Made by a program: the position numbers and the translations under genes. The notes under the pieces were generated by a model. The model saw only the letters and a program-made list of their open reading frames with translations, was not told where the DNA came from and ran no database searches. 64,000 nucleotides of DNA. Origin: Sphyrna mokarran. Lineage: Eukaryota. The DNA is taken from positions 46,810,001 through 46,874,000 of the forward strand of contig JAGIQG010000016.1 in the NCBI GenBank assembly GCA_024679065.1, given 5' to 3'. Below, piece after piece: positions 1 to 64,000 of this stretch (within the stretch, counting starts at the first letter, position 1; every line of letters starts with the position of its first letter).

Positions 1-94
1 ATGGATTAAATTAACAAATGTTGTCTTCAACTGAATTGTCAACGTCAGTTGCCAACTCCACTATCAGATAACAATCCCATGGCTAAAAGGGATT

Positions 95-446
95 GTTGAT
101 GTGACATAATGATAACATCACTGAACCAGTAATCTCAGGACTCAGACTAATGGCCTGGAGACAGGGGTTCAAATCTCATTAAGGCAGTTGGTGGAATTTA
201 AATTCAATTGATAAATCTAGAAGATAAAGCTAGTCTTAGTAATGGCCAATATTGATTGTTGTAAAACCCATCTGGTTCATCCAGGGAACCTAGCTAGGGA
301 AAGAAATCTACCACCCTTAGCTGACCGACAGCAATGTGGTTGATTCTTAACTACCCTCTGAAAAGGAATAGTGTGACACTCAGCTCAAAGGACATTTCAG
401 GATGGGTCTTGTTCCACATCCCATGAAAGAATAAAGAAAAAAAAAA
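95..446 (+). mobile_element. tRNA-derived SINE with CR1-group LINE 3' tail (shark family)
   Basis: B-box-like GGTTCAAATCTC at 166-177; body AAAACCCATCTGGTTCA...GCAATGTGGTTGATTCTTAAC; ends CCACATCCCATGAAAGAATAAAGAAAAAAAAAA; related copies at 7050-7402, 41325-42095, 42945-43130. Confidence 0.85.
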
Positions 447-2545
447 TCACAAGTTAAACATTAAGCCCTTTTCTGTGTTGGCCTGATTTGATATGCTTCA
501 CAGTTTTGAGTGAATCCTTAGTAAATTGTGTCTATCATTCCAATGACAATTCACAGGCTCCTTGTTCTCCAGATTTATTTATTTTAGCTTAATTTTTCAT
601 ATCCTTTCAGTCTCTTTCTCCAGCAATGTCTCTTAATGCTCACTTCCTGCTTCTCTAAATTACTGCTTTTCAGGTCCATTGCAAACCGTATGACCTGGGT
701 CTCAATCTTCAGTTCACCAACGTACTCTCATTCACCACTAACCACTCACCCAGTTTCCTCATGTGGGCCGACCTTTATTCTCAACACATGCTGTGTCGGA
801 ATTTTCTCTCAAACTGACTTTGACTGTTCTACTTCTTTCTTTTCCATCCATAACCTCTTAAGGTGGTAAGAAATATCACTCCTGCACTCTTTTGCACTCC
901 TTCTCTTGATCCTAAGATAATCTGAGGTTTTATTTTGCAATGAGAATATGTTAACACAAGTTGTTATAATATAGAAATTGTTTAAAAATAGTATAATTCA
1001 CTCATCTAGCTGACATTTAAAGGGTAAAATGTCCCTTTGCAATATGTATGAAGGAGCTGATGATATTCTAATTAAGTTTTAACAAAGGGTCCCATTAGGT
1101 GTTAGAATTCAAAACTTCTCACCATTGAATTAGGAATTTATTTTAAGTAATAGCACTTAGCACGGTTCAGTACTGCATTGTAACATTTACTGTTTTAGGT
1201 TGATGCTTTATTGTACTTCACGTGGTAAACACATCCAACACCAACAATTATACAATCCTTGCAGCAGAATAGCAAGTTACTGGATCAGTACTGCCTTTCA
1301 ATTTTTGTGTTGGACCATATTTCTAATACAGGGTATATGTGCAGGGCCCCAGGCAATACCTGAAGCCAGGAAATATCATAAATGTTACTCTATAATGGAT
1401 TGTATTTTCTCTGGGGTTACACAATTCCAATATTTAATTCTCATAGTACTGAAGGGTTTGAGGCAAACTCGCAAGCAGCTGGAAATGCTGCTTATTTGAC
1501 ACTTTCAAGTACATTTTGGGCTTCTTATCAATGTTTCTGAATTAAAATGTTACAATGGAATACGTGGTAAAATATCTGTAGATTTAGCACCTTAAAAATA
1601 CAGTGCATTCATTTATGAATATTTCAGCAGTCAACCCTGAGATCAAGTAAGACTCTATACCAAGAGATCACAGCTTAATACATGTTTTAACAGAAACAGG
1701 GAAAATAAGATAAAACTGTATTACATGTTTTTGTAAAAGATTATAAAATGTTTTCCTTTATAAAAAACTTCTCAAAATGGCAACAATATTTCACTGGAAC
1801 CAATATCTATTATTTGTGCTGCAAAGTAGGATTTTGGAGTAGTTTTCCATCAAAATAATCATTTGGCAAAATATTTGCTTAGTACACCACCAGATTTCTC
1901 CATATATAATCCTGTGACATACGTGAAGGAAAATGATTTAATATTTAATGTTGCTTTTTCTTTTCCCCCAGTACACATTAGATTCTCTTTGTTTCTTTCC
2001 CTTCAGTATGACAGCATCTTTCAAAAGAAATGGAGGCCAGAAGTTGCTATAGGTCTAACCCATCTTCTATCCACCTTGTTAATTTCCACCTTGTGAACAA
2101 GGATAGTCTACATGACATATCTTCAACCTCACTAAGAACTTTATAAATAGGATCCAGCTTGGCGCCCAACACGTTCAGCCATTACTTGCTAAGATGTGAA
2201 GTCATGGCAGCAGTGCTCTATGTGTTGATTTCCTAGTCCCCACAATCTGCCTATGAAGAAAGATTAAGTGTAGGCCAGAGGAGAAAATACCATAAGAATG
2301 GGAATTACTCCTTCTGGGGTAACTTCTAGATGCTAATTTCAGTGTTAGGTTAATGAAAGCTTGAAGAGAGAAATTCCTTTTGGATGGAAGTGGTTGTGTT
2401 GCTGGAAATTATTGAGAAGGGCAAAGTACTCCTACCCTATAAATGTATATATACTTAATTAAAACAATTAAGCACTGTTTAAATTTGAAACTTGACGATT
2501 TGGTAAATTTGACCTTATCATGTCCAGTTCAAGCATGGATATACT

Positions 2546-2675
2546 AGCTGGAATTCTCCAGTCTTGTGCCCCTCCCCCACTACCACTGCCAGCTGGAAGA
2601 GAGAACTTGGCACTCAGCCAATTCACCATTCACAGCAGTGGGAATGGAGAATCCCAGAGGAGGCCGAGGTGGAAA
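2546..2675. mobile_element. Short MITE, probably PIF/Harbinger non-autonomous
   Basis: Terminal inverted repeats (A)GCTGGAATTCTCC / GGAAAGATTCCAGCC; interior is the reverse complement of the copy at 26271-26405. Confidence 0.7.
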
Positions 2676-2679
2676 GATT

Positions 2680-3830
2680 CCAGCCACTGGGGATAATTCT
2701 CCAGGGCCACTAGCCCTGGTGGGATTTATAATGGCTCACTCAATTCAGCGTAAGGGACAAAATGCAATCCTCACCAGACGTCATACCCGCTGTGAGTTTC
2801 CTGGCCAGCTCCACTGGCCCCAGTCAGGATCTCTCACAGAGTGGGCAAAAATGTGATCACTACTCATTGACACCTCTAACTTTTTCAGGAGGCTAAGGAA
2901 ATTTGGAAAGTCCATTCTCACCAATATTTACTGATGCATGATAGAAAGCATTTTCAGATGTATCACAGCTTGGTATGGCTCCTGCTCTACAAAAAAACTA
3001 CACAATGTTGTGAATGTGGCCCTGTCCATCACACAAACCAGCCTCCCTTCCATTGACACTGTCCACACTTCCCGCTGACTCGGAAAAGCAGCCAGCAGAT
3101 TCATGAGCCCCATATATCCAAGACACATTCTTTTCCACCTTCTTCCATCATGAAAAAGATACAAAAGTCTGAGATCATGTATTAACCAACTCAAGAACAG
3201 CTTCTTCTTTGCTTCCATCAGATTTTTGATCTACCTTTCATTAAGTTGATCTTTCTCTGCACTCTAGCTGTGACTGCAACACTACATTCTGCACTCTTTT
3301 TCTTATCCCCTATGTACTCTATGAGTAGTAAGTTTTGTCTCCATAGTGAGCAAGAAACAATACTTTTCATGAATCCCCAATACATTTGACAATAATAAAT
3401 CAAATAAAAAATGTTCATTTTAATATAATCACCAGGATTTAGGCCAGATATTCCAATTTTCCATTATGACTCCTCCTCCCCTGCAGTGGGAAGTCCAGCG
3501 GATGTAATTAGGTGCAGGTCCTGACAACTGAGGACCTGATTCTTTGGGTTCTGAGACCGGGGCAGGAGGAGGGAGTTGTACGTACTGTGCCCATGGCCTC
3601 CCAGTCACTGCCAGGCTATAAAAGCAGGGCCTCTCAAGGGACCTGGGGATCAGGTAGTAGGGGGTGGGAGGGGGGGTGGTACTTTATTCTGGAGGAAGGG
3701 ATTAATCTCAGGGTCTCCTCTGGAATAAGGGTCTCATGGCTGGGCTTCTCCTTCTTGCCCTGGGAAACATGGAGATCACTGTTAGGATGGTGACTTCAAG
3801 CAACTTTCTGTTAAAAATATTATTGCCTCA
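2680..3830. mobile_element. Longer GC-rich non-autonomous DNA-transposon-like element, split by a Rex1 insertion
   Basis: Begins GGGGATAATTCTCC, similar to the MITE TIR; GC-rich sequence resumes after the Rex1 tail at ~3412; right end uncertain. Confidence 0.45.
2874..3411 (+). mobile_element. Rex1/Babar-clade LINE 3' fragment
   Basis: Decayed frame resembling LTNFYRCTIESIL..CITAWYGSC...QSITQTSLPSID...LFHLLPSGKRYKSL...LKNSFF, followed by 3' UTR ending AATAATAAATCAAATAAAAA. Confidence 0.85.
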
Positions 3831-4289
3831 GTTCTGTAAAACTGAAGTGGCCAGGTGACATTAATATTCATGCCCTTGGTTGATTTTTCAAGTGCCCTAG
3901 CTGTCATCAGAACTCTCTGAAGTACTTTGATTGATAGGAGGTGTCAGTTTCACTCAAGAAATTCCTCTTTGTAGCCTAAATGAATCACAGATGCTGCCCG
4001 ACCTCTTTGAACTGCTTTGATTGACAGCTCCAGAACAGATCAAATAGTTCATTGTTGATACAATCAGTTCATGCTCAAGTAAGCCATACCTATTCAGCAT
4101 GACTCCATTTGTTTGACACTGCAGTGTTTTAGTTTCTGATCCTTCTTAGAAAGCACAAATGGTTTCTAATACTTCTTTTTGCTTTTTTTAAATCTTGCCC
4201 GAGTCCATAAGCTTCATTCTAAACACTTCTTTCTTTTTTTTACTTTGAGTCTTTTGTCTCTGCCAAGTTTCAAGATTAAAGATGCTGTG

Positions 4290-4665
4290 GTTTGTATCTC
4301 TGAGATAGAGGACGCTGAGGCAAGATTTCACTGAAGTGCATAAAGTTACAAGGGAGCTTTGCAGAATGGATATGGAAGGGCCTATTGGAAAAGTTGAAGA
4401 GTCACCAGTGGGTACAGGTTAAAAGTTGAAGGCTGAGGAATAAAGGAGAGTTGTGGGGAAATTAATTTAACCTGATAGTTGAACTTTGGATGAGGGGTAG
4501 GGTGGGGTAGAGGTAGAAAGCTTCAAAAGCATGTAGCACATGGTTATCCATTAGACACACCATAGTATATGGGGCTACTACCAGGGCTGAAAAATGTACC
4601 CCTTCCAGCCAGCAGACATCTCATGGGCTAAATGGCTGCTTCCTCTGCTATCATTTTCTTTGAAT
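4290..4665 (+). mobile_element. Old CR1 LINE 3' fragment
   Basis: Degenerate SLE.RRLRGDLIEVYKI-like frame at ~4300-4350; tail-like ATGGGCTAAATGGCTGCTTCCT. Confidence 0.6.
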
Positions 4666-6180
4666 CTGCAGCCAATCTTCTCACTTCATCCAATGAGACC
4701 CTCTGAAGGACCATTCATATTAGTTAGATAAGACATAAGTTGGTCACTGACATTCGAGATGAGGATGCAGAACCTTGTCCATTTGAACATTGCCTCCCAG
4801 CATATTATGTTCAAAGATCTGTTGGATGAAGGTGAAATTATTGCCTCTGCTGTGCTGGACATCTTTGAACTGCTTATTTTACATTCCTTTCTAATTCGCC
4901 TTTAACTTTTGCAAGCCTCTGGCAATGCTGAGAAGATTAAATGCTTTGAAATACTTTGTTTACATTCAGTTTCATAGTCCAGTGAGTTTTATTAGTATCT
5001 TGATTGACAACTCCAGGATATTTCACAGTAGGCAGTAGCTTTTTTTTTGCTTTTATTTCCCTTCACAGTCAATTAAATCTGAAGTACTTCTCTTTTCAGT
5101 TGTTTTGGGTTTCTCTTTTTCAAACATGCTTTCTTTTTGATCTGAAGAACTTCTTTGATAGAACAGTGGACAGTTTGACTGATCTTTTTCCACAGTAGAT
5201 TGTTTCTACCTCTTATACTGGAACAACATGTCTGAACTGGACGTTGTTTTCAGACATAGCAGAAATTGGCATAATTCCCCCTGCCACCCTAGTGATGCCA
5301 CCCTGGCAATTTCAACCTAGCTGTGATCACTGTTAAAGTGACATTGTCAGGGTGACACTGCCAGGATGGCAAGCCCTTTAAAAATGGTGTTGGATCTCTG
5401 TGAATTCAGGGTTGTTGATGTGTTTTCTACTGGGGTTTGTGAGTTTAAATCCCACCACAGCAGCGCTGCCAGTGCCAATGTGAAACACTCCTGTTTTCCT
5501 GCTGGCAATAGTACTTAGTTTATATTTAGGAGAATCGTGGCCATTATAAATATTAAAACCATGAGTAGATTTTTCCGCACGTTGTGCAGTGGAGGAGGCA
5601 CCTGACATTAGCAGGCAATGGGATCTTCCGGTCCTGCCAATGTTGAAGGAATTTGCCATTGAATGCGCTCCTTTGCCAGAAAACTTTTGCCTATATTTTT
5701 AATAAGAGAATACATTATACCATAAGGATCCTTTGACATTTCAGGAGTTAGACAATGGCTAAAACCTGATTAAAAATGGCCCTGAGTGAAGGAATTCCAT
5801 ACCAGTTGTGAGGTTCACACATCTCATGGTTTAAGAATGGACCAAAACCTATGGACAATGGAGTTTGCGAACAACTTACCTCAACGCTTCACCAGGGATA
5901 GAAAAGATATCAAAACTTCATGGGTCATAGATCAATATGAAATAGATTCCATCAAGTTTTCATTGTATTGCCATGGCCCTTCATCCAGATATAAAGAACT
6001 TCAATATCTCAAAGTCTCAAGAGTGAAAAAGCCAAAACACAGGATATTTACTGGCCCAACATACCACTTTATTTGGAAAATGGCTTTGGACTTGAAACAG
6101 GTCTCAAGGTAGAGCAGCCATGCTTGTGACTTGCTTTCAAAAATAACAGCAGAAGTTGCTCTGAATGGCAAGAAACAATC

Positions 6181-6305
6181 GCCAGAATTTTATTGCCATG
6201 CTTGTCCGAGACTCATAAGATCCCGCCTGAGGCCAATGGAGAATGTCGTTCTGCGAGCCTTGCCTGCCCCAATTCCGGGGTGGGTGTGCCTGTAAAATTC
6301 CGGCT
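6181..6305. mobile_element. Short MITE (Harbinger-like)
   Basis: TIRs GCCAGAATTTTAT / GTAAAATTCCGGC. Confidence 0.7.
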
Positions 6306-7049
6306 ATATGGCTAATATCTATGCCATCAAACCAACTGCAAAACAATTATTCGGCCAAGGAAACATACAGCTATATCTGTGTCATCTATCATGGCAGAAA
6401 TATGCAAAGCTCAGTCCTTTTTAGTGACTCCTGTTACTGTATAAATGAAAGAGAGAATGTATTCATTAAAGGCATTTCTGTTGCTATTTGTGTGATCCAT
6501 TATGTAGTAATTTAGCAGCTATAGATCCAAAATCTTTGCGTACTGATCACTGATGATCAATGATGGGAATATTTATTTTAGACGTACGTTATTGAGGACA
6601 TCCTGAGGATTAAAGATTGCCTTCACTTCTGGTTAGGATGATTCTTTAACCAAACTCTACAGCGCACTCTGTTTCTATTCCGTGGCTTGAATTTGGAACA
6701 TATAATCAATTCGTTACTCGATACCGCATGCTCTGAGACTGAAAATTGTGGTTCAGCTCCTAAGCATTTGATTAAATGCTTCAAATACATGCAATGAAAA
6801 TGAATCTTTACATTCTATATACATTTTATATTTTGAATTTTTATATATATACGGCCAATGGCTGGGTGCAAACCAAATCTGTTGGTTAAAAGATTGCATT
6901 ATTTTGGACATAAATGATTACGTACATAACAATGCAACAGCCACAGTTCACAGCCATTTAATAGTACCTTTGTCCAAACACTACCACTGCACATAAAGTG
7001 ACAACCTCCCAAGTGATAAAGATTCCTGCGGTGGATTTGTGTGATTCTG

Positions 7050-7402
7050 TTTTTGTTATTCATTGGATATGGGTTAGCATTTGGTAAGCAGAAACCCATC
7101 CCTAATTGTCCTTGAACTGAGTGGCTTGTTAGGTAGGCCATTTCGCCGGGCAATTAAGAATCAACCAAATGGCTGTGGGTCTGGAGTCATATGTAGGTCA
7201 AATTTCCTTCCCTAAAGGGCCTTAGAGAAACAGATTGGTTTTTACAATTGGTTTCAGTGCCGACCTTCAAGCTTCAATTCCAGATTTTGTATTGAATTCA
7301 AATTTCACTATCTACAGTGGTGGGATTTGAATCAGGTCCCCAGAGCAGTGCTCCGGGTCTTTGGATTACAAATCTAGTTATAGTAATACTATACGACTGC
7401 CT
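7050..7402 (-). mobile_element. tRNA-derived SINE (same family as 95-446)
   Basis: Reverse strand has the head with GATTCAAATCCCACCA, the body, and the tail CAAGCCACTCAGTTCAAGGACAATTAGGGATGGG-like. Confidence 0.85.
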
Positions 7403-7669
7403 TCCTTATAAAATGAAAACATTAAGCAGATTTTCAGTTGTAGCAAGAAACAATGTGATATTTGTTCTTTTTCTCACGCAAGTTGTTTTTAAATGTATCC
7501 TGATTGAGATTAGTTGAACATTTTCTGTTTCTTTTAGTGCATTTTTATGGCATATATATCACACATTTTAAAATTTAGAAGTATTCCTGCCTGCATATTC
7601 TTAAATATGTGAATAATGTACAAAACTATGGTTAAGTGTGCTGAAACTTTAATTTTCAACTTTAGGAAA

Positions 7670-7810
7670 GGAATATCTGGTCAGGCAGCATCTAAGGAGA
7701 AAGAAGGAAGGTTAACATTTCAGATCGATGAATTTTTGTCAGAATTTTGAATGAGATTCAGTTTTACAGTGCGTTCTGACAAAAGGTCATTAGCCTGAAA
7801 CATTCAACGG
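7670..7810. mobile_element. Inverted pair of Penelope-like terminal-repeat fragments with degenerate hammerhead cores
   Basis: GGTCAGGCAGCATCT...GTTAACATTTCAGATCGATGAATTTTTGTCAGAA, then TTCTGACAAAAGGTCATTAGCCTGAAACATT (inverted copy). Confidence 0.6.
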
Positions 7811-9979
7811 AATTCTTATAGGCAAGAGAGGCAAGTCTGGGTGTGTGCATGGAGATAAAGCTCCTCAAATTGGCAACAGTTACATATCATCCTGCTCTCT
7901 TCTGAGTTTCAAATGGGTTGGAAGTGAATTAGGGAACCCTCATGTAGCTCTCATGTAAGTGAGTTAGATATTCAAATAGATGAGTATGTTATGTTTTATT
8001 AGCTTTAACAGACAGTGCACTAGATCCCCGAGCTGTCAGGAACTTGCCAGGGTCACTGAGGTGAGTGCATAGCAGGGAGTACCTAACTCAATGAGACTGA
8101 AAGCGTGGGAAGTCTTTGATCGACACAACATGAAGAACCAATGGCGAGGTGAGAAGCTACTGCTCAAAGAACTCCTTGTCAAGGTGTGCTTTCGCTACTG
8201 ATAAGCAACTGCCAATTTCTTGAAAATCACCTCAAGGATCTTGCGCTTCACTCATCTTCCGATGTACTCCCTGCTGCCAACCTTCACTATAGCCCTACAA
8301 TGTTCACTCTCTTATGCTTAATCCTGAAATCAGGAAGTTGCTGTGTGGGATAAAGGTCTGAGAGATCTCCCACATGTCTTGAGAATGTAATGTATTTTTT
8401 TTGAATTTGTATCTAACAACAAATGGCCATATAAAAGTTCACAGTCCATTCAAGTGCAAGTTTAATAAAGGGTTAACACTGTTCATTTGCAGTTCAGAGC
8501 AAATCCTTCCTCTCTTCCCCCTCATTGTTTATTGCTTATTGGCAGACGTACAGATGTTGGAAGCATATTTCACTTGGGTTTCAAATAAAACTCCTGTTCA
8601 TACTTTGCTTTAGGGATCTGTAGCTTTCAGTAATGAAAGCTAATTAAGTCTGTGACATTTTCAAAAATAATAAGCTATCAGAAGCTAAGACATGTGATGT
8701 ATACAATATTCAACATTTACAGAATTGGCTGGAATGCTTCACATTTAAGTTGGTTAAAAGCTAAGCTGGATAACTAGCGGCCAAAACCAGAAGAGGAGCA
8801 AAGGCAGATTACATTGTGTATGCAAGTTTATTGCAGGATGAACGCCGAATGTTTAGCTAAAACACAAAATACAACTTTTATGAAATGTTTATAGCAGTCT
8901 GTGGACTAAAGCAGTATTTTCTTGATGGCATTTCTAAATAAACCTACTGGCATCCTAGATGCACCAATAACAGTTAATGCATGCAAAATACCCTGCTCTC
9001 CTATCTCTGACAATGATAAAAGCAATTAGGACATTAAGATTGGATAAAAATAAGCAAATCTTCATTTAGGTATCATATAATTTAATTGATCTATTGTTAT
9101 TGCATAAACCTAAAAAGGGGACTGTCAGTTGTTTCTGATAGGCTTTAATAGTGTTCCTTCTATGCATTCAAAGCTGTCACAATGTGAAAAAAGAATTGGC
9201 CCTGTTAACTTCCAGCAGCCGATACCATAATTTTTCATTGATACCTCCGTTACTTGTACTGTGCTATTGAGGATACCAGCATCGAATTTAAGATAAGTCT
9301 TAGGAAGTTATCCAGTGCTACATAATTCTACTTCAGACCAATATTGATTTATTCCTATTGAAAACCATCATTATTTGTTAATGCTGGCTGCAATAGCGAG
9401 ACAATCTTACCTCAGTCAATGGAGGGGGGCATGATATAGAATTCAGATAATAACTTCAGTAAATTACGGGAATCAGAACACATTAAGTAGAATTCTGCAG
9501 TGCTTTACCATTGCCAGTGAAGGTCCCATTTTTCACGTATTTAAAATCGACTAGCTTGTTTTCAAAGTATTGGTCCATTTGTAAATTATTGCAATGAAAG
9601 GTACCAAAATAAGTCATTCTGATCTTCCAAAAACAAGCAGGCAAATATGCACATTTGGAAAATTGTGTTTTCCCGTTTATATTTTAGTTTTGCAGCTGAA
9701 GGCTGAAGGAGATTAACGTTTGTCCTTAATTGTTTATAATTGTTATATCTCTTAACATAACTAGATCTATGTGATAAAGTCAAAGAATTTTAAGGTAATT
9801 GACTTAATGGGATGATGCATGAACATATTTTGATTTTGCTGGTAGAGATATAAATTTCAATAAGTTTTATTTAAAAAACATCAGTAGAAAGGTTGAATAC
9901 ATCTTTATGCTTGCCGCTGTGCACGTAATCCTATCCCCTGTTACCTTTCTGTTGCCAATTCTTTAGTCTTTCTGAGTGC

Positions 9980-10178
9980 TGATGTGGAGCTGCTGGCGTT
10001 GGACTGGGGTAGGCACAGTAAGTAGTCTCACAACATAGGTTAAAGTCCAAGAGGTTTATTTGGTAGCATGAACTTTTGGAGCATTGCCCCTTCATCAGAC
10101 TCACCTGATGATGGGGCAATGCTCTGAAAATCAAATAAACCTGTTGAACTTTAACCTGGTGTTGTGAGAATACTTACT
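9980..10178. mobile_element. Palindromic non-autonomous Penelope-derived element with hammerhead-like motifs and 14-bp TSD
   Basis: Inverted arms ~10015-10098 and 10105-10180 around loop ACTCAC; CTGATGA-GGGGC/GCTCT-GAAA at 10105-10129; direct repeat GTCTTTCTGAGTGC at 9966-9979 and 10179-10192. Confidence 0.8.
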
Positions 10179-10349
10179 GTCTTTCTGAGTGCCACTTAAC
10201 CCTCTTATTGCTGAGAAAAAAATTGCTGAGAGCAAAAAATTTATTAAACTGATGGAGACAATTAAACTACATTGGATCGTTTCATCACTCCACTGCAGAA
10301 GCAGAATATCAATCATAAACGAATTAGAAATTCAAATGAATACAATATC

Positions 10350-10900
10350 GACTTGCACTTTTAACATAGTAAAATGTCCTGAGGTGCTTTAAAGGAGCGT
10401 TGTCAAAGATAATTTAACACTGATCCAACTAAAGTAATATTAGGGAAAATGGACAAAACCTGGTCAAGAGGTAGATATTAAAGAGAGCTTAATGATGGAG
10501 AGAAAGGTGGTGAGGTGGAAAGAACGCCAGAATGCAGGTTCTAGTCAATTGAAGACAATTAAAATGGAGGAGGGTCAAGAGGCCAGAAATGCCAAAATGA
10601 ATTTGAACATCAGCAAAACAAATTTGTTGGGAAAAGGAAATTTGACAATATGGGTGATGGAACTGTGCCTTTGTCCAGGTATGGACAGCTGTTTCGATCA
10701 TTTCGAGATTATGGAAGATGGAAAGAAGGACACTGGCAAGGAGAATTTGGAGAAAATGAGCATAAATATGATACAAAAGGCAAGTGTGCAACTCACCAGC
10801 ATTGGTTTGTGTTTGGGAGTATGGGTTTGGGGAGACATGAAAGAGAATGCTGAGATCTGCACCTCTGAGCTTACTTTGAATCAGATTCCAGAGAAATTGA
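10350..10900 (-). mobile_element. Old L2 LINE 3' fragment
   Basis: Purine-rich + strand starting TTTTAACATAGTAAAATGTCCTGAGGTGCTTTA, matching my recollection of the antisense 3' end of vertebrate L2. Confidence 0.55.
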
Positions 10901-12029
10901 TGTGTTACTTATGGAAGCCAAAGTTTGACAGTGTTATTATTCCTCTGGAAAATGAAGGCTCCTGGATACCATTACTCTAATCCAAAACAACATTAATTAA
11001 CTGAACATCTCAGTTCAGCACTGTGATGTATTACATTGTTAGCAATGCTATCTTTTAAATGAGACATGAAACTAATGCTCTGTTCAAGTGATTTAGGTAA
11101 TTAAAAAAAAATTAAATTTGTAAATTAAAGAAAAATCACTGACAATGGTTAAACTCTGAAGGAATGATCCCCCACACTTGGAAGGATAATGTTTTGGGAC
11201 CAGACAAGAGTTTGTTGTTAAAAATTCACCTAGACGTAAATACATCAAACCTAAATTTTTGTCATGTTTTATGGGTATCTAGAGAGAGATACTTCAACTT
11301 TGTGTGTTCTAACACTAAGTCTCTCTGTTAGATATTAGTGTAGCGAAGCTGGTGGAGCAATGGTACAAGCTGAACAGCAACGTACTGATTCCTGCATTTA
11401 ACTGCATATGTCAGAAGTTGCTGTCCAATTTACTCCTTAATAATGGTTAGCATGGATACCCTCATGTTATTCTTACCAGATTATTACCAGGCAACTAAGT
11501 CATGCCTTACATGATTTTATTTTATTAGGTGTGTACCAAGCTTGTATTGAAATTGAGATTGATTTACAGAAAATGGTCCCTGACTGTTCCTGACCAGGAA
11601 ATTGTTTTATGATTGACAGCTAAAGTATAGATGGCTGCACGGTAAAGAGCTGATTTTATTTGATTTAAAACCTTGGTTGTTTATCATTGTTGGGCACAGA
11701 ATGTAAAACATTGCTCGGGTGAATGTGATCAGCTAAGTGAGAAACAACTCGAACCAATTTGTTTGAACATTCTGATTGCTTTAACTTTTGCTGATTGCTG
11801 ATTTTTGAATTGTAATTGTGCACAGTTTGACTGGTTGTGTTTAATTACAATACTGATTTCTGATGGGCACTGCCCATCAGAAGTGGTATAATTTAGACAG
11901 CCAGGCTGCCATGAAGACAATGAGACAATAGCCTTTCACAGTCATTCACTGCAAATTCTACTATTTCACCTATATAGTGACAATTGACCATTTGAACGAG
12001 CCAGAATTGTCAAGTGAACTTGTTCTTAG

Positions 12030-12450
12030 GATTATTGAATGATACCATACAGGAGAAGGCTATTCAGCCTGTTTTGTCTGTCTTCTTATTCTTTCCCCAT
12101 AAACCTGCAACATTTTCCTCTTCAAGTATTTCTTTAATTTCCTCTTGCAGGTTCATTGAATCGGCTCTCATTACCATTTCAAGCTGTGCAAACAACTTGA
12201 CGCATGAATTTCATTTTCCATCATCTCATCTCATGTTCTTTTGCCAATTACCTGAAATCTATGTCCTCTAGTTACTGAGCCCTGCCATTGCCAACTGTTC
12301 CTCCTTATTTTTGTCCCTGAATATAATCTGAGCTTCTTCGTCAATCTCTCCACGTAACTGAAATCCTGCATCTCTTGTACCATCCTGGTAAATTCTCTCT
12401 ATATTCCCTTCAAGCCCTTAAAGTCATTCCCTAAAGTGTAGTACCTAGAA
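12030..12450 (-). mobile_element. Degenerate CR1 3' fragment
   Basis: Antisense tail ACAGGAGAAGGCTATTCAGCC and CCATCCTGGTAAATTCTCTCT...TCATTCCCTAAAGTGTAG. Confidence 0.5.
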
Positions 12451-12454
12451 TGAA

Positions 12455-13080
12455 GTGGGCATTGCCCACCCTTGCTACAGCGAGGGTCAATGACTGCATT
12501 AAATGTGGCCACTAAGGTTCTCATGGTCTTCACTTCAAACATCCAAATTGTCTGTAACCATAGGAAGCAGATCCTTAGATGTGTACACAGTTCCCAAGAA
12601 GCAGCCATGGTATCCATGCAGTCCTATGTGCCGGGACTGTTTTGGTCATCCATGCCTCTCCAGGAATGGATTCCCAGTGACAAGGGCTACTCACTGAAGA
12701 CATGGCTACACATGCCTATGAGAAACCTCACTGCAGAAGAGGAAGGGTACAACAGCTGCCTCAAGAAACCACTGAGCAGGCCAATGAGCTGCTGAAGATA
12801 AGATTCATGTTACCGGACCAGTCCAGTGGAGTCCTGCAGTGTACCCCAGTGACGGCCTCACGTCTCATAGTGACCTGTAGTGCACTCCACAAGCCAGCAT
12901 TGCAGAAGGGGAATGGTTTTGAACAATGAAGAAGTAATCAACTGCTATTCCTTCTCCAATAAGGAGGATGTGGAGCAGACTGCTCAGAGATGGCATAGGA
13001 TAAGGTATCTCCACTGGCAAAAGGAAATGAGAAACATACAGAGAGAGGCTTGAGACAATCTCATATATATTTCCTTACAA
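12455..13080 (+). pseudogene. PIF/Harbinger (HARBI1-like) DDE transposase, C-terminal part, frameshifted
   Basis: Frames give NIQIVCNH, DKGYSLKTWLHMPMRN..EEEGYN, EQANELLKIRFMLPDQSSGVLQCTP..SRLIVTCSALH. These match HARBI1-family motifs NVQxVCD, GDxGYPLxxWLMTP and IExxxGxLKxRFRCLDxSGGxLQY...ACCxLHN. Confidence 0.9.
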
Positions 13081-13387
13081 CCTTGGTTCACTTTCACAAT
13101 CAATGCAATACTTAGCTTGACGTGAACCTGCTCTCACCTCTTTCACCTGGCACTCCGTTACCTAGCTTGAAGGTTCACAGCACTGAATGACAAACACCAG
13201 CTGACCAGAGGCAGCCTATTCCAAAGCAATGAGCCTATTGAGGGTGGAAGGCTGTATATGACATCTAATAACATATCAAGAAATGAAGGGATGATTAAGA
13301 ACAGCAAGACTAACATTTATTGATTGGTACTACTGTATAAAACCTTAACATTTCCAAATTCTAAATGCCCCTGAATCCTAAGAGTAT

Positions 13388-14215
13388 CTAGATGCCCTTC
13401 TTAATAGACTTATGTATAATCCTACGAGGTGTGATTCCTTCACTTGCAACAGAGGTGGAGGCTGCTGGCTGATCCCATGGCTTGGGATATCCTTGGCAGC
13501 TATCTATTGCCTAGAAGGCCCTGGCATGCTGACGGTCTCCTCTACAGGTTCAGGACCTTCCTTTGTCATCATGGCTACTAGAACCAGTGCCACTGGCAGA
13601 GGAGCTGAGGAGCTACTGTCCACACTCTGCGAAGACGCAGCTGCTCTTTCTTGCTTGCACATTATAGCTCCATGCCTTGGAAGAGACTCCAGACACCTCA
13701 TCCTCCATGTACCTTGCCAGGGCCTTCATGGACAAGGTCTGCATGTTTGTGCGCATCCTGGGCATTGGCCAACTAGTTTTCTGGATCTGGTTGTTTGTAA
13801 GAGTCAACAGCATTCCAATAGAGGATGCTGTGGATGCAACACCTTGAGACATGGTGCCATTCATTGCCTGAATGGATTCCTTCTTTGTCCACATGGTTGT
13901 GTATGGTCTCAGGTAACTCTGCCAGATGTTCTCTTACCTCTTGCTGCATCTGCAGCAGATGCATTTCTCCTGATGAATCCAGAGGCATGTCATTGGTCTG
14001 GGGCTCTGCTTGGACCTGTTGGAAGGGGTGCAGAAATGATCTCTCCTGGTCGGTGGGGGGAGGGGGCGGATGTATGTTCTGCTAAAATATTGTCAAGGTG
14101 ATTGAATTACCTTGGGCTGCAGCTTTTTAAGTATGGTGTCAGCACCTGCCTTTGAGTTCCATTGAGATCTCTTTACCCACCACTGATGAAGCTGCATGAC
14201 ACTGAATGGTAGGAC
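13388..14215 (-). pseudogene. Probable second (Myb/SANT-type accessory) gene of the same Harbinger element, C-terminal part, decayed
   Basis: Convergent with the transposase; coiled-coil-like LLQMQQEVREHLAELPE, S/P-rich segment, basic end GITPRRIIHKSIKKGI-stop (13388-13390); AATAAA on - at 13316-13321. The Myb domain itself is not seen. Confidence 0.6.
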
Positions 14216-14269
14216 ACTCGTTCTGTTGCCTTCACTGGGACTTACAACTTCTTAACAAAGTTCAGCTCT

Positions 14270-14585
14270 TAATCATATAATCCCTACAGTGCAGAAACAG
14301 GCCATTTGGCCCATTGAATCAGCACTGGCCACAATCCTACCCAGGCTCTATTCCCATAACCCCACATATTTATTTTGTAAATCCCCTGACACTCGGGTCA
14401 ATTTTAGCATGGCCACTCAACCTAACCCACACATCTTTGGACTGTGGGAGGAAACTGGAGCACCTGAAGGGAACCGATGAAGACATGGGGAGAATGTGCA
14501 AACTCCACACAGACAGTGACCCGAGGCTGGAATTCAACTCGGGTCCCTGGCGCCATGAGGAGCAGTGCTAATCACTGTGCCACAC
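14270..14585 (-). mobile_element. HE1-type V-SINE with HER1/CR1 tail
   Basis: Reverse strand: GTGGCACAGTGATTAGCACTGCT head, V-domain TGTGTGGAGTTTGCACATTCTCCCC, tail GCCTGTTTCTGCACTGTAGGGATTATATGATT. Confidence 0.92.
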
Positions 14586-14858
14586 TATTTATAGTAAATT
14601 AACTTATGCTATCCATTTATACTATTGTTAAAATGCTTTTTGGACTCTCTGGTGTTGGTTTAAGTCTCAGGATATCCTGATATTTGAATCTGCAAAGCAC
14701 AAATGTGAAAAGTTTCAGTTTTGTCTGAGTGAAAGGCTCCTTGTAGTATTGGGAAGGAAAGTTAAAAATTGCCTTTTCACCTAATTTTTCAAAGAATGCT
14801 ATTCTTGGGATCGAGTATAGGACAGTACTGACATGATGCCTGTTCCTCCTACTTCCAG

Positions 14859-14888
14859 GCTTCTCACTGAAGACCCGCAAGGAGTAAA
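14859..14888 (+). other. Candidate 30-nt cassette microexon of an unidentified host gene
   Basis: Branch point TACTGAC at 14826-14832, TGC motif, pyrimidine tract CCTGTTCCTCCTACTTCCAG, exon GCTTCTCACTGAAGACCCGCAAGGAGTAAA, donor GTGAGT. Confidence 0.4.
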
Positions 14889-15254
14889 GTGAGTTATTAA
14901 GTTAGTTAACGAGGATTATTTCTGTATGTGGAATGATTGCTGTATTCCCCTATATTAATCACTTGCATGATGAAGAAACTGTACGCAAATCACTTTGAGA
15001 TGTTGCTAACGGGTATGAAATGCTATACTGATTCGTGCAGAGTTTCTCTGGTGATGTGATCTCCCCTCCCCCACTCGCTGAGAAGTCACTGGGGAGGGCA
15101 TCCCCACCAATCAGGGCTGTCCTGCAGCCATTTAATGACTGGCTGTGTGACTGGGAACAGTAGCCAAGGCTCAGAATATAAACAGTGTCAAGAGTGAAAG
15201 AGCTGGAGCCCAGATCACTGGGAACACTGGAGTGGCATGGTGAGGAAGGGTGGT

Positions 15255-15298
15255 GGGGATGGAGGAAGGAGGAGGAGGAAGAGAGAGAGAGAGAGAGC
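15255..15298. repeat. (GGA)n-(GA)n low-complexity purine tract within a GC-rich repeat-like element
   Basis: GGAGGAAGGAGGAGGAGGAAGAGAGAGAGAGAGAGAG. Confidence 0.9.
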
Positions 15299-16984
15299 AA
15301 GGATTGCATTAAGTAGAGTGGAGATGATGATTGGAAGGGCAGGTACGGAGGGAACAACCGGGGTTCTCAGATCTTGATGCAATGGATTTTTAGCTGGCCC
15401 ACTATAATCCCCACGTCAGCAACCCTCATGGCGGCAGCAGAAAGTCCTGGCCTTGATATCAATAAAAAAACTTACCATCAGCTCATCAGTGTTCTAAAAC
15501 ACAGCTGGTTCACCATTTTCTTTTAGAGAAAGAAACTGGTTTAGCCTATTTGTGATTCCTGTTTCACACTGATGTAACTGACTCTAAACTGCTCTCTGAA
15601 GTTGCCTAGATAATAAATTACCAGTGGTGTCCATCGTCTGCTTTACAATTTCTTCATTATGCAGTGACTAATATTGGGGAATATAGCAATCATTTTGTGC
15701 ACTTACAAATTAAATTTCTCCCTTTGCTCCATGTAGATGCTTCACTGAGGAACCTGGGTGTAGGAGGAACAGGCTTCATGTCATTATTGTCCTTTGCTTG
15801 ATAACAAGGCTAAGAATCAATAAAGCACCAGAGGGGAAAAAAAGAGACTTCCATTCAAGTTAATGATCTCTGGTGAGAGCAAAATGCTGCCAGGTCATGG
15901 TCAAACCGCATGGTCAAATACTTCATATAATTAACCCTGCTTATCTCAGCCAACCTGCCACCCTTACTGTTATCAAAGTACCCAGGAGAGGGAAAAGAGG
16001 ATTCTAACATTATTTTCTTTGAAATGGCTGGAATTCCTATTCGACCAGCTGTCAAGCTTTGACTCCACTGAGAGAATTTTAACTATCCAGCTCCCTACTA
16101 TTCAGTAAGAGAGGATAAGAGAGCATTGAGTTAGTGAATTAATGAAAACTGGTCTTGAATGTGTCTCCATCCAGTTGAAGTGTGCCAGGTTTGGGGGCCT
16201 CCAGTTAAACCACTCTGGTGAGGTGGCTGTGTGTTCACATGTTGAAACAAGGCTCTGCTCTTGAGTTTTTGAGAACCATTTGAATTAAATGGCTGGAGGC
16301 TGGATTTTCCAGGAATCAGGAACTCTGCAGTTAAAAAAGGAAGTAAGATTCAGCCACAAAGTGCTTTTCACAGCATTGCATGAATGCTTTCCTCTTGCCC
16401 CTTCTGGAATATAATCTGCTGTGGTTCAGCTCTGTCCCTGCCAGTTGCAGACCTACCATGTGACCATCAGACCTCATCTGTAATTTTCATAACTTTCTCA
16501 GTGATCTTCAACTAGCCCTCACTGACCTCTTTCTCCCTCCTCACCGACTTGCACCCAACCCCCTACCATGCCTTGATCTTCTCTGATTATTGGGAACCTT
16601 CAATCACTGTACAAATTAAGAGGCTACCTGGTTGGGCAGGAAATTAAATGTAGAGATTATATGAGTGCAATATTACTGAGATACAACTTCACTCCTTTCT
16701 AAACTTGATTTAAACTATCTCCCATATGATTCAACATTGTGATATATATATAGTGGTATATGGCTGCCATGGACCATCATTCACCATAAAGTGAACAATA
16801 TCATTGAAAATGTTTAGCACAAAAGCATGTAGTTCTGGCCAATTGCACACTGTGCAATTTTAATTTGTTTTGCTAACATATTACATTACTATATGCTACT
16901 TGAATTAACATGGAACTAAAAACATGCAAATTCTACCATAATCACTTACACAAATGATGACCAGATTGAAATATAATATGCTAA

Positions 16985-17520
16985 AATTATGCAGGAGTTT
17001 GGTGAGGAGGCTATACCTGGAGTATTGCATACAGTTTTAGTCTTCTTACCTAAGAAACATATGCACTTGCGTAGTTTAGTTCCTGGGATGAGCAACTCCA
17101 CTGTAAGGAGTGGTTGAGTGAAATGAAGTTTAGAATGAGAGGTGGTATCATTGAACCATACACAATTCTTAAAGGGCCTAGCTAGATAAATCCTGATCAG
17201 TTATTTCTTCCAGCAAGACAGGTTAGAATTAGGAATAATAGTCTTAGAATAAGAATTGGCTGTTTAAGATGGAGATCAGGAGCAATTTCTTCACCCAGTG
17301 GCATCACAAATCTTCCCTACATCAGAGACTATAAATTCCAGTCAATGTGCATGTTCAAGACAAAGAGCAATTAATTTTTGGGCACTAGGAAATTAAGCAA
17401 CATGGGGGAAGGCGGTAGGAGGAATTGATGTGAAAGTGCAGCCATGATCTTATTGAATGACAGAGCAAGCTTGAAGGCCATAAGACCTATTCTTGCTATT
17501 ATTTCTCATCTTGTTATGCT
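16985..17520 (+). mobile_element. CR1 LINE 3' fragment
   Basis: LEYCIQF.S-like frame (CCTGGAGTATTGCATACAGTTT), RGGIIEPYTILKGL-like frame, 3' UTR CAGCCATGATCTTATTGAATG. Confidence 0.8.
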
Positions 17521-19984
17521 CTTAAATGACATTGAAAATATGAGACAATCTCATAATGTATCCATTGCTGTGAATCTTAGTCTTGATAAACAATATCAAT
17601 CTGAATTTCCCAAGTGGAATGAAATTTATGAGTCTCACATTATGGTAAGAATAGATTGCTTTCTTGTATTGCTCAAGTATTCCTCTGACTAGTCCAGCAA
17701 AGAGTGACATTAATGGGGGACTGAGGAACTTTTCATAAGGATGATTGGAAAGTTCAGCCTTCGGAAACATTTTAAGGAATTCAGCAGCAGTTTAAAAAAA
17801 TGCAGTGGTTTAACATAGTACAATATTTTTTGGACACTGTGGTTACAGAGATTTATGTTGTACTCCAAGACTCTTGGGCATTAACTCCAATTAGAGCACT
17901 AATGACTAAAATGACACAAGCCTACGTAAGTTATTTTAAAACCTCTTTGCCATTTGTTTAATAATGTATTGAAGATAAAGGAACTAGGAGCGATGTTAGA
18001 GAGCTATATGATAATGGTACTACAGAGAAGGAGATTGGCAGATTAATTCAGTTTTCAAAATGATGGTAGGGAGAGCAAAATATTTCATTTATTTTGGCAA
18101 AATAAATGATTTTACAGAAGAAATAAGCCTGAAGTCAATAACGAATCCAGTAAAAAATAATCAAAATTTAATTACAAGGTCGGGATTCTTTCACATTTAT
18201 GATAAACTCATACCTGCACTATAAAAAATATTAAGCGGAATGCAATGAACATCGGGACTCAGAGCAAACATAGTCTTGAAAAGTTCCATAATTTCTGGTT
18301 GAAGCGACAGCAAAATGTCAGTGTTTGCCATCATTACTCTGTGGAACTAACAGCAACTTCTGGTTTTCTGTCCTTGCTACAGCTAAATACAGAGATTCAG
18401 GGTAAATCCCATCCTCTGCATCTGCATTATTGATGTCCTCACACATGGAAATCAATTAGAAATCACTGAATTGAAATGAACTTCTATTTTATACATTATT
18501 ATCCTTACTGTAAAATGTTTTGAAAAAGTTAATATTCATTCATCAAGGTATCATTGGGCTATCAATGACATACTGAGCCATAAATACTCCTGAACAGTCT
18601 CTTTGGCCCTGAAAACTAATGTCATAGTTGTGGAATGTCAAATTTCTGCTTGCCATGTTTAAAATTTCCATGGATTTTAAAAACATTTTTCCCAAAATTT
18701 GTTCATGATATTTCAGCTTTCATATTTGATGTCCCATACACATTTCCCAATCTTCACTTTGAGTAAAATTAGAAAAAGTGAATGATAAAACTTGTTTGTT
18801 AATTTCTGGTTTGCTGAGAAACTCCAAATCCACTTGTCTGCCTAGCCTTTGTGATAACACCACTGTAGGTGGACATCAGAGATTCCCAATGAAATCCATT
18901 CCACAGGGATTGCTAGATCTCTGTGGGCAGCTTTCTTTGCAGTCAGTGATAAGTAGCGTTTTGCCACCGACTATAAAATCTGATCAATTATTATGAATTG
19001 CATAGTTTATATCAGTTATCTGAATATGCCTACGGTATAACTGAAGTGTAACTTTGCAACTACAGCACAGTTTGAACATTGAACCAATTCACTCATAATA
19101 TTTGAATGATAACAATACAAGAGTATTGTCCACCCATCAAAATATTCTATGTTTATTGCTAATTGTGTGCAAACATGAGGCCGTAATGGTGCTGTCTCTT
19201 AATCACCATGAGATAGAACCCAGTTATGTGTAAAGAAAATATACAATCGCTAACTTTGAAGACAAATTAAATTTAAAAAAAAATCTTATTTTACAGTCTC
19301 AAGGTTTACATAAGAGAAATCAACATAACAATGAGCCAGAAAGGAAGACTAGCTATTTTGGGAATGAATCATAAATACATCATTTTTTACAGATTTACAA
19401 TGTTACCACCTACAGTAATTGCAGATTTCTTTTCTGCATCATACTACAATGTGTCTGTAGGGCCATATATTTGCTTCATAACTCTTGATATGATTTGTTC
19501 CCTGGCTCATTCTCATCCTATCATGTACCTGAAATGTTTGGCTAGCTCCTTGCTGCTAAAATTAGTCTTGAAAAAGACTCCCAACATAAAGACAATAACT
19601 GATAAATTATCATAATAGCTTAAAGAATTCTTTATCCAAACTTATTTTCGTGGAATAATTCCAAATGAGAAAACATACTAAGACTCAACAGTCCATTCAG
19701 ACTCCATTTCCAATCATTGGTGCAAGCATTGCCATGCCATAGCACTTATGCGTTTTATGGATACTAATTTCTACAATTCATATTTCTAGAACCTAACTCC
19801 CTTTCTTTTCAATAGATACAGAACAGATTTTAAGAATCTATTTTAGATATTTTTTAAGAGCATATCAACTATGTTCCCTTGAGCAGGGTGGTGGTAATGA
19901 TATGTTACATAATTCAGTATTAATGTTGTGTAAGATATATAGCTTGTCTAAGAATAAAAACAGCAGTACTCATACAGATTCAGT

Positions 19985-20283
19985 ATTATTTATTTATTAG
20001 TGTTAAAAGTAGGCTTACATTAACACTACAGTGAAGTTATTGTGAAAATCCCTTTGACGCCACAATCCAACACTTGCTCCGGTACGCTGAGAGAAAATTT
20101 GACTTGGTCAATAAACCTAACCAGCAAGTCTTTCGGGCTATGGGAGGAAACCAGAGAAAACCCACACAGACATGGGGAGAATGTGCAAATTTCATGCAGA
20201 TAGTGATCCAAGCCAGGAATTGAACCTAGGTCCTTGGTGCTATGTGGCAGTATTGCTCACCACTGTGCTATTGTGTCGCCCCA
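19985..20283 (-). mobile_element. HE1-related V-SINE with an alternative (non-HER1) tail
   Basis: Same head and V-domain as HE1, but the reverse strand ends GGATTTTCACAATAACTTCACTGTAGTGTTAATGTAAGCCTACTTTTAACACTAATAAATAAATAA. Confidence 0.85.
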
Positions 20284-20658
20284 TTAAGCTGTAACAGAGT
20301 CAGATTATTATAGAGAAACTAATACCTGAACTGGTTTCATTGCATTTAATTTGACTCATAACATAATTCTACCTCATTCTGGTCTCAAATTTTCATCCTT
20401 TATTTCCCATATAAACAAAGATCATTTTGATTAGGTTTGTTCTTTGCATCACCAAGGGGGACTGATATTTGCAGTTAGGGTGAAGAAGCAATGCTGACCT
20501 CAAAGACTGTGGTCAGTTGGTCAGTCAGCCAGTTGTGGGTGATATGATTACAGTACTGGCCATTAGAGATTCCCCGAGCCATTTTTAAAATTTATTTTTC
20601 ATTAGGTGTGAGCTTTGCTGTTAAGGTCAACATTTATTGCTCATTCCTATTGCTCTTG

Positions 20659-21012
20659 AGAATCATATAATTCCTACAGTGCAGAAGAGGCCATTTGACC
20701 TATCGAATCTGCATTGACTCTCTGACAATTATCTTACCCACTCTCTCTCTCCCTTGCCTTATCCCTGTAACTCCACACACTTATCATGGCTAATCCATCT
20801 AACCTACACATCTTGGGCTACTAAATAGCAATTTAGCACGGCCAATCCGCCTAACCTGCACATCTTTGGAATGCAGGAAGAAACCTGGGCATTGGAGGAA
20901 ACCCATGCAGACATGGGGAAAATGTGCAAACTCCACACAGACAGTCACCCAAGGTTGGAATTGAACCTGGTCTCTGGAGCTGTGTGGCAGCAGTGCTAAC
21001 CACTGTGCCACA
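20659..21012 (-). mobile_element. HE1-type V-SINE with HER1/CR1 tail
   Basis: Full head, V-domain and tail (GAATCATATAATTCCTACAGTGCAGAAGAGGCCATTTG on +). Confidence 0.92.
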
Positions 21013-21734
21013 GTCTGCGAAGAAGCAGGCAGTGATCACCCATTAACAACATTTGAATGATGTGAGGAGTAAAGGGAACTTCTGTATTTAAAATATAATT
21101 ATGTAAATAAGTGAAAATTGAGCAAGAAAAATCAATAAACCAACTCACTTATGCACATTCTCTTAGTGTGTTGCACTTTTGCTGAATCAATGTGACATAA
21201 ATTGGGTTAAATGCTGCTGGAAAGATAACGATGCTGTAAAGCTGTACACCATTATTAATGCGCAAATAAACCAGCATGTTAAGGGAATTAATGCTATGAG
21301 TTGTGAATCCTCCAAACTTGCTGGTCAAAATATGTAACTCCTGCCTTTCTTTCACTGAAATAGCATTGCACCCTTAACCTCTGGGTTTGCACACTATTTA
21401 CTGGCTGAACTTGCCACAGGAATTATGTCTGGTAATTACAATTGGCAGTAATCATTTCAACTAATTAATAATTATTAATGCTGTTTCATTCAATCTTCCC
21501 TTGTCCAGAAGTTGAAAGAAGGGATTTCTTCTTCCTGGTGGTAAATTTTCTCAAAATGTTAGGTTTTAATATTATCTTTTTTCAGTCTCTTTGTTTTGTT
21601 GTTGCCTCTTTTTCTTTTCCTCTCTTTATTTTTCTTTCTGTACTTGATTTGATATCACTTTACTCAATCTAATTCACCCTACTTCGCGGTCATTTGCCTG
21701 TATGTTTTTTCCCTTCAATCTTTAGATCACATTG

Positions 21735-22105
21735 GTGAAGGGATCTCGTAGAAACTTAGAACATTCTAACAGGATTAGACAGGCAGATTTGGAATGTTCC
21801 TGATGGTGGGGGAGTCCAGAACTAGGGGTCATAGTAAGGGACTTTTAGGACTGAGGTGAGGAGAAATTTCTTCACTCAGTGAGTGGTGAATCTGTGGAAT
21901 TCACTACCACAGAAAGTAGTTGAGGCCAAAACATTGTACGATTTCAAGAAAAAATTAAATGTAGCTCTTGGGGCTGAAAGGATCAAGGGATTCAGGGGGA
22001 AGTGGGATCAGGATATTGAACTTAATGATCAGCCACGATCAAAGTGAATGGCACAGCACACTCAAAGGGCCAAATAGCCTACTATTGCTTCTATTTTCTA
22101 TGTTA
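21735..22105 (+). mobile_element. CR1 LINE 3' fragment
   Basis: GDLVET.NILTGLDR- and FRTEVRRNFFTQ.VVNLWNSLPQKVVEA-like frames; 3' UTR ending TTTTCTATGTT. Confidence 0.9.
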
Positions 22106-22523
22106 AGCAAACTGAGAGTTGGTCCCACTCTCCACTGAAGTCACAGATGTCACATTGCTCTCACTGCACCATTATAAACCATCATTGCCAGTAGGTTTAT
22201 AAAACCTATTTGGACTGAAGGGTGTAAGGAAAAATCTCAATGAAGTGACAGTAGTTCAACAAGGTCTGACCCAACGTTTCAGTGCAATTGCTTTACTGCT
22301 GCAAAGGATGTATCATCTCTACATTTAGGCTGCAACAGATTAGCAATAATATCAGAAATTACACTCTTGAGCAACATCACAGAAAAGTTTAATAAAGCTT
22401 AATATATCATTAATGAGAATTGCTATTTAAACGTGTAGAAATGAGCATCAATCAGAAAGATAAGTAACAGTGGTCAAAATAACCAATCACTGAGGACCAG
22501 ATGAAAGTCTTATGAACATTACA

Positions 22524-23651
22524 GATGAAGTTCTCCCAAAAAAATTCTAGGCGTCATATTTGTGTGAAAACTGGAGTAATTCACATTGGTTTCTTTTCCA
22601 GCGGGAGTTCAGAGATGAATCTACCACACTCTGTGCACTGCAGAAGCCACCTACTTGAATATCTTTAAAAACGAGGGAGCGGGGTCTATCCCTCCCGGAG
22701 AGGCTGAAACCAGCATGCTGTGCGGGCCACTGCGCATGTGCCAGTCAGTCAGTGCTGGGATTGGTGCATACGCAGTGGCCTCGCACTACTGGCCTCCTAA
22801 CTGCTGGCCAACTTGATCGTTGGCCAGCCCTGCAATCCCTGCAATGACAGCTCTCTGCTCCCCCATGGCCTGGTCGCTGCCCCCCCCCCCCACCAAAGCA
22901 TTTGGGGCTTCAGCCCAGACACCCCTCTCCTGGCCCGCCGTGATCTCCATCCCTCACTGCCAACAGGACCCCTCCCCATCAATCCCTCCCTCTCCCTTCC
23001 CCCCACCCCCCACAGTGTTGGCCCCATCATCAGGCTGACTGTCCCATCCCAACCCCAGCATGCCCTGATCACTGGCCTCCCTCCTTTCCCCACCGATCCT
23101 GACTACAGAGTGGCAGCAGGATTCTCCAACTCCACTGATTGCCCGAAAGGCTCTGCCCCCACAGGTCCTGCTCCTTTGGCACTGCCCAATGCCTGATAAG
23201 TAGTGTCAAGGTGCATTGACACTTTGCCCATTGGGCACTTCCAGGGGGCATAGGCCAGCACTGCCTGGGTGCCAAAGCCTAGAGGGCACCCCTTCACAGC
23301 CATTCGACCCTCTGAGGGGCCCTGATTTCTCTCCTTTCATTCCAGCGGGGTCAAGCTACTAGCTGCCTGGTAGCGGGGAGCTGCTCTAAACACCGCTAGA
23401 ATGAACTACTCCTGCAGTTGGAGAGGTGGGTGGGTGGGGGGAAAGAGGCTGCTAATCACATTTAAAATGTATTGAAATGTCTTTGTACCTTCCCATCGAT
23501 TTCCAGCATGGAGAGGCAATGTTAGAAATCCAGAGTTAGGAGATGCTAGCGGGATATGAAAACGAGTTTGAACCCCGTGAACCTTCTGATGCGAAATCTC
23601 CTGGTCTGCTGCACTAAAAAAATTAGTGCAGTGGGATGAAGAATTGCGGCC
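22524..23651. mobile_element. ~1.1-kb GC-rich non-autonomous DNA transposon (Harbinger-like)
   Basis: Sharp GC-rich island with C-rich core; left end TTCTCCCAAAAAAATTCT, right end GAATTGCGGCC resembling the MITE TIR; no credible ORF. Confidence 0.6.
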
Positions 23652-24709
23652 ATATATTTTAGACATATTGGATATTTTATCCCTTGTTCATTTTAATAAT
23701 GTTGCTTGGTGACATGTCATGCCCAGAGCACTGCATTGACTACATAAGGTTTTGCCTTGTTCAGTGTCTTAATTAGTTCAATCTTATTCTCATTCTAATT
23801 GACTAGAAAGCAGCGATAAATAATTCACTTTCAGTGAAAACAGAGACCCTCACAATTCCATGGTAAGCATATGAATGTGAAGGAAGTCTCTATGCCCACA
23901 TATGAAAGCACCAGTTAGCAAATTCCATAGAGTACAGACCAAGTATTGGAAATTGGGATTAGAATAGATGTGCTTGATGGCTAGCATTGACATGATGGGC
24001 TGAAGGGCCTCTTTTGTGTGCTGTAAACTCTATGTCATGTCAACAGAATCTACCAAGTTTCATAATACATCTGGCTGGTTGACCCAGATAACAGATAAGA
24101 GATAAAAATAGATAACTTTATAACAATGAAGGTTACAGGGCTCACATAATTATAATGCTGTAGAAACCTCTTCAGCAGTAGTGTTTCCTTTAACTTATCG
24201 ACCGCACTTGGAATTGTATGAATTTATCAAGGGAAAAAGTACATTTGGCCCAGGATGCCTGTTATGGTGCCAACTTTTCAAATGGAGCAATCTAGCTGAA
24301 CATCATTTGTTTGCACTTGCCTTGTATTGTTTCACGTTCTTTCTTCTCAAGTATGCATCAATTCATCTTTAAATGCTTTCACTGATCACCCACTGTAAAG
24401 CATGTTCTAATATCCCTCAACATTCCTTTTACATGCTTTCCCTAAACTCATTTGTAATTGATATTCATTCATGCTTCCTTGAAGTTACGCTTAGGAGTGA
24501 AATCAAAGGACTAAAGGGCTAATTATGTCTGAAGTAGGCCATTCTGCCTGGAGGAGTTGGATGAGATGGATGTATTTTGTAAATAATAGCAACTAAATTT
24601 AAAAGAGCAGCCAAAGCAATGGTTGTCATATCTCTAATGTGTTGTAGATGTGAAAGCCAGATATTGTACGGTCTGGAAAATAGGCCACTTACAGTGCAAG
24701 AAACATGCT

Positions 24710-24968
24710 GGCTGGGATTCTGCGGTCTTTCACTCCCTGTTATCACTGCCAACAGAGAATTCGGTGCTCACCCAGGGAGGAATTATCCTACCCGTCAGCC
24801 ACGGGAATGGTAGCGGGTGAGCCACAGACCATGCAAAGGTACATTGACTTCAGGTGAGATTTTCTGGTCTTCGGGGCGAGCGTGGCTGGAAAATCCTGCT
24901 GCAAATTTCTATTCACAGCAGTGGGACTGGAGAATCTCAACTCTGAACCAGGTTGGAGAATCAGTCCC
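24710..24968. mobile_element. MITE containing a second nested MITE (~24774-24900)
   Basis: Outer ends GGCTGGGATTCT / GGAGAATCAGTCCC; inner ends GGGAGGAATTATCC / GGAAAATCCTGC interrupt the motif CTCAG-CCAAAT that is intact at ~26868. Confidence 0.65.
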
Positions 24969-25639
24969 TTTATTTCTATAAATTATGTTCCCTGATCTAA
25001 TGTTACAGAAATGACTATTCTTAATGACTTGTTTGTCAGAGAAATTTGGTAATGATTATGTTCCATTTTAGTGAAGTGAACCATTTAATAACTATTGCAA
25101 TCATGACGAAGATATCAGATTCTAGAGCAGGGCACAATAGGATAGTGTTCATGAATGGACCTCTTACTTGTTTATATCTGATTGAAATAGACTCTGTCAT
25201 AATTTATTTTTTGTTCTGGAGAATAAACTTTTTATGCTAATCTCACTCCATGGGGGGGTACTGGGACGCAGGAAAAAACAACATTCTTCCCTGGAGTGAC
25301 CTTAATTATGTCTTTTACCTGAATTTATCATTCCCCATAAAGCAAACGCCTGTTTCAGATGTATCTGTACTTTTTATATATTAAAAAGATAACACATATC
25401 AACAAAAGATCACAATGCCCCTCATCATAGAACAGGAATTCTTGTATGATGAGATTTCCTGCATATGTCATCCAAAAGGTCGGCAGGGAACATGGCTATG
25501 CCGAGGAGCGTTAATTGGCTGGTGACAGGACTTTTACTTCTCATTCGGGCAGAGGTTCTGCTTCAGAGAGCTGCCAGCCAATCTGGGTCCGCATCGTGGA
25601 ATTTCTGCAGTGGCGGGGCAGCTTATCTTTCCACATGTT

Positions 25640-26000
25640 TTTCAGAAAGGATGTAACATTTGCAGTACTCCAGTCATCTGGAATACCCCTGAGCCTAAGG
25701 AAGTTTGAAAATTATAGTCAGTATCTCTGCAGTTTTCACTCTCAGCTTCCTTCAGTATTCTTAGATGTGTTTCATCTGGTCCTGGTGTCTTATCAACTGT
25801 AAGCGGACACCGCCTATACATCATCCTTATGAATTTTAAATCCTTCAAGTGCATCATCTTTCACCATGGACACCAACTTATTCCTTGGTAAAGACAGATG
25901 AAAAGTATTCATTTTAATATCTCAGTTCATGCTCACTGCCTCTATGTGTAAATCATTTTTCTAGTTCCTAATCTGTCCTGCTGTTCCCCTTACCTACAAG
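25640..26000 (-). mobile_element. CR1 LINE ORF2 (RT N-terminal region) fragment
   Basis: Reverse frames VDKTPGPDETHLRILKE..IFQ.SLGSGV...W..ANVT.F, typical of CR1 SPGPDxxHPRxLKE. Confidence 0.8.
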
Positions 26001-26270
26001 GGTCACCACCTGTGAAGGTCACTAGTGCTAAAGCAGTTCCTACACAAGAATGAGCTGAAGTCTCCACATAATATGAAGTTAGGTCATTAAATATAGCATG
26101 ATATGCTTGGAATGTCCAGGTAGGCATAATCTGAGAATTCAGATACTGCCAGCCTAATTTTCTTGCTCAGTAGAGTCAGCAGAAAAATGTTGCTTGTTGA
26201 GGCCAAAACGCAGAAGAGGAAGAAAGTTTTATGATCCAAGGGTACAGAGAGAAGCACAGAAATAATCTAT

Positions 26271-26405
26271 GGCCGGAATTCTCCAACCTTGCCCGCGATG
26301 AGAATTCTCCAATCCTGCTGCAGTGAATGGAGTTTTGGCTGAACTCCAAATTCTCTGTTCTTACTGGCAGTGGTTGCGGAGCATAGAATGTTGGAGAATT
26401 CCAGC
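26271..26405. mobile_element. Short MITE (Harbinger-like)
   Basis: TIRs GGCCGGAATTCTCCAAC / GTTGGAGAATTCCAGC. Confidence 0.8.
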
Positions 26406-26805
26406 TTGCGTTTTCCTTGACGATCGGACTGCTGCTTAGTTGGTTCAGCTGCAATTTTTGGAAGGCTTCCACTATAAATATCTTTGACGATTCTCATAGG
26501 CTTTGTGCACAGGTTCCAAGTAATCTAAACACCAACTAGCAGTGGGCTGAACTCAGCCCATGGACTGCACATTGAGATCCAGGCCTGAAACATGGCTGCC
26601 ATTTTGAGCTCCATTGTCAGAATAATTCCACCAGTCATCTCTATTAGATTCAAATCTTCCTGGTGTGTATATTTTAAAAATGAATGGCACATAGAGGTGA
26701 GAGATATCAAATGTAGTGTTAATTATTTTAATATTAACATTGAAATTAGTTACTTTTAGAAACTACGGAATTTGTAACAAAAATGTTGGGGTTTAAAAAG
26801 TCATG

Positions 26806-26933
26806 GCTGGAATTTTAGGGTCATTTATGCCTTGCTGCCGCAGTAAGCGAGGATGGAGAATTTAACGCTCAGCCAAATCTCCGTTCACTGCAGCGGGACC
26901 AGACAATCCTGCTCGAACGGCTGGAAACTCCAG
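26806..26933. mobile_element. Short MITE (same family as 26271-26405, opposite orientation)
   Basis: GGCTGGAATTTT start; internal GAGAATTTAACGCTCAGCCAAATCTCCGTTCACTGCAGCGGGA; end GGAAACTCCAG. Confidence 0.7.
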
Positions 26934-27406
26934 ACAAGCAATTTCACTTTCTTTAGCCCGGCGTGTGTCAGGAATTATCTTGTGGAAATTAAAACTGTTA
27001 GAAACAGACAAGTATGTAAGAATTAATTTTTATCAGCACTTAAGTTTGGCAGGTAAGAAAAGATATATCAATTATACAGGGAGAATAATCGCCCAATCTC
27101 TGTTCAAGATTTGATTGAACGTTCTTTTAACTAATTGAACAAGATCAGTCCTACCAACTGCTTATGTTTCACTCAGAGAATTGTTGCGATACGGAATGCT
27201 CCACTTGAAATAATCATGAAAGCTGAATTGAACAGGCATTTGAAGATGAGAAATTTGTGACAAAAAGCAGAAATGTGAGGCTAGTCGTGACTGCTCTTCC
27301 AAAGAACCAGTATCGGCACAACAGGGCAAATGGTCTCTTTCTCTGCTATTCATCTCATTTTATGAAGATACCAAAAGCAATGGCAACATTTTCCACGCTC
27401 AAGACT

Positions 27407-27720
27407 AAAGCCAGGATTTTCCATCCACTTGGGGCAGGACATAGTGAGCCATTGGCCGGTGGCAGGATTTGGTCATTAGATTCGTTCCACTAGTTGGCGC
27501 AACATTGAAGGCCGAAGGGCCTGTACTGCACTGTAATATTCCATGTTCTAGCATCTACCAGTCATGCCATAACTTATGGGCTTTTGCATAATTTGCCTGC
27601 TCTGGCTGTCAGGGAACTCGCCATGAGGAATCAACATCAGCAGGACCAGAAGATCCCGCCATTGGGAAGAGACAAAATTCCACCCTAAGTGTGGTGGCAG
27701 AGGGAACATGATTCCCGCTG
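27407..27720. mobile_element. MITE-like element interrupted by a short CR1 tail (~27490-27550)
   Basis: GCCAGGATTTTCC start, ATGATTCCCGC end; internal GGCCGAAGGGCCTGTACTGCACTGTAATATTCCATGTTCTA CR1-type tail. Confidence 0.55.
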
Positions 27721-28224
27721 ATTCAGTCGGGAGAACATTCCAAACATTTCCCACCAGAGATTGTTGTCTGGTTGGGGGCGGGGTGGGGGGGTCAGATAGC
27801 CCTCTTGTTGGATGGGAAGAGGCAAGTCAGATGGCTCTCTGGTCGGAGGAGAGAAGCAATTCAGATGGCTGTCTGGTGGGAGGGAGAAAGGTGGGTCAGA
27901 TGCCCTATGATGGTGGAAGGCTGGAGGGGTCCGTTGCCACTCTGCATCTGGTCGGTGAGGGGGAAGGGGGTAGGTGGCTGTGATTGGTCTGGGTAGTGGA
28001 TGGTGAGAGGGTAAGGGGGACAGTTATTTTGTGGACGGGGGTAAGGCAATGTCTATGGGGATTGGAGGAGTATTACCCGGCTGGGAGCGATATGGTAGGG
28101 GAGTGTTTTTGTATTTTTGTATTGTGCATGCAAGTTGAAGGCTCCAATCAGAACTGCAGTTCTTTCAGTGCGATAAGCCCCGCCCACAGTGAAATTCCCT
28201 TCGTTGCCACACTCCGTTACCTGT

Positions 28225-28400
28225 TCAAGTCAATGCATGTCTTTCAGACTGTGGGAGCACACCAGGGCACCCAGAGGAAACCCACGCAGACACGGGGAGA
28301 ACGTGCAGACTCCACACAGACTGTGATCCAAGCCAGGAATTAAACCCTGTTCCCTGGTGCTGTGAGGCAGCAGTGCTAACCACAGCGCCACAATGCCGCT
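28225..28400 (-). mobile_element. HE1-type V-SINE, 3'-truncated
   Basis: Head and V-domain (GGAAACCCACGCAGACACGGGGAGAACGTGCAGACTCCACACAG on +). Confidence 0.85.
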
Positions 28401-28879
28401 CCTTGCAGCAAATACCTGGATCCCCCTAGAGCTCTTTGGCTTACGCCAATGTTTTAGGGAGTGAAAAACCGAAGTTTAATTCCTGAACTGTACAAGCATT
28501 AAGGTGCGAATAGGGAATGCTTTGAAGCCTCTGGGCTTTCTGATAGAAAAACAGTCAGCAATCATACAACCCCTGGTTGCTTTCCAATGATGTCTGTAAA
28601 ATCTGGTGAAAAAATACTTCAGTGGGTGTTGAGCATAGATCTTGACTGTAATGTGTTGAATAGCTTACTGACATTCTGGAATAAAGAGCAATCATTTTTA
28701 TTGACTTCCTCTTCCAGCAACTTAGTATTATATCACAAAATGAGTCACAAACTGAAAGACTTTTTAAAAAAGTAAACTGTTTGTCCTATTGATAGAAAAG
28801 AAATCTCTTAGGAAGACAACACAACTCCTGGCTGTACAGGGTATTCAGTTGTAATAAGTATCAGTTTTGCTTCTCTAAG

Positions 28880-29215
28880 CGCAGGCACTTTTGCTTGTGA
28901 GTCATACAGTGATTGGTTTCAAGTTCTACTTCAGAGACTTGCGTACGTAACCTAACACTTCAGTACAGTACTGAGAGAAAGCTGTTCTGTTGGGGGAACT
29001 GTCGCATCTCCATCTGTTTGTACAGGTGGATGTAAGAAATCCCATGACACCATACTGAAGAAGATCACGGGAGTCCTCCATTGTTCTGGCCAACACATAT
29101 TCCTCAACCAATATGAAACAGATTAATTAGTCAACTATCCTTTTACTCTTTGCAGGACCTGATTTGTTCTATGGTAATAGTGATTCCACCTCAGCTTTGA
29201 AGTGTCAGGGGATTT
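28880..29215 (+). mobile_element. Deu-domain SINE (SacSINE1/AmnSINE1-related)
   Basis: CAGTACAGTACTGAGAGA...CAGGTGGATGTAAGAAATCCCATGACAC..GAAGAAGA..GGGAGT..CTGGCCAAC..TCCTCAACCA, matching the Deu core as I recall it. Confidence 0.75.
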
Positions 29216-30919
29216 CCAGATGATGTAAATGATGTTGTTTCCTCTTCCTTCGAATAAATTCCCCTGATTTCTGGCACCAGCTTTTAAACACTTCTTCTGC
29301 CTTGTCTTTGTTTCTTATTCCTGGTTCCCATCATTTATTTTGGCAGGAAGAGCAATTTGTATCAGTTCTGGTTTTGATAAGAGTTCAAAATGATTCCAAA
29401 AAAGCTATTTTCTTTAGCCAGTCAGAATCTCATTTCTATAAATTGGTATTCATAGATATGCTCAGATCAATCTTGGAAGCATACCATTCAAATCAACAGA
29501 TGAGAAATTTCTCTGATGGCCCATGAAACTTCATTGACTCAGAGGAATTGCCTTGTTCATGTCACCCTAAAGGTTAATACTGCATTGTGTCAGACAATAC
29601 TCATTATACTGATCTAGTGAGCTAAGAATTATCTGGCAACTGTTGTCAGGGGAGCAGTGTACATACAATAACCATAGTGTGTGACCTTCTCTATTATTTA
29701 AGAATATTTTATGGAGGCAAGCTGGATCCAATACTGGAAGGTGGAATACATACTTTTGGTACATAGAATAACTGATAAAAAACCCAACAAGGCTTGTGGG
29801 CTGCTATTTATCTGTTGTCCTCCCCACGTATGAAGCTTTGCACTTTTAACATGAATCAACTCTTCACTGAAAAATTAGAAATTTCAAATCAATTTTCCCT
29901 GGAAAATATTAGAGAAAATTCACTTGCTATTCTTTTTTGTCCTTTAGAACATCTTGTCTTCACTGATGATGGAAAAATTAAGTTTTATGTCTTCAAGTCA
30001 ATGGTCATCGTGCTTAATAACTTTTTAATACAAATATTTCAGTCTCCAATTCCCAAGATGGCACTGTTTCTTGCCTAGATATCAATCCAAATCTGGTTAG
30101 AAGAATAATCTTAACAAATTTCCCAACGAAATTTGGGCCAATTTTGGATTTCAGGCCATTTATGAAAGTAGCAAATAATAGTGCGAAGCAGGTTGTGCAT
30201 CAGAATAAAGAGTCGAACGGGGGAGGTTTATTCATCCAGAAAATCCAGAAAAATGTTGCTACGTATACGTTTTCATACACCGATCGAGAGAACATATTGA
30301 ACATTTTTATAAGCTATTGAGTTACAAAATAAATAGCACGGCTCCATTAGTTTGAATAAGTGAGCTATAAACATAGATAATTAAAACCTATTACACAATC
30401 AGATTTTCCTGGTTACATCTGCTTTCTTCAAGGCATTTGGCTGCAGTAAAGTTCAACTTCTTTTGTAAGCACCTCTGTCAATCACAAAGCACAAACACTG
30501 GTGAAAGTTTATTAATAGCAGGACTGCCTTCTGTCGAGTGCAATAAATAAAGATGGAATAATGGTTTCAAGTTATAAGGGAGAAACATTCAGAACAATTA
30601 CCTATAGACTAATATTATCTAGTTTTTTTAAATAATAAAGGATATGTTTTGCCTGATACTGTTACATTTCTGCAGGAATATCCACTAAGAAAACAGAGAC
30701 TAACTCCAAACAAGATTAATAATTCACATCAATCCGAATGTAGCAATTAGCATAGATTTTAATTTCCTTTTTATGAGAAGTACTTTAGTGAAAATGCTGT
30801 AACAATCATGTTAATGATTGTGGAGAAAAGGACTAAGTGAGAATATATGCCCAAAAGAAAACTCTCCTCATTGCAAATTCTTTGGATTGTGTGTTGAATG
30901 TTGAATAATTCCAGTTTAA

Positions 30920-31140
30920 ACCATATTAACCTTTAGACTAGAGAAAGTTTTTAATGCAGAGATCTCTGAGGGTACAGAACACTTTACCTAAGAGTAATTG
31001 ATGCAGAGACTATTCCATCTTTTTATAGGGTACAAGATTATGGATAGGGTAAACAGCAGGAGGATTGGTTTTGCATTGTTTTGCCAATAGGTGGCATAGT
31101 GCTAAGTGAGTGAAAGACTTCCTTCTGCATTATAATTTCC
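30920..31140 (+). mobile_element. Old CR1 3' fragment
   Basis: TTTTTAATGCAGAGA..GAACACTTTACC (FF.QR..WN.LP-like) and tail-like CTTCCTTCTGCATTATAATTTC. Confidence 0.5.
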
Positions 31141-31751
31141 CTTGTTTTTACATTACGGATTCACTGCTATCTGTTTAGCAAACCACTTTAGTATCACTTT
31201 GTTTAAATGGCTTAAATTCAAATGGTATTTTCTTGAATCTTTATGTAGAACTTCGGCAATCTGGCTTGCTTTTCAAGGATGATCCGTATTGGGTGCAAGC
31301 CACATGAATAGCACACTTGTCTTCTAATTGCATCACTGCACATCTGTGCAACATCAGGATTTTTGCCCGCTAATTGAAGAATGTTTTAATAGCCGTTATA
31401 TCCTGCAAACTGTTGGCTAATGTAACCTAAGAACTGTTTTGAAGTTCAGATCTCCAATTTCCATTTAACCCCAGAAGGATTTTTAACAAGACCAGAAAGG
31501 GCTTCAGTTTGTTTGCCTGATGTTGACCATATCTCCCTCTGGATGGTTATTCTGAAGACTATACGTTTAATCTCCCTCAGCCTATCCAGTCTCACATCAT
31601 ACATTGGATTCATTATGGCATGGGGAAATAGAAAGCCCCCAGGTGTAGGCGGGAATTTACTCCCAGCCCAACTCCATCAGCCACTCTGAAATGGCTCGGA
31701 AGAAGTAGGTGGAATTTCTGTTCCTGAAGGAAGCTCTCTATTTCCCAATTC

Positions 31752-31846
31752 TGATATGAATATACCGGCATTGGACTAGGGTAAACCTGTTGAACTTTAA
31801 CCTGGTGTTGTGAGACTTCTTATTGTGTTTTCCCCATTCCACCAAT
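31752..31846. mobile_element. Internally deleted copy of the palindromic Penelope-derived element
   Basis: Left end CCGGCATTGGACTAGGGTAAAC joined directly to right arm CTGTTGAACTTTAACCTGGTGTTGTGAGACTTCTTA (compare 9980-10178). Confidence 0.75.
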
Positions 31847-31894
31847 ATCCAATTGTTCTGTCAGGCGTTTGAAATTGCTGAGGAAGTGTAGCTG

Positions 31895-32298
31895 AAATAG
31901 AACAGTACAGGTCCTTCGGCCCTCATTGTTCTACCGAGCTATGTCTAAACCCAAAATCAAGCTATCCCACACCCTATAATTCTGGTGTACTCTATATGCC
32001 TATCGAATAACTGCTTGAAAGTTCCTAAAGTGTCCGACTCCACTATCACAGCAGGCAATGTATTCCACACCCCAACCACTCTCTGAGTGAACAATCTACC
32101 TTGGACATCCCTCCTATATCTCGCACCATGAATCTTATAGTTATGCCCCCTAGTAACAGTTACATCCACCTGAGGAAATAGTCTCTGTGCATCCAATCTA
32201 TCTCCCTCATCATCTTATAAACTTCTATTAAGTCATCTCTCATCCTCTCCGCTCTAAAGAGAAAAGCCCCAGCTCCCTCAACCTTTCCTGAAAAAACC
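31895..32298 (-). mobile_element. CR1 LINE 3' fragment
   Basis: ORF 31957-32196: RLFP...TRGHNYKI.G.RYRRDVQGRLFTQRVVGVWNTLP..IVES.TLGTFK.LFD. Confidence 0.92.
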
Positions 32299-32540
32299 TA
32301 TTATGAAGTTACTGTGAAAATCCTCTAGTCACCATACTCCGTAAATTTAGCATGGCCAATGCACCTAATCAGTTCTTCTTTTAGACTGTGGGAGGAAACT
32401 GGAACACCCAGAGGAAGTCCTTGCAGACATGAGGAGAACATGCAGACTCTACAAAGACAGTGACCCAAGCCAAGAATCAAATCCAGGATCCTGGCGCTGT
32501 GAGGCAGCAGTGCTAACCACTATGCCACTGCGGCACCACT
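32299..32540 (-). mobile_element. V-SINE (alternative-tail subfamily) abutting the CR1 fragment
   Basis: Head, V-domain and partial tail TGAAGTTACTGTGAAAATCC on +. Confidence 0.85.
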
Positions 32541-35500
32541 TCCATTGGAATATGTTTGAACAATCAACGTAAGAAGATCTAGTTAATAGTATTATTCTTT
32601 ATAGTATACTCATGATCCATGAGGAAAGCCTAAAGGATCTTATTGGCTCACACAACAGTTTGGATTAGAGACTAATGGAGAGGGGAGGGTGGAAAAATAG
32701 GAAAGGCCAATCATCTAATGCAGTTAAGTATGATAGATGTTGCTCAGGCACTTAGCATTCTTAGTCAGAGAATTTAGTATTTATGATACAGCAGGGACCA
32801 ATAAAGAGGTGCTAAGAGTAGGGTAGTTTTCTAAATGATTTGTAGGTGCTCAACACATTTCAGATATAAACAATAAAATAAAACAGTGTTTGGAAGATGT
32901 TCAAAAGTGCTGACGTCAATTAAGTGCCAACACTCCTCAAATAACTTAATCTGCAGCATTTGGTCACCAGTAGTGCTTATTATTGGATGCAAACATGTTT
33001 GGTTTGTACCCAATATGTTGCACAGCCATCAGCACAGGATCAATCTGCAGCATGAAAGGACAATGAAATTATTTATGTCTGTTCTCCCTTTGGATATTAG
33101 AATGGCATTCTTTCAGATTCTGCATTTGGTAGTGCTATGATATCCTTCTTACCCATTTGGTAGATTGCAGTTCTTCTTCAGAAGACTGCCAAGTAACTAC
33201 ACAATGTCCTGGGATTTGTCAGTTATTCAGTAATATTGTGTAAAGTCTAAACTATCCATTTCTTTTCTAAGTACCATTTCTTTCCATGATACATCCAGAG
33301 AGCTGCCACCCAATAGCTGAATATTGGGTATAGTTTCCATGCCTTAATGCACCGAGAAATGGATATCTAATAGTATAGTAAATGCTGGAGAAAGAATGAA
33401 GAAGCTGTGTTTTGTAGCTTTTTCAGGAGTCAGGAGAATCAGGCTGGCAGCAATCCAGAGTTTTGGAGCACATTTTGCGATATTAGTACGCAAATGATTA
33501 ACTCTTTCTTTTAGCTATTGTTTTAAAAGAAATTAGTTCATATTTAATTGTAAATGTTATTATGAATGTTAAATGAAATAATGTAATAAACTAATTTCAC
33601 TGCTTAGCTTTATGCCATTTTCTTCAGTATATTACTATGCATGGTAAAACCAGTTAATAGCGGTATATTTAAATTGAAACCTTAGCAGAAAACATGTGAA
33701 AATTTATAGTATAAAAACTCAGTTACCTCAACTATCTGTCAATGTTACACTCATCATAGTATAAGAGGAATAGCATTGTGTCTGCTTGGAAAAACAAGGG
33801 GATGGATAGAGCTCAGTGTCTCCACATTTTCCCCTGATTCGCACAGCAATGAGACCATTTCACTTCCAACTGCGTCATTGCTTATGCTGTTCCTGATGCC
33901 ATTGTCTCATTAATGCCAATTTGAAGGGACAAGAGATCGGACTTCATGGCTTGGCACAGAGAATAAAGGGATAAGCCAGTGGCCATTTGATAATTACATT
34001 TTCCCAATACTGTAACTCTTTATTGTGATACGTATCACTGTATTGACCATCTGGAGAACAAACTAGTTTGTTTTCCAATAATCTTGGACAATGTCTTTTC
34101 AAAGATGTGTTGAAGAATTATGCTCTGTGGAAAATATTAAGATTGAGTTCAAACTGATTGTACAGAAGGGCTGTATGAGATAGGGAATTATTTTCACTCT
34201 GTGTGTTCTCATAGGATCAAATGAAGGTCAGGGACCAACTTTCTCTCACTGAAAGCCTTTTCAGGTATTTTCAAAACCAAACACTGTGCATCTGCCCTCA
34301 CATACACAGATATATTCTTGCAAGATCTGCAGTTTAACACTTACAAATATACTGAACGAATATCACTTCTGGAAAGTAGAAATGATCGATGCTAATTAAT
34401 CTTTTGTTCTGTTTTTGGGTCTGAAAACGTTCATCTCTAAATGAGTGATAGCCCAATAAAAAGAGTAATTACAAATTGCACACCAGTTTGGGTCTTGAGA
34501 TCAAAATTTCTCCGTTATGTCTCTCCAAGAATTATGAAGAATCAATGCACAGTAGTTATAAAGCAGAAGTCAATTTCCCTGATAAAACTATACATCCTAC
34601 AAATTTCATTTTGACACTTGATGATGGGGGCAATTAAAGGAAATTGTTATAGATTTGAAATGTTGATAAAAGGCCATTTTCTGGGAAACCAAATGCTCTA
34701 AGAAAAGTTGCTGAAGCTTTCTCACTAAGCCTGTTGCATCTGGTCCTTTTTAAAAGCTTCAATGCACATTTTTCAGTTCCTTTCTCCCTGCACCACTTTC
34801 AAATTGTTTTGCTCTCTGCTGAATCAGAGATCAATCTATTCTCACTGGGAATGCTACAGCTGAGCCAGCCGTCACATATTTGGAACAGGCTATCCCATAT
34901 ATCACTGACTCACAGCATAAAAATATAGTCTTTCATGTACCTTTAGTTCACATAAATGACTTTTAGTTCTCTCGCCTTTGGCTAAAAATACCTCACTGCA
35001 TTTAACTTAAATTTCTTTCATTATTTTCAGAACAGGTCATTCTCCCTTAACTCATTTTTCGTATGAGCTGAGATTTGCCTCCCTTAACCACTCTTCATAT
35101 CTTAATAATTCTAAGACTTTGAACCATCTCAATTGCCCATCTTTGAATCCTTGCCAATGGTTTCAGATATTTTCTGATTACGGTCACATAATATTTCAGT
35201 TGTTTTATTAAGTGTCAATGTAACTTCCTTGGATTTGTGTTCTCTGAAACTATATATACATCTGACATTCTACTTGTCCTTGGAACCGTTACATCTACTG
35301 TTATGATGCTTCCAGTGTTTTGCCAGTTGTCACGTCAAGATTTCTGCCTGATATATTTCTTTGCAGATATATTACAATTACACACATTATTTTAAGCTTG
35401 TTCGAATCTAAGACAACTTGTATAGTTGCCAAGACTCCCTAGATATCAGAATTCAATGATTTTCTGCTCAACACTGCTGTTTTTCATATAATTTATCATC

Positions 35501-35599
35501 TGTATATGTACACATCTTAAACACACTATTTTGACCACAATTACTTAGTGATTGAATAGAACATGGTTCCAAGCATAATTAATTTTTTATTGCACTGGA

Positions 35600-35880
35600 A
35601 TGTCACTTTGGCTCAATTGGAAACACTCTTGCTTCTGAATCATATGGTTTCGGGTTGAAACCCAACTACAGACTTGGACAATAGAATAAGATGTCACTTT
35701 AGTGCAATAATGATGCAAGGTTAGATTGCTGGAGATTAATGTGTCAACGAGATATTAAACTAAAATCCCAGCTACCAATTCAGGAAGTGTATGATTTAGT
35801 GCATGGAATTCTCCTAATGCCCAGTCCAATAATCCTTTTTCAACAATTAAGGAAAGTTGTACTGGTATTTATATTGTGTG
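35600..35880 (+). mobile_element. Degenerate Deu-domain SINE
   Basis: tRNA-like head GGCTCAATTGGAAACACTCTTGCTTCTGAATC..GGGTTGAAACCC; GAGATATTAAAC core remnant. Confidence 0.55.
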
Positions 35881-35889
35881 TTTAATGAC

Positions 35890-36135
35890 CTCAAAGTGTT
35901 TTTCAATCAATTAAGTACTTCTGAAGTGTAGTCAGGAAGAATATAGGGAAGTGCAGAAATCGATTTGCACACAGCCAGGCCCTACAAATAGCAATGAGAA
36001 ACATGACCAGATAAATCAGTTTTTGCAATGTTGGCTGAGGGATTAATATTGAGCAGTATACTGGCCAGCCATGGGATCTTTTATATCCACCTGAGAGGGC
36101 AGACATGGCTTTAGTTTAACATTTCAACCAAAGGA
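35890..36135 (-). mobile_element. Deu-domain SINE, 3' half
   Basis: + strand GCCATGGGATCTTTTATATCCACCTGAGAGGGCAGAC..GTTTAACATTTCA is the antisense Deu core. Confidence 0.8.
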
Positions 36136-36629
36136 TAGATTCATAAACATTTCAACTCATTATTTTTCTTATTGATGACTTTTACAAAGTCATGTAAAGT
36201 GCCCTGTTTACCCACGTAACAAACATAGATTTTAAAAAATGACTTAATAAACACAGTTAGCATAATCCTTTCTTTCTCCTCTATCTATGACTGTCCAGTT
36301 ACTGTTGCAATCAATAGCGTCTATCCTTTATCATAGTAATTTAGTCAAGTGATTATCACACTACTTATTTTATTCAATAAGTCATCAATTCAACTTGAAT
36401 ATTCTGGCAAAGAGCCTTTGTTCACTATGCCTTCCTACTGCAGTGTAATTTATCCTTCATTCATAAACCTGGATCTGAATTTCTTTTTTCATCACCAGAG
36501 TCTAATCCTTTCTCTGTTGCAGAAGTTGGGAAAATCAGGCTCCCATGATCAATGTTTTCAATGTTTTTATTTGGGTGCCTATCAAAATGAAACACTTTCT
36601 GAAATCAGGTACCCATTGTCAGCATTAAG

Positions 36630-36825
36630 ATCTTAAGAAATAGGAGCATTTGTAGCCCATTTGGTCCACCGAGCTTTCTGTCTCATTCAATAGGATCATG
36701 ACTGATCTGACTGTGGACTAACCCCACCTTCATTCCTGTGGTTAAACCCCATCCCCACCATCCCAAACCCTCAATCTACAATTCTTAGTTCCCTTGAAGA
36801 TGGCCTGTCTGGCTCAGCCTTGAAC
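36630..36825 (-). mobile_element. CR1 3' UTR fragment
   Basis: TAAGAAATAGGAGCA..GCCCATTTGGTCC..CATTCAATAGGATCATGACTGATCT antisense tail. Confidence 0.7.
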
Positions 36826-37369
36826 TTTTTATATTCTTTCAGCAGTTGTGGGTTTCACTGCCAAGGTCAGCATTTGTTGTCCTCTCTTATTGCCCCTGAG
36901 AAGGAGGTGATGAGCCACCTTCTTGAACTGCTTGAAATCTTGAAATGATCTGGTGCACCCAGATTCATATATGATTTACTACGAAAATGGGAAGTGCTGT
37001 GTTTGGGGGCAGGACTTGCAATGTCTGGGTTCTCCTGCAATTTTTGCCATTGTGCAGAGGCCATCCATTGTAGCAAAAATCCAAGCTTTAGTCTTTCATC
37101 TCTGAGACCTTCTTTACATCCACTGTTGACCAATGGGATGAAATCTCGTTTTAATTTATTTAAATAAAGAATGTAACATGAAGGGACTCTGTCTAAATTG
37201 ATCATTGGATGTGAATTTAAAGACTGAAGTTATTGTTAATTTGACATCAAATTGACTATCTCACTCAAACAAACAGTCTTTAAGAATGGAAAAATAAAGT
37301 GTTAGTGATGTTGTTTTGAGAAGGGACATTGTTGTCAGAATGTGGAAAGATTTACTCTGAATTAAACTT

Positions 37370-38245
37370 TGATTAACATCTTTAGTCAAGAAGGGAGGGA
37401 GGCTGACAGCAGGAAATTATAAGCTGGTTAGTTTAACACCTGTCTTTGAGAAAATGTTAGAATCTATTATGAAGGAGCTACTGATAGAACATTTAAAATA
37501 TTATAGAGTTGACATGGTTTTGTGAAAGAGAAATTGTGTTTATTCAAGTTCTTTGAGAATGTAAAAAGTGGGATGGATAAAGAGATACCGGTAGATGTAG
37601 TGTATTTGATTTCTAAAGGCATTCAATAAGGTGTCACATAAAAGGTTATCACAGAAGATAAGATCTTATGTTCTTGAGAGTGATTTATTAGTACATACAG
37701 AGGATTTACTAACTACAGGAATAGGGAGATATGATATGTGCATAATTTTCAGGTTGGCAAACTGTAACTAGTAGAGTGTTAAAGGATCAATGCTGGAACC
37801 TCAATTATTTACCATCTGTACTTGAATGAAGGAACTTATTACTCTGATCATATTTCCTAACAACGTAAAGAAAGATAGAAAAGCAAGTTGTGTGAAGAAT
37901 ACAAAGATATTGCAAAGGGACGTAAATGGGTTAAGTGAATGGGCAAAAATATGGCATGTGAAATATAATTGGGAAAATGTGAGGTTTTGCACTTTTGCAG
38001 GAAGAGTAGAAAAGCAGAATATTCTTTAAATGTAGAAAGACCGCAGAATTCCGTTGTATAGAGGGCTCTGGGTATTGACTTAAAAAAAGTTAGCAGACAG
38101 GCACAGAAAGTAAGTAGGAAGACAAATTAAACGATGATCTTGTTTGCAAGAGGAGTGAAGTATTAAAGTAGGGAAGTGTATCCATAACTATACAGCACAT
38201 TAGTGAGATCATAGCTAATGTACTGTGTAGAATTTTGGTCTCCTT
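37370..38245 (+). mobile_element. CR1 LINE reverse-transcriptase fragment
   Basis: GNYKLVSLTPV.EKMLESIMK, VDVVY.DF.KAFNKVSHKRL, GSMLEPQLFTI, LQRDVNGLSEWAKIWHVKYN. Confidence 0.92.
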
Positions 38246-38710
38246 AGTTCAACATCATGAAGGAAAAAGCAGCCCACTTGACCACATCCCATCCACAAAC
38301 ATTCACTTCCTGCACAACCAATGCATGGTGGCAGCAGGGTGTGCTATCTACATTGTAGTTGCATTGTAGCAACTCTCTAAAAGTCCTTTGAGAGCACTTT
38401 CCAAACATCCCCTTTATCACCCAGAAGGACACAGACACATGAGCTGGAACTCTACCATCTTTTCCACTACAGAACTGGCACAGGTGACAATCCAACAAAG
38501 GAAGTCTTCATTGACTTTGGGCCTGAATTTCTGGTGTCGCCTGAGCGAGACCATAAAATCACACCTAGGAGAATAACATCATCTGCAAGTTTCCCTCCAA
38601 GTCACATATGATCCTGATTTGGAGCTATATCGCTGTTCCTTCCCTGACACCGGAGCAAAGCCTTGGAATTCCCTTTTCCGCGTTCATGATTCATGGAGGC
38701 AGCTGACCAT
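38246..38710 (+). mobile_element. 3' region of the CR1-group LINE family also seen at 51660-53560, with a small insertion at ~38461-38575
   Basis: AAAGCAGCCCACTTGA...AACATTCACTTCCTGCACAAC...CTGCAAGTTTTCCCTCCAAGTCACA..ATCCTGATTTGGAGCTATATCGCTGTTCCTTC. Confidence 0.75.
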
Positions 38711-39059
38711 TTAAATCAGCAGTTGCCTCCACTCAAATTGGATTTGTCAGTCAAGAAGTGTGAATCTCAAAGTGCTCAGTGTAGAGCTGGTAAGGGCAGG
38801 TCTAGACTAGCTGTATTTGTTTGGATAACCATGGAATTCTTTTAGAGAGATGCAGGTACTCCTGTGAAATTAACTGCAAAATTGTCTTCACTGTCCCAGA
38901 ATTGGCACAAATGCAATAGCCACTTATTGTGACTAAGGAGGGTGGGGCCGATGGACCTGGGGCAATTTTATTTTCTCCTTCCTGGTTCACGTAGCCAGGT
39001 GCTGGAAGAACGTTTTGCTTGAGAAGGGTGCTTTGTGTGAAGGAAGGTAGGTGACCATG

Positions 39060-39440
39060 CACACAGAGGCTATGGAAGCCAGCAAGGAGCTGAGAAAACA
39101 GCCTTGTGGGGCACTGGTGTTGATGCTGACCATTGTTGCTTATCCTTAATGATTGTGATCTGCGAGTTAGGAATTTCAGGATCCAGTTTCAGAAGGAGGT
39201 GCCGAAGTCGAGGCCATGGAGTTTGCAGATGACTTTTGTGGGAATAATGGTATTGAACACTGAGTTGTCATCAATAAATAAGAATCTGACATAGGTATCC
39301 TTGTTATCTATGTATTTCATGTAGGGCCAGAGAGATGGCATCTGCTGTGGACCTATTGCGGCAGTAAGCAAACTGGAATGGATCCAGCTAGTCCAGGAGG
39401 CTGGAATTGATTCCATGCCATGACTAAACTTTCATAATGA
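39060..39440 (-). mobile_element. Rex1/Babar LINE RT fragment
   Basis: ORF 39189-39416: IDNKDTYVRFLFIDDNSVFNTIIPTKVICKL; downstream STSAPQGC.LS motif. Confidence 0.85.
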
Positions 39441-40544
39441 TGGATATCAGAGCTCTAGGGCAAATGTAGCCAGAGAATACCACCCAAGGTTTTTGCCCAA
39501 ATAGCAGGCTTCCCTCAGGAGCACAATCTTTCTGATTGCACCATGTTGCCAGAAAGGCTTGCTTACCAGCCACTTGTGCTCCCATAAATGCTGCAAAGGT
39601 TTTGAATGCTCCTTGTCAGGGCCCAGCTGCAGCATCTCTTGAGATGAACACAATCTTCAATGTAGAGGGTGTTGAGTACTACACAAAGACTGGAATAAGA
39701 CGGCTCAATAACTATAATGACATCTTGGCAGGCCTTTCAACAGTTGATCCAGCTGTTCATGTGAAGGTTTCTTTTCATTGCTGGACTCCTGGATTCCTCA
39801 TCTGTGGGAGAAGAATTTATCCTCAAGTGAGCCCTCCCTGGGCAATTTCCCAGTCACTATTACCTGCTGTGCTGACTCATGCTGGGAGTTTGATTATATG
39901 CAGACCACTACCTCATGAGAGACTGGGCATCAATAGCTGTCATTTGCAATATGTAATATGAAGCTGTGAAATTTGGTAAATATTTGCTGAAGTGGGTGAA
40001 GGGTCGCGAGTAATCTGCACTCAGATAAACCAGTAGCGTCACTTTTCCCAATGTTCGGCTTTATCCAAGTTTCCAATTATCAGGGCTCCTAATCCTTTAG
40101 GTGAAGACTAGGATCCTTTCTGGTCTTGGACTACTCCCTTGCTGTTTAGATAGTAAAAGAGACCGAGAATTACGTTTGTTGAAAAGTGGGGGTGTGAAAC
40201 ATTGTGCATTTGTGTTGACAGCTGGAGAAGAAGCAAGAAATAATCAGGATGCAGAAGCGATGAATGTAGAAGGACGAATGAGAAAGGAGTGCCGAGAGCT
40301 TGATGATTCTGCAGGCGCCAGGATGTGAGCAGCGAATGCTGATGTGAAAATAGGAAAAAGGAAGTGTGTTTGGAATGAGAAAAACAAGTTGTAATTTGTC
40401 TCTGTGATTGTATGCTAAAGGGTATAACAGAGAGGAGCAAACTGTTGACAATGATGGCCAAGATACAATGAGACCTTGAACAGGAGTTGTTGAGAAATAT
40501 CAAAACCTGTCTACACCCTTGCTGCTCTTCTGCTCTGACTGTGG

Positions 40545-40870
40545 AATCATAGAATCATAGAATCCCTACAGTGCAGAAGGAGGCTGTTTGGCCTATCAAA
40601 TTTGCCCCAAACACAATTCCACCCAGGCTCTATTACTGTAACCCCACATATTTACCCTGCTATTCCCTTCACACGAGGGTCAATTCATGGCCAATCAACC
40701 TAACCCACACACCTTTGGACTATAAGAGGAAACCGGAGCACCTGGAGAAAACTCACACAGACACGGAGAGAATGTGCAGACTCCACACAGAGAGTGACCT
40801 GAGGTTGGAATTGAACCCAGGTTCCTGGCGCTGTGAGGCAGCAGTGCTAATCGCTGTGCCACCTTGCTGT
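40545..40870 (-). mobile_element. HE1-type V-SINE with HER1/CR1 tail
   Basis: Repeated GAATCATA antisense tail plus complete head and V-domain. Confidence 0.92.
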
Positions 40871-41427
40871 CCTACTGAATCTTCTGTCACTGAAACCAAG
40901 TGCTGGGTCAGTGCTACAAACACACTCCCTTTAAGTCAGCCTGCGCAACATGTGGAGAGCTGCAAATAAGTAACTAGGTCCTCATCTCTTACAAGGATGC
41001 ACCTGACAACCTGGAGGGATGCTAGTGATTCAGCAGTACAACAAGAACTCTGGCCACACTGTTGCAACAAAATAGAAAAGCAATAGAAAAGTGTAGTAAA
41101 AATCATATTGGACATATTAAAATAAGGCTTGGGCATGAAAAACGGCTTAGCCATCACACTTGTCACAAACGCTTGTAACTTGCCTGCCTAATTCCCTCCA
41201 TTGGGCCTTTGGCATGATTCAATGCAGTGTGAGTATCTAATCACACATTTTTGCTGACAAAAACAATGTCCAAATTATGAATGATATGCTATTGATTAAC
41301 CATGCTTTGTTTAACTATAGGATTGAATAATGTCCTTTAGTGAAGGAAATCAGCCATCCTTACCAGGTCTGGCCTACTTCTGACTCCTGGTTGATTCTTA
41401 ATTACCCTCTAAAATGGCCTAACGAAC

Positions 41428-42012
41428 TGTTAATGACTTCAATCAGGCCAATGGGGTTGGCCTATAGAATATGAACTCCCTGATTAAGGAATAAAGCAAG
41501 GCACCTACAGGTCCAAGCAGTTGGCGACCGAGGGGGTCATCCTATCTGACTGTCTGCCCTCTACCACGACTATATTCATGGCCAGGTGTCCGTGGAAAGG
41601 GAGCATTCAGGGTCTGAGGGCACTGCTGATGCCTTCCACACTCCCTGGGCATCGCAGAGTCTGGGATGTATTATTGACCCCTTAATCACAATTTAATTTG
41701 ATATTTTAAATTTTCTTTTCACTTTGTCTTTTGTTTCGGTCTGTTCCCCTCCCTTTGGGAAGCTATCCGTTTTGAGCTGTTCCTAAGTTAGTTTGATTTT
41801 GTTTATTTGGTTGGACAACAAAAGATATCCCTGATTAAGGAGTCAATTGATGGGCCAATCAGGGAGTCTTTTCCTTATAGTTAACCGGGAGTGTCAGTTC
41901 CTCTAGGATCCCCAAAGGTAGACTATTGACTGATAGTAATCTGTGTATTGCTGTTGGAGTTGTAAATAAAGGGATTTTGGTGAAGGGACTTTGCCAACAA
42001 AAACTTGTTACA
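41428..42012 (+). mobile_element. Solo LTR (TG...CA), itself interrupted by a Tx1 fragment
   Basis: Starts TGTTAAT, ends GTTACA; CCAAT boxes, TATA-like TTATAG, AATAAA near the 3' end; flanking TSD not clean. Confidence 0.65.
41491..41827 (+). mobile_element. Tx1-clade (L1-group) LINE 3' fragment with 14-bp TSD
   Basis: Frame resembling YRSKQLA.EGVILSDCLP..DYIHGQVSVEREH...DAFHTPWA..LGCIID; T-rich 3' UTR; TCCCTGATTAAGGA at 41477-41490 and 41828-41841. Confidence 0.8.
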
Positions 42013-42944
42013 CCTATGCCACTCAGTTGAAGAGGCAGTTAGGGATGGGCAACAAATGCTGGTCCAGTTAGCGACGCCCATATCCATCAAGTAATTTTGT
42101 AAAAATGAGAATTTTCAAAGCAAAATTAGGCCATTTTTTATTTCATTTATTTTTGTAGGTAACTGTAATCCTATATGGTTGAACACAAGCTAAACATTTA
42201 TTGTAAGGATGAAATGTTTTTCCTTTTACCATTTTAAATGTGGGATTTAATCTTGTTTAATTCAAGGGCATCTAATGCATATTTGGTTATGCATTAGATT
42301 CTATTATTTTTTCTGAAATGATTCGGTATTTCCATTCAAAAGGAAAATCGTTCACTGTAAATTGAACAGTAAACAATCAAGAGTTTGGCCACCATCAAGA
42401 TAATTTTATATTGGATGATTTAGATTGATCGAATTCAAAGGACTTGTTTAATCTGAATAAAACCTACCTATTATGTGTTCCAAAGATGAAGTGATCTGTT
42501 GCCAGATGGAAGCTAGAAGATTTGCTGAGAATGACACTCTGAAGAATGACCTTGCTGCTGTTCAGTTAGGATTGAGACTGGGATGGCTGTTGTGTAAGAA
42601 TATAAATGCTGCTGGAAGCTGATTAAGATGGCCATGCCCTAACTTTGGATAGGCTAATTATAGAAAGTTAAAGCAGAGCATTGGTTAGCAAAACATCTGA
42701 CTTGTCTTCTGCTATTAACAAAATGAGCCATGAAAGTTTTCGTGCAAAGATTTCTTTATTTTAAGTAGTTTTTAGTCATCCCAGGATTTACATCAGAGCC
42801 AAAAGGAACAGTTTTAAATCAAACTTACTGTTGCTTTAGAACACATCTGTACCAGAATATGTTGTCACACTTGATAGCTATCACCTCCAAAATAAGTGAA
42901 ATCGAAAATGGCTTAATTTTGCTTTGAAAATTGTCCATTTTTAC

Positions 42945-43130
42945 AAAATTCTTTGATGGGATCAGGGTATTGCTGGCTGGGGCAATATTTGTTCTCCAGC
43001 CCTAACTGCCCCTTCAACTGAATGACTTATTAGGCTATTTCAGATGGTGGTTAAGAGACAACCACATTGTTGTTGGTTTGGAGCCAGACCAAGTAAGGAT
43101 GGCTGATTCCCTTTCCTGAAGGACATCATT
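42945..43130 (-). mobile_element. tRNA-SINE 3' half
   Basis: Antisense tail GATGGGATCAGGGTATTGCTGGCTGGGGCAAT and body CCAGACCAAGTAAGGATGGC. Confidence 0.7.
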
Positions 43131-44292
43131 TCAATCCCTATGGTTAAACAAAGCATGTTTAATAAATTGCACATCATTCATAATTTAGACCTTGTTTTTG
43201 TTAGCAAAAATGTATGATTGTGATAGCTATCAAGATGCTGGAAACCTGAAATACAACATCTGTCTATATATTTTATCTTTTGTTTTATTGGTTAATTTCC
43301 ACTTTTCAACAATTCCACCAGTTCTTCTCTTTTACTCTGTTAACTTTCACTGGCATCTGTTGTCTCGCTCCATCTCCCCATACCCTTGGTTTGAATGAAA
43401 AGTCAGTGACCTAAAACATTAAACTGTATCTTTCTCACTTCAACCTGATTATTTCTCATCAGCATCTGAACTGATTAAACATGGAATTGACCTTGAAATT
43501 TCAGCCACAATAATGGACACTCAAAAAGTTATAATTCTGTAAAGAAAATAACAGTGCATGTATTCATTCACCCATGCCAATGTTGTGATTGTCACTTGCC
43601 TGATATGGGTGTGAAATGTAGATTGCCTAATGTGGCAGATGTCTCTTGGAATGATTTGAAAAGACCAAGCAATGTAAAAGCTTCATTTGGATATTTTCAT
43701 AGGAGCACTGCTCCAACTCCAGCTGTTGTGAGCAGGTTATTGTATAGAAGATGGCACAACTATCTTGTGAAGAGGAAACAGCAGAGTCAGATCGCTGCTG
43801 GCAGGTCCAGTTGGGCAGTGATGTAACAAATTGCCTTCGATATTGTTGCTGGCCCCACAAGAAGCTGCCTTTCTCATTTTAAATTTACAGTATCTTTCGG
43901 AGCTACATAGGAACGGTACCCAGCCTCACCATTGGAAAATCAGTTTCAAAACGAGCAGAGGACAAAGATAATAAAGAAAATATTTTTCTAAAAATTAGAT
44001 AATACGGAAACTCTGAACATTGACGATCACAAAGCATCAAGTTAATAATTACCTAATATAATTAAGAAGCCTGTACCCCATTTGTCCCATTTGAGGGCAA
44101 GACGTTTATAATGATGGAATCTCTTATGAAGACGTAGATCAGAATCCTCCAACCATTCACACCGGCGAGATTCCCTGGTCCCACCGGCAGCACAGGTCTG
44201 CCTGTATGTTTCCAGCTGACATGGGGTGACATCAATAGGAATTCCCATTATTGCAGCGATGGGACCAAAGATTCCCACCGACGGGAAACATG

Positions 44293-45040
44293 CAAAGAAC
44301 AAAGAACAAAGAAAATTACAGTACAGAAACAGACCCTTTGGCCTCCCAGCCTGCGCTGCTCAAGCTGCCTAATGAAACTAAAACAGGACAATATCCCTCT
44401 ACTCCCACTTTACTCATGTATTTATCAAGTAGACCCTTAAAAGCCACTATTGCATCTGCTTCTACTATTTCCTGGCAGCGAGTTCCAGGCTACCACTATC
44501 TACTGTTTGAAAAATGTGTCTCATACATCTTCTTTAAACCTTGCGCCTCACAACTTAAACCTATGCCCCCTAGTAATCGACTCTTCCACCCTGGGAAAGA
44601 GCTTCTGACAATCCACTTTGTCCATGCCCCTCATAATCTTGCAGACTTCTATCAAGTTGCCCCTCAACCTACATTGTTCCCGTAAGAACAAACCATGTTT
44701 CTCCAACCTCTCTTCAAAGCAATGCCCTCCATATCAGGCAACATCCTGCTAAATCTTTTCTGTATCCTCTTTAAAGCCTTCACATCCTTCTGTAGTATGG
44801 TGACCAGAATTGAACATTTAAGGTTCTGTAAAGCTGTACCATGACTTGCTGATTCCTAAATTTAATGTCCTGGCCAATGAAGGCAAGCATGCCATATGCC
44901 TTCTTGACTATCTTCTTCACCTATGTTGCCACTTTTAGTGACCTATGTACCTGTACATCCAGATCCCTCTGCCTATCAATACTCTTAAGGGTTTTGCCAT
45001 TTACTGTATGTTTCCTATCTTTATTAGACCTTCCAAAATG
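44293..45040 (-). mobile_element. CR1 LINE 3' ~750 bp inserted in a MITE (~44140-45065)
   Basis: Repeated AAAGAAC antisense tail; antisense ORF2 C-terminus (CCAATGAAGGCAAGCATGCCATATGCCTTC); MITE halves on both flanks. Confidence 0.9.
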
Positions 45041-45099
45041 CGGCTGGAAGGCTGGAGAATCTCATCTGTAAAATTTGCCACAGTATCAGAATGGTAGTT

Positions 45100-45435
45100 A
45101 GAATCATAGAAATCCTATAGTGCCAATGTTCATTTGGCCCACCAAGTCACACACCAACAACAATGCCACCGGGCCCTACTCTGTAATCAAATGTACTTAC
45201 CCCAGTAGTCCCCTGCCACTAAGAGGCAATTTAGTATGGCCAATCAACATAATCTGCACAACTTTGGACTATGGCAGTGGGGGCCGGGGGGGGGGGAAAC
45301 TGGAGCATCTGGAGGAAACCCATGCAGACACAGAGAGAACACACAAACTCCATACAGAGAGTCACTCAAAGATGGAAAAGAACTGAGTCCCTGATGCTGT
45401 GAGGCAGCAGTGCTAACCACTGTGCCATTGCATCG
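45100..45435 (-). mobile_element. HE1-type V-SINE with HER1/CR1 tail
   Basis: AGAATCATAGAAATCCTATAGTGC tail; V-domain; head GAGGCAGCAGTGCTAACCACTGTGCCA on +. Confidence 0.88.
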
Positions 45436-45949
45436 GGCAAAAGTTAAACAGAGCCTGAACAGTGTTTTCTTATAATTTTGGTCAACTCAATAGTTAGAAG
45501 ATTTTGTGTTCCACAATGTCCAAGTTTGTCTTTGGGCAGCAACTGGGACACACAAAAATCTTTCTGCGGACTCTGCTTAAAATTACTTTGTTAGTATCTC
45601 TAGGTGTTGAAGGAGAAAATTGGCATCAAATTTAATGTGCTTTTGCAGCCTGTAGAGTTCCCTTTGCTGTATCATGATATCACCCACAACTCTGTCCACT
45701 GACGTTTAAACACAAAGTTAACTGTCACCTGCTGGACCAGGGTTCCTAGAGCAAGTATTAAGCTGCAGGAAATCTATGTTTGCCTACTGATGTGGTATGA
45801 TAATTAAGACTATTAGATCATTGGGTTACACTATCTTTATTGATTCCTGCAACCTCAATCACATGCCCAATTAAATATTTATTCAGAATTTTTTGTGAAG
45901 GTATTAATTTAAAGAGCATTAACAAATGGTGGCAATGTGGACATGCTCA

Positions 45950-46080
45950 TAAAAATAAACAAAATACTGTGGATGCTGGACCCTGAACGAGAATGCTGGA
46001 AAAGCTCAGTTGATCTGGTAGCGTCTATAGGAAGGTAAAAAAAAGTTAATGCTTCAAGTCCATTTGACTCCTGTTCAGAC
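45950..46080 (-). mobile_element. Penelope-like terminal repeat fragment
   Basis: AAAATACTGTGGATGCTGG..AATGCTGGAAAAGCTCAG..GTTAATGCTTCAAGTCCATTTGACTCCTGTTCAGA; reverse strand is a degenerate CTGA..stem..GAA core. Confidence 0.6.
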
Positions 46081-46502
46081 GTGCTCATGTCTGAGTCAGA
46101 AGCTCAAGTCCAAATACTGAACTTAGCCAATTATTTAGACTGCCATTTCTGTGCAGTACTGAGGGACTACTGCATTGCATGTTAGAAGTTCTGCTAATGC
46201 ACCCTAGTGCTGATGACATATTTTGCCAATTTGGAATTCATTAAGTCTGCATTTAGCAGGGGTGATGGTGGAGGAGGGGCACACTCCACTTGGGGGTTCC
46301 ATCATCAAAAAGGAATCCATCTCTGCAATGGAAAAACATCCAGAAGGGCTCCAGCAATGGATTATGAAGAGTCAGAAACACAGTGAAGATCTGGAAGATT
46401 CCATGGAAACTAGGCTCATCACCAGATCACACTTCCAGGGAAGAGGGCTGAGGTAATGGGCGACTTCAAGCCCCTTTCCTTCCAGGAGGCACATCATGGT
46501 AT

Positions 46503-46660
46503 TTAGAAACATAGAAGTATGGAAAACAGAAGCAGGAATAGGCCATTTGGTCCTTTGAGTCTGTTCTGTTATTCTGATTGATCATGGCTGATCATCAAAA
46601 TCAATATTCTGATCCCCCTTTCACCCGTATCTCTTGATCACTTTAGCCCCACGAGCTATA
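46503..46660 (-). mobile_element. CR1 3' UTR fragment
   Basis: TAGAAACATAGAAG..AGCAGGAATAGGCCATTTGG..TGATCATGGCTGATCATC. Confidence 0.75.
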
Positions 46661-46959
46661 ATAGTTACCATCACCTTCCACATCAAGAGCCTGGGTGACA
46701 CAGATGGAGAGATGAGAAAGTCTGTTAGGATGCCTACCCTGCATCCTGTTGCTTTTAGCAGCAGTGCAGATAGAAAAATAGTGAGCAGTGGCAATATTGG
46801 CAGGGACAGAAAGAAGGAAATCCCAATCAGAGTGATGATTCTGTCAAGACTCTGGCATACTATTTTTCTATTATCATTCACCCAGTTTTTTTGTTGAATT
46901 CATGAGGAAATTAAGATGCCTATCTGCTTAGAGGCATAAAAAAAATTCCATCCACTGCC

Positions 46960-47720
46960 TCTGTGCTGTCAGAACGCTTGTCTAACATCCAGCTGGAGAC
47001 CAGCTGTTATTTCCTCCAGTTAAACATTAAAAGAATTGAAATCATAGTATTTGGCTCCTGTCGTAAATTCCGTACCATTGTCAATGACTCATTGCAGTCA
47101 CCCCAACCCTGCCCTTTTCCTGCTTCAGACTGAATCAGATATATATAACTCTGGTGCTCTATTTCATCTTGAACCATGCTTCTGACCCCACATCCTGTTC
47201 ACTACAAAGACTACATACACCCACCTCTGTCATTATCTCAGCCCCTCAGTTCCTTAAGCCCTCATCCACTTGGCATATTGAATATTTTAATACTCCTTCT
47301 AACAGCTTTCTTTCCTCCAGTCTTTATTAATTTGAGCCAAAATAAAATTCTAATTCTGCACCAAGTTCCATTTCCATCAACCCTTTTCTTGCTAACTTAC
47401 CTTACCTTCCAGTTTTCTATAGTCTGAATTTAAAATGTTCGTGCTCTCACTCAAATCCCTTCTTTGTCTTCCCCCTTCCCATCCCCATCACCATAATCTC
47501 CTCCAGTATTATAACACCATCCTTCAGTCTAGCCTCTGACCTCTTGTGCCCTGCTTCGCTATCCCTAGCAGCTGTGTGTCTATCCAAACACTCCTTAAAA
47601 TACATCCTTGGTTGGAGTTCTTAGTCTTACTATCCCCTTCCATAGCCCAGTATCCAATTGTTTGTTTTTTTTATTATACAAAATGCTTTGAGATTTTTTT
47701 TCGCTGGTGGGATACAAATG
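46960..47720 (+). mobile_element. L2 LINE RT C-terminus and 3' region
   Basis: CLSNIQ....YFLQLNIKRIEIIVFG and LNQ.....SG.LF..E..F.PHI...TK frames (L2 motifs NFLQLNxxKTE, RNLGVxFD). Confidence 0.75.
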
Positions 47721-48181
47721 GAAATCACTGTTGTAATTTTGCCACATTGCTTATTTAGATCACAAAGTTAATTACAGGGTTGATAATAAGATGCCAAATC
47801 TTTTCACAAGGCCGCATTTCAGCTGCACAGAAAAACGATGATACTCCATTCCTCGTTCAGATTTCACTGATACTGAATGAGCTTAAAAAATAATATAAGG
47901 GGACCAATAGTCTATGATTTATCAAACAATGTACAAATCTGTTTATATTCTGGCAGGCTCACTTTTGTTCAATTTTAATGGTCTGAAGTAATTACTTGTA
48001 AGCAGTTTAATATAAATGGTATTTATAAATTCAAACTTCTGTTGAAAATGCAATTTTTGTTATGGTGTGGATGTAGCTGCATGACTACAGATTCAAATAT
48101 TTATTATGTAACGCAGTAATCTTGGTTATGCTGTGGATGTGTTCTCTTGTATGAAGTTCAGCTAATGATACAGAGTAAATG

Positions 48182-48358
48182 GGGGAATTTTCCAATCTCC
48201 CAGCTGTGTGTTTTTTGGCAATGGGAAGTGGCATGCGATTCACTGACAGTGGGAATCTCTTGTCAATGGCACTTCTCATTGATAACAACCCATGCCACCA
48301 TGAAACCAATGGCTGCCAGTGGGACCAGTGAATACCACCAGCATAAAGAATTCCCCTC
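48182..48358. mobile_element. Short MITE (Harbinger-like)
   Basis: TIRs GGGGAATTTT / AAGAATTCCCC. Confidence 0.6.
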
Positions 48359-51300
48359 AGAGTAATGTTTTACTCTAATGGCTTTACGTGTGAAGACAAT
48401 TTATTTCAATTCATTATGCTCAAAAAATAAATGGATAGAAAACAGTATTAAATATCACCATGTAATGTATTTTCAAACACCACATTGTAGACTACCATTC
48501 GTGCATTCAATTCTGCCATAAGTCACTAAATCAAGCATTTTGTCCAAATATATATCTGAATTTATAAAATGACTTCAAAAAAAAAGATTTTTCATATCCT
48601 TCTTATGAAATGCACACTACATACCACTTTGATACCTAGCTACTACCAGATGACTTTCAAATGCCATGAATTTTAAATGATCATGTATTTCATATCACAG
48701 AGAATTTCTGGTGGCACATTAATTTTCAGGATCCTACACAATGCAGGAGGGATCAAAGTTAAACATATTGCAATCAAAATGAATTATTGTCGAATTTGGA
48801 TTCCGGGCGATTACGGTTTTAGGTTAACTACACTCTGCTTCTAATCTTAGAACCTTACAGATATGGAAGCTGTATATGGAAAGGGTAATTATATTTTTTG
48901 CATTTTAATTTCAAATTCCCAAATGACGTAGGAACTTAGAAATAGCAACTGGCAACATCAGCAGCTGTTCAATTCACATTCAATCCATGTAGCAAAGGTA
49001 TTAATTCATTTTGTAAAATTGGTGATCAGAAGGATGCAGATGGATTTATTAAGCATTCTGTCACCAATGGCTGCCAATAATCTAATGGCTGTTAATAATC
49101 TGTGGCCAGTGAAATGACTAGTCAAATAATAAAGAGCTGTTCAATTGGCAAATATGGAATTGAAAGCTTATAAATGGAAAACTGATAGCTGTGAATTGAG
49201 ATTTAGGCTGTATTTTGTCCTACTCTATTGATAAGCATGTAATAAGGGTGCTTTAATATTGCCCATTGGACCATGTGATTGCCTCACACCTTGCTTTAGA
49301 AGAGAAAGCGGATAACTTGAAAATTCCCTTTACAGAGATGAGGAATAAATTCAAGAATGCCATGGATAGGTGGGACCAAAATGCGGGATCAAAAACTGCT
49401 TTATGGAAATCAGTGCACATATACCTGAAATATTCATCTTAAAATCCTTTTTGCTATTGAAATGGAGGCATTAACATTTATATTAAATGGGCTATCACCT
49501 CAGCTAACCCGGAAAAATCAATTCCAGCTCAATAATTGAGTGTGCACCAATATGTGTCGCAAGTTCAAAGGAAATATAATATTTTTTCTGTATTATGTAA
49601 TGTACCTAGGACAAGAAAAGGTCTTTAGAATCCTGCATGTTTTATGTCCAATCTCATCCTCAGGAACCAGCTCCCTCTTTATCCTATTCTCACCTCTGGA
49701 TTTGGCAAAAAAATAGAGGCCAGTACACAGTTCAGGAATCCTCACTCAGTAATCTCATCCTATACTTCATAGAAGACCAGGTAAGTCCTGGAGGATATGC
49801 AGATAAGAATAAATTCCAAGAGATTCAAGTTTTCTTTGTTCACATATAAACGTTATTATTTTTCTGGGTATGTCAACCATACTGGGTATGTCAACCAATG
49901 GCATATTTGAAAATGAGCTAAAGGCTGAGTTTGTTTAGTGAGCAGCTGAGCTATTGGAACAGATTTAAACCCCCCCATCTGATAAGGGCCTTGGTCTATC
50001 ATGATGACAGTAATGTCACTGCAATTGATCTTTGAATTGATAAAGTGGAATTGGCCAATGTTCCCATTCTTGATCCTATCCATCAATATCTGGAAACCCA
50101 GTAGCCAGCTGACTCTCAAACTACTGTTATACAGATGAATAAAACATTTGAAGACAATGATGTTTACTGTACCCATAAGAGTATTAATGAGAGAAAACAG
50201 GAAGATAAAAAGTGAATGGACAGTCAGTGTGATTTCTGCTGCTTTTTAGAATAACATTGTATAAATATTCTAAAGTGCAAACATTACAAGGCTGTTAAAG
50301 CTTAATGACTTTTGTTGTTTTGCAAATGTGCTCCAATAAAAATCTAATCTATGTAGTTTGAGAAAAGAGATTTTCAGACATTTTATAGGATCATTGCTTT
50401 TCATTTAAACAGACCAATTATTCAGCTACAGTTTAAAAAAAATAAGAAATAAGAACTATAGATTGAGAATATACTTTTAAAGTATATATTTTGAATTATC
50501 CTGTTATCATCTTGAAAACTGTATACACGCACGTAAACTAACCACATAGATGTACCATCAAAGAATTGTACTGCTCATTTTTATGTACCTTTTTGTTGAA
50601 GTGTCAAAATTGCACTGGTTCTACAAACAATACTGTTTGTTGTTGATTACAAACATATTTTTCTCCTGCATATGGTTTTTAAGTAGTAAGATCTGCTTTC
50701 AGAACACTGTGATATGAGGGCATTCTATAGGGAACAGTTTGCCTTTCATGCTGTTTTAATATTGTGCACAAAATGCTATTACAGTATATGTGTAAACAGT
50801 GCCATTACTTTTTTTTACATTCATCTCATTGCCCAGTTAATATGATGGCTCCAGATCTCAGTCATTGTAGCTGCTGTATATAGCTGCTGGCAAATGCATG
50901 AAAATGAACTAGATTGTAACGCTCTGCAATGGGGGGAAAAAATATCTGTTGATCTCTGTTCAGCTCTGAGTAGAGATTTACCACTGGGAAAATGTAAAGG
51001 TTTTTTACACTGCATACCATGGAAGCAGTTCCAACAACTCTGACAATGGATACAAAACAATTCATCCTCAATTCATCTTGTCTAAGGGCCAAGCCAACAT
51101 GAGACTTGCAGAAATCATAGTGGTTGGGTTCCCCTGACACTCCAAAGAGGGTTAATTGAAAGCATTGAGTCCTGGGATTAGAGGTATTCACATCAGGAAG
51201 TGATTGAATTTAGTGACCATGTCTACATTATAGTTGTCCAGGATAATTTGCAGGATTCCTTATCATCATTAGTAGTCAACCGTGACCAAAAATGCTAAAT

Positions 51301-51659
51301 ATTATTTCATAAGGAAGCTCATCTAAATTGAATATTTACTATCATGTTACAACTGGATGCTACAGGCGGGATGTTTAACTGAAGAGAGGGAACATTATTA
51401 ATATCAGAGCTTGGGGGATGTGTACACTAACTACTTCCATGTAGTCAATAAAACCTGCCCAGGTCAGATGAGAACGTAATTTCTTATAATATTTACACCC
51501 AGGCCAGCATTATTCTTATTCAGATAGTTAAACTGAATCAAGAAAAAGATGAGGATGCCCACATATAATGGACATACAGAATGATATATATCTATAGGTT
51601 ACTATTTAGACATGTAAAGCTAGCAGACATGACTGCAACCAAAATAATCTAACATTTAG

Positions 51660-53790
51660 GTGTTTTTTGATTAATTTATGGGATGTGGGTGTGACTGGCT
51701 GGCCAACGTTTATTGCCCATTCCTAGATGTCCTTCAGAAGGTGGTGGTGAGCTGCGTTTTTCAACTCTGGCATCAGTATTTATTTATTTAATGAATTCAC
51801 AGTCCTAAGCCAAGTAGTTTCTTCTGATTCTGCTGCGTTGAGAACTGCCTTGTAGATGGTGGACAAGCTTTGGGTGTCAAGAGGATTCCTAGCCTTTGAT
51901 CTGCTCTGGCAGCCACAGTATTTACATGGCTAGTCCCGTTCAGTTTCTGGTCAATAGTAACCCCTAGGATTTATTGGTGAGGGATTCAGCGATGGTAATG
52001 CCAAAGGATGTCAAGGAACAATGGTCAGATCTCTCTTATTTGAGATGTTCATTCCCTACACTTATATGGCATGGATGTTACTGGCCATTTGTCAGCCTAA
52101 GCCTGGATACTGTTTAGGTCTTGCTGCATTTAGTTGTGAATTGCTTCAGTATCTGAGGAATCACAAATGTTGCTGAACATTGTGCAATCATCTGCGAACA
52201 TCCCCTCTTCTGATTTTATGAAGGTCATTATTGATGAAATAGCTGAAGACAGCTGGGCCTGGGACACTACTGAATGCTACAGGCGGGATGTTTACTACAC
52301 TACTGAAGAACTCCTAAAGTGACATCCTGGACATGAGATGTCCTGGACCTCTAATCACCACAACCATTTCCCTTTGCACCAGGTATGACTTTAACCATTG
52401 AACATTTTGCCTTCTGATTCCCACGGATGCTGATTTTGCTAGGGCTCCTTGATGACACACTTACTGAAACACTCCCTTGATATCAAGGGAATCACTCTCA
52501 CCACACCTCTGGCATCCAGTTCTTTTGTTCATTTTTGAATGAAAGCTGTAATGAGGTGAGAAACTAAGTAATCCTGGCAAGACCCAAACTGAGCATCTGC
52601 GAGCAGATTCTTACTGAGTAAGTGCCATTTGATAGCAATGTTGAGGGCCTTTTCCATTACTTTTCTGATAATCGAGAGTAGATTGATGGGGAGGTAATTA
52701 GCCAAAATGGATTTGTAGGAAACAATTCTGAGTTGCTGGATCTATTCAAAATCTATTTCATTTAGTACGGCAGTGGTGCCACAGAACACAATGGAAAATA
52801 TCCTCTATGTAAAGGTGAGGCTTAATCTCCGCAAGAACTGTCCAGTGGTGATTCTTATTGAAACTTTCTTGGACAGATGCATCTGTGGCAAGTGGGTTGA
52901 TGAGAATGAGGTTAAGTACTTCTTCCTTCTTGTTAGTTTTTTTCACCATCTACCAGTCTCAGTCAAACAGCTATGTCTTTTAGGACTTGGCCAGCTTGGT
53001 CTGTGGTGGTACCATCAAGCCACTTGTGGTGATGGACATTGAAGTCCACCACTCAGGGTACATTCTGTGCTCTTGCCACCCTCAGTGCTTCCTCCAAGTG
53101 GTGTTCAATGTGGAGGAGTACTGATTCATCAGCTGAGAGCGACACTATGTGGTAATCAGCAGGTGTTTTCCTTGCCCATGTTTGACCTGACATCATTAGA
53201 CTTCATAGGTCCAGAGTTGATGTTGAGGACTCCCAGTGCAACTCCCTCCCAAATGTGTGCCACTATGCCATCACCTCTATTGGATCTGTCTTATCAGTGA
53301 GATGGGGCATGTCCAGGAATGGTGGCGGTGGTGGTGGTCCCTGGGACACTTTCTGTAGGGTATGATCTGTGACTATGACTATTTTAAGCTGTTCTGATAC
53401 AGTTCTCCCAATGTTAGCACCAGCCCCAGATGTTAGTAGGTAGGACTTTACCGGGTGAACAGGGTAAAGTTTGCCATTGTCATTTCCAGGGCCAAGGTCA
53501 ATCCCTGGTAATCTGTTCAGTTTCATTCCTTTGTGTTTTCTTCGGGATTATTGAATACAACTGACTGGTTTGCTACACTATTTTAGATGGCTTTAAACAG
53601 TCAACTATATTACTGTGGGTCTGGAATCACATATATACCCTAGACCAGAAAATGACAGTAGGTTTCCTTCCCTAAAGGACATTGGGGTGAACCAAGTGGA
53701 TTTTTATGACCTTGGACAGTAATTTCATGGTCATCATTAGACTCCAAATGTACTCAAGTTTAAATTCCACCACTGATCCACCATCAGAGG
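51660..53790 (-). mobile_element. Internally deleted CR1-group LINE: SINE-like 5' segment, APE endonuclease, RT, 3' tail
   Basis: Reverse strand: QLKIVIVT (PDIVxLTE-like), VDFNVHH (GDFN), LDIK..F, GMFADDCT at ~52180-52205, and a tail shared with the tRNA SINE; 53560-53790 matches the SINE body. Confidence 0.88.
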
Positions 53791-55629
53791 CAGAGAGTCA
53801 CTTTACCTCTTGCACAACATGCTGTCTCATAATGTATCACTCAACTAGAGATCTTTGGTTACTTCTGACGTTTTGGCAGAGATTAGGCAAACAAAAAATA
53901 TGAACATATAGAATAGAAATTCAGTCCTATTTTAAATGCTAACACATAATAAAACTGGTCTTAAAAAATTCAATTGAAGACATTTAGTAATTTTTCACAT
54001 TTGAAAGATTCAAGATTATCTTAGAGGTGTTAGCTATCTTCAGTTTCTTCGATGCCTGTTATGATCAATAGATATATAACTGTACAGGTCACTACAGGTA
54101 GAAACTGATTTCCACATACTAGCCAAGACAAAATCAAACATCATTTTCTTTATTTTGTAAGTTTAACCCTTAGTGCAACAAAAATAACCTTTGACTTCGT
54201 TACATAGAATAATGCTGTGCAATTTTGAAAAAACAAGTACCATTTACAATTTATAAACTCTTCACTTTAATTGGCTTTGCCAGCAATGGCTCCAAATTTG
54301 TAGAAATGGTCCTCTTGTGCTCCATTTGTCACATTTTCTCCCCTTGCCTTTTAGTTTAAAAATTTGGGTTGCAAATTGCTAGAAATACCATATGAAAGCT
54401 ACACTGTGTCTGGGACTTGGTGAACATCAAGAGTAACAGCCTATCTTCTTAACAAAGGTTAGAGAAAGAAACAGGAATGAGTGAGAAGGAAATAGAGTCA
54501 AGTTGGTACAGAAAAAGATAAAGAAAAAGAGGCAGAAGAGGAGGTAGGAAAATGATTAAAACAATTAAAACTTTTAGAGATCTCCAGGAACAAGATAGTA
54601 CAGTTTCAATAGTTCTGTTTCTGAGTCAGGGAGGTAAATAGCACTGCAAGATCTTTTTAATAAAAGTTATTTGCTACATTGCGTACCCATCTTAGTTTTA
54701 TCAGTGCAAATGCTTCAAATTCATGGGGATGTTGAATGTAAGCTCCTATTTTTTGTAAGTTGAACAACAGTGTCACAAATTATTCAGTAATATCACATGA
54801 ATCACTTTCTCACCACAAGTTGGGTACTTTTTTTACACAATAACTAGGTGCACATCAAACTTGCCATAATTTTCCCAGCAAATTGTGGACAATCTTTGAC
54901 AATAACCTTTTTAGTGGTGCAGACAGTCTTCAATTTCTGTACTAAATCATACAACTGGAGCACTAAGATATAAATTGGATTTATCACTTTGATTGATCAC
55001 CCAGACTATGTGCTTCCACAGAAAATGTATTTTTTTTAACGCTATCCTGTGAACGTCTGAATAAATTGCATCCAACAAAATGTTTTTTGCACTCCTGTAT
55101 GCTGTCAACTTACCTCAATCAATACAAGCATTATTGCTTCTTGTATAAAGCTTTTATATTATATAATCTATCAAATCTTGCCCTAAAGGTTAAATAACTG
55201 ATGTGCCGAGTAAAAGAAAAATAGAATAATTTTACCTCAGATGCATCTCAGAAGATGCCACTTGATAGTAGAGACAATAATTTTCTTTACTATTGGCAAG
55301 CTTTTAAATTACGACTATAGTCACTGTTTAAACTGATGACTATCTATTAAACATTGTAGAAGTACCAAATCTACAACATGCTTGCCATGTTCTAATATTA
55401 TCACTTCTTCAGTCTTTTCACGACACAAGATTAATGCTTTTGCTTATATCTTGAATTAGAATATGTAGATCTACATAGTAGCACCATGCGAATTTCCCCA
55501 TCTTTAATATGCAATTCAACAATTTTAAGCAAAAATAAAACAATTTTTGATAGCCAGAACAAATCACAAACAGACCCAAGTCAATCAACAGGTTTAGGCC
55601 TTTTATCAGTATTATCCATCAATTCTCTG

Positions 55630-55860
55630 AATGTCGACTCGAGAATAGCTTCTTCTCTGTTACCATCAGATTTTTGAATGGATCTACCTTATATTAAGCT
55701 GATCTTTCCTGCATCCTATGTATAACTGTAACATATATTTTGCACCCTCTTCTCTCCTTCACTATGTACTCTATGAACGATATTTTTCTCAGTATAGCAA
55801 GCAAAAAACAATGTATCCCAATACATGTGACAATAATAAATCAAATCAAAGTCAATCTCA
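55630..55860 (+). mobile_element. Rex1/Babar 3' end
   Basis: RLENSFFSVTIRFLN frame plus 3' UTR closely resembling 3190-3411, ending AATAATAAATCAAATCAAA. Confidence 0.85.
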
Positions 55861-56215
55861 GGTTGATTATGTAAGAATATACTCTATGCATACTAATATG
55901 TAACCAAAAACACAATTTAGCTTGAAAAGTAACTATTCATAAAATTAATATAGTATACTGGAATTTATTTACCAGTTTTATTGATCTCTTGTAATGTTGG
56001 TTCATTCATAAATTTCTATTGCCCTTCTAATACAGATCATTCAAATAGATTTACTCTGAATTTCACAGAGGCAGATAAATTAAGTAGAACTAACTGATTT
56101 TTACATCAAACCATCTGAACTTCTAAAATTCAGAATCATGTATTTATTCACATGATCATAAGACACAGGAGCAGTAAGCCATTCGGTCCATCAGGCTTGT
56201 TCTATCATTCATTAA

Positions 56216-56630
56216 GGGTAGATGTGAAAAGGATGTTTCCTCTCGCTCGCGATTAGGGATCATAGGGAGGGATTTTACGGCCTCACTCAACCTGAGAGCG
56301 GAAAGTCTTGCCCGAGGTCAACGGACCTTCACATTGCCCTCGCTTCGTCTGCTCCGATTCCCATGACAGTTGGGGCAGTACTAATCCAGCAATAATCTCA
56401 GAGTTAAGGATCATGCCATGTAAGAATGTGAGGAGGAATTTCTTCACTAAGTGGGTGATGTATCTTTTAAATTCTCTACCCCACAGGGCTGTGAAAGCTC
56501 AATCATTGAGCATGTCCATGAGAGAAATAGAGGAGAAAAATAACGTTTGAAATAAATGATCGATCATGATTTCTTTGAATGGTGGAATAGGCCTAATGAG
56601 CCAACTGGCTTACTCCTACTCCCATGTTCT
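56216..56630 (+). mobile_element. CR1 3' fragment interrupted by a MITE (~56264-56392)
   Basis: VDVKRMFPL..GH / LRVK..NVRRNFFTKWV..LNSLPHRAV; MITE GGGAGGGATTTTAC...CTAATCCAGC inserted at CATA. Confidence 0.8.
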
Positions 56631-57799
56631 TAAATTAACTGCTGTTCAGTTGAAAATATCTGAGCAATCAGTAAGTGTCATAACTGCAGAACTAGTTGGA
56701 AACATGAAATGTCTCTCGCTCCAAAAAACTGCTGAACCTAACTAGAAGAGCAACCTAACTATTTGACTTCAGAAGCCATCATTGTTGCTGAACACATCTA
56801 ATCATCTTCAAACATTCACTCCAGACAGCCACCATGTCAATTGCAAGCTAAGCAACTCCAAAGGTGTCATAAAGGACCAGACAGAATCTCATCCATATAC
56901 GTATCCTTTATCTTTACCTGTAATTAACATGTATGGATTCCGTTAGTAACTTTATTACTTCTACTTACATAACTTGCAGCAGTATTTTGTAATAAACAAC
57001 TGAATCAGATTGCCACTGAACTCAAAAGTTCCTAATGGAGAATCTGGACAATCCTATTTTGTCTGATCTTCTGACTCAAATTGGTGAGATCTGGGCTGTG
57101 CATTGAATCCTCGGAGTGTGGTGTCTAAGCCACAGGTAAGAAAGCCACAGCACTTTTTTCCAGCACTAGCTGCTGGAACCAGTTAAGTTTAAAGGTTCTT
57201 GGATGGGGAAGTCTAAGGAGATGTTGGGCGTTGGGGTGTATTGAAGTAGGCCTGGTTTAGGGAGTTGGCATTGGGTCGAGTTTTAGGGTAGGGGCAAGAG
57301 TTTCAGATCAGACCTTGGTAGGTGGAGTGTTGGTTCTGGTTTTGGAGGGGTTGAGCGGATCAGGTTGGGCCTAGAGAGTTGAGGGGGGTAGGGGAGAGGT
57401 GACTGTGAGTCAGGTCAACCCTTAGGGAGTTAGGAGGATATCCAGTTGGAACTTTGGGAGGGAGTGAGGAGTGTTGGGGGAGGTAGGGCCTTGGGTGACT
57501 GTTTGGAGGGGATGCCTGGGTCTGGACTGAGAACTGGGCTTGGTGGGGATGAGAATTGGGTTTGGTGGCAGCGAGGTTGGATAGCAGAGATGAGCTTCAC
57601 AGGGAGTGGTCCCTGGACAGCCAGGACCATCCGAAGTCCGTGGTTTAAATTGCATTTTTGGATGTTTCTCAATGCAGGTGAAGTTTACACTTTCCAGGCA
57701 AGTGTCATGCAAACATTACCTGGGTGTCCTGGAGCTCAGAAGCTACAGTCTTTTATCTTGTGCCAGATTAATGCTTTGCTCTTCATATTGTTAATTTGC

Positions 57800-57800
<1 letters not shown>

Positions 57801-57852
<52 letters not shown>
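57801..57852. repeat. (CA)n microsatellite
   Basis: Perfect AC dinucleotide run. Confidence 0.98.
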
Positions 57853-57854
<2 letters not shown>

Positions 57855-59689
57855 CTTTGAATGAATCTTTCTCATATATGGGTTCAAGTTGTAAGAGACA
57901 AATGGACAATCTTCTAACTCATTGTGCTGTTTGGTCCCATGTACCAACCAATTCCCAATGTGTGTGTGAGCTTTACCCACTCCTTATGACGATGAAAAGT
58001 GAACATTTGTGCCACAAGTGACTTGGGCCCAGCCTAGCTGTACAATGGAGATTGTGGTACAATCTTGATTCTGCTGATGTTGTCAACAGTATCCTACACA
58101 TTCAGAATGTGCCTGTGTTACACCAGCAATTCCACCTGAAATTTACTCCAATTGCTGCATAAAAATTCCAGTACAGTGTAGCTAACCTCCTCTTTAATCT
58201 CCTCTTACCGAGTAATTGTATGCTGGAGTATTTATTGTATGTCCGCTCGCGTGCCAAGATACACTGACTATTGGAGGAAAGCATGGTGTTATTTCTGTTG
58301 CATTGCTGCCCAGTCAGCTTGAGTGAGGTGGTAGGTCATTCATCATGTGGTGCACACCTTCTGGTTCCCTAGTACAATAAATACATTAATCATCTTGCAG
58401 ATTAATGAATCATTGTGAACACGATTGTTCCTTCCACTATATTGTTGCTGAGCATATCACGAATATATGCCATTTTGAAAAAGTCTTGGCACTGCCACAT
58501 GTCATAATCCATGCACTAACATTTCATAAGCTATGTGCTAATGTGTCAATAACTGCAGTACTTCATTGTATATTCATCCAGAAAAGCAAAGTTCCTTTCA
58601 TTAAGTTTACTGAGAAGGCATTAATCCTGAAAATGTACGTTAATGATTATAACTTAAAGCCAACAAGACAAATCTTGCTCCTAATACCAAACTGGTTCAC
58701 CAAGTAGCACTCCAGACAATCCAATGCGACTTTAGTTTACATTCCTTACTTACGGATATTGAGAGCAGTTAGAGATTCGGAAAGTGCTGTTGTTAAATAC
58801 TATTTCTTATCAGTGAATGAATTCTAAATCATGACACCAAAAATTATTAATGTCAGCAGCTTAAGATATTGGCAAATTGATGGGAGCACGGATTTGGACT
58901 TCATAAGACTAATAATGTAATGCTGGTATGGATTGCTGCTTGGTTGTGAGCAAGACCAATGCACAGTGCCCAATGTAATGGGAGAGTGACAAGGTTATAA
59001 GTAAGCATTTGGGAAACTACTCAATGCATTTCTGTGCCAAACATTTTCAGTACAGAAAACATTGAATATTCTCCAATGTTTTGCAGATAAAAAGAACAAG
59101 ATGGAGAATCCAAGATAGCCAATTGAAGAGATAAGCCAAGCGAGTGAACACATTTCATGAGCACTGCTAGCAACATTCCTTTATAATAGGTCTTCTACCA
59201 AATGTCATTGCTAAGGCATTCAAACCACATTATCTTTCATGCACTTGGCCCCAATTTTATTATTATTTGCTTTCTCTGAGCAGTTCTTGAGATTGGAGAG
59301 GATGGTAAAGTAAGGTGACACCATCCAATGAACAGGATATACATTGATAAGGCTCATGGTCTCTTTTCATATGTTGATTTTGCTTTTGTCTCATTTTTTA
59401 CTTGAAGCTTTTTATGAATGAATGATCCTAAGAATTTTATAAAAATAACTGGATTCAACCTCTTTACTTTTTTGCAAATTAAAATGTGGAAAATTGATAA
59501 ACTATGAACTAAGATGCTGTCTGATTTACAACACCCATTTATTTCAAGGCAAATGAGTAAGAAGAAGACTACAGTAATGTAATAACTGCATTGTATGTTG
59601 CACAAACTCACGAATGGGCCCAAGACATTACTTCCAGCCCAGTAATCTGCCCAGTCTACCTCAGATTACCTGTGCCATATTAGTATTTG

Positions 59690-59985
59690 CCATTAATCTC
59701 AGAGTAAGGGGTCGTCCATTTAAAACAGAGAAAAGAAGGGACTTCTCTGAGAGGTTGGTGAATCTGTGGAATTCTTTACCACAGAGAACTGTAGTGGCTG
59801 GGTGATTAAGTACGTTCAACGCTAAGACAGATAGATTTGTAATTAATAATGGAATCAAGAGTTATGAGATAAGGTGGGACAGTGGAGTTGAGGATTCTCG
59901 CATGAGATCAGTCATGATGTCACTGAGCAAGAGCAGACTCAATGGGCTGAATGGTCTACTTCTGCTCCTGTGTCTTATGGTTTAA
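59690..59985 (+). mobile_element. CR1 LINE 3' fragment
   Basis: NLRVRGRPFKTEKRRDFSERLVNLWNSLPQRTVVAG; tail GGGCTGAATGGTCTACTTCTGCTCCTGTGTCTTATGGT. Confidence 0.9.
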
Positions 59986-59989
59986 TGCC

Positions 59990-60690
59990 ACTAACAGGAG
60001 ACTGCTATCAAATTATAAAGACATTATGCCAATCACACAAATGAGGAATGTGATATATGAATTGCAGTGCCAATGTGATGCTAGATATGTAGCCATTTGT
60101 CCCAAAGATTGATGGATTGTATCAAACAACATGTCATTCCCACTGTTTGTAACAGAAAAGTACTGACTGCACCCAACCAGCCTGTGCTTGTAAAACTCAA
60201 AACATGCTGCCTCATTAGATGTGATTCAGTGACTGGACAACATTTGCTAAATAATCTTCAGTGTGCTAAGAATTAAACCAATGACAAGTTTAGGATTGTC
60301 AATCAGGCTCGTAATTTGGCACGTTGGCATGTGCTGGAAGCTACAAGTATTAATACACAGGGCCCTATTCTTTGCAGACATAAAGAACAGTACACACATT
60401 GCAGCTATTTTAGCTAAACAAAATCAGTGACGTCCATTCAATGGTTTATTCTACAGGGAAATGCCCTGATCAAGCTGAGTGAAGTTGTCTGGTTTACATT
60501 TCAAACACTGTTTGGCAATTAACTGTCAGTCACCATCAACTGGTGGACTCTCCATGGCAACACCTCCACCAGTCAGAGTTCACTTGCCAACCAATCAGCA
60601 CTCTTTTCTCATACAGTATAAACTTGTTGATTTTCTTGACATTGTACTGTTGTAAAAGCTCCAACAAACAAGTCTCTTTCCTCAGCAATA
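59990..60690 (+). mobile_element. Penelope-like element remnant: GIY-YIG endonuclease plus 3' region
   Basis: KDIMPITQMRNVIYELQCQCDARYV..., IKQHV, CDSVTGQHLLNNLQCAKN, FRIVNQARN..VLEATSINTQGPILCRHKE. Confidence 0.85.
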
Positions 60691-61355
60691 CTCAAGTAAT
60701 ATAACTTGGAAATTGGTAAAAATTGATTGTTAATATAACTCTATCCACTTTAAATTTGTTAAATCTAGTGAATTGTAAGCATTCAAATTCCATGTTCCTG
60801 TCATGTTGGAATGGAGATGGATGAGATTTTAAGTTAATGGGCAGGGCCCAATTGTGGGATTCAACATGTTCTTTTTCCCTGACGTGCTGAGCTTCCCCAT
60901 CATATTTCTGGGACATCCTTCTTTGGTTAGTTGTTTAATTGTCCACCTCATAGCATGGCCAAACAGACTGATTATCAACCTGCAAATTCTTCCCATGCCT
61001 ATGGCAGATGATAGAGCAGGACAGCCTCCCAATCATCCAGAATTTCGTGTGCAGCAGCAAAGCAGCCTCCCCACACTAAAATACTCAACGTGCAGGTTCT
61101 TGTCAAGGGCTTTACTCCATCACACATAGTCCCCTCAAAGTGAGGAGGATATCAGAAGAATTGTCCACCACATTCACCACTGGATGTGGCTGGACTACAG
61201 AGCTTTGATGCGATCCAATGGCTTTAGGATTGCTTAGCTCTGTCTACATCATGCTGTTCCCACTAAATTTCTGCTAAATCCTCTAATGTGAACAGGATTG
61301 TGCCACATTTATGCCAGGTAAATTTCTCACTCAGAATTGTTGGTTTGCCACAGGT

Positions 61356-61468
61356 TGGGTGCAATTTTCCAGTCGCACTCACCCAAAGATTGGAGAATCC
61401 CACCCAAAATCAATAGACCTTTGCATGATCCGTGTCCCATCCGCTACAATTCCTGGAAAATTCCATCC
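61356..61468. mobile_element. Short MITE (Harbinger-like)
   Basis: TIRs GGGTGCAATTTTCCAG / CTGGAAAATTCCATCC. Confidence 0.7.
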
Positions 61469-62744
61469 ATTAAATATTCTGCTGCCTGATTTAAAGCAGT
61501 TTCAGTCAAGTGAGAATGATTAACGAATCGCCTAAACTGATCTGTTATATGGCTCCAAATCTGTGTCTTGAATTGATGGTTTCTGTTAGTAGCCATTTTA
61601 AACTAAACTTCCACATGATATATCTCCAGACACATTTGACATCAGACTGTGTTAGGAAGAGGGATTTTTGTGAACAAAGATCCAAACTACACCATAACTC
61701 TTCAAATAATTCATCCCTGAAAATCAAGCTGTTCCGTGAAGTATTTGGTGAAAGGGGATCAGAACTGGCTTTCTCTTCAAGTTATCCACTTCATTAGGCA
61801 TAACTTGTAGTGACTTTGACTGCAGTCCATGACCTCTGTCAAGTAGGCATGTGTCATAATCAAACAGCACTGCAAATATTTTTGTTAGCTTTTTACATGC
61901 AGTTTTAAAGTAAAATTCCACTGCTAACATTTGTTACCATCCCTATCCAACTAGCAAACATTAGACTTGGAGAAGCAGGATGATTTTTAACTTCTCATGT
62001 AAGGATAACCATGCCTTTTGAATCAGAATCCTGAAATACCATTTGAAACATAAACATTTCCAGAGGGTTGATATTAACCTGATCTCAGTCGTAAACAATG
62101 TTCACTGTGTTGTGGGGTCCCGATGGGGACAGAAGCAATTTGGTTTCTGCAAATTCCTAACTTTGTAGAAATCAACAGTATCTCCTTCAGAACTGATGAT
62201 ACGTTTGAAATAAATTTAAATGCCCCATTTTATAAAATACATCATATCATCATTTCAACATAAATATCTTGATTTTAGCGCAATGGAACTAACCATTTAG
62301 AGGATGGTAAAAATTAGTACATTACCTATGCTTCAAGAGTACCATCTACAGAAATGCAAGTATAGGCCAGGATTCTCCCTGTGCTGGTCGAGTAGTGCAG
62401 CAGGCCAGGAGACATCTGTGGGGGAACCTTCAGTGGGACTAGCAACAGCATCTGGCCGATCTCTGAGGCCTTATTTTTGGGCATAATCAGCTCCATACCA
62501 GAAACTACCCCGCTGACAGATCAGCACATGTGCAGTAGCCCTCTTGCAACGTTGATACTGGTCTCTCCTGGGGTATTGCACATTCTCATGAATAGGCCTA
62601 AGGTGCCATTCTTGGACCCAAAAAGTGTCTGATTTTCTACCTTGGAAAGATAGACCATCTCAAAACTTTGAGTAACAAGTGAATCTATTATGCTGTGGTG
62701 ACACAATTTTTTTTTTCTCATTAACTGGAATGTCAATAAGCCAA

Positions 62745-63335
62745 AAAGACTTGCTGCCTGCCACTCAAATAAGTAATTTGGCAGGTAAATTTCAGTGTCA
62801 GTGCAATGCCAGATATGTAGGCTGTATGTCCCCATGACTAACGGATCATTTCAAACAGCCAGTCCCTTTGGCTGTTTGCAAGTACTGAGTGTATTTAACA
62901 AACTTATGCTTGCAAAACTCAGAACACAGTGATAAATATATTAATGTTATTCCGTGATTGGACATCACTTGTTGAATAGTTCTAAGTGTACTAAGAATTA
63001 CACTAGCAACTAATTTAAGATTATCAGTCCGGCTCACAACGTAACTCATTTATCCTTGTTCGAAGCTATATATTATCGTTTGCAGAGACCTGCCCTCTTG
63101 AGCAAAGGAAATATGTTTGGGTGTGGCATCTTTTTTGAATAAAAAGAACCATGGTAGGAGCAATAACCACTGGATGCATTCTCCGTGGCAATATTTTGAC
63201 CAATCAAAGCTGATTTATTAACCAAACAGCCCCTTTTTCTTACGCAGCACAAATTGTTGTTCCCTTTGAAATTTTGTATTCTTGAATCTATCCTGATAAG
63301 ATGAAAAACTTTGATAGCAATTTCTTTTATCTGCA
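62745..63335 (+). mobile_element. Second, more diverged Penelope GIY-YIG remnant
   Basis: KDLLPATQISN...KFQCQCNARYVG, VIGHHLLNSSKCTKNY, FKIISPAHN..LFEAIY; homologous to 59990-60690; ends near CCTGATAAGATGAAAA. Confidence 0.8.
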
Positions 63336-64000
63336 ATAATAAAATGTTCACCGAATTATTTGGTGTACTTGTCTATGATGGAAAAGAACTTTCATTTATG
63401 TAAGTTGAATATATTCCTATGTATACATAAACTTGTATACATTGTGCCATGTGATACCAAATGGGCTTTCCTTACGCTGTTTACCATATACAGTAGTGAG
63501 TGGGTTGCATTATTGTTAAAGACATATATCATCATAAAACCTATTATGGTATTGTTTTGACACTAGCAGTCAGACTTGTGCAAAGGAGACTGAAATGGTA
63601 ATCAATTCAAGTAGCAACAGTGTCATTTGTATATATACTCCTGAGTACTAAGACTAAAACATTATTTTACATTTCTATTTGCAATATTTATTATAGGGCT
63701 AATGAAACTGAACAGTCGCTGTGCACTGACCGTCCATGAATGACACAAAAAAGCACTGTTGCATTGAGGTATACTAGAATTGAGTAATAGAATGTGATAT
63801 AAAACTTTTTTTTTTAATCCACAGCAAATAATTATGAATTATTCAACCATTCTGTGCTTACAGTGAGGAGTCAAATGCTGAACTGCTCAGTAACATCAAC
63901 ATTTGAGGTAAATGTGTAGCAATAAAATCTTAACATGAGGGAAGATTTTCACTGATTGTTGCAATATGACATTGTAAAGATAGCAGAAAACAATTATTTC

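Follow-up and report, generated by a model that had tools for sequence, protein, structure and literature searches.

Results

Anatomy of the insertion in the window

The window, the whole 64,000-nucleotide stretch of Sphyrna mokarran DNA that was analysed, contains a short insertion in which two copies of one end of a Penelope-like element (PLE) stand head to head. An exact 14-bp direct repeat, GTCTTTCTGAGTGC, is located at 9966..9979 and again at 10179..10192 on the plus strand, as reported in a preliminary description of this DNA. Because the right repeat opens with two bases that match the end of the element as well, the target-site duplication (TSD) is given as 12-14 bp, not as the 14 bp originally proposed. 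On the minus strand, the tailed arm (9980..10098) represents 119 nt of the 3' pLTR end of a PLE, begins at base 1 of the hammerhead core and includes a 35-nt PLE tail (9980..10014) that is unpaired and present on this arm alone. The untailed, inverted arm (10099..10180, plus strand) stops 35 nt before the tail end and meets the tailed arm at the junction 10098/10099. The arms pair (10015-10098 with 10105-10180) in three gap-separated pieces of 21-26 nt with 88-95% complementarity. Inverted arms around a 6-nt loop had been described; the arms stand, but the supposed loop, ACTCAC (10099..10104, plus strand), consists of extra upstream bases of the untailed arm and includes the 5' strand of hammerhead stem I (CAC). 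Nor is the unit symmetric as first thought, the tail at 9980-10014 being a part of the element without a partner at the right. The unit is real and lopsided and is not a symmetric MITE-like element. It folds at -120.3 kcal/mol (z -14.2), a value equalled by none of 200 shuffles.

Hammerhead core motifs were found on both strands where previously located, and both are broken. The minus-strand motif (10074..10098) carries G12>A, the loss of the G before AAA noted earlier, together with C16.2>T and G1.1>A, and the 5' strand of its stem I has been truncated away. The plus-strand motif (10105..10129) is followed by the 9-nt deletion after GAAA already described, which takes out stem III, the cleavage triplet and the 3' strand of stem I. 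CTGATGA is separated from stem II by one extra base, which is A in the family and T in the plus arm of the window copy. Neither strand retains an intact core with a cleavage site, in agreement with the earlier judgement that the copy is dead. Scanning the unit against Rfam gave no hammerhead match at E ≤ 10, unsurprising for a motif that is minimal and broken, and returned only weak miRNA matches below gathering scores, reflecting the hairpin.

A shorter head-to-head insertion of the same family was found at 31741..31839 (element approximately 31752-31827), with the tail on the left only, an untailed arm of 46 nt and an 11-bp TSD with one mismatch; it is too short to hold the hammerhead. No convincing protein-coding ORF was present among the 13 stop-to-stop frames of at least 120 residues in the window (1-64000).

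Size of the family and structure of its insertions

A search of the genome of origin (2.77 Gb) with the window unit returned 4,558 candidates, of which 40 were scored and 30 aligned. The aligned relatives share a fixed left end and have a ragged right end and a variable centre. In these top 30 matches the majority base differed between left and right arms at three sites, all changes of the CpG type, and the core-CpG asymmetry was absent from copies selected by tail, which attributes it to query bias; apart from CpG decay, no fixed differences separate left from right arms. Since a search with the unit favours copies shaped like the query, loci were then chosen by the tail alone and from an unbiased sample of 80 evenly spaced 10-kb stretches (800 kb). 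The sample contained 55 insertion clusters, corresponding to ~190,000 genome-wide for all related subfamilies (95% interval 144,000-248,000). Head-to-head arrangements were found in 22 of the clusters, and in eight both arms were short, corresponding to ~28,000 genome-wide. Across related insertions arm lengths extend from ~40 bp to 2.9 kb, with more than 1.3 kb reached within the 800-kb sample.

Young copies with an exact tail match number at least 2,914. Ninety young loci picked by tail alone comprised 51 inverted, 29 single-arm and three tandem insertions and seven too long for the fetched DNA, the 29 being without an inverted arm at BLAST sensitivity. The same anatomy recurs at all scales: in the 200-bp units, in old copies with 0.95-1.5-kb arms reaching into endonuclease (EN) and reverse transcriptase (RT) sequence, and in young copies with 0.8-2.8-kb arms, the long arms of the latter being 98-99.6% identical. 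Three head-to-head insertions (L106, L216 and L278) have the tail on both arms.

The TSD was exact and 12-14 bp long in 38 of the 49 young inverted copies, a measure that can take in a few bases common to the element end. Duplications of at least 8 bp flanked 57 of 81 measurable young loci versus 0.4% of shuffled flank pairs; at old loci, duplications of at least 9 bp with one mismatch were found in 29 of 61 versus 1.1% in the control. Tabulated across copies the lengths vary from 8 to 14 bp, which argues against the fixed short TSD of DDE type and bears out the long, variable TSD of target-primed insertion that had been proposed. Independently of these measurements, one target word, TAATCTATAGCTA, or its complement was hit repeatedly (L171, L173, L197, L199, L200, L232, L257, L275 and L168); it lies apparently within another repeat and forms an insertion hotspot.

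The coding element

The Penelope origin suggested in the preliminary description was confirmed by comparison with ORF-linked Penelope ends. In L044, L107, L117 and L055 an end of the window type runs on without a break into fragments of the ORF; the tailed arm of L044 and L055 runs upstream into decayed EN and RT coding sequence, and the tailed arm of the window copy matches the end of L107, a copy with its arm extending into the RT/EN ORF, at 83% identity over 120 nt. Older ORF-linked copies have ends 82-87% identical to the arm of the window copy, versus ~70% for the younger subfamily, to which the intact ORFs belong. In two short decayed fragments Pfam gave one weak RVT_1 match and none for the EN piece.

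Young copies retrieved by protein search contain open frames of up to 863 residues, and of 894 in L152. Two ORFs matched RVT_1 above the cut-off (E 9e-9 and 1e-9) and GIY-YIG just under it (E 3e-4, 21 bits versus a cut-off of 22.6). A DKG motif and a Cys pair inside EN are present, and L151 and L152 contain a CX4CX2C linker. The closest named homologues of the young ORFs are shark proteins with 83-89% identity. In the full-length relatives L151 and L166 the start codon of the ORF comes immediately after the tail, and young ORF-bearing elements retain the head-to-head layout at 2-6 kb. By its sequence features the element is an EN+ PLE with a single ORF (RT and C-terminal GIY-YIG), a 35-nt tail, an inverted truncated copy and a variable TSD. 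A zinc-finger-like CX2-5CxxC linker between RT and EN marks Neptune and Nematis (PMC8557442); the linker found here is of Neptune type, and the vertebrate host points to Neptune over Nematis. The window copy is an old, very short insertion of such an element, composed of two pLTR ends head to head.

Among other members, L265 (G000:C1:47810205-47820200) contains a complete tandem unit of the young subfamily, 3,029 nt long, whose ORF has an internal stop. L276 and L251 carry the first 58-168 nt of the ORF fused to a pLTR end, a trace of template jumps close to where the ORF begins.

The hammerhead motif

The family was expected to carry a minimal hammerhead, and an intact core was retained in 171 of 283 matched arms, which are mostly young and related and so not independent. 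The extra A was present in 168 of these cores and GCT after GAAA in 156, while H17 was never G. Pair 2.1-1.1 was C-G in 141 arms, pair 2.2-1.2 was G-C in 112 and A-T in 42, and pair 10.2-11.2 was A-T in 118 and G-C in 36; compensatory changes thus distinguish subfamilies in stems I and II. The motif is, as judged from these alignments, a minimal hammerhead of dimer type with stem II, a palindromic stem III, an NUH site and a short stem I.

Self-cleavage from either strand, as earlier envisaged, runs counter to the folding predictions for the palindromic RNA. The predicted pairing of stem II was 0, and forcing it would cost 25-28 kcal/mol in the window copy and about 31 kcal/mol in three intact young stubs, so that the palindrome is predicted to bury its hammerheads. 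Stem II also folded weakly in single arms (p 0.02-0.32), and the folding model consequently does not show an active monomer either.

With positions counted backwards from the tail end, placing the core start at -129, the predicted cut lies at -100. Ten young arms started in -100..-85, just 3' of this cut, versus one in -122..-101, an excess with a binomial p of 0.012 against the 16 nt upstream for arms that are not independent. Among 50 listed of 575 centres near the cut, only approximately seven had both arms exactly at the cut by eye. The GC and the self-complementary word AGCT at the cut site could draw joins by microhomology, a confounder that leaves the arm starts at -100 suggestive of hammerhead cleavage in vivo. 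In L248 both palindrome arms seem to begin at the predicted cut site.

Evidence for two templates

The two arms were mapped in 60 two-armed young insertions, with long-ORF loci included and two duplicates dropped. Arm-to-arm differences at non-CpG sites that are polymorphic among other copies numbered 68, versus 3.1 expected from the private mutation rate; at least two were found in 15 insertions and none in 39. Discordance within insertions was 8% versus 42% for random pairs. In L156, L168 and L271 one arm carries a common four-site linked haplotype and the other a rarer one (7 of 69 arms). The untailed arm was the longer in 17 of 51 young insertions and the tailed arm in 19. A nearest-neighbour test, in which both arms were nearer to other loci in 15 of 20 cases, was dropped as evidence because a star phylogeny yields the same result.

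These data bear on the proposal that one cDNA, or an antisense template as put forward in PMC3846280, turns back and copies itself into the inverted arm. Such fold-back or self-priming would accommodate the correlation of arm lengths (Spearman 0.75), the nearly complete concordance of the arms of short palindromes, and at least six non-palindromic copies in which a snap-back-like 6-nt inverted copy of the core start stands at the window's junction. It is at odds with the excess of shared-variant differences, for which later gene conversion could be another source, with the two linked haplotypes and with the insertions in which the untailed arm is the longer. It also leaves unexplained why the second arm stops where it does, 30-46 nt before the tail end: 43 of 49 young copies have an inverted arm that terminates between -30 and -46, and a second RT start has been reported there in vitro (PMC11167929). 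Because the arms can carry different subfamily haplotypes, two primed cDNAs are favoured over fold-back, and simple fold-back is disfavoured for long copies on account of arm differences, haplotypes and longer untailed arms; taken over all copies it is an unlikely origin of the second arm. The concordance of short palindromes fits two RNAs of one source locus, and also fold-back or later homogenisation. For the window stub, the mechanism is deduced from its longer relatives.

Shared centres and re-copying

The preliminary description proposed a non-autonomous family of palindromes, each mobilised whole by PLE proteins through a hairpin RNA. As the main route this is not supported, since centres differ nearly copy by copy (49 of 51 young inverted insertions have distinct junction pairs) and arm lengths range from tens of bases to kilobases; as a minor route it retains some ground in three young pairs that share complex centres. 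L291 (G000:C1:73385177) and L292 (C1:79089946) have an identical 229-bp core, with a complex centre of which the genome has exactly two copies and a variant seen in none of the other retrieved loci of that background; the tail is on opposite arms and the flanks of this pair are unrelated by BLAST. L293 and L294 share a complex centre with the tail flipped, and L295 and L296 share one in the same orientation; in all three pairs the loci have different TSDs. Another complex centre tested was single-copy in the genome. The pairs were picked for matching centres and therefore give no rate.

Sharing is thus confined to pairs or small groups, and since the members of two of the three pairs differ in which arm is tailed, the unit was not copied end to end. 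The simple centre of the window copy recurs in 21 loci on several subfamily backgrounds, with the tail on the left in six (the window included), on the right in nine and on neither side in six. No sister of the window copy was found among these loci, all the others of which lack its deletion, or among the 40 best-scored matches, the best of which were 79-84% identical. With the hammerhead moreover predicted to be buried in the hairpin, propagation of a palindromic family as such is highly improbable. The three pairs are nevertheless unexplained by de novo joining, and one-off re-copying of palindromes probably occurs; its likeliest form is the use of an existing palindrome once as one template, with ectopic conversion as the alternative. 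L301 (G000:C2:63245379-63246500) contains, between a tailed and an untailed end, four alternating palindromic centres in one insertion, with hammerhead fragments on both sides of each, and looks like repeated back-and-forth copying.

The arm-start edge

Among young copies, 66 of 134 arms started within -152..-123, a 30-nt interval that ends ~20 nt upstream of the hammerhead, and only six within -200..-153. Genome-wide, 513 palindromes had both arms extending to -143 versus 54 to -166 (30-nt gap limit), and among 50 palindromes listed two or three passed -152 by eye. The same pile-up was present in the window's subfamily (29 of 50 arms). The peak was weaker among the mixed old subfamilies of the unbiased 800-kb sample, with 13 of 71 arms in a 28-nt window versus 11 in the 50 nt upstream.

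The edge coincides with an initiator-like word and is likely the 5' end of the element RNA. Assembled RNA contigs from three runs, which as contigs give no start sites, showed no joint at -148 among the matches listed. For a Drosophila element, an internal promoter and a transcript starting in the upstream pLTR are described in PMC2377424. Two other causes of the edge were considered. A splice acceptor at -148 is disfavoured, as no common upstream exon was seen by eye and arms often include -149 to -152; stalling of RT by RNA structure at -150 was rejected, the folds of two 150-nt stretches giving z about 0.

Long palindromes are unstable, and the stubs might accordingly be long palindromes collapsed by loss of their centres after insertion, which would also give correlated arm lengths. 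Single-arm copies begin in the same interval as palindromic ones, however; where the two arms are nearly identical the edge is sharp, and it coincides with no strong RNA structure, so that collapse is scarcely plausible. Origin as a DNA-transposon MITE with terminal inverted repeats can be dismissed, its palindromic shape being a superficial likeness in an element with asymmetric ends, a ragged untailed end, a variable TSD of 8-14 bp and physical continuity with an ORF for RT and GIY-YIG.

Discussion

Taken together, the results make it fairly probable that the window copy is a dead PLE stub with head-to-head ends, one of them tailed, which likely arose in a single event with both nicked target strands priming RT. 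The endonuclease would nick the two strands approximately 12-14 bp apart; one end would prime at the tail end, where the ORF starts, and the other ~35 nt closer to the RNA's 5' end. Synthesis of both cDNAs would often end by run-off at the 5' terminus of the transcript, which in the young subfamily would lie ~150 nt from the ORF start. After trimming, the 3' ends of the cDNAs would be united through microhomology or a short stretch of snap-back synthesis. A cDNA made from a tandem transcript, or one that jumps to the 3' pLTR, could give rise to long copies. The hammerheads would be passengers of the pLTR.

A wider reading, plausible but tentative, is that the stubs record, across the genome, how PLEs replicate. 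Two RNA templates would be copied from the two ends of one cut, with run-off at the 5' end in the manner of strong-stop cDNA and less often off a hammerhead-cleaved end at -100, and a fresh palindrome might be re-used once as template with a swap of the tailed arm.

The origin of the inverted arms and tail of PLEs is still open (PMC8557442, PMC11167929), and the family offers testable clues. Its young copies, at least 2,914, permit base-level tests of the start of the template RNA, of two RNAs per insertion, of hammerhead cutting in vivo and of stub re-copying. Annotators should be wary of classing palindromes of this kind as MITEs or miRNA genes, since they are neither.

The head-to-head layout itself is already published, and the window copy is ordinary decayed repeat debris. 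In a literature search confined mostly to openly available main texts, no description was found of a run-off edge or pile-up upstream of the hammerhead, of arms with two haplotypes or of flipped pairs. In L1 twin priming both target ends prime RT and non-overlapping parts of one RNA are inverted; in the window family, by contrast, both arms copy the same end, and a palindrome results.

EN+ PLE insertions include a 5'-truncated copy in inverted orientation and a tail of 30-40 bp (PMC8557442), and an inverted pLTR with tail and an 8-10-bp TSD has been described together with a proposal of self-priming (PMC3846280). The window family shares with these and with the element of PMC2377424 the head-to-head pLTRs, a tail at one end, TSDs of approximately 8-14 bp, heavy 5' truncation and partial tandems. 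It differs in that both arms of the window copy are cut to the last 120 nt, in the number of such stubs, which runs to tens of thousands, and in the sharp pile-up of arm starts upstream of the hammerhead.

For the minimal hammerheads of metazoan PLEs, dual motifs 100-700 bp apart on opposite strands have been reported (PMC4209133). These hammerheads have in common with the present motif the extra base between A9 and G10.1, a palindromic 15.2-16.2 without loop III and a short stem I, whereas both motifs of the window copy are broken. The Anolis PLE protein cleaves and extends both strands in vitro, with RT starting at two sites that bound the tail (PMC11167929), features that the Poseidon element PAc shares with the scheme proposed here. 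The hammerhead of PAc lies in the pLTR, as in the window family, and is dispensable for insertion in vitro. PAc belongs to the Penelope/Poseidon clade and has the tail inside the ORF; in the window family, by contrast, the ORF follows right after the tail and encodes the CX4CX2C linker.

Finally, non-LTR retrozymes (10.64898/2026.07.22.740005) resemble the window unit in being short, non-coding, hammerhead-bearing and PLE-related. They consist of direct repeats in tandem, or of single monomers of these, and carry type I hammerheads, whereas the window unit pairs two inverted ends and has a tail and a TSD. Lacking both short tandem repeats and a canonical type I hammerhead, the unit is not retrozyme-like in the sense first suggested.
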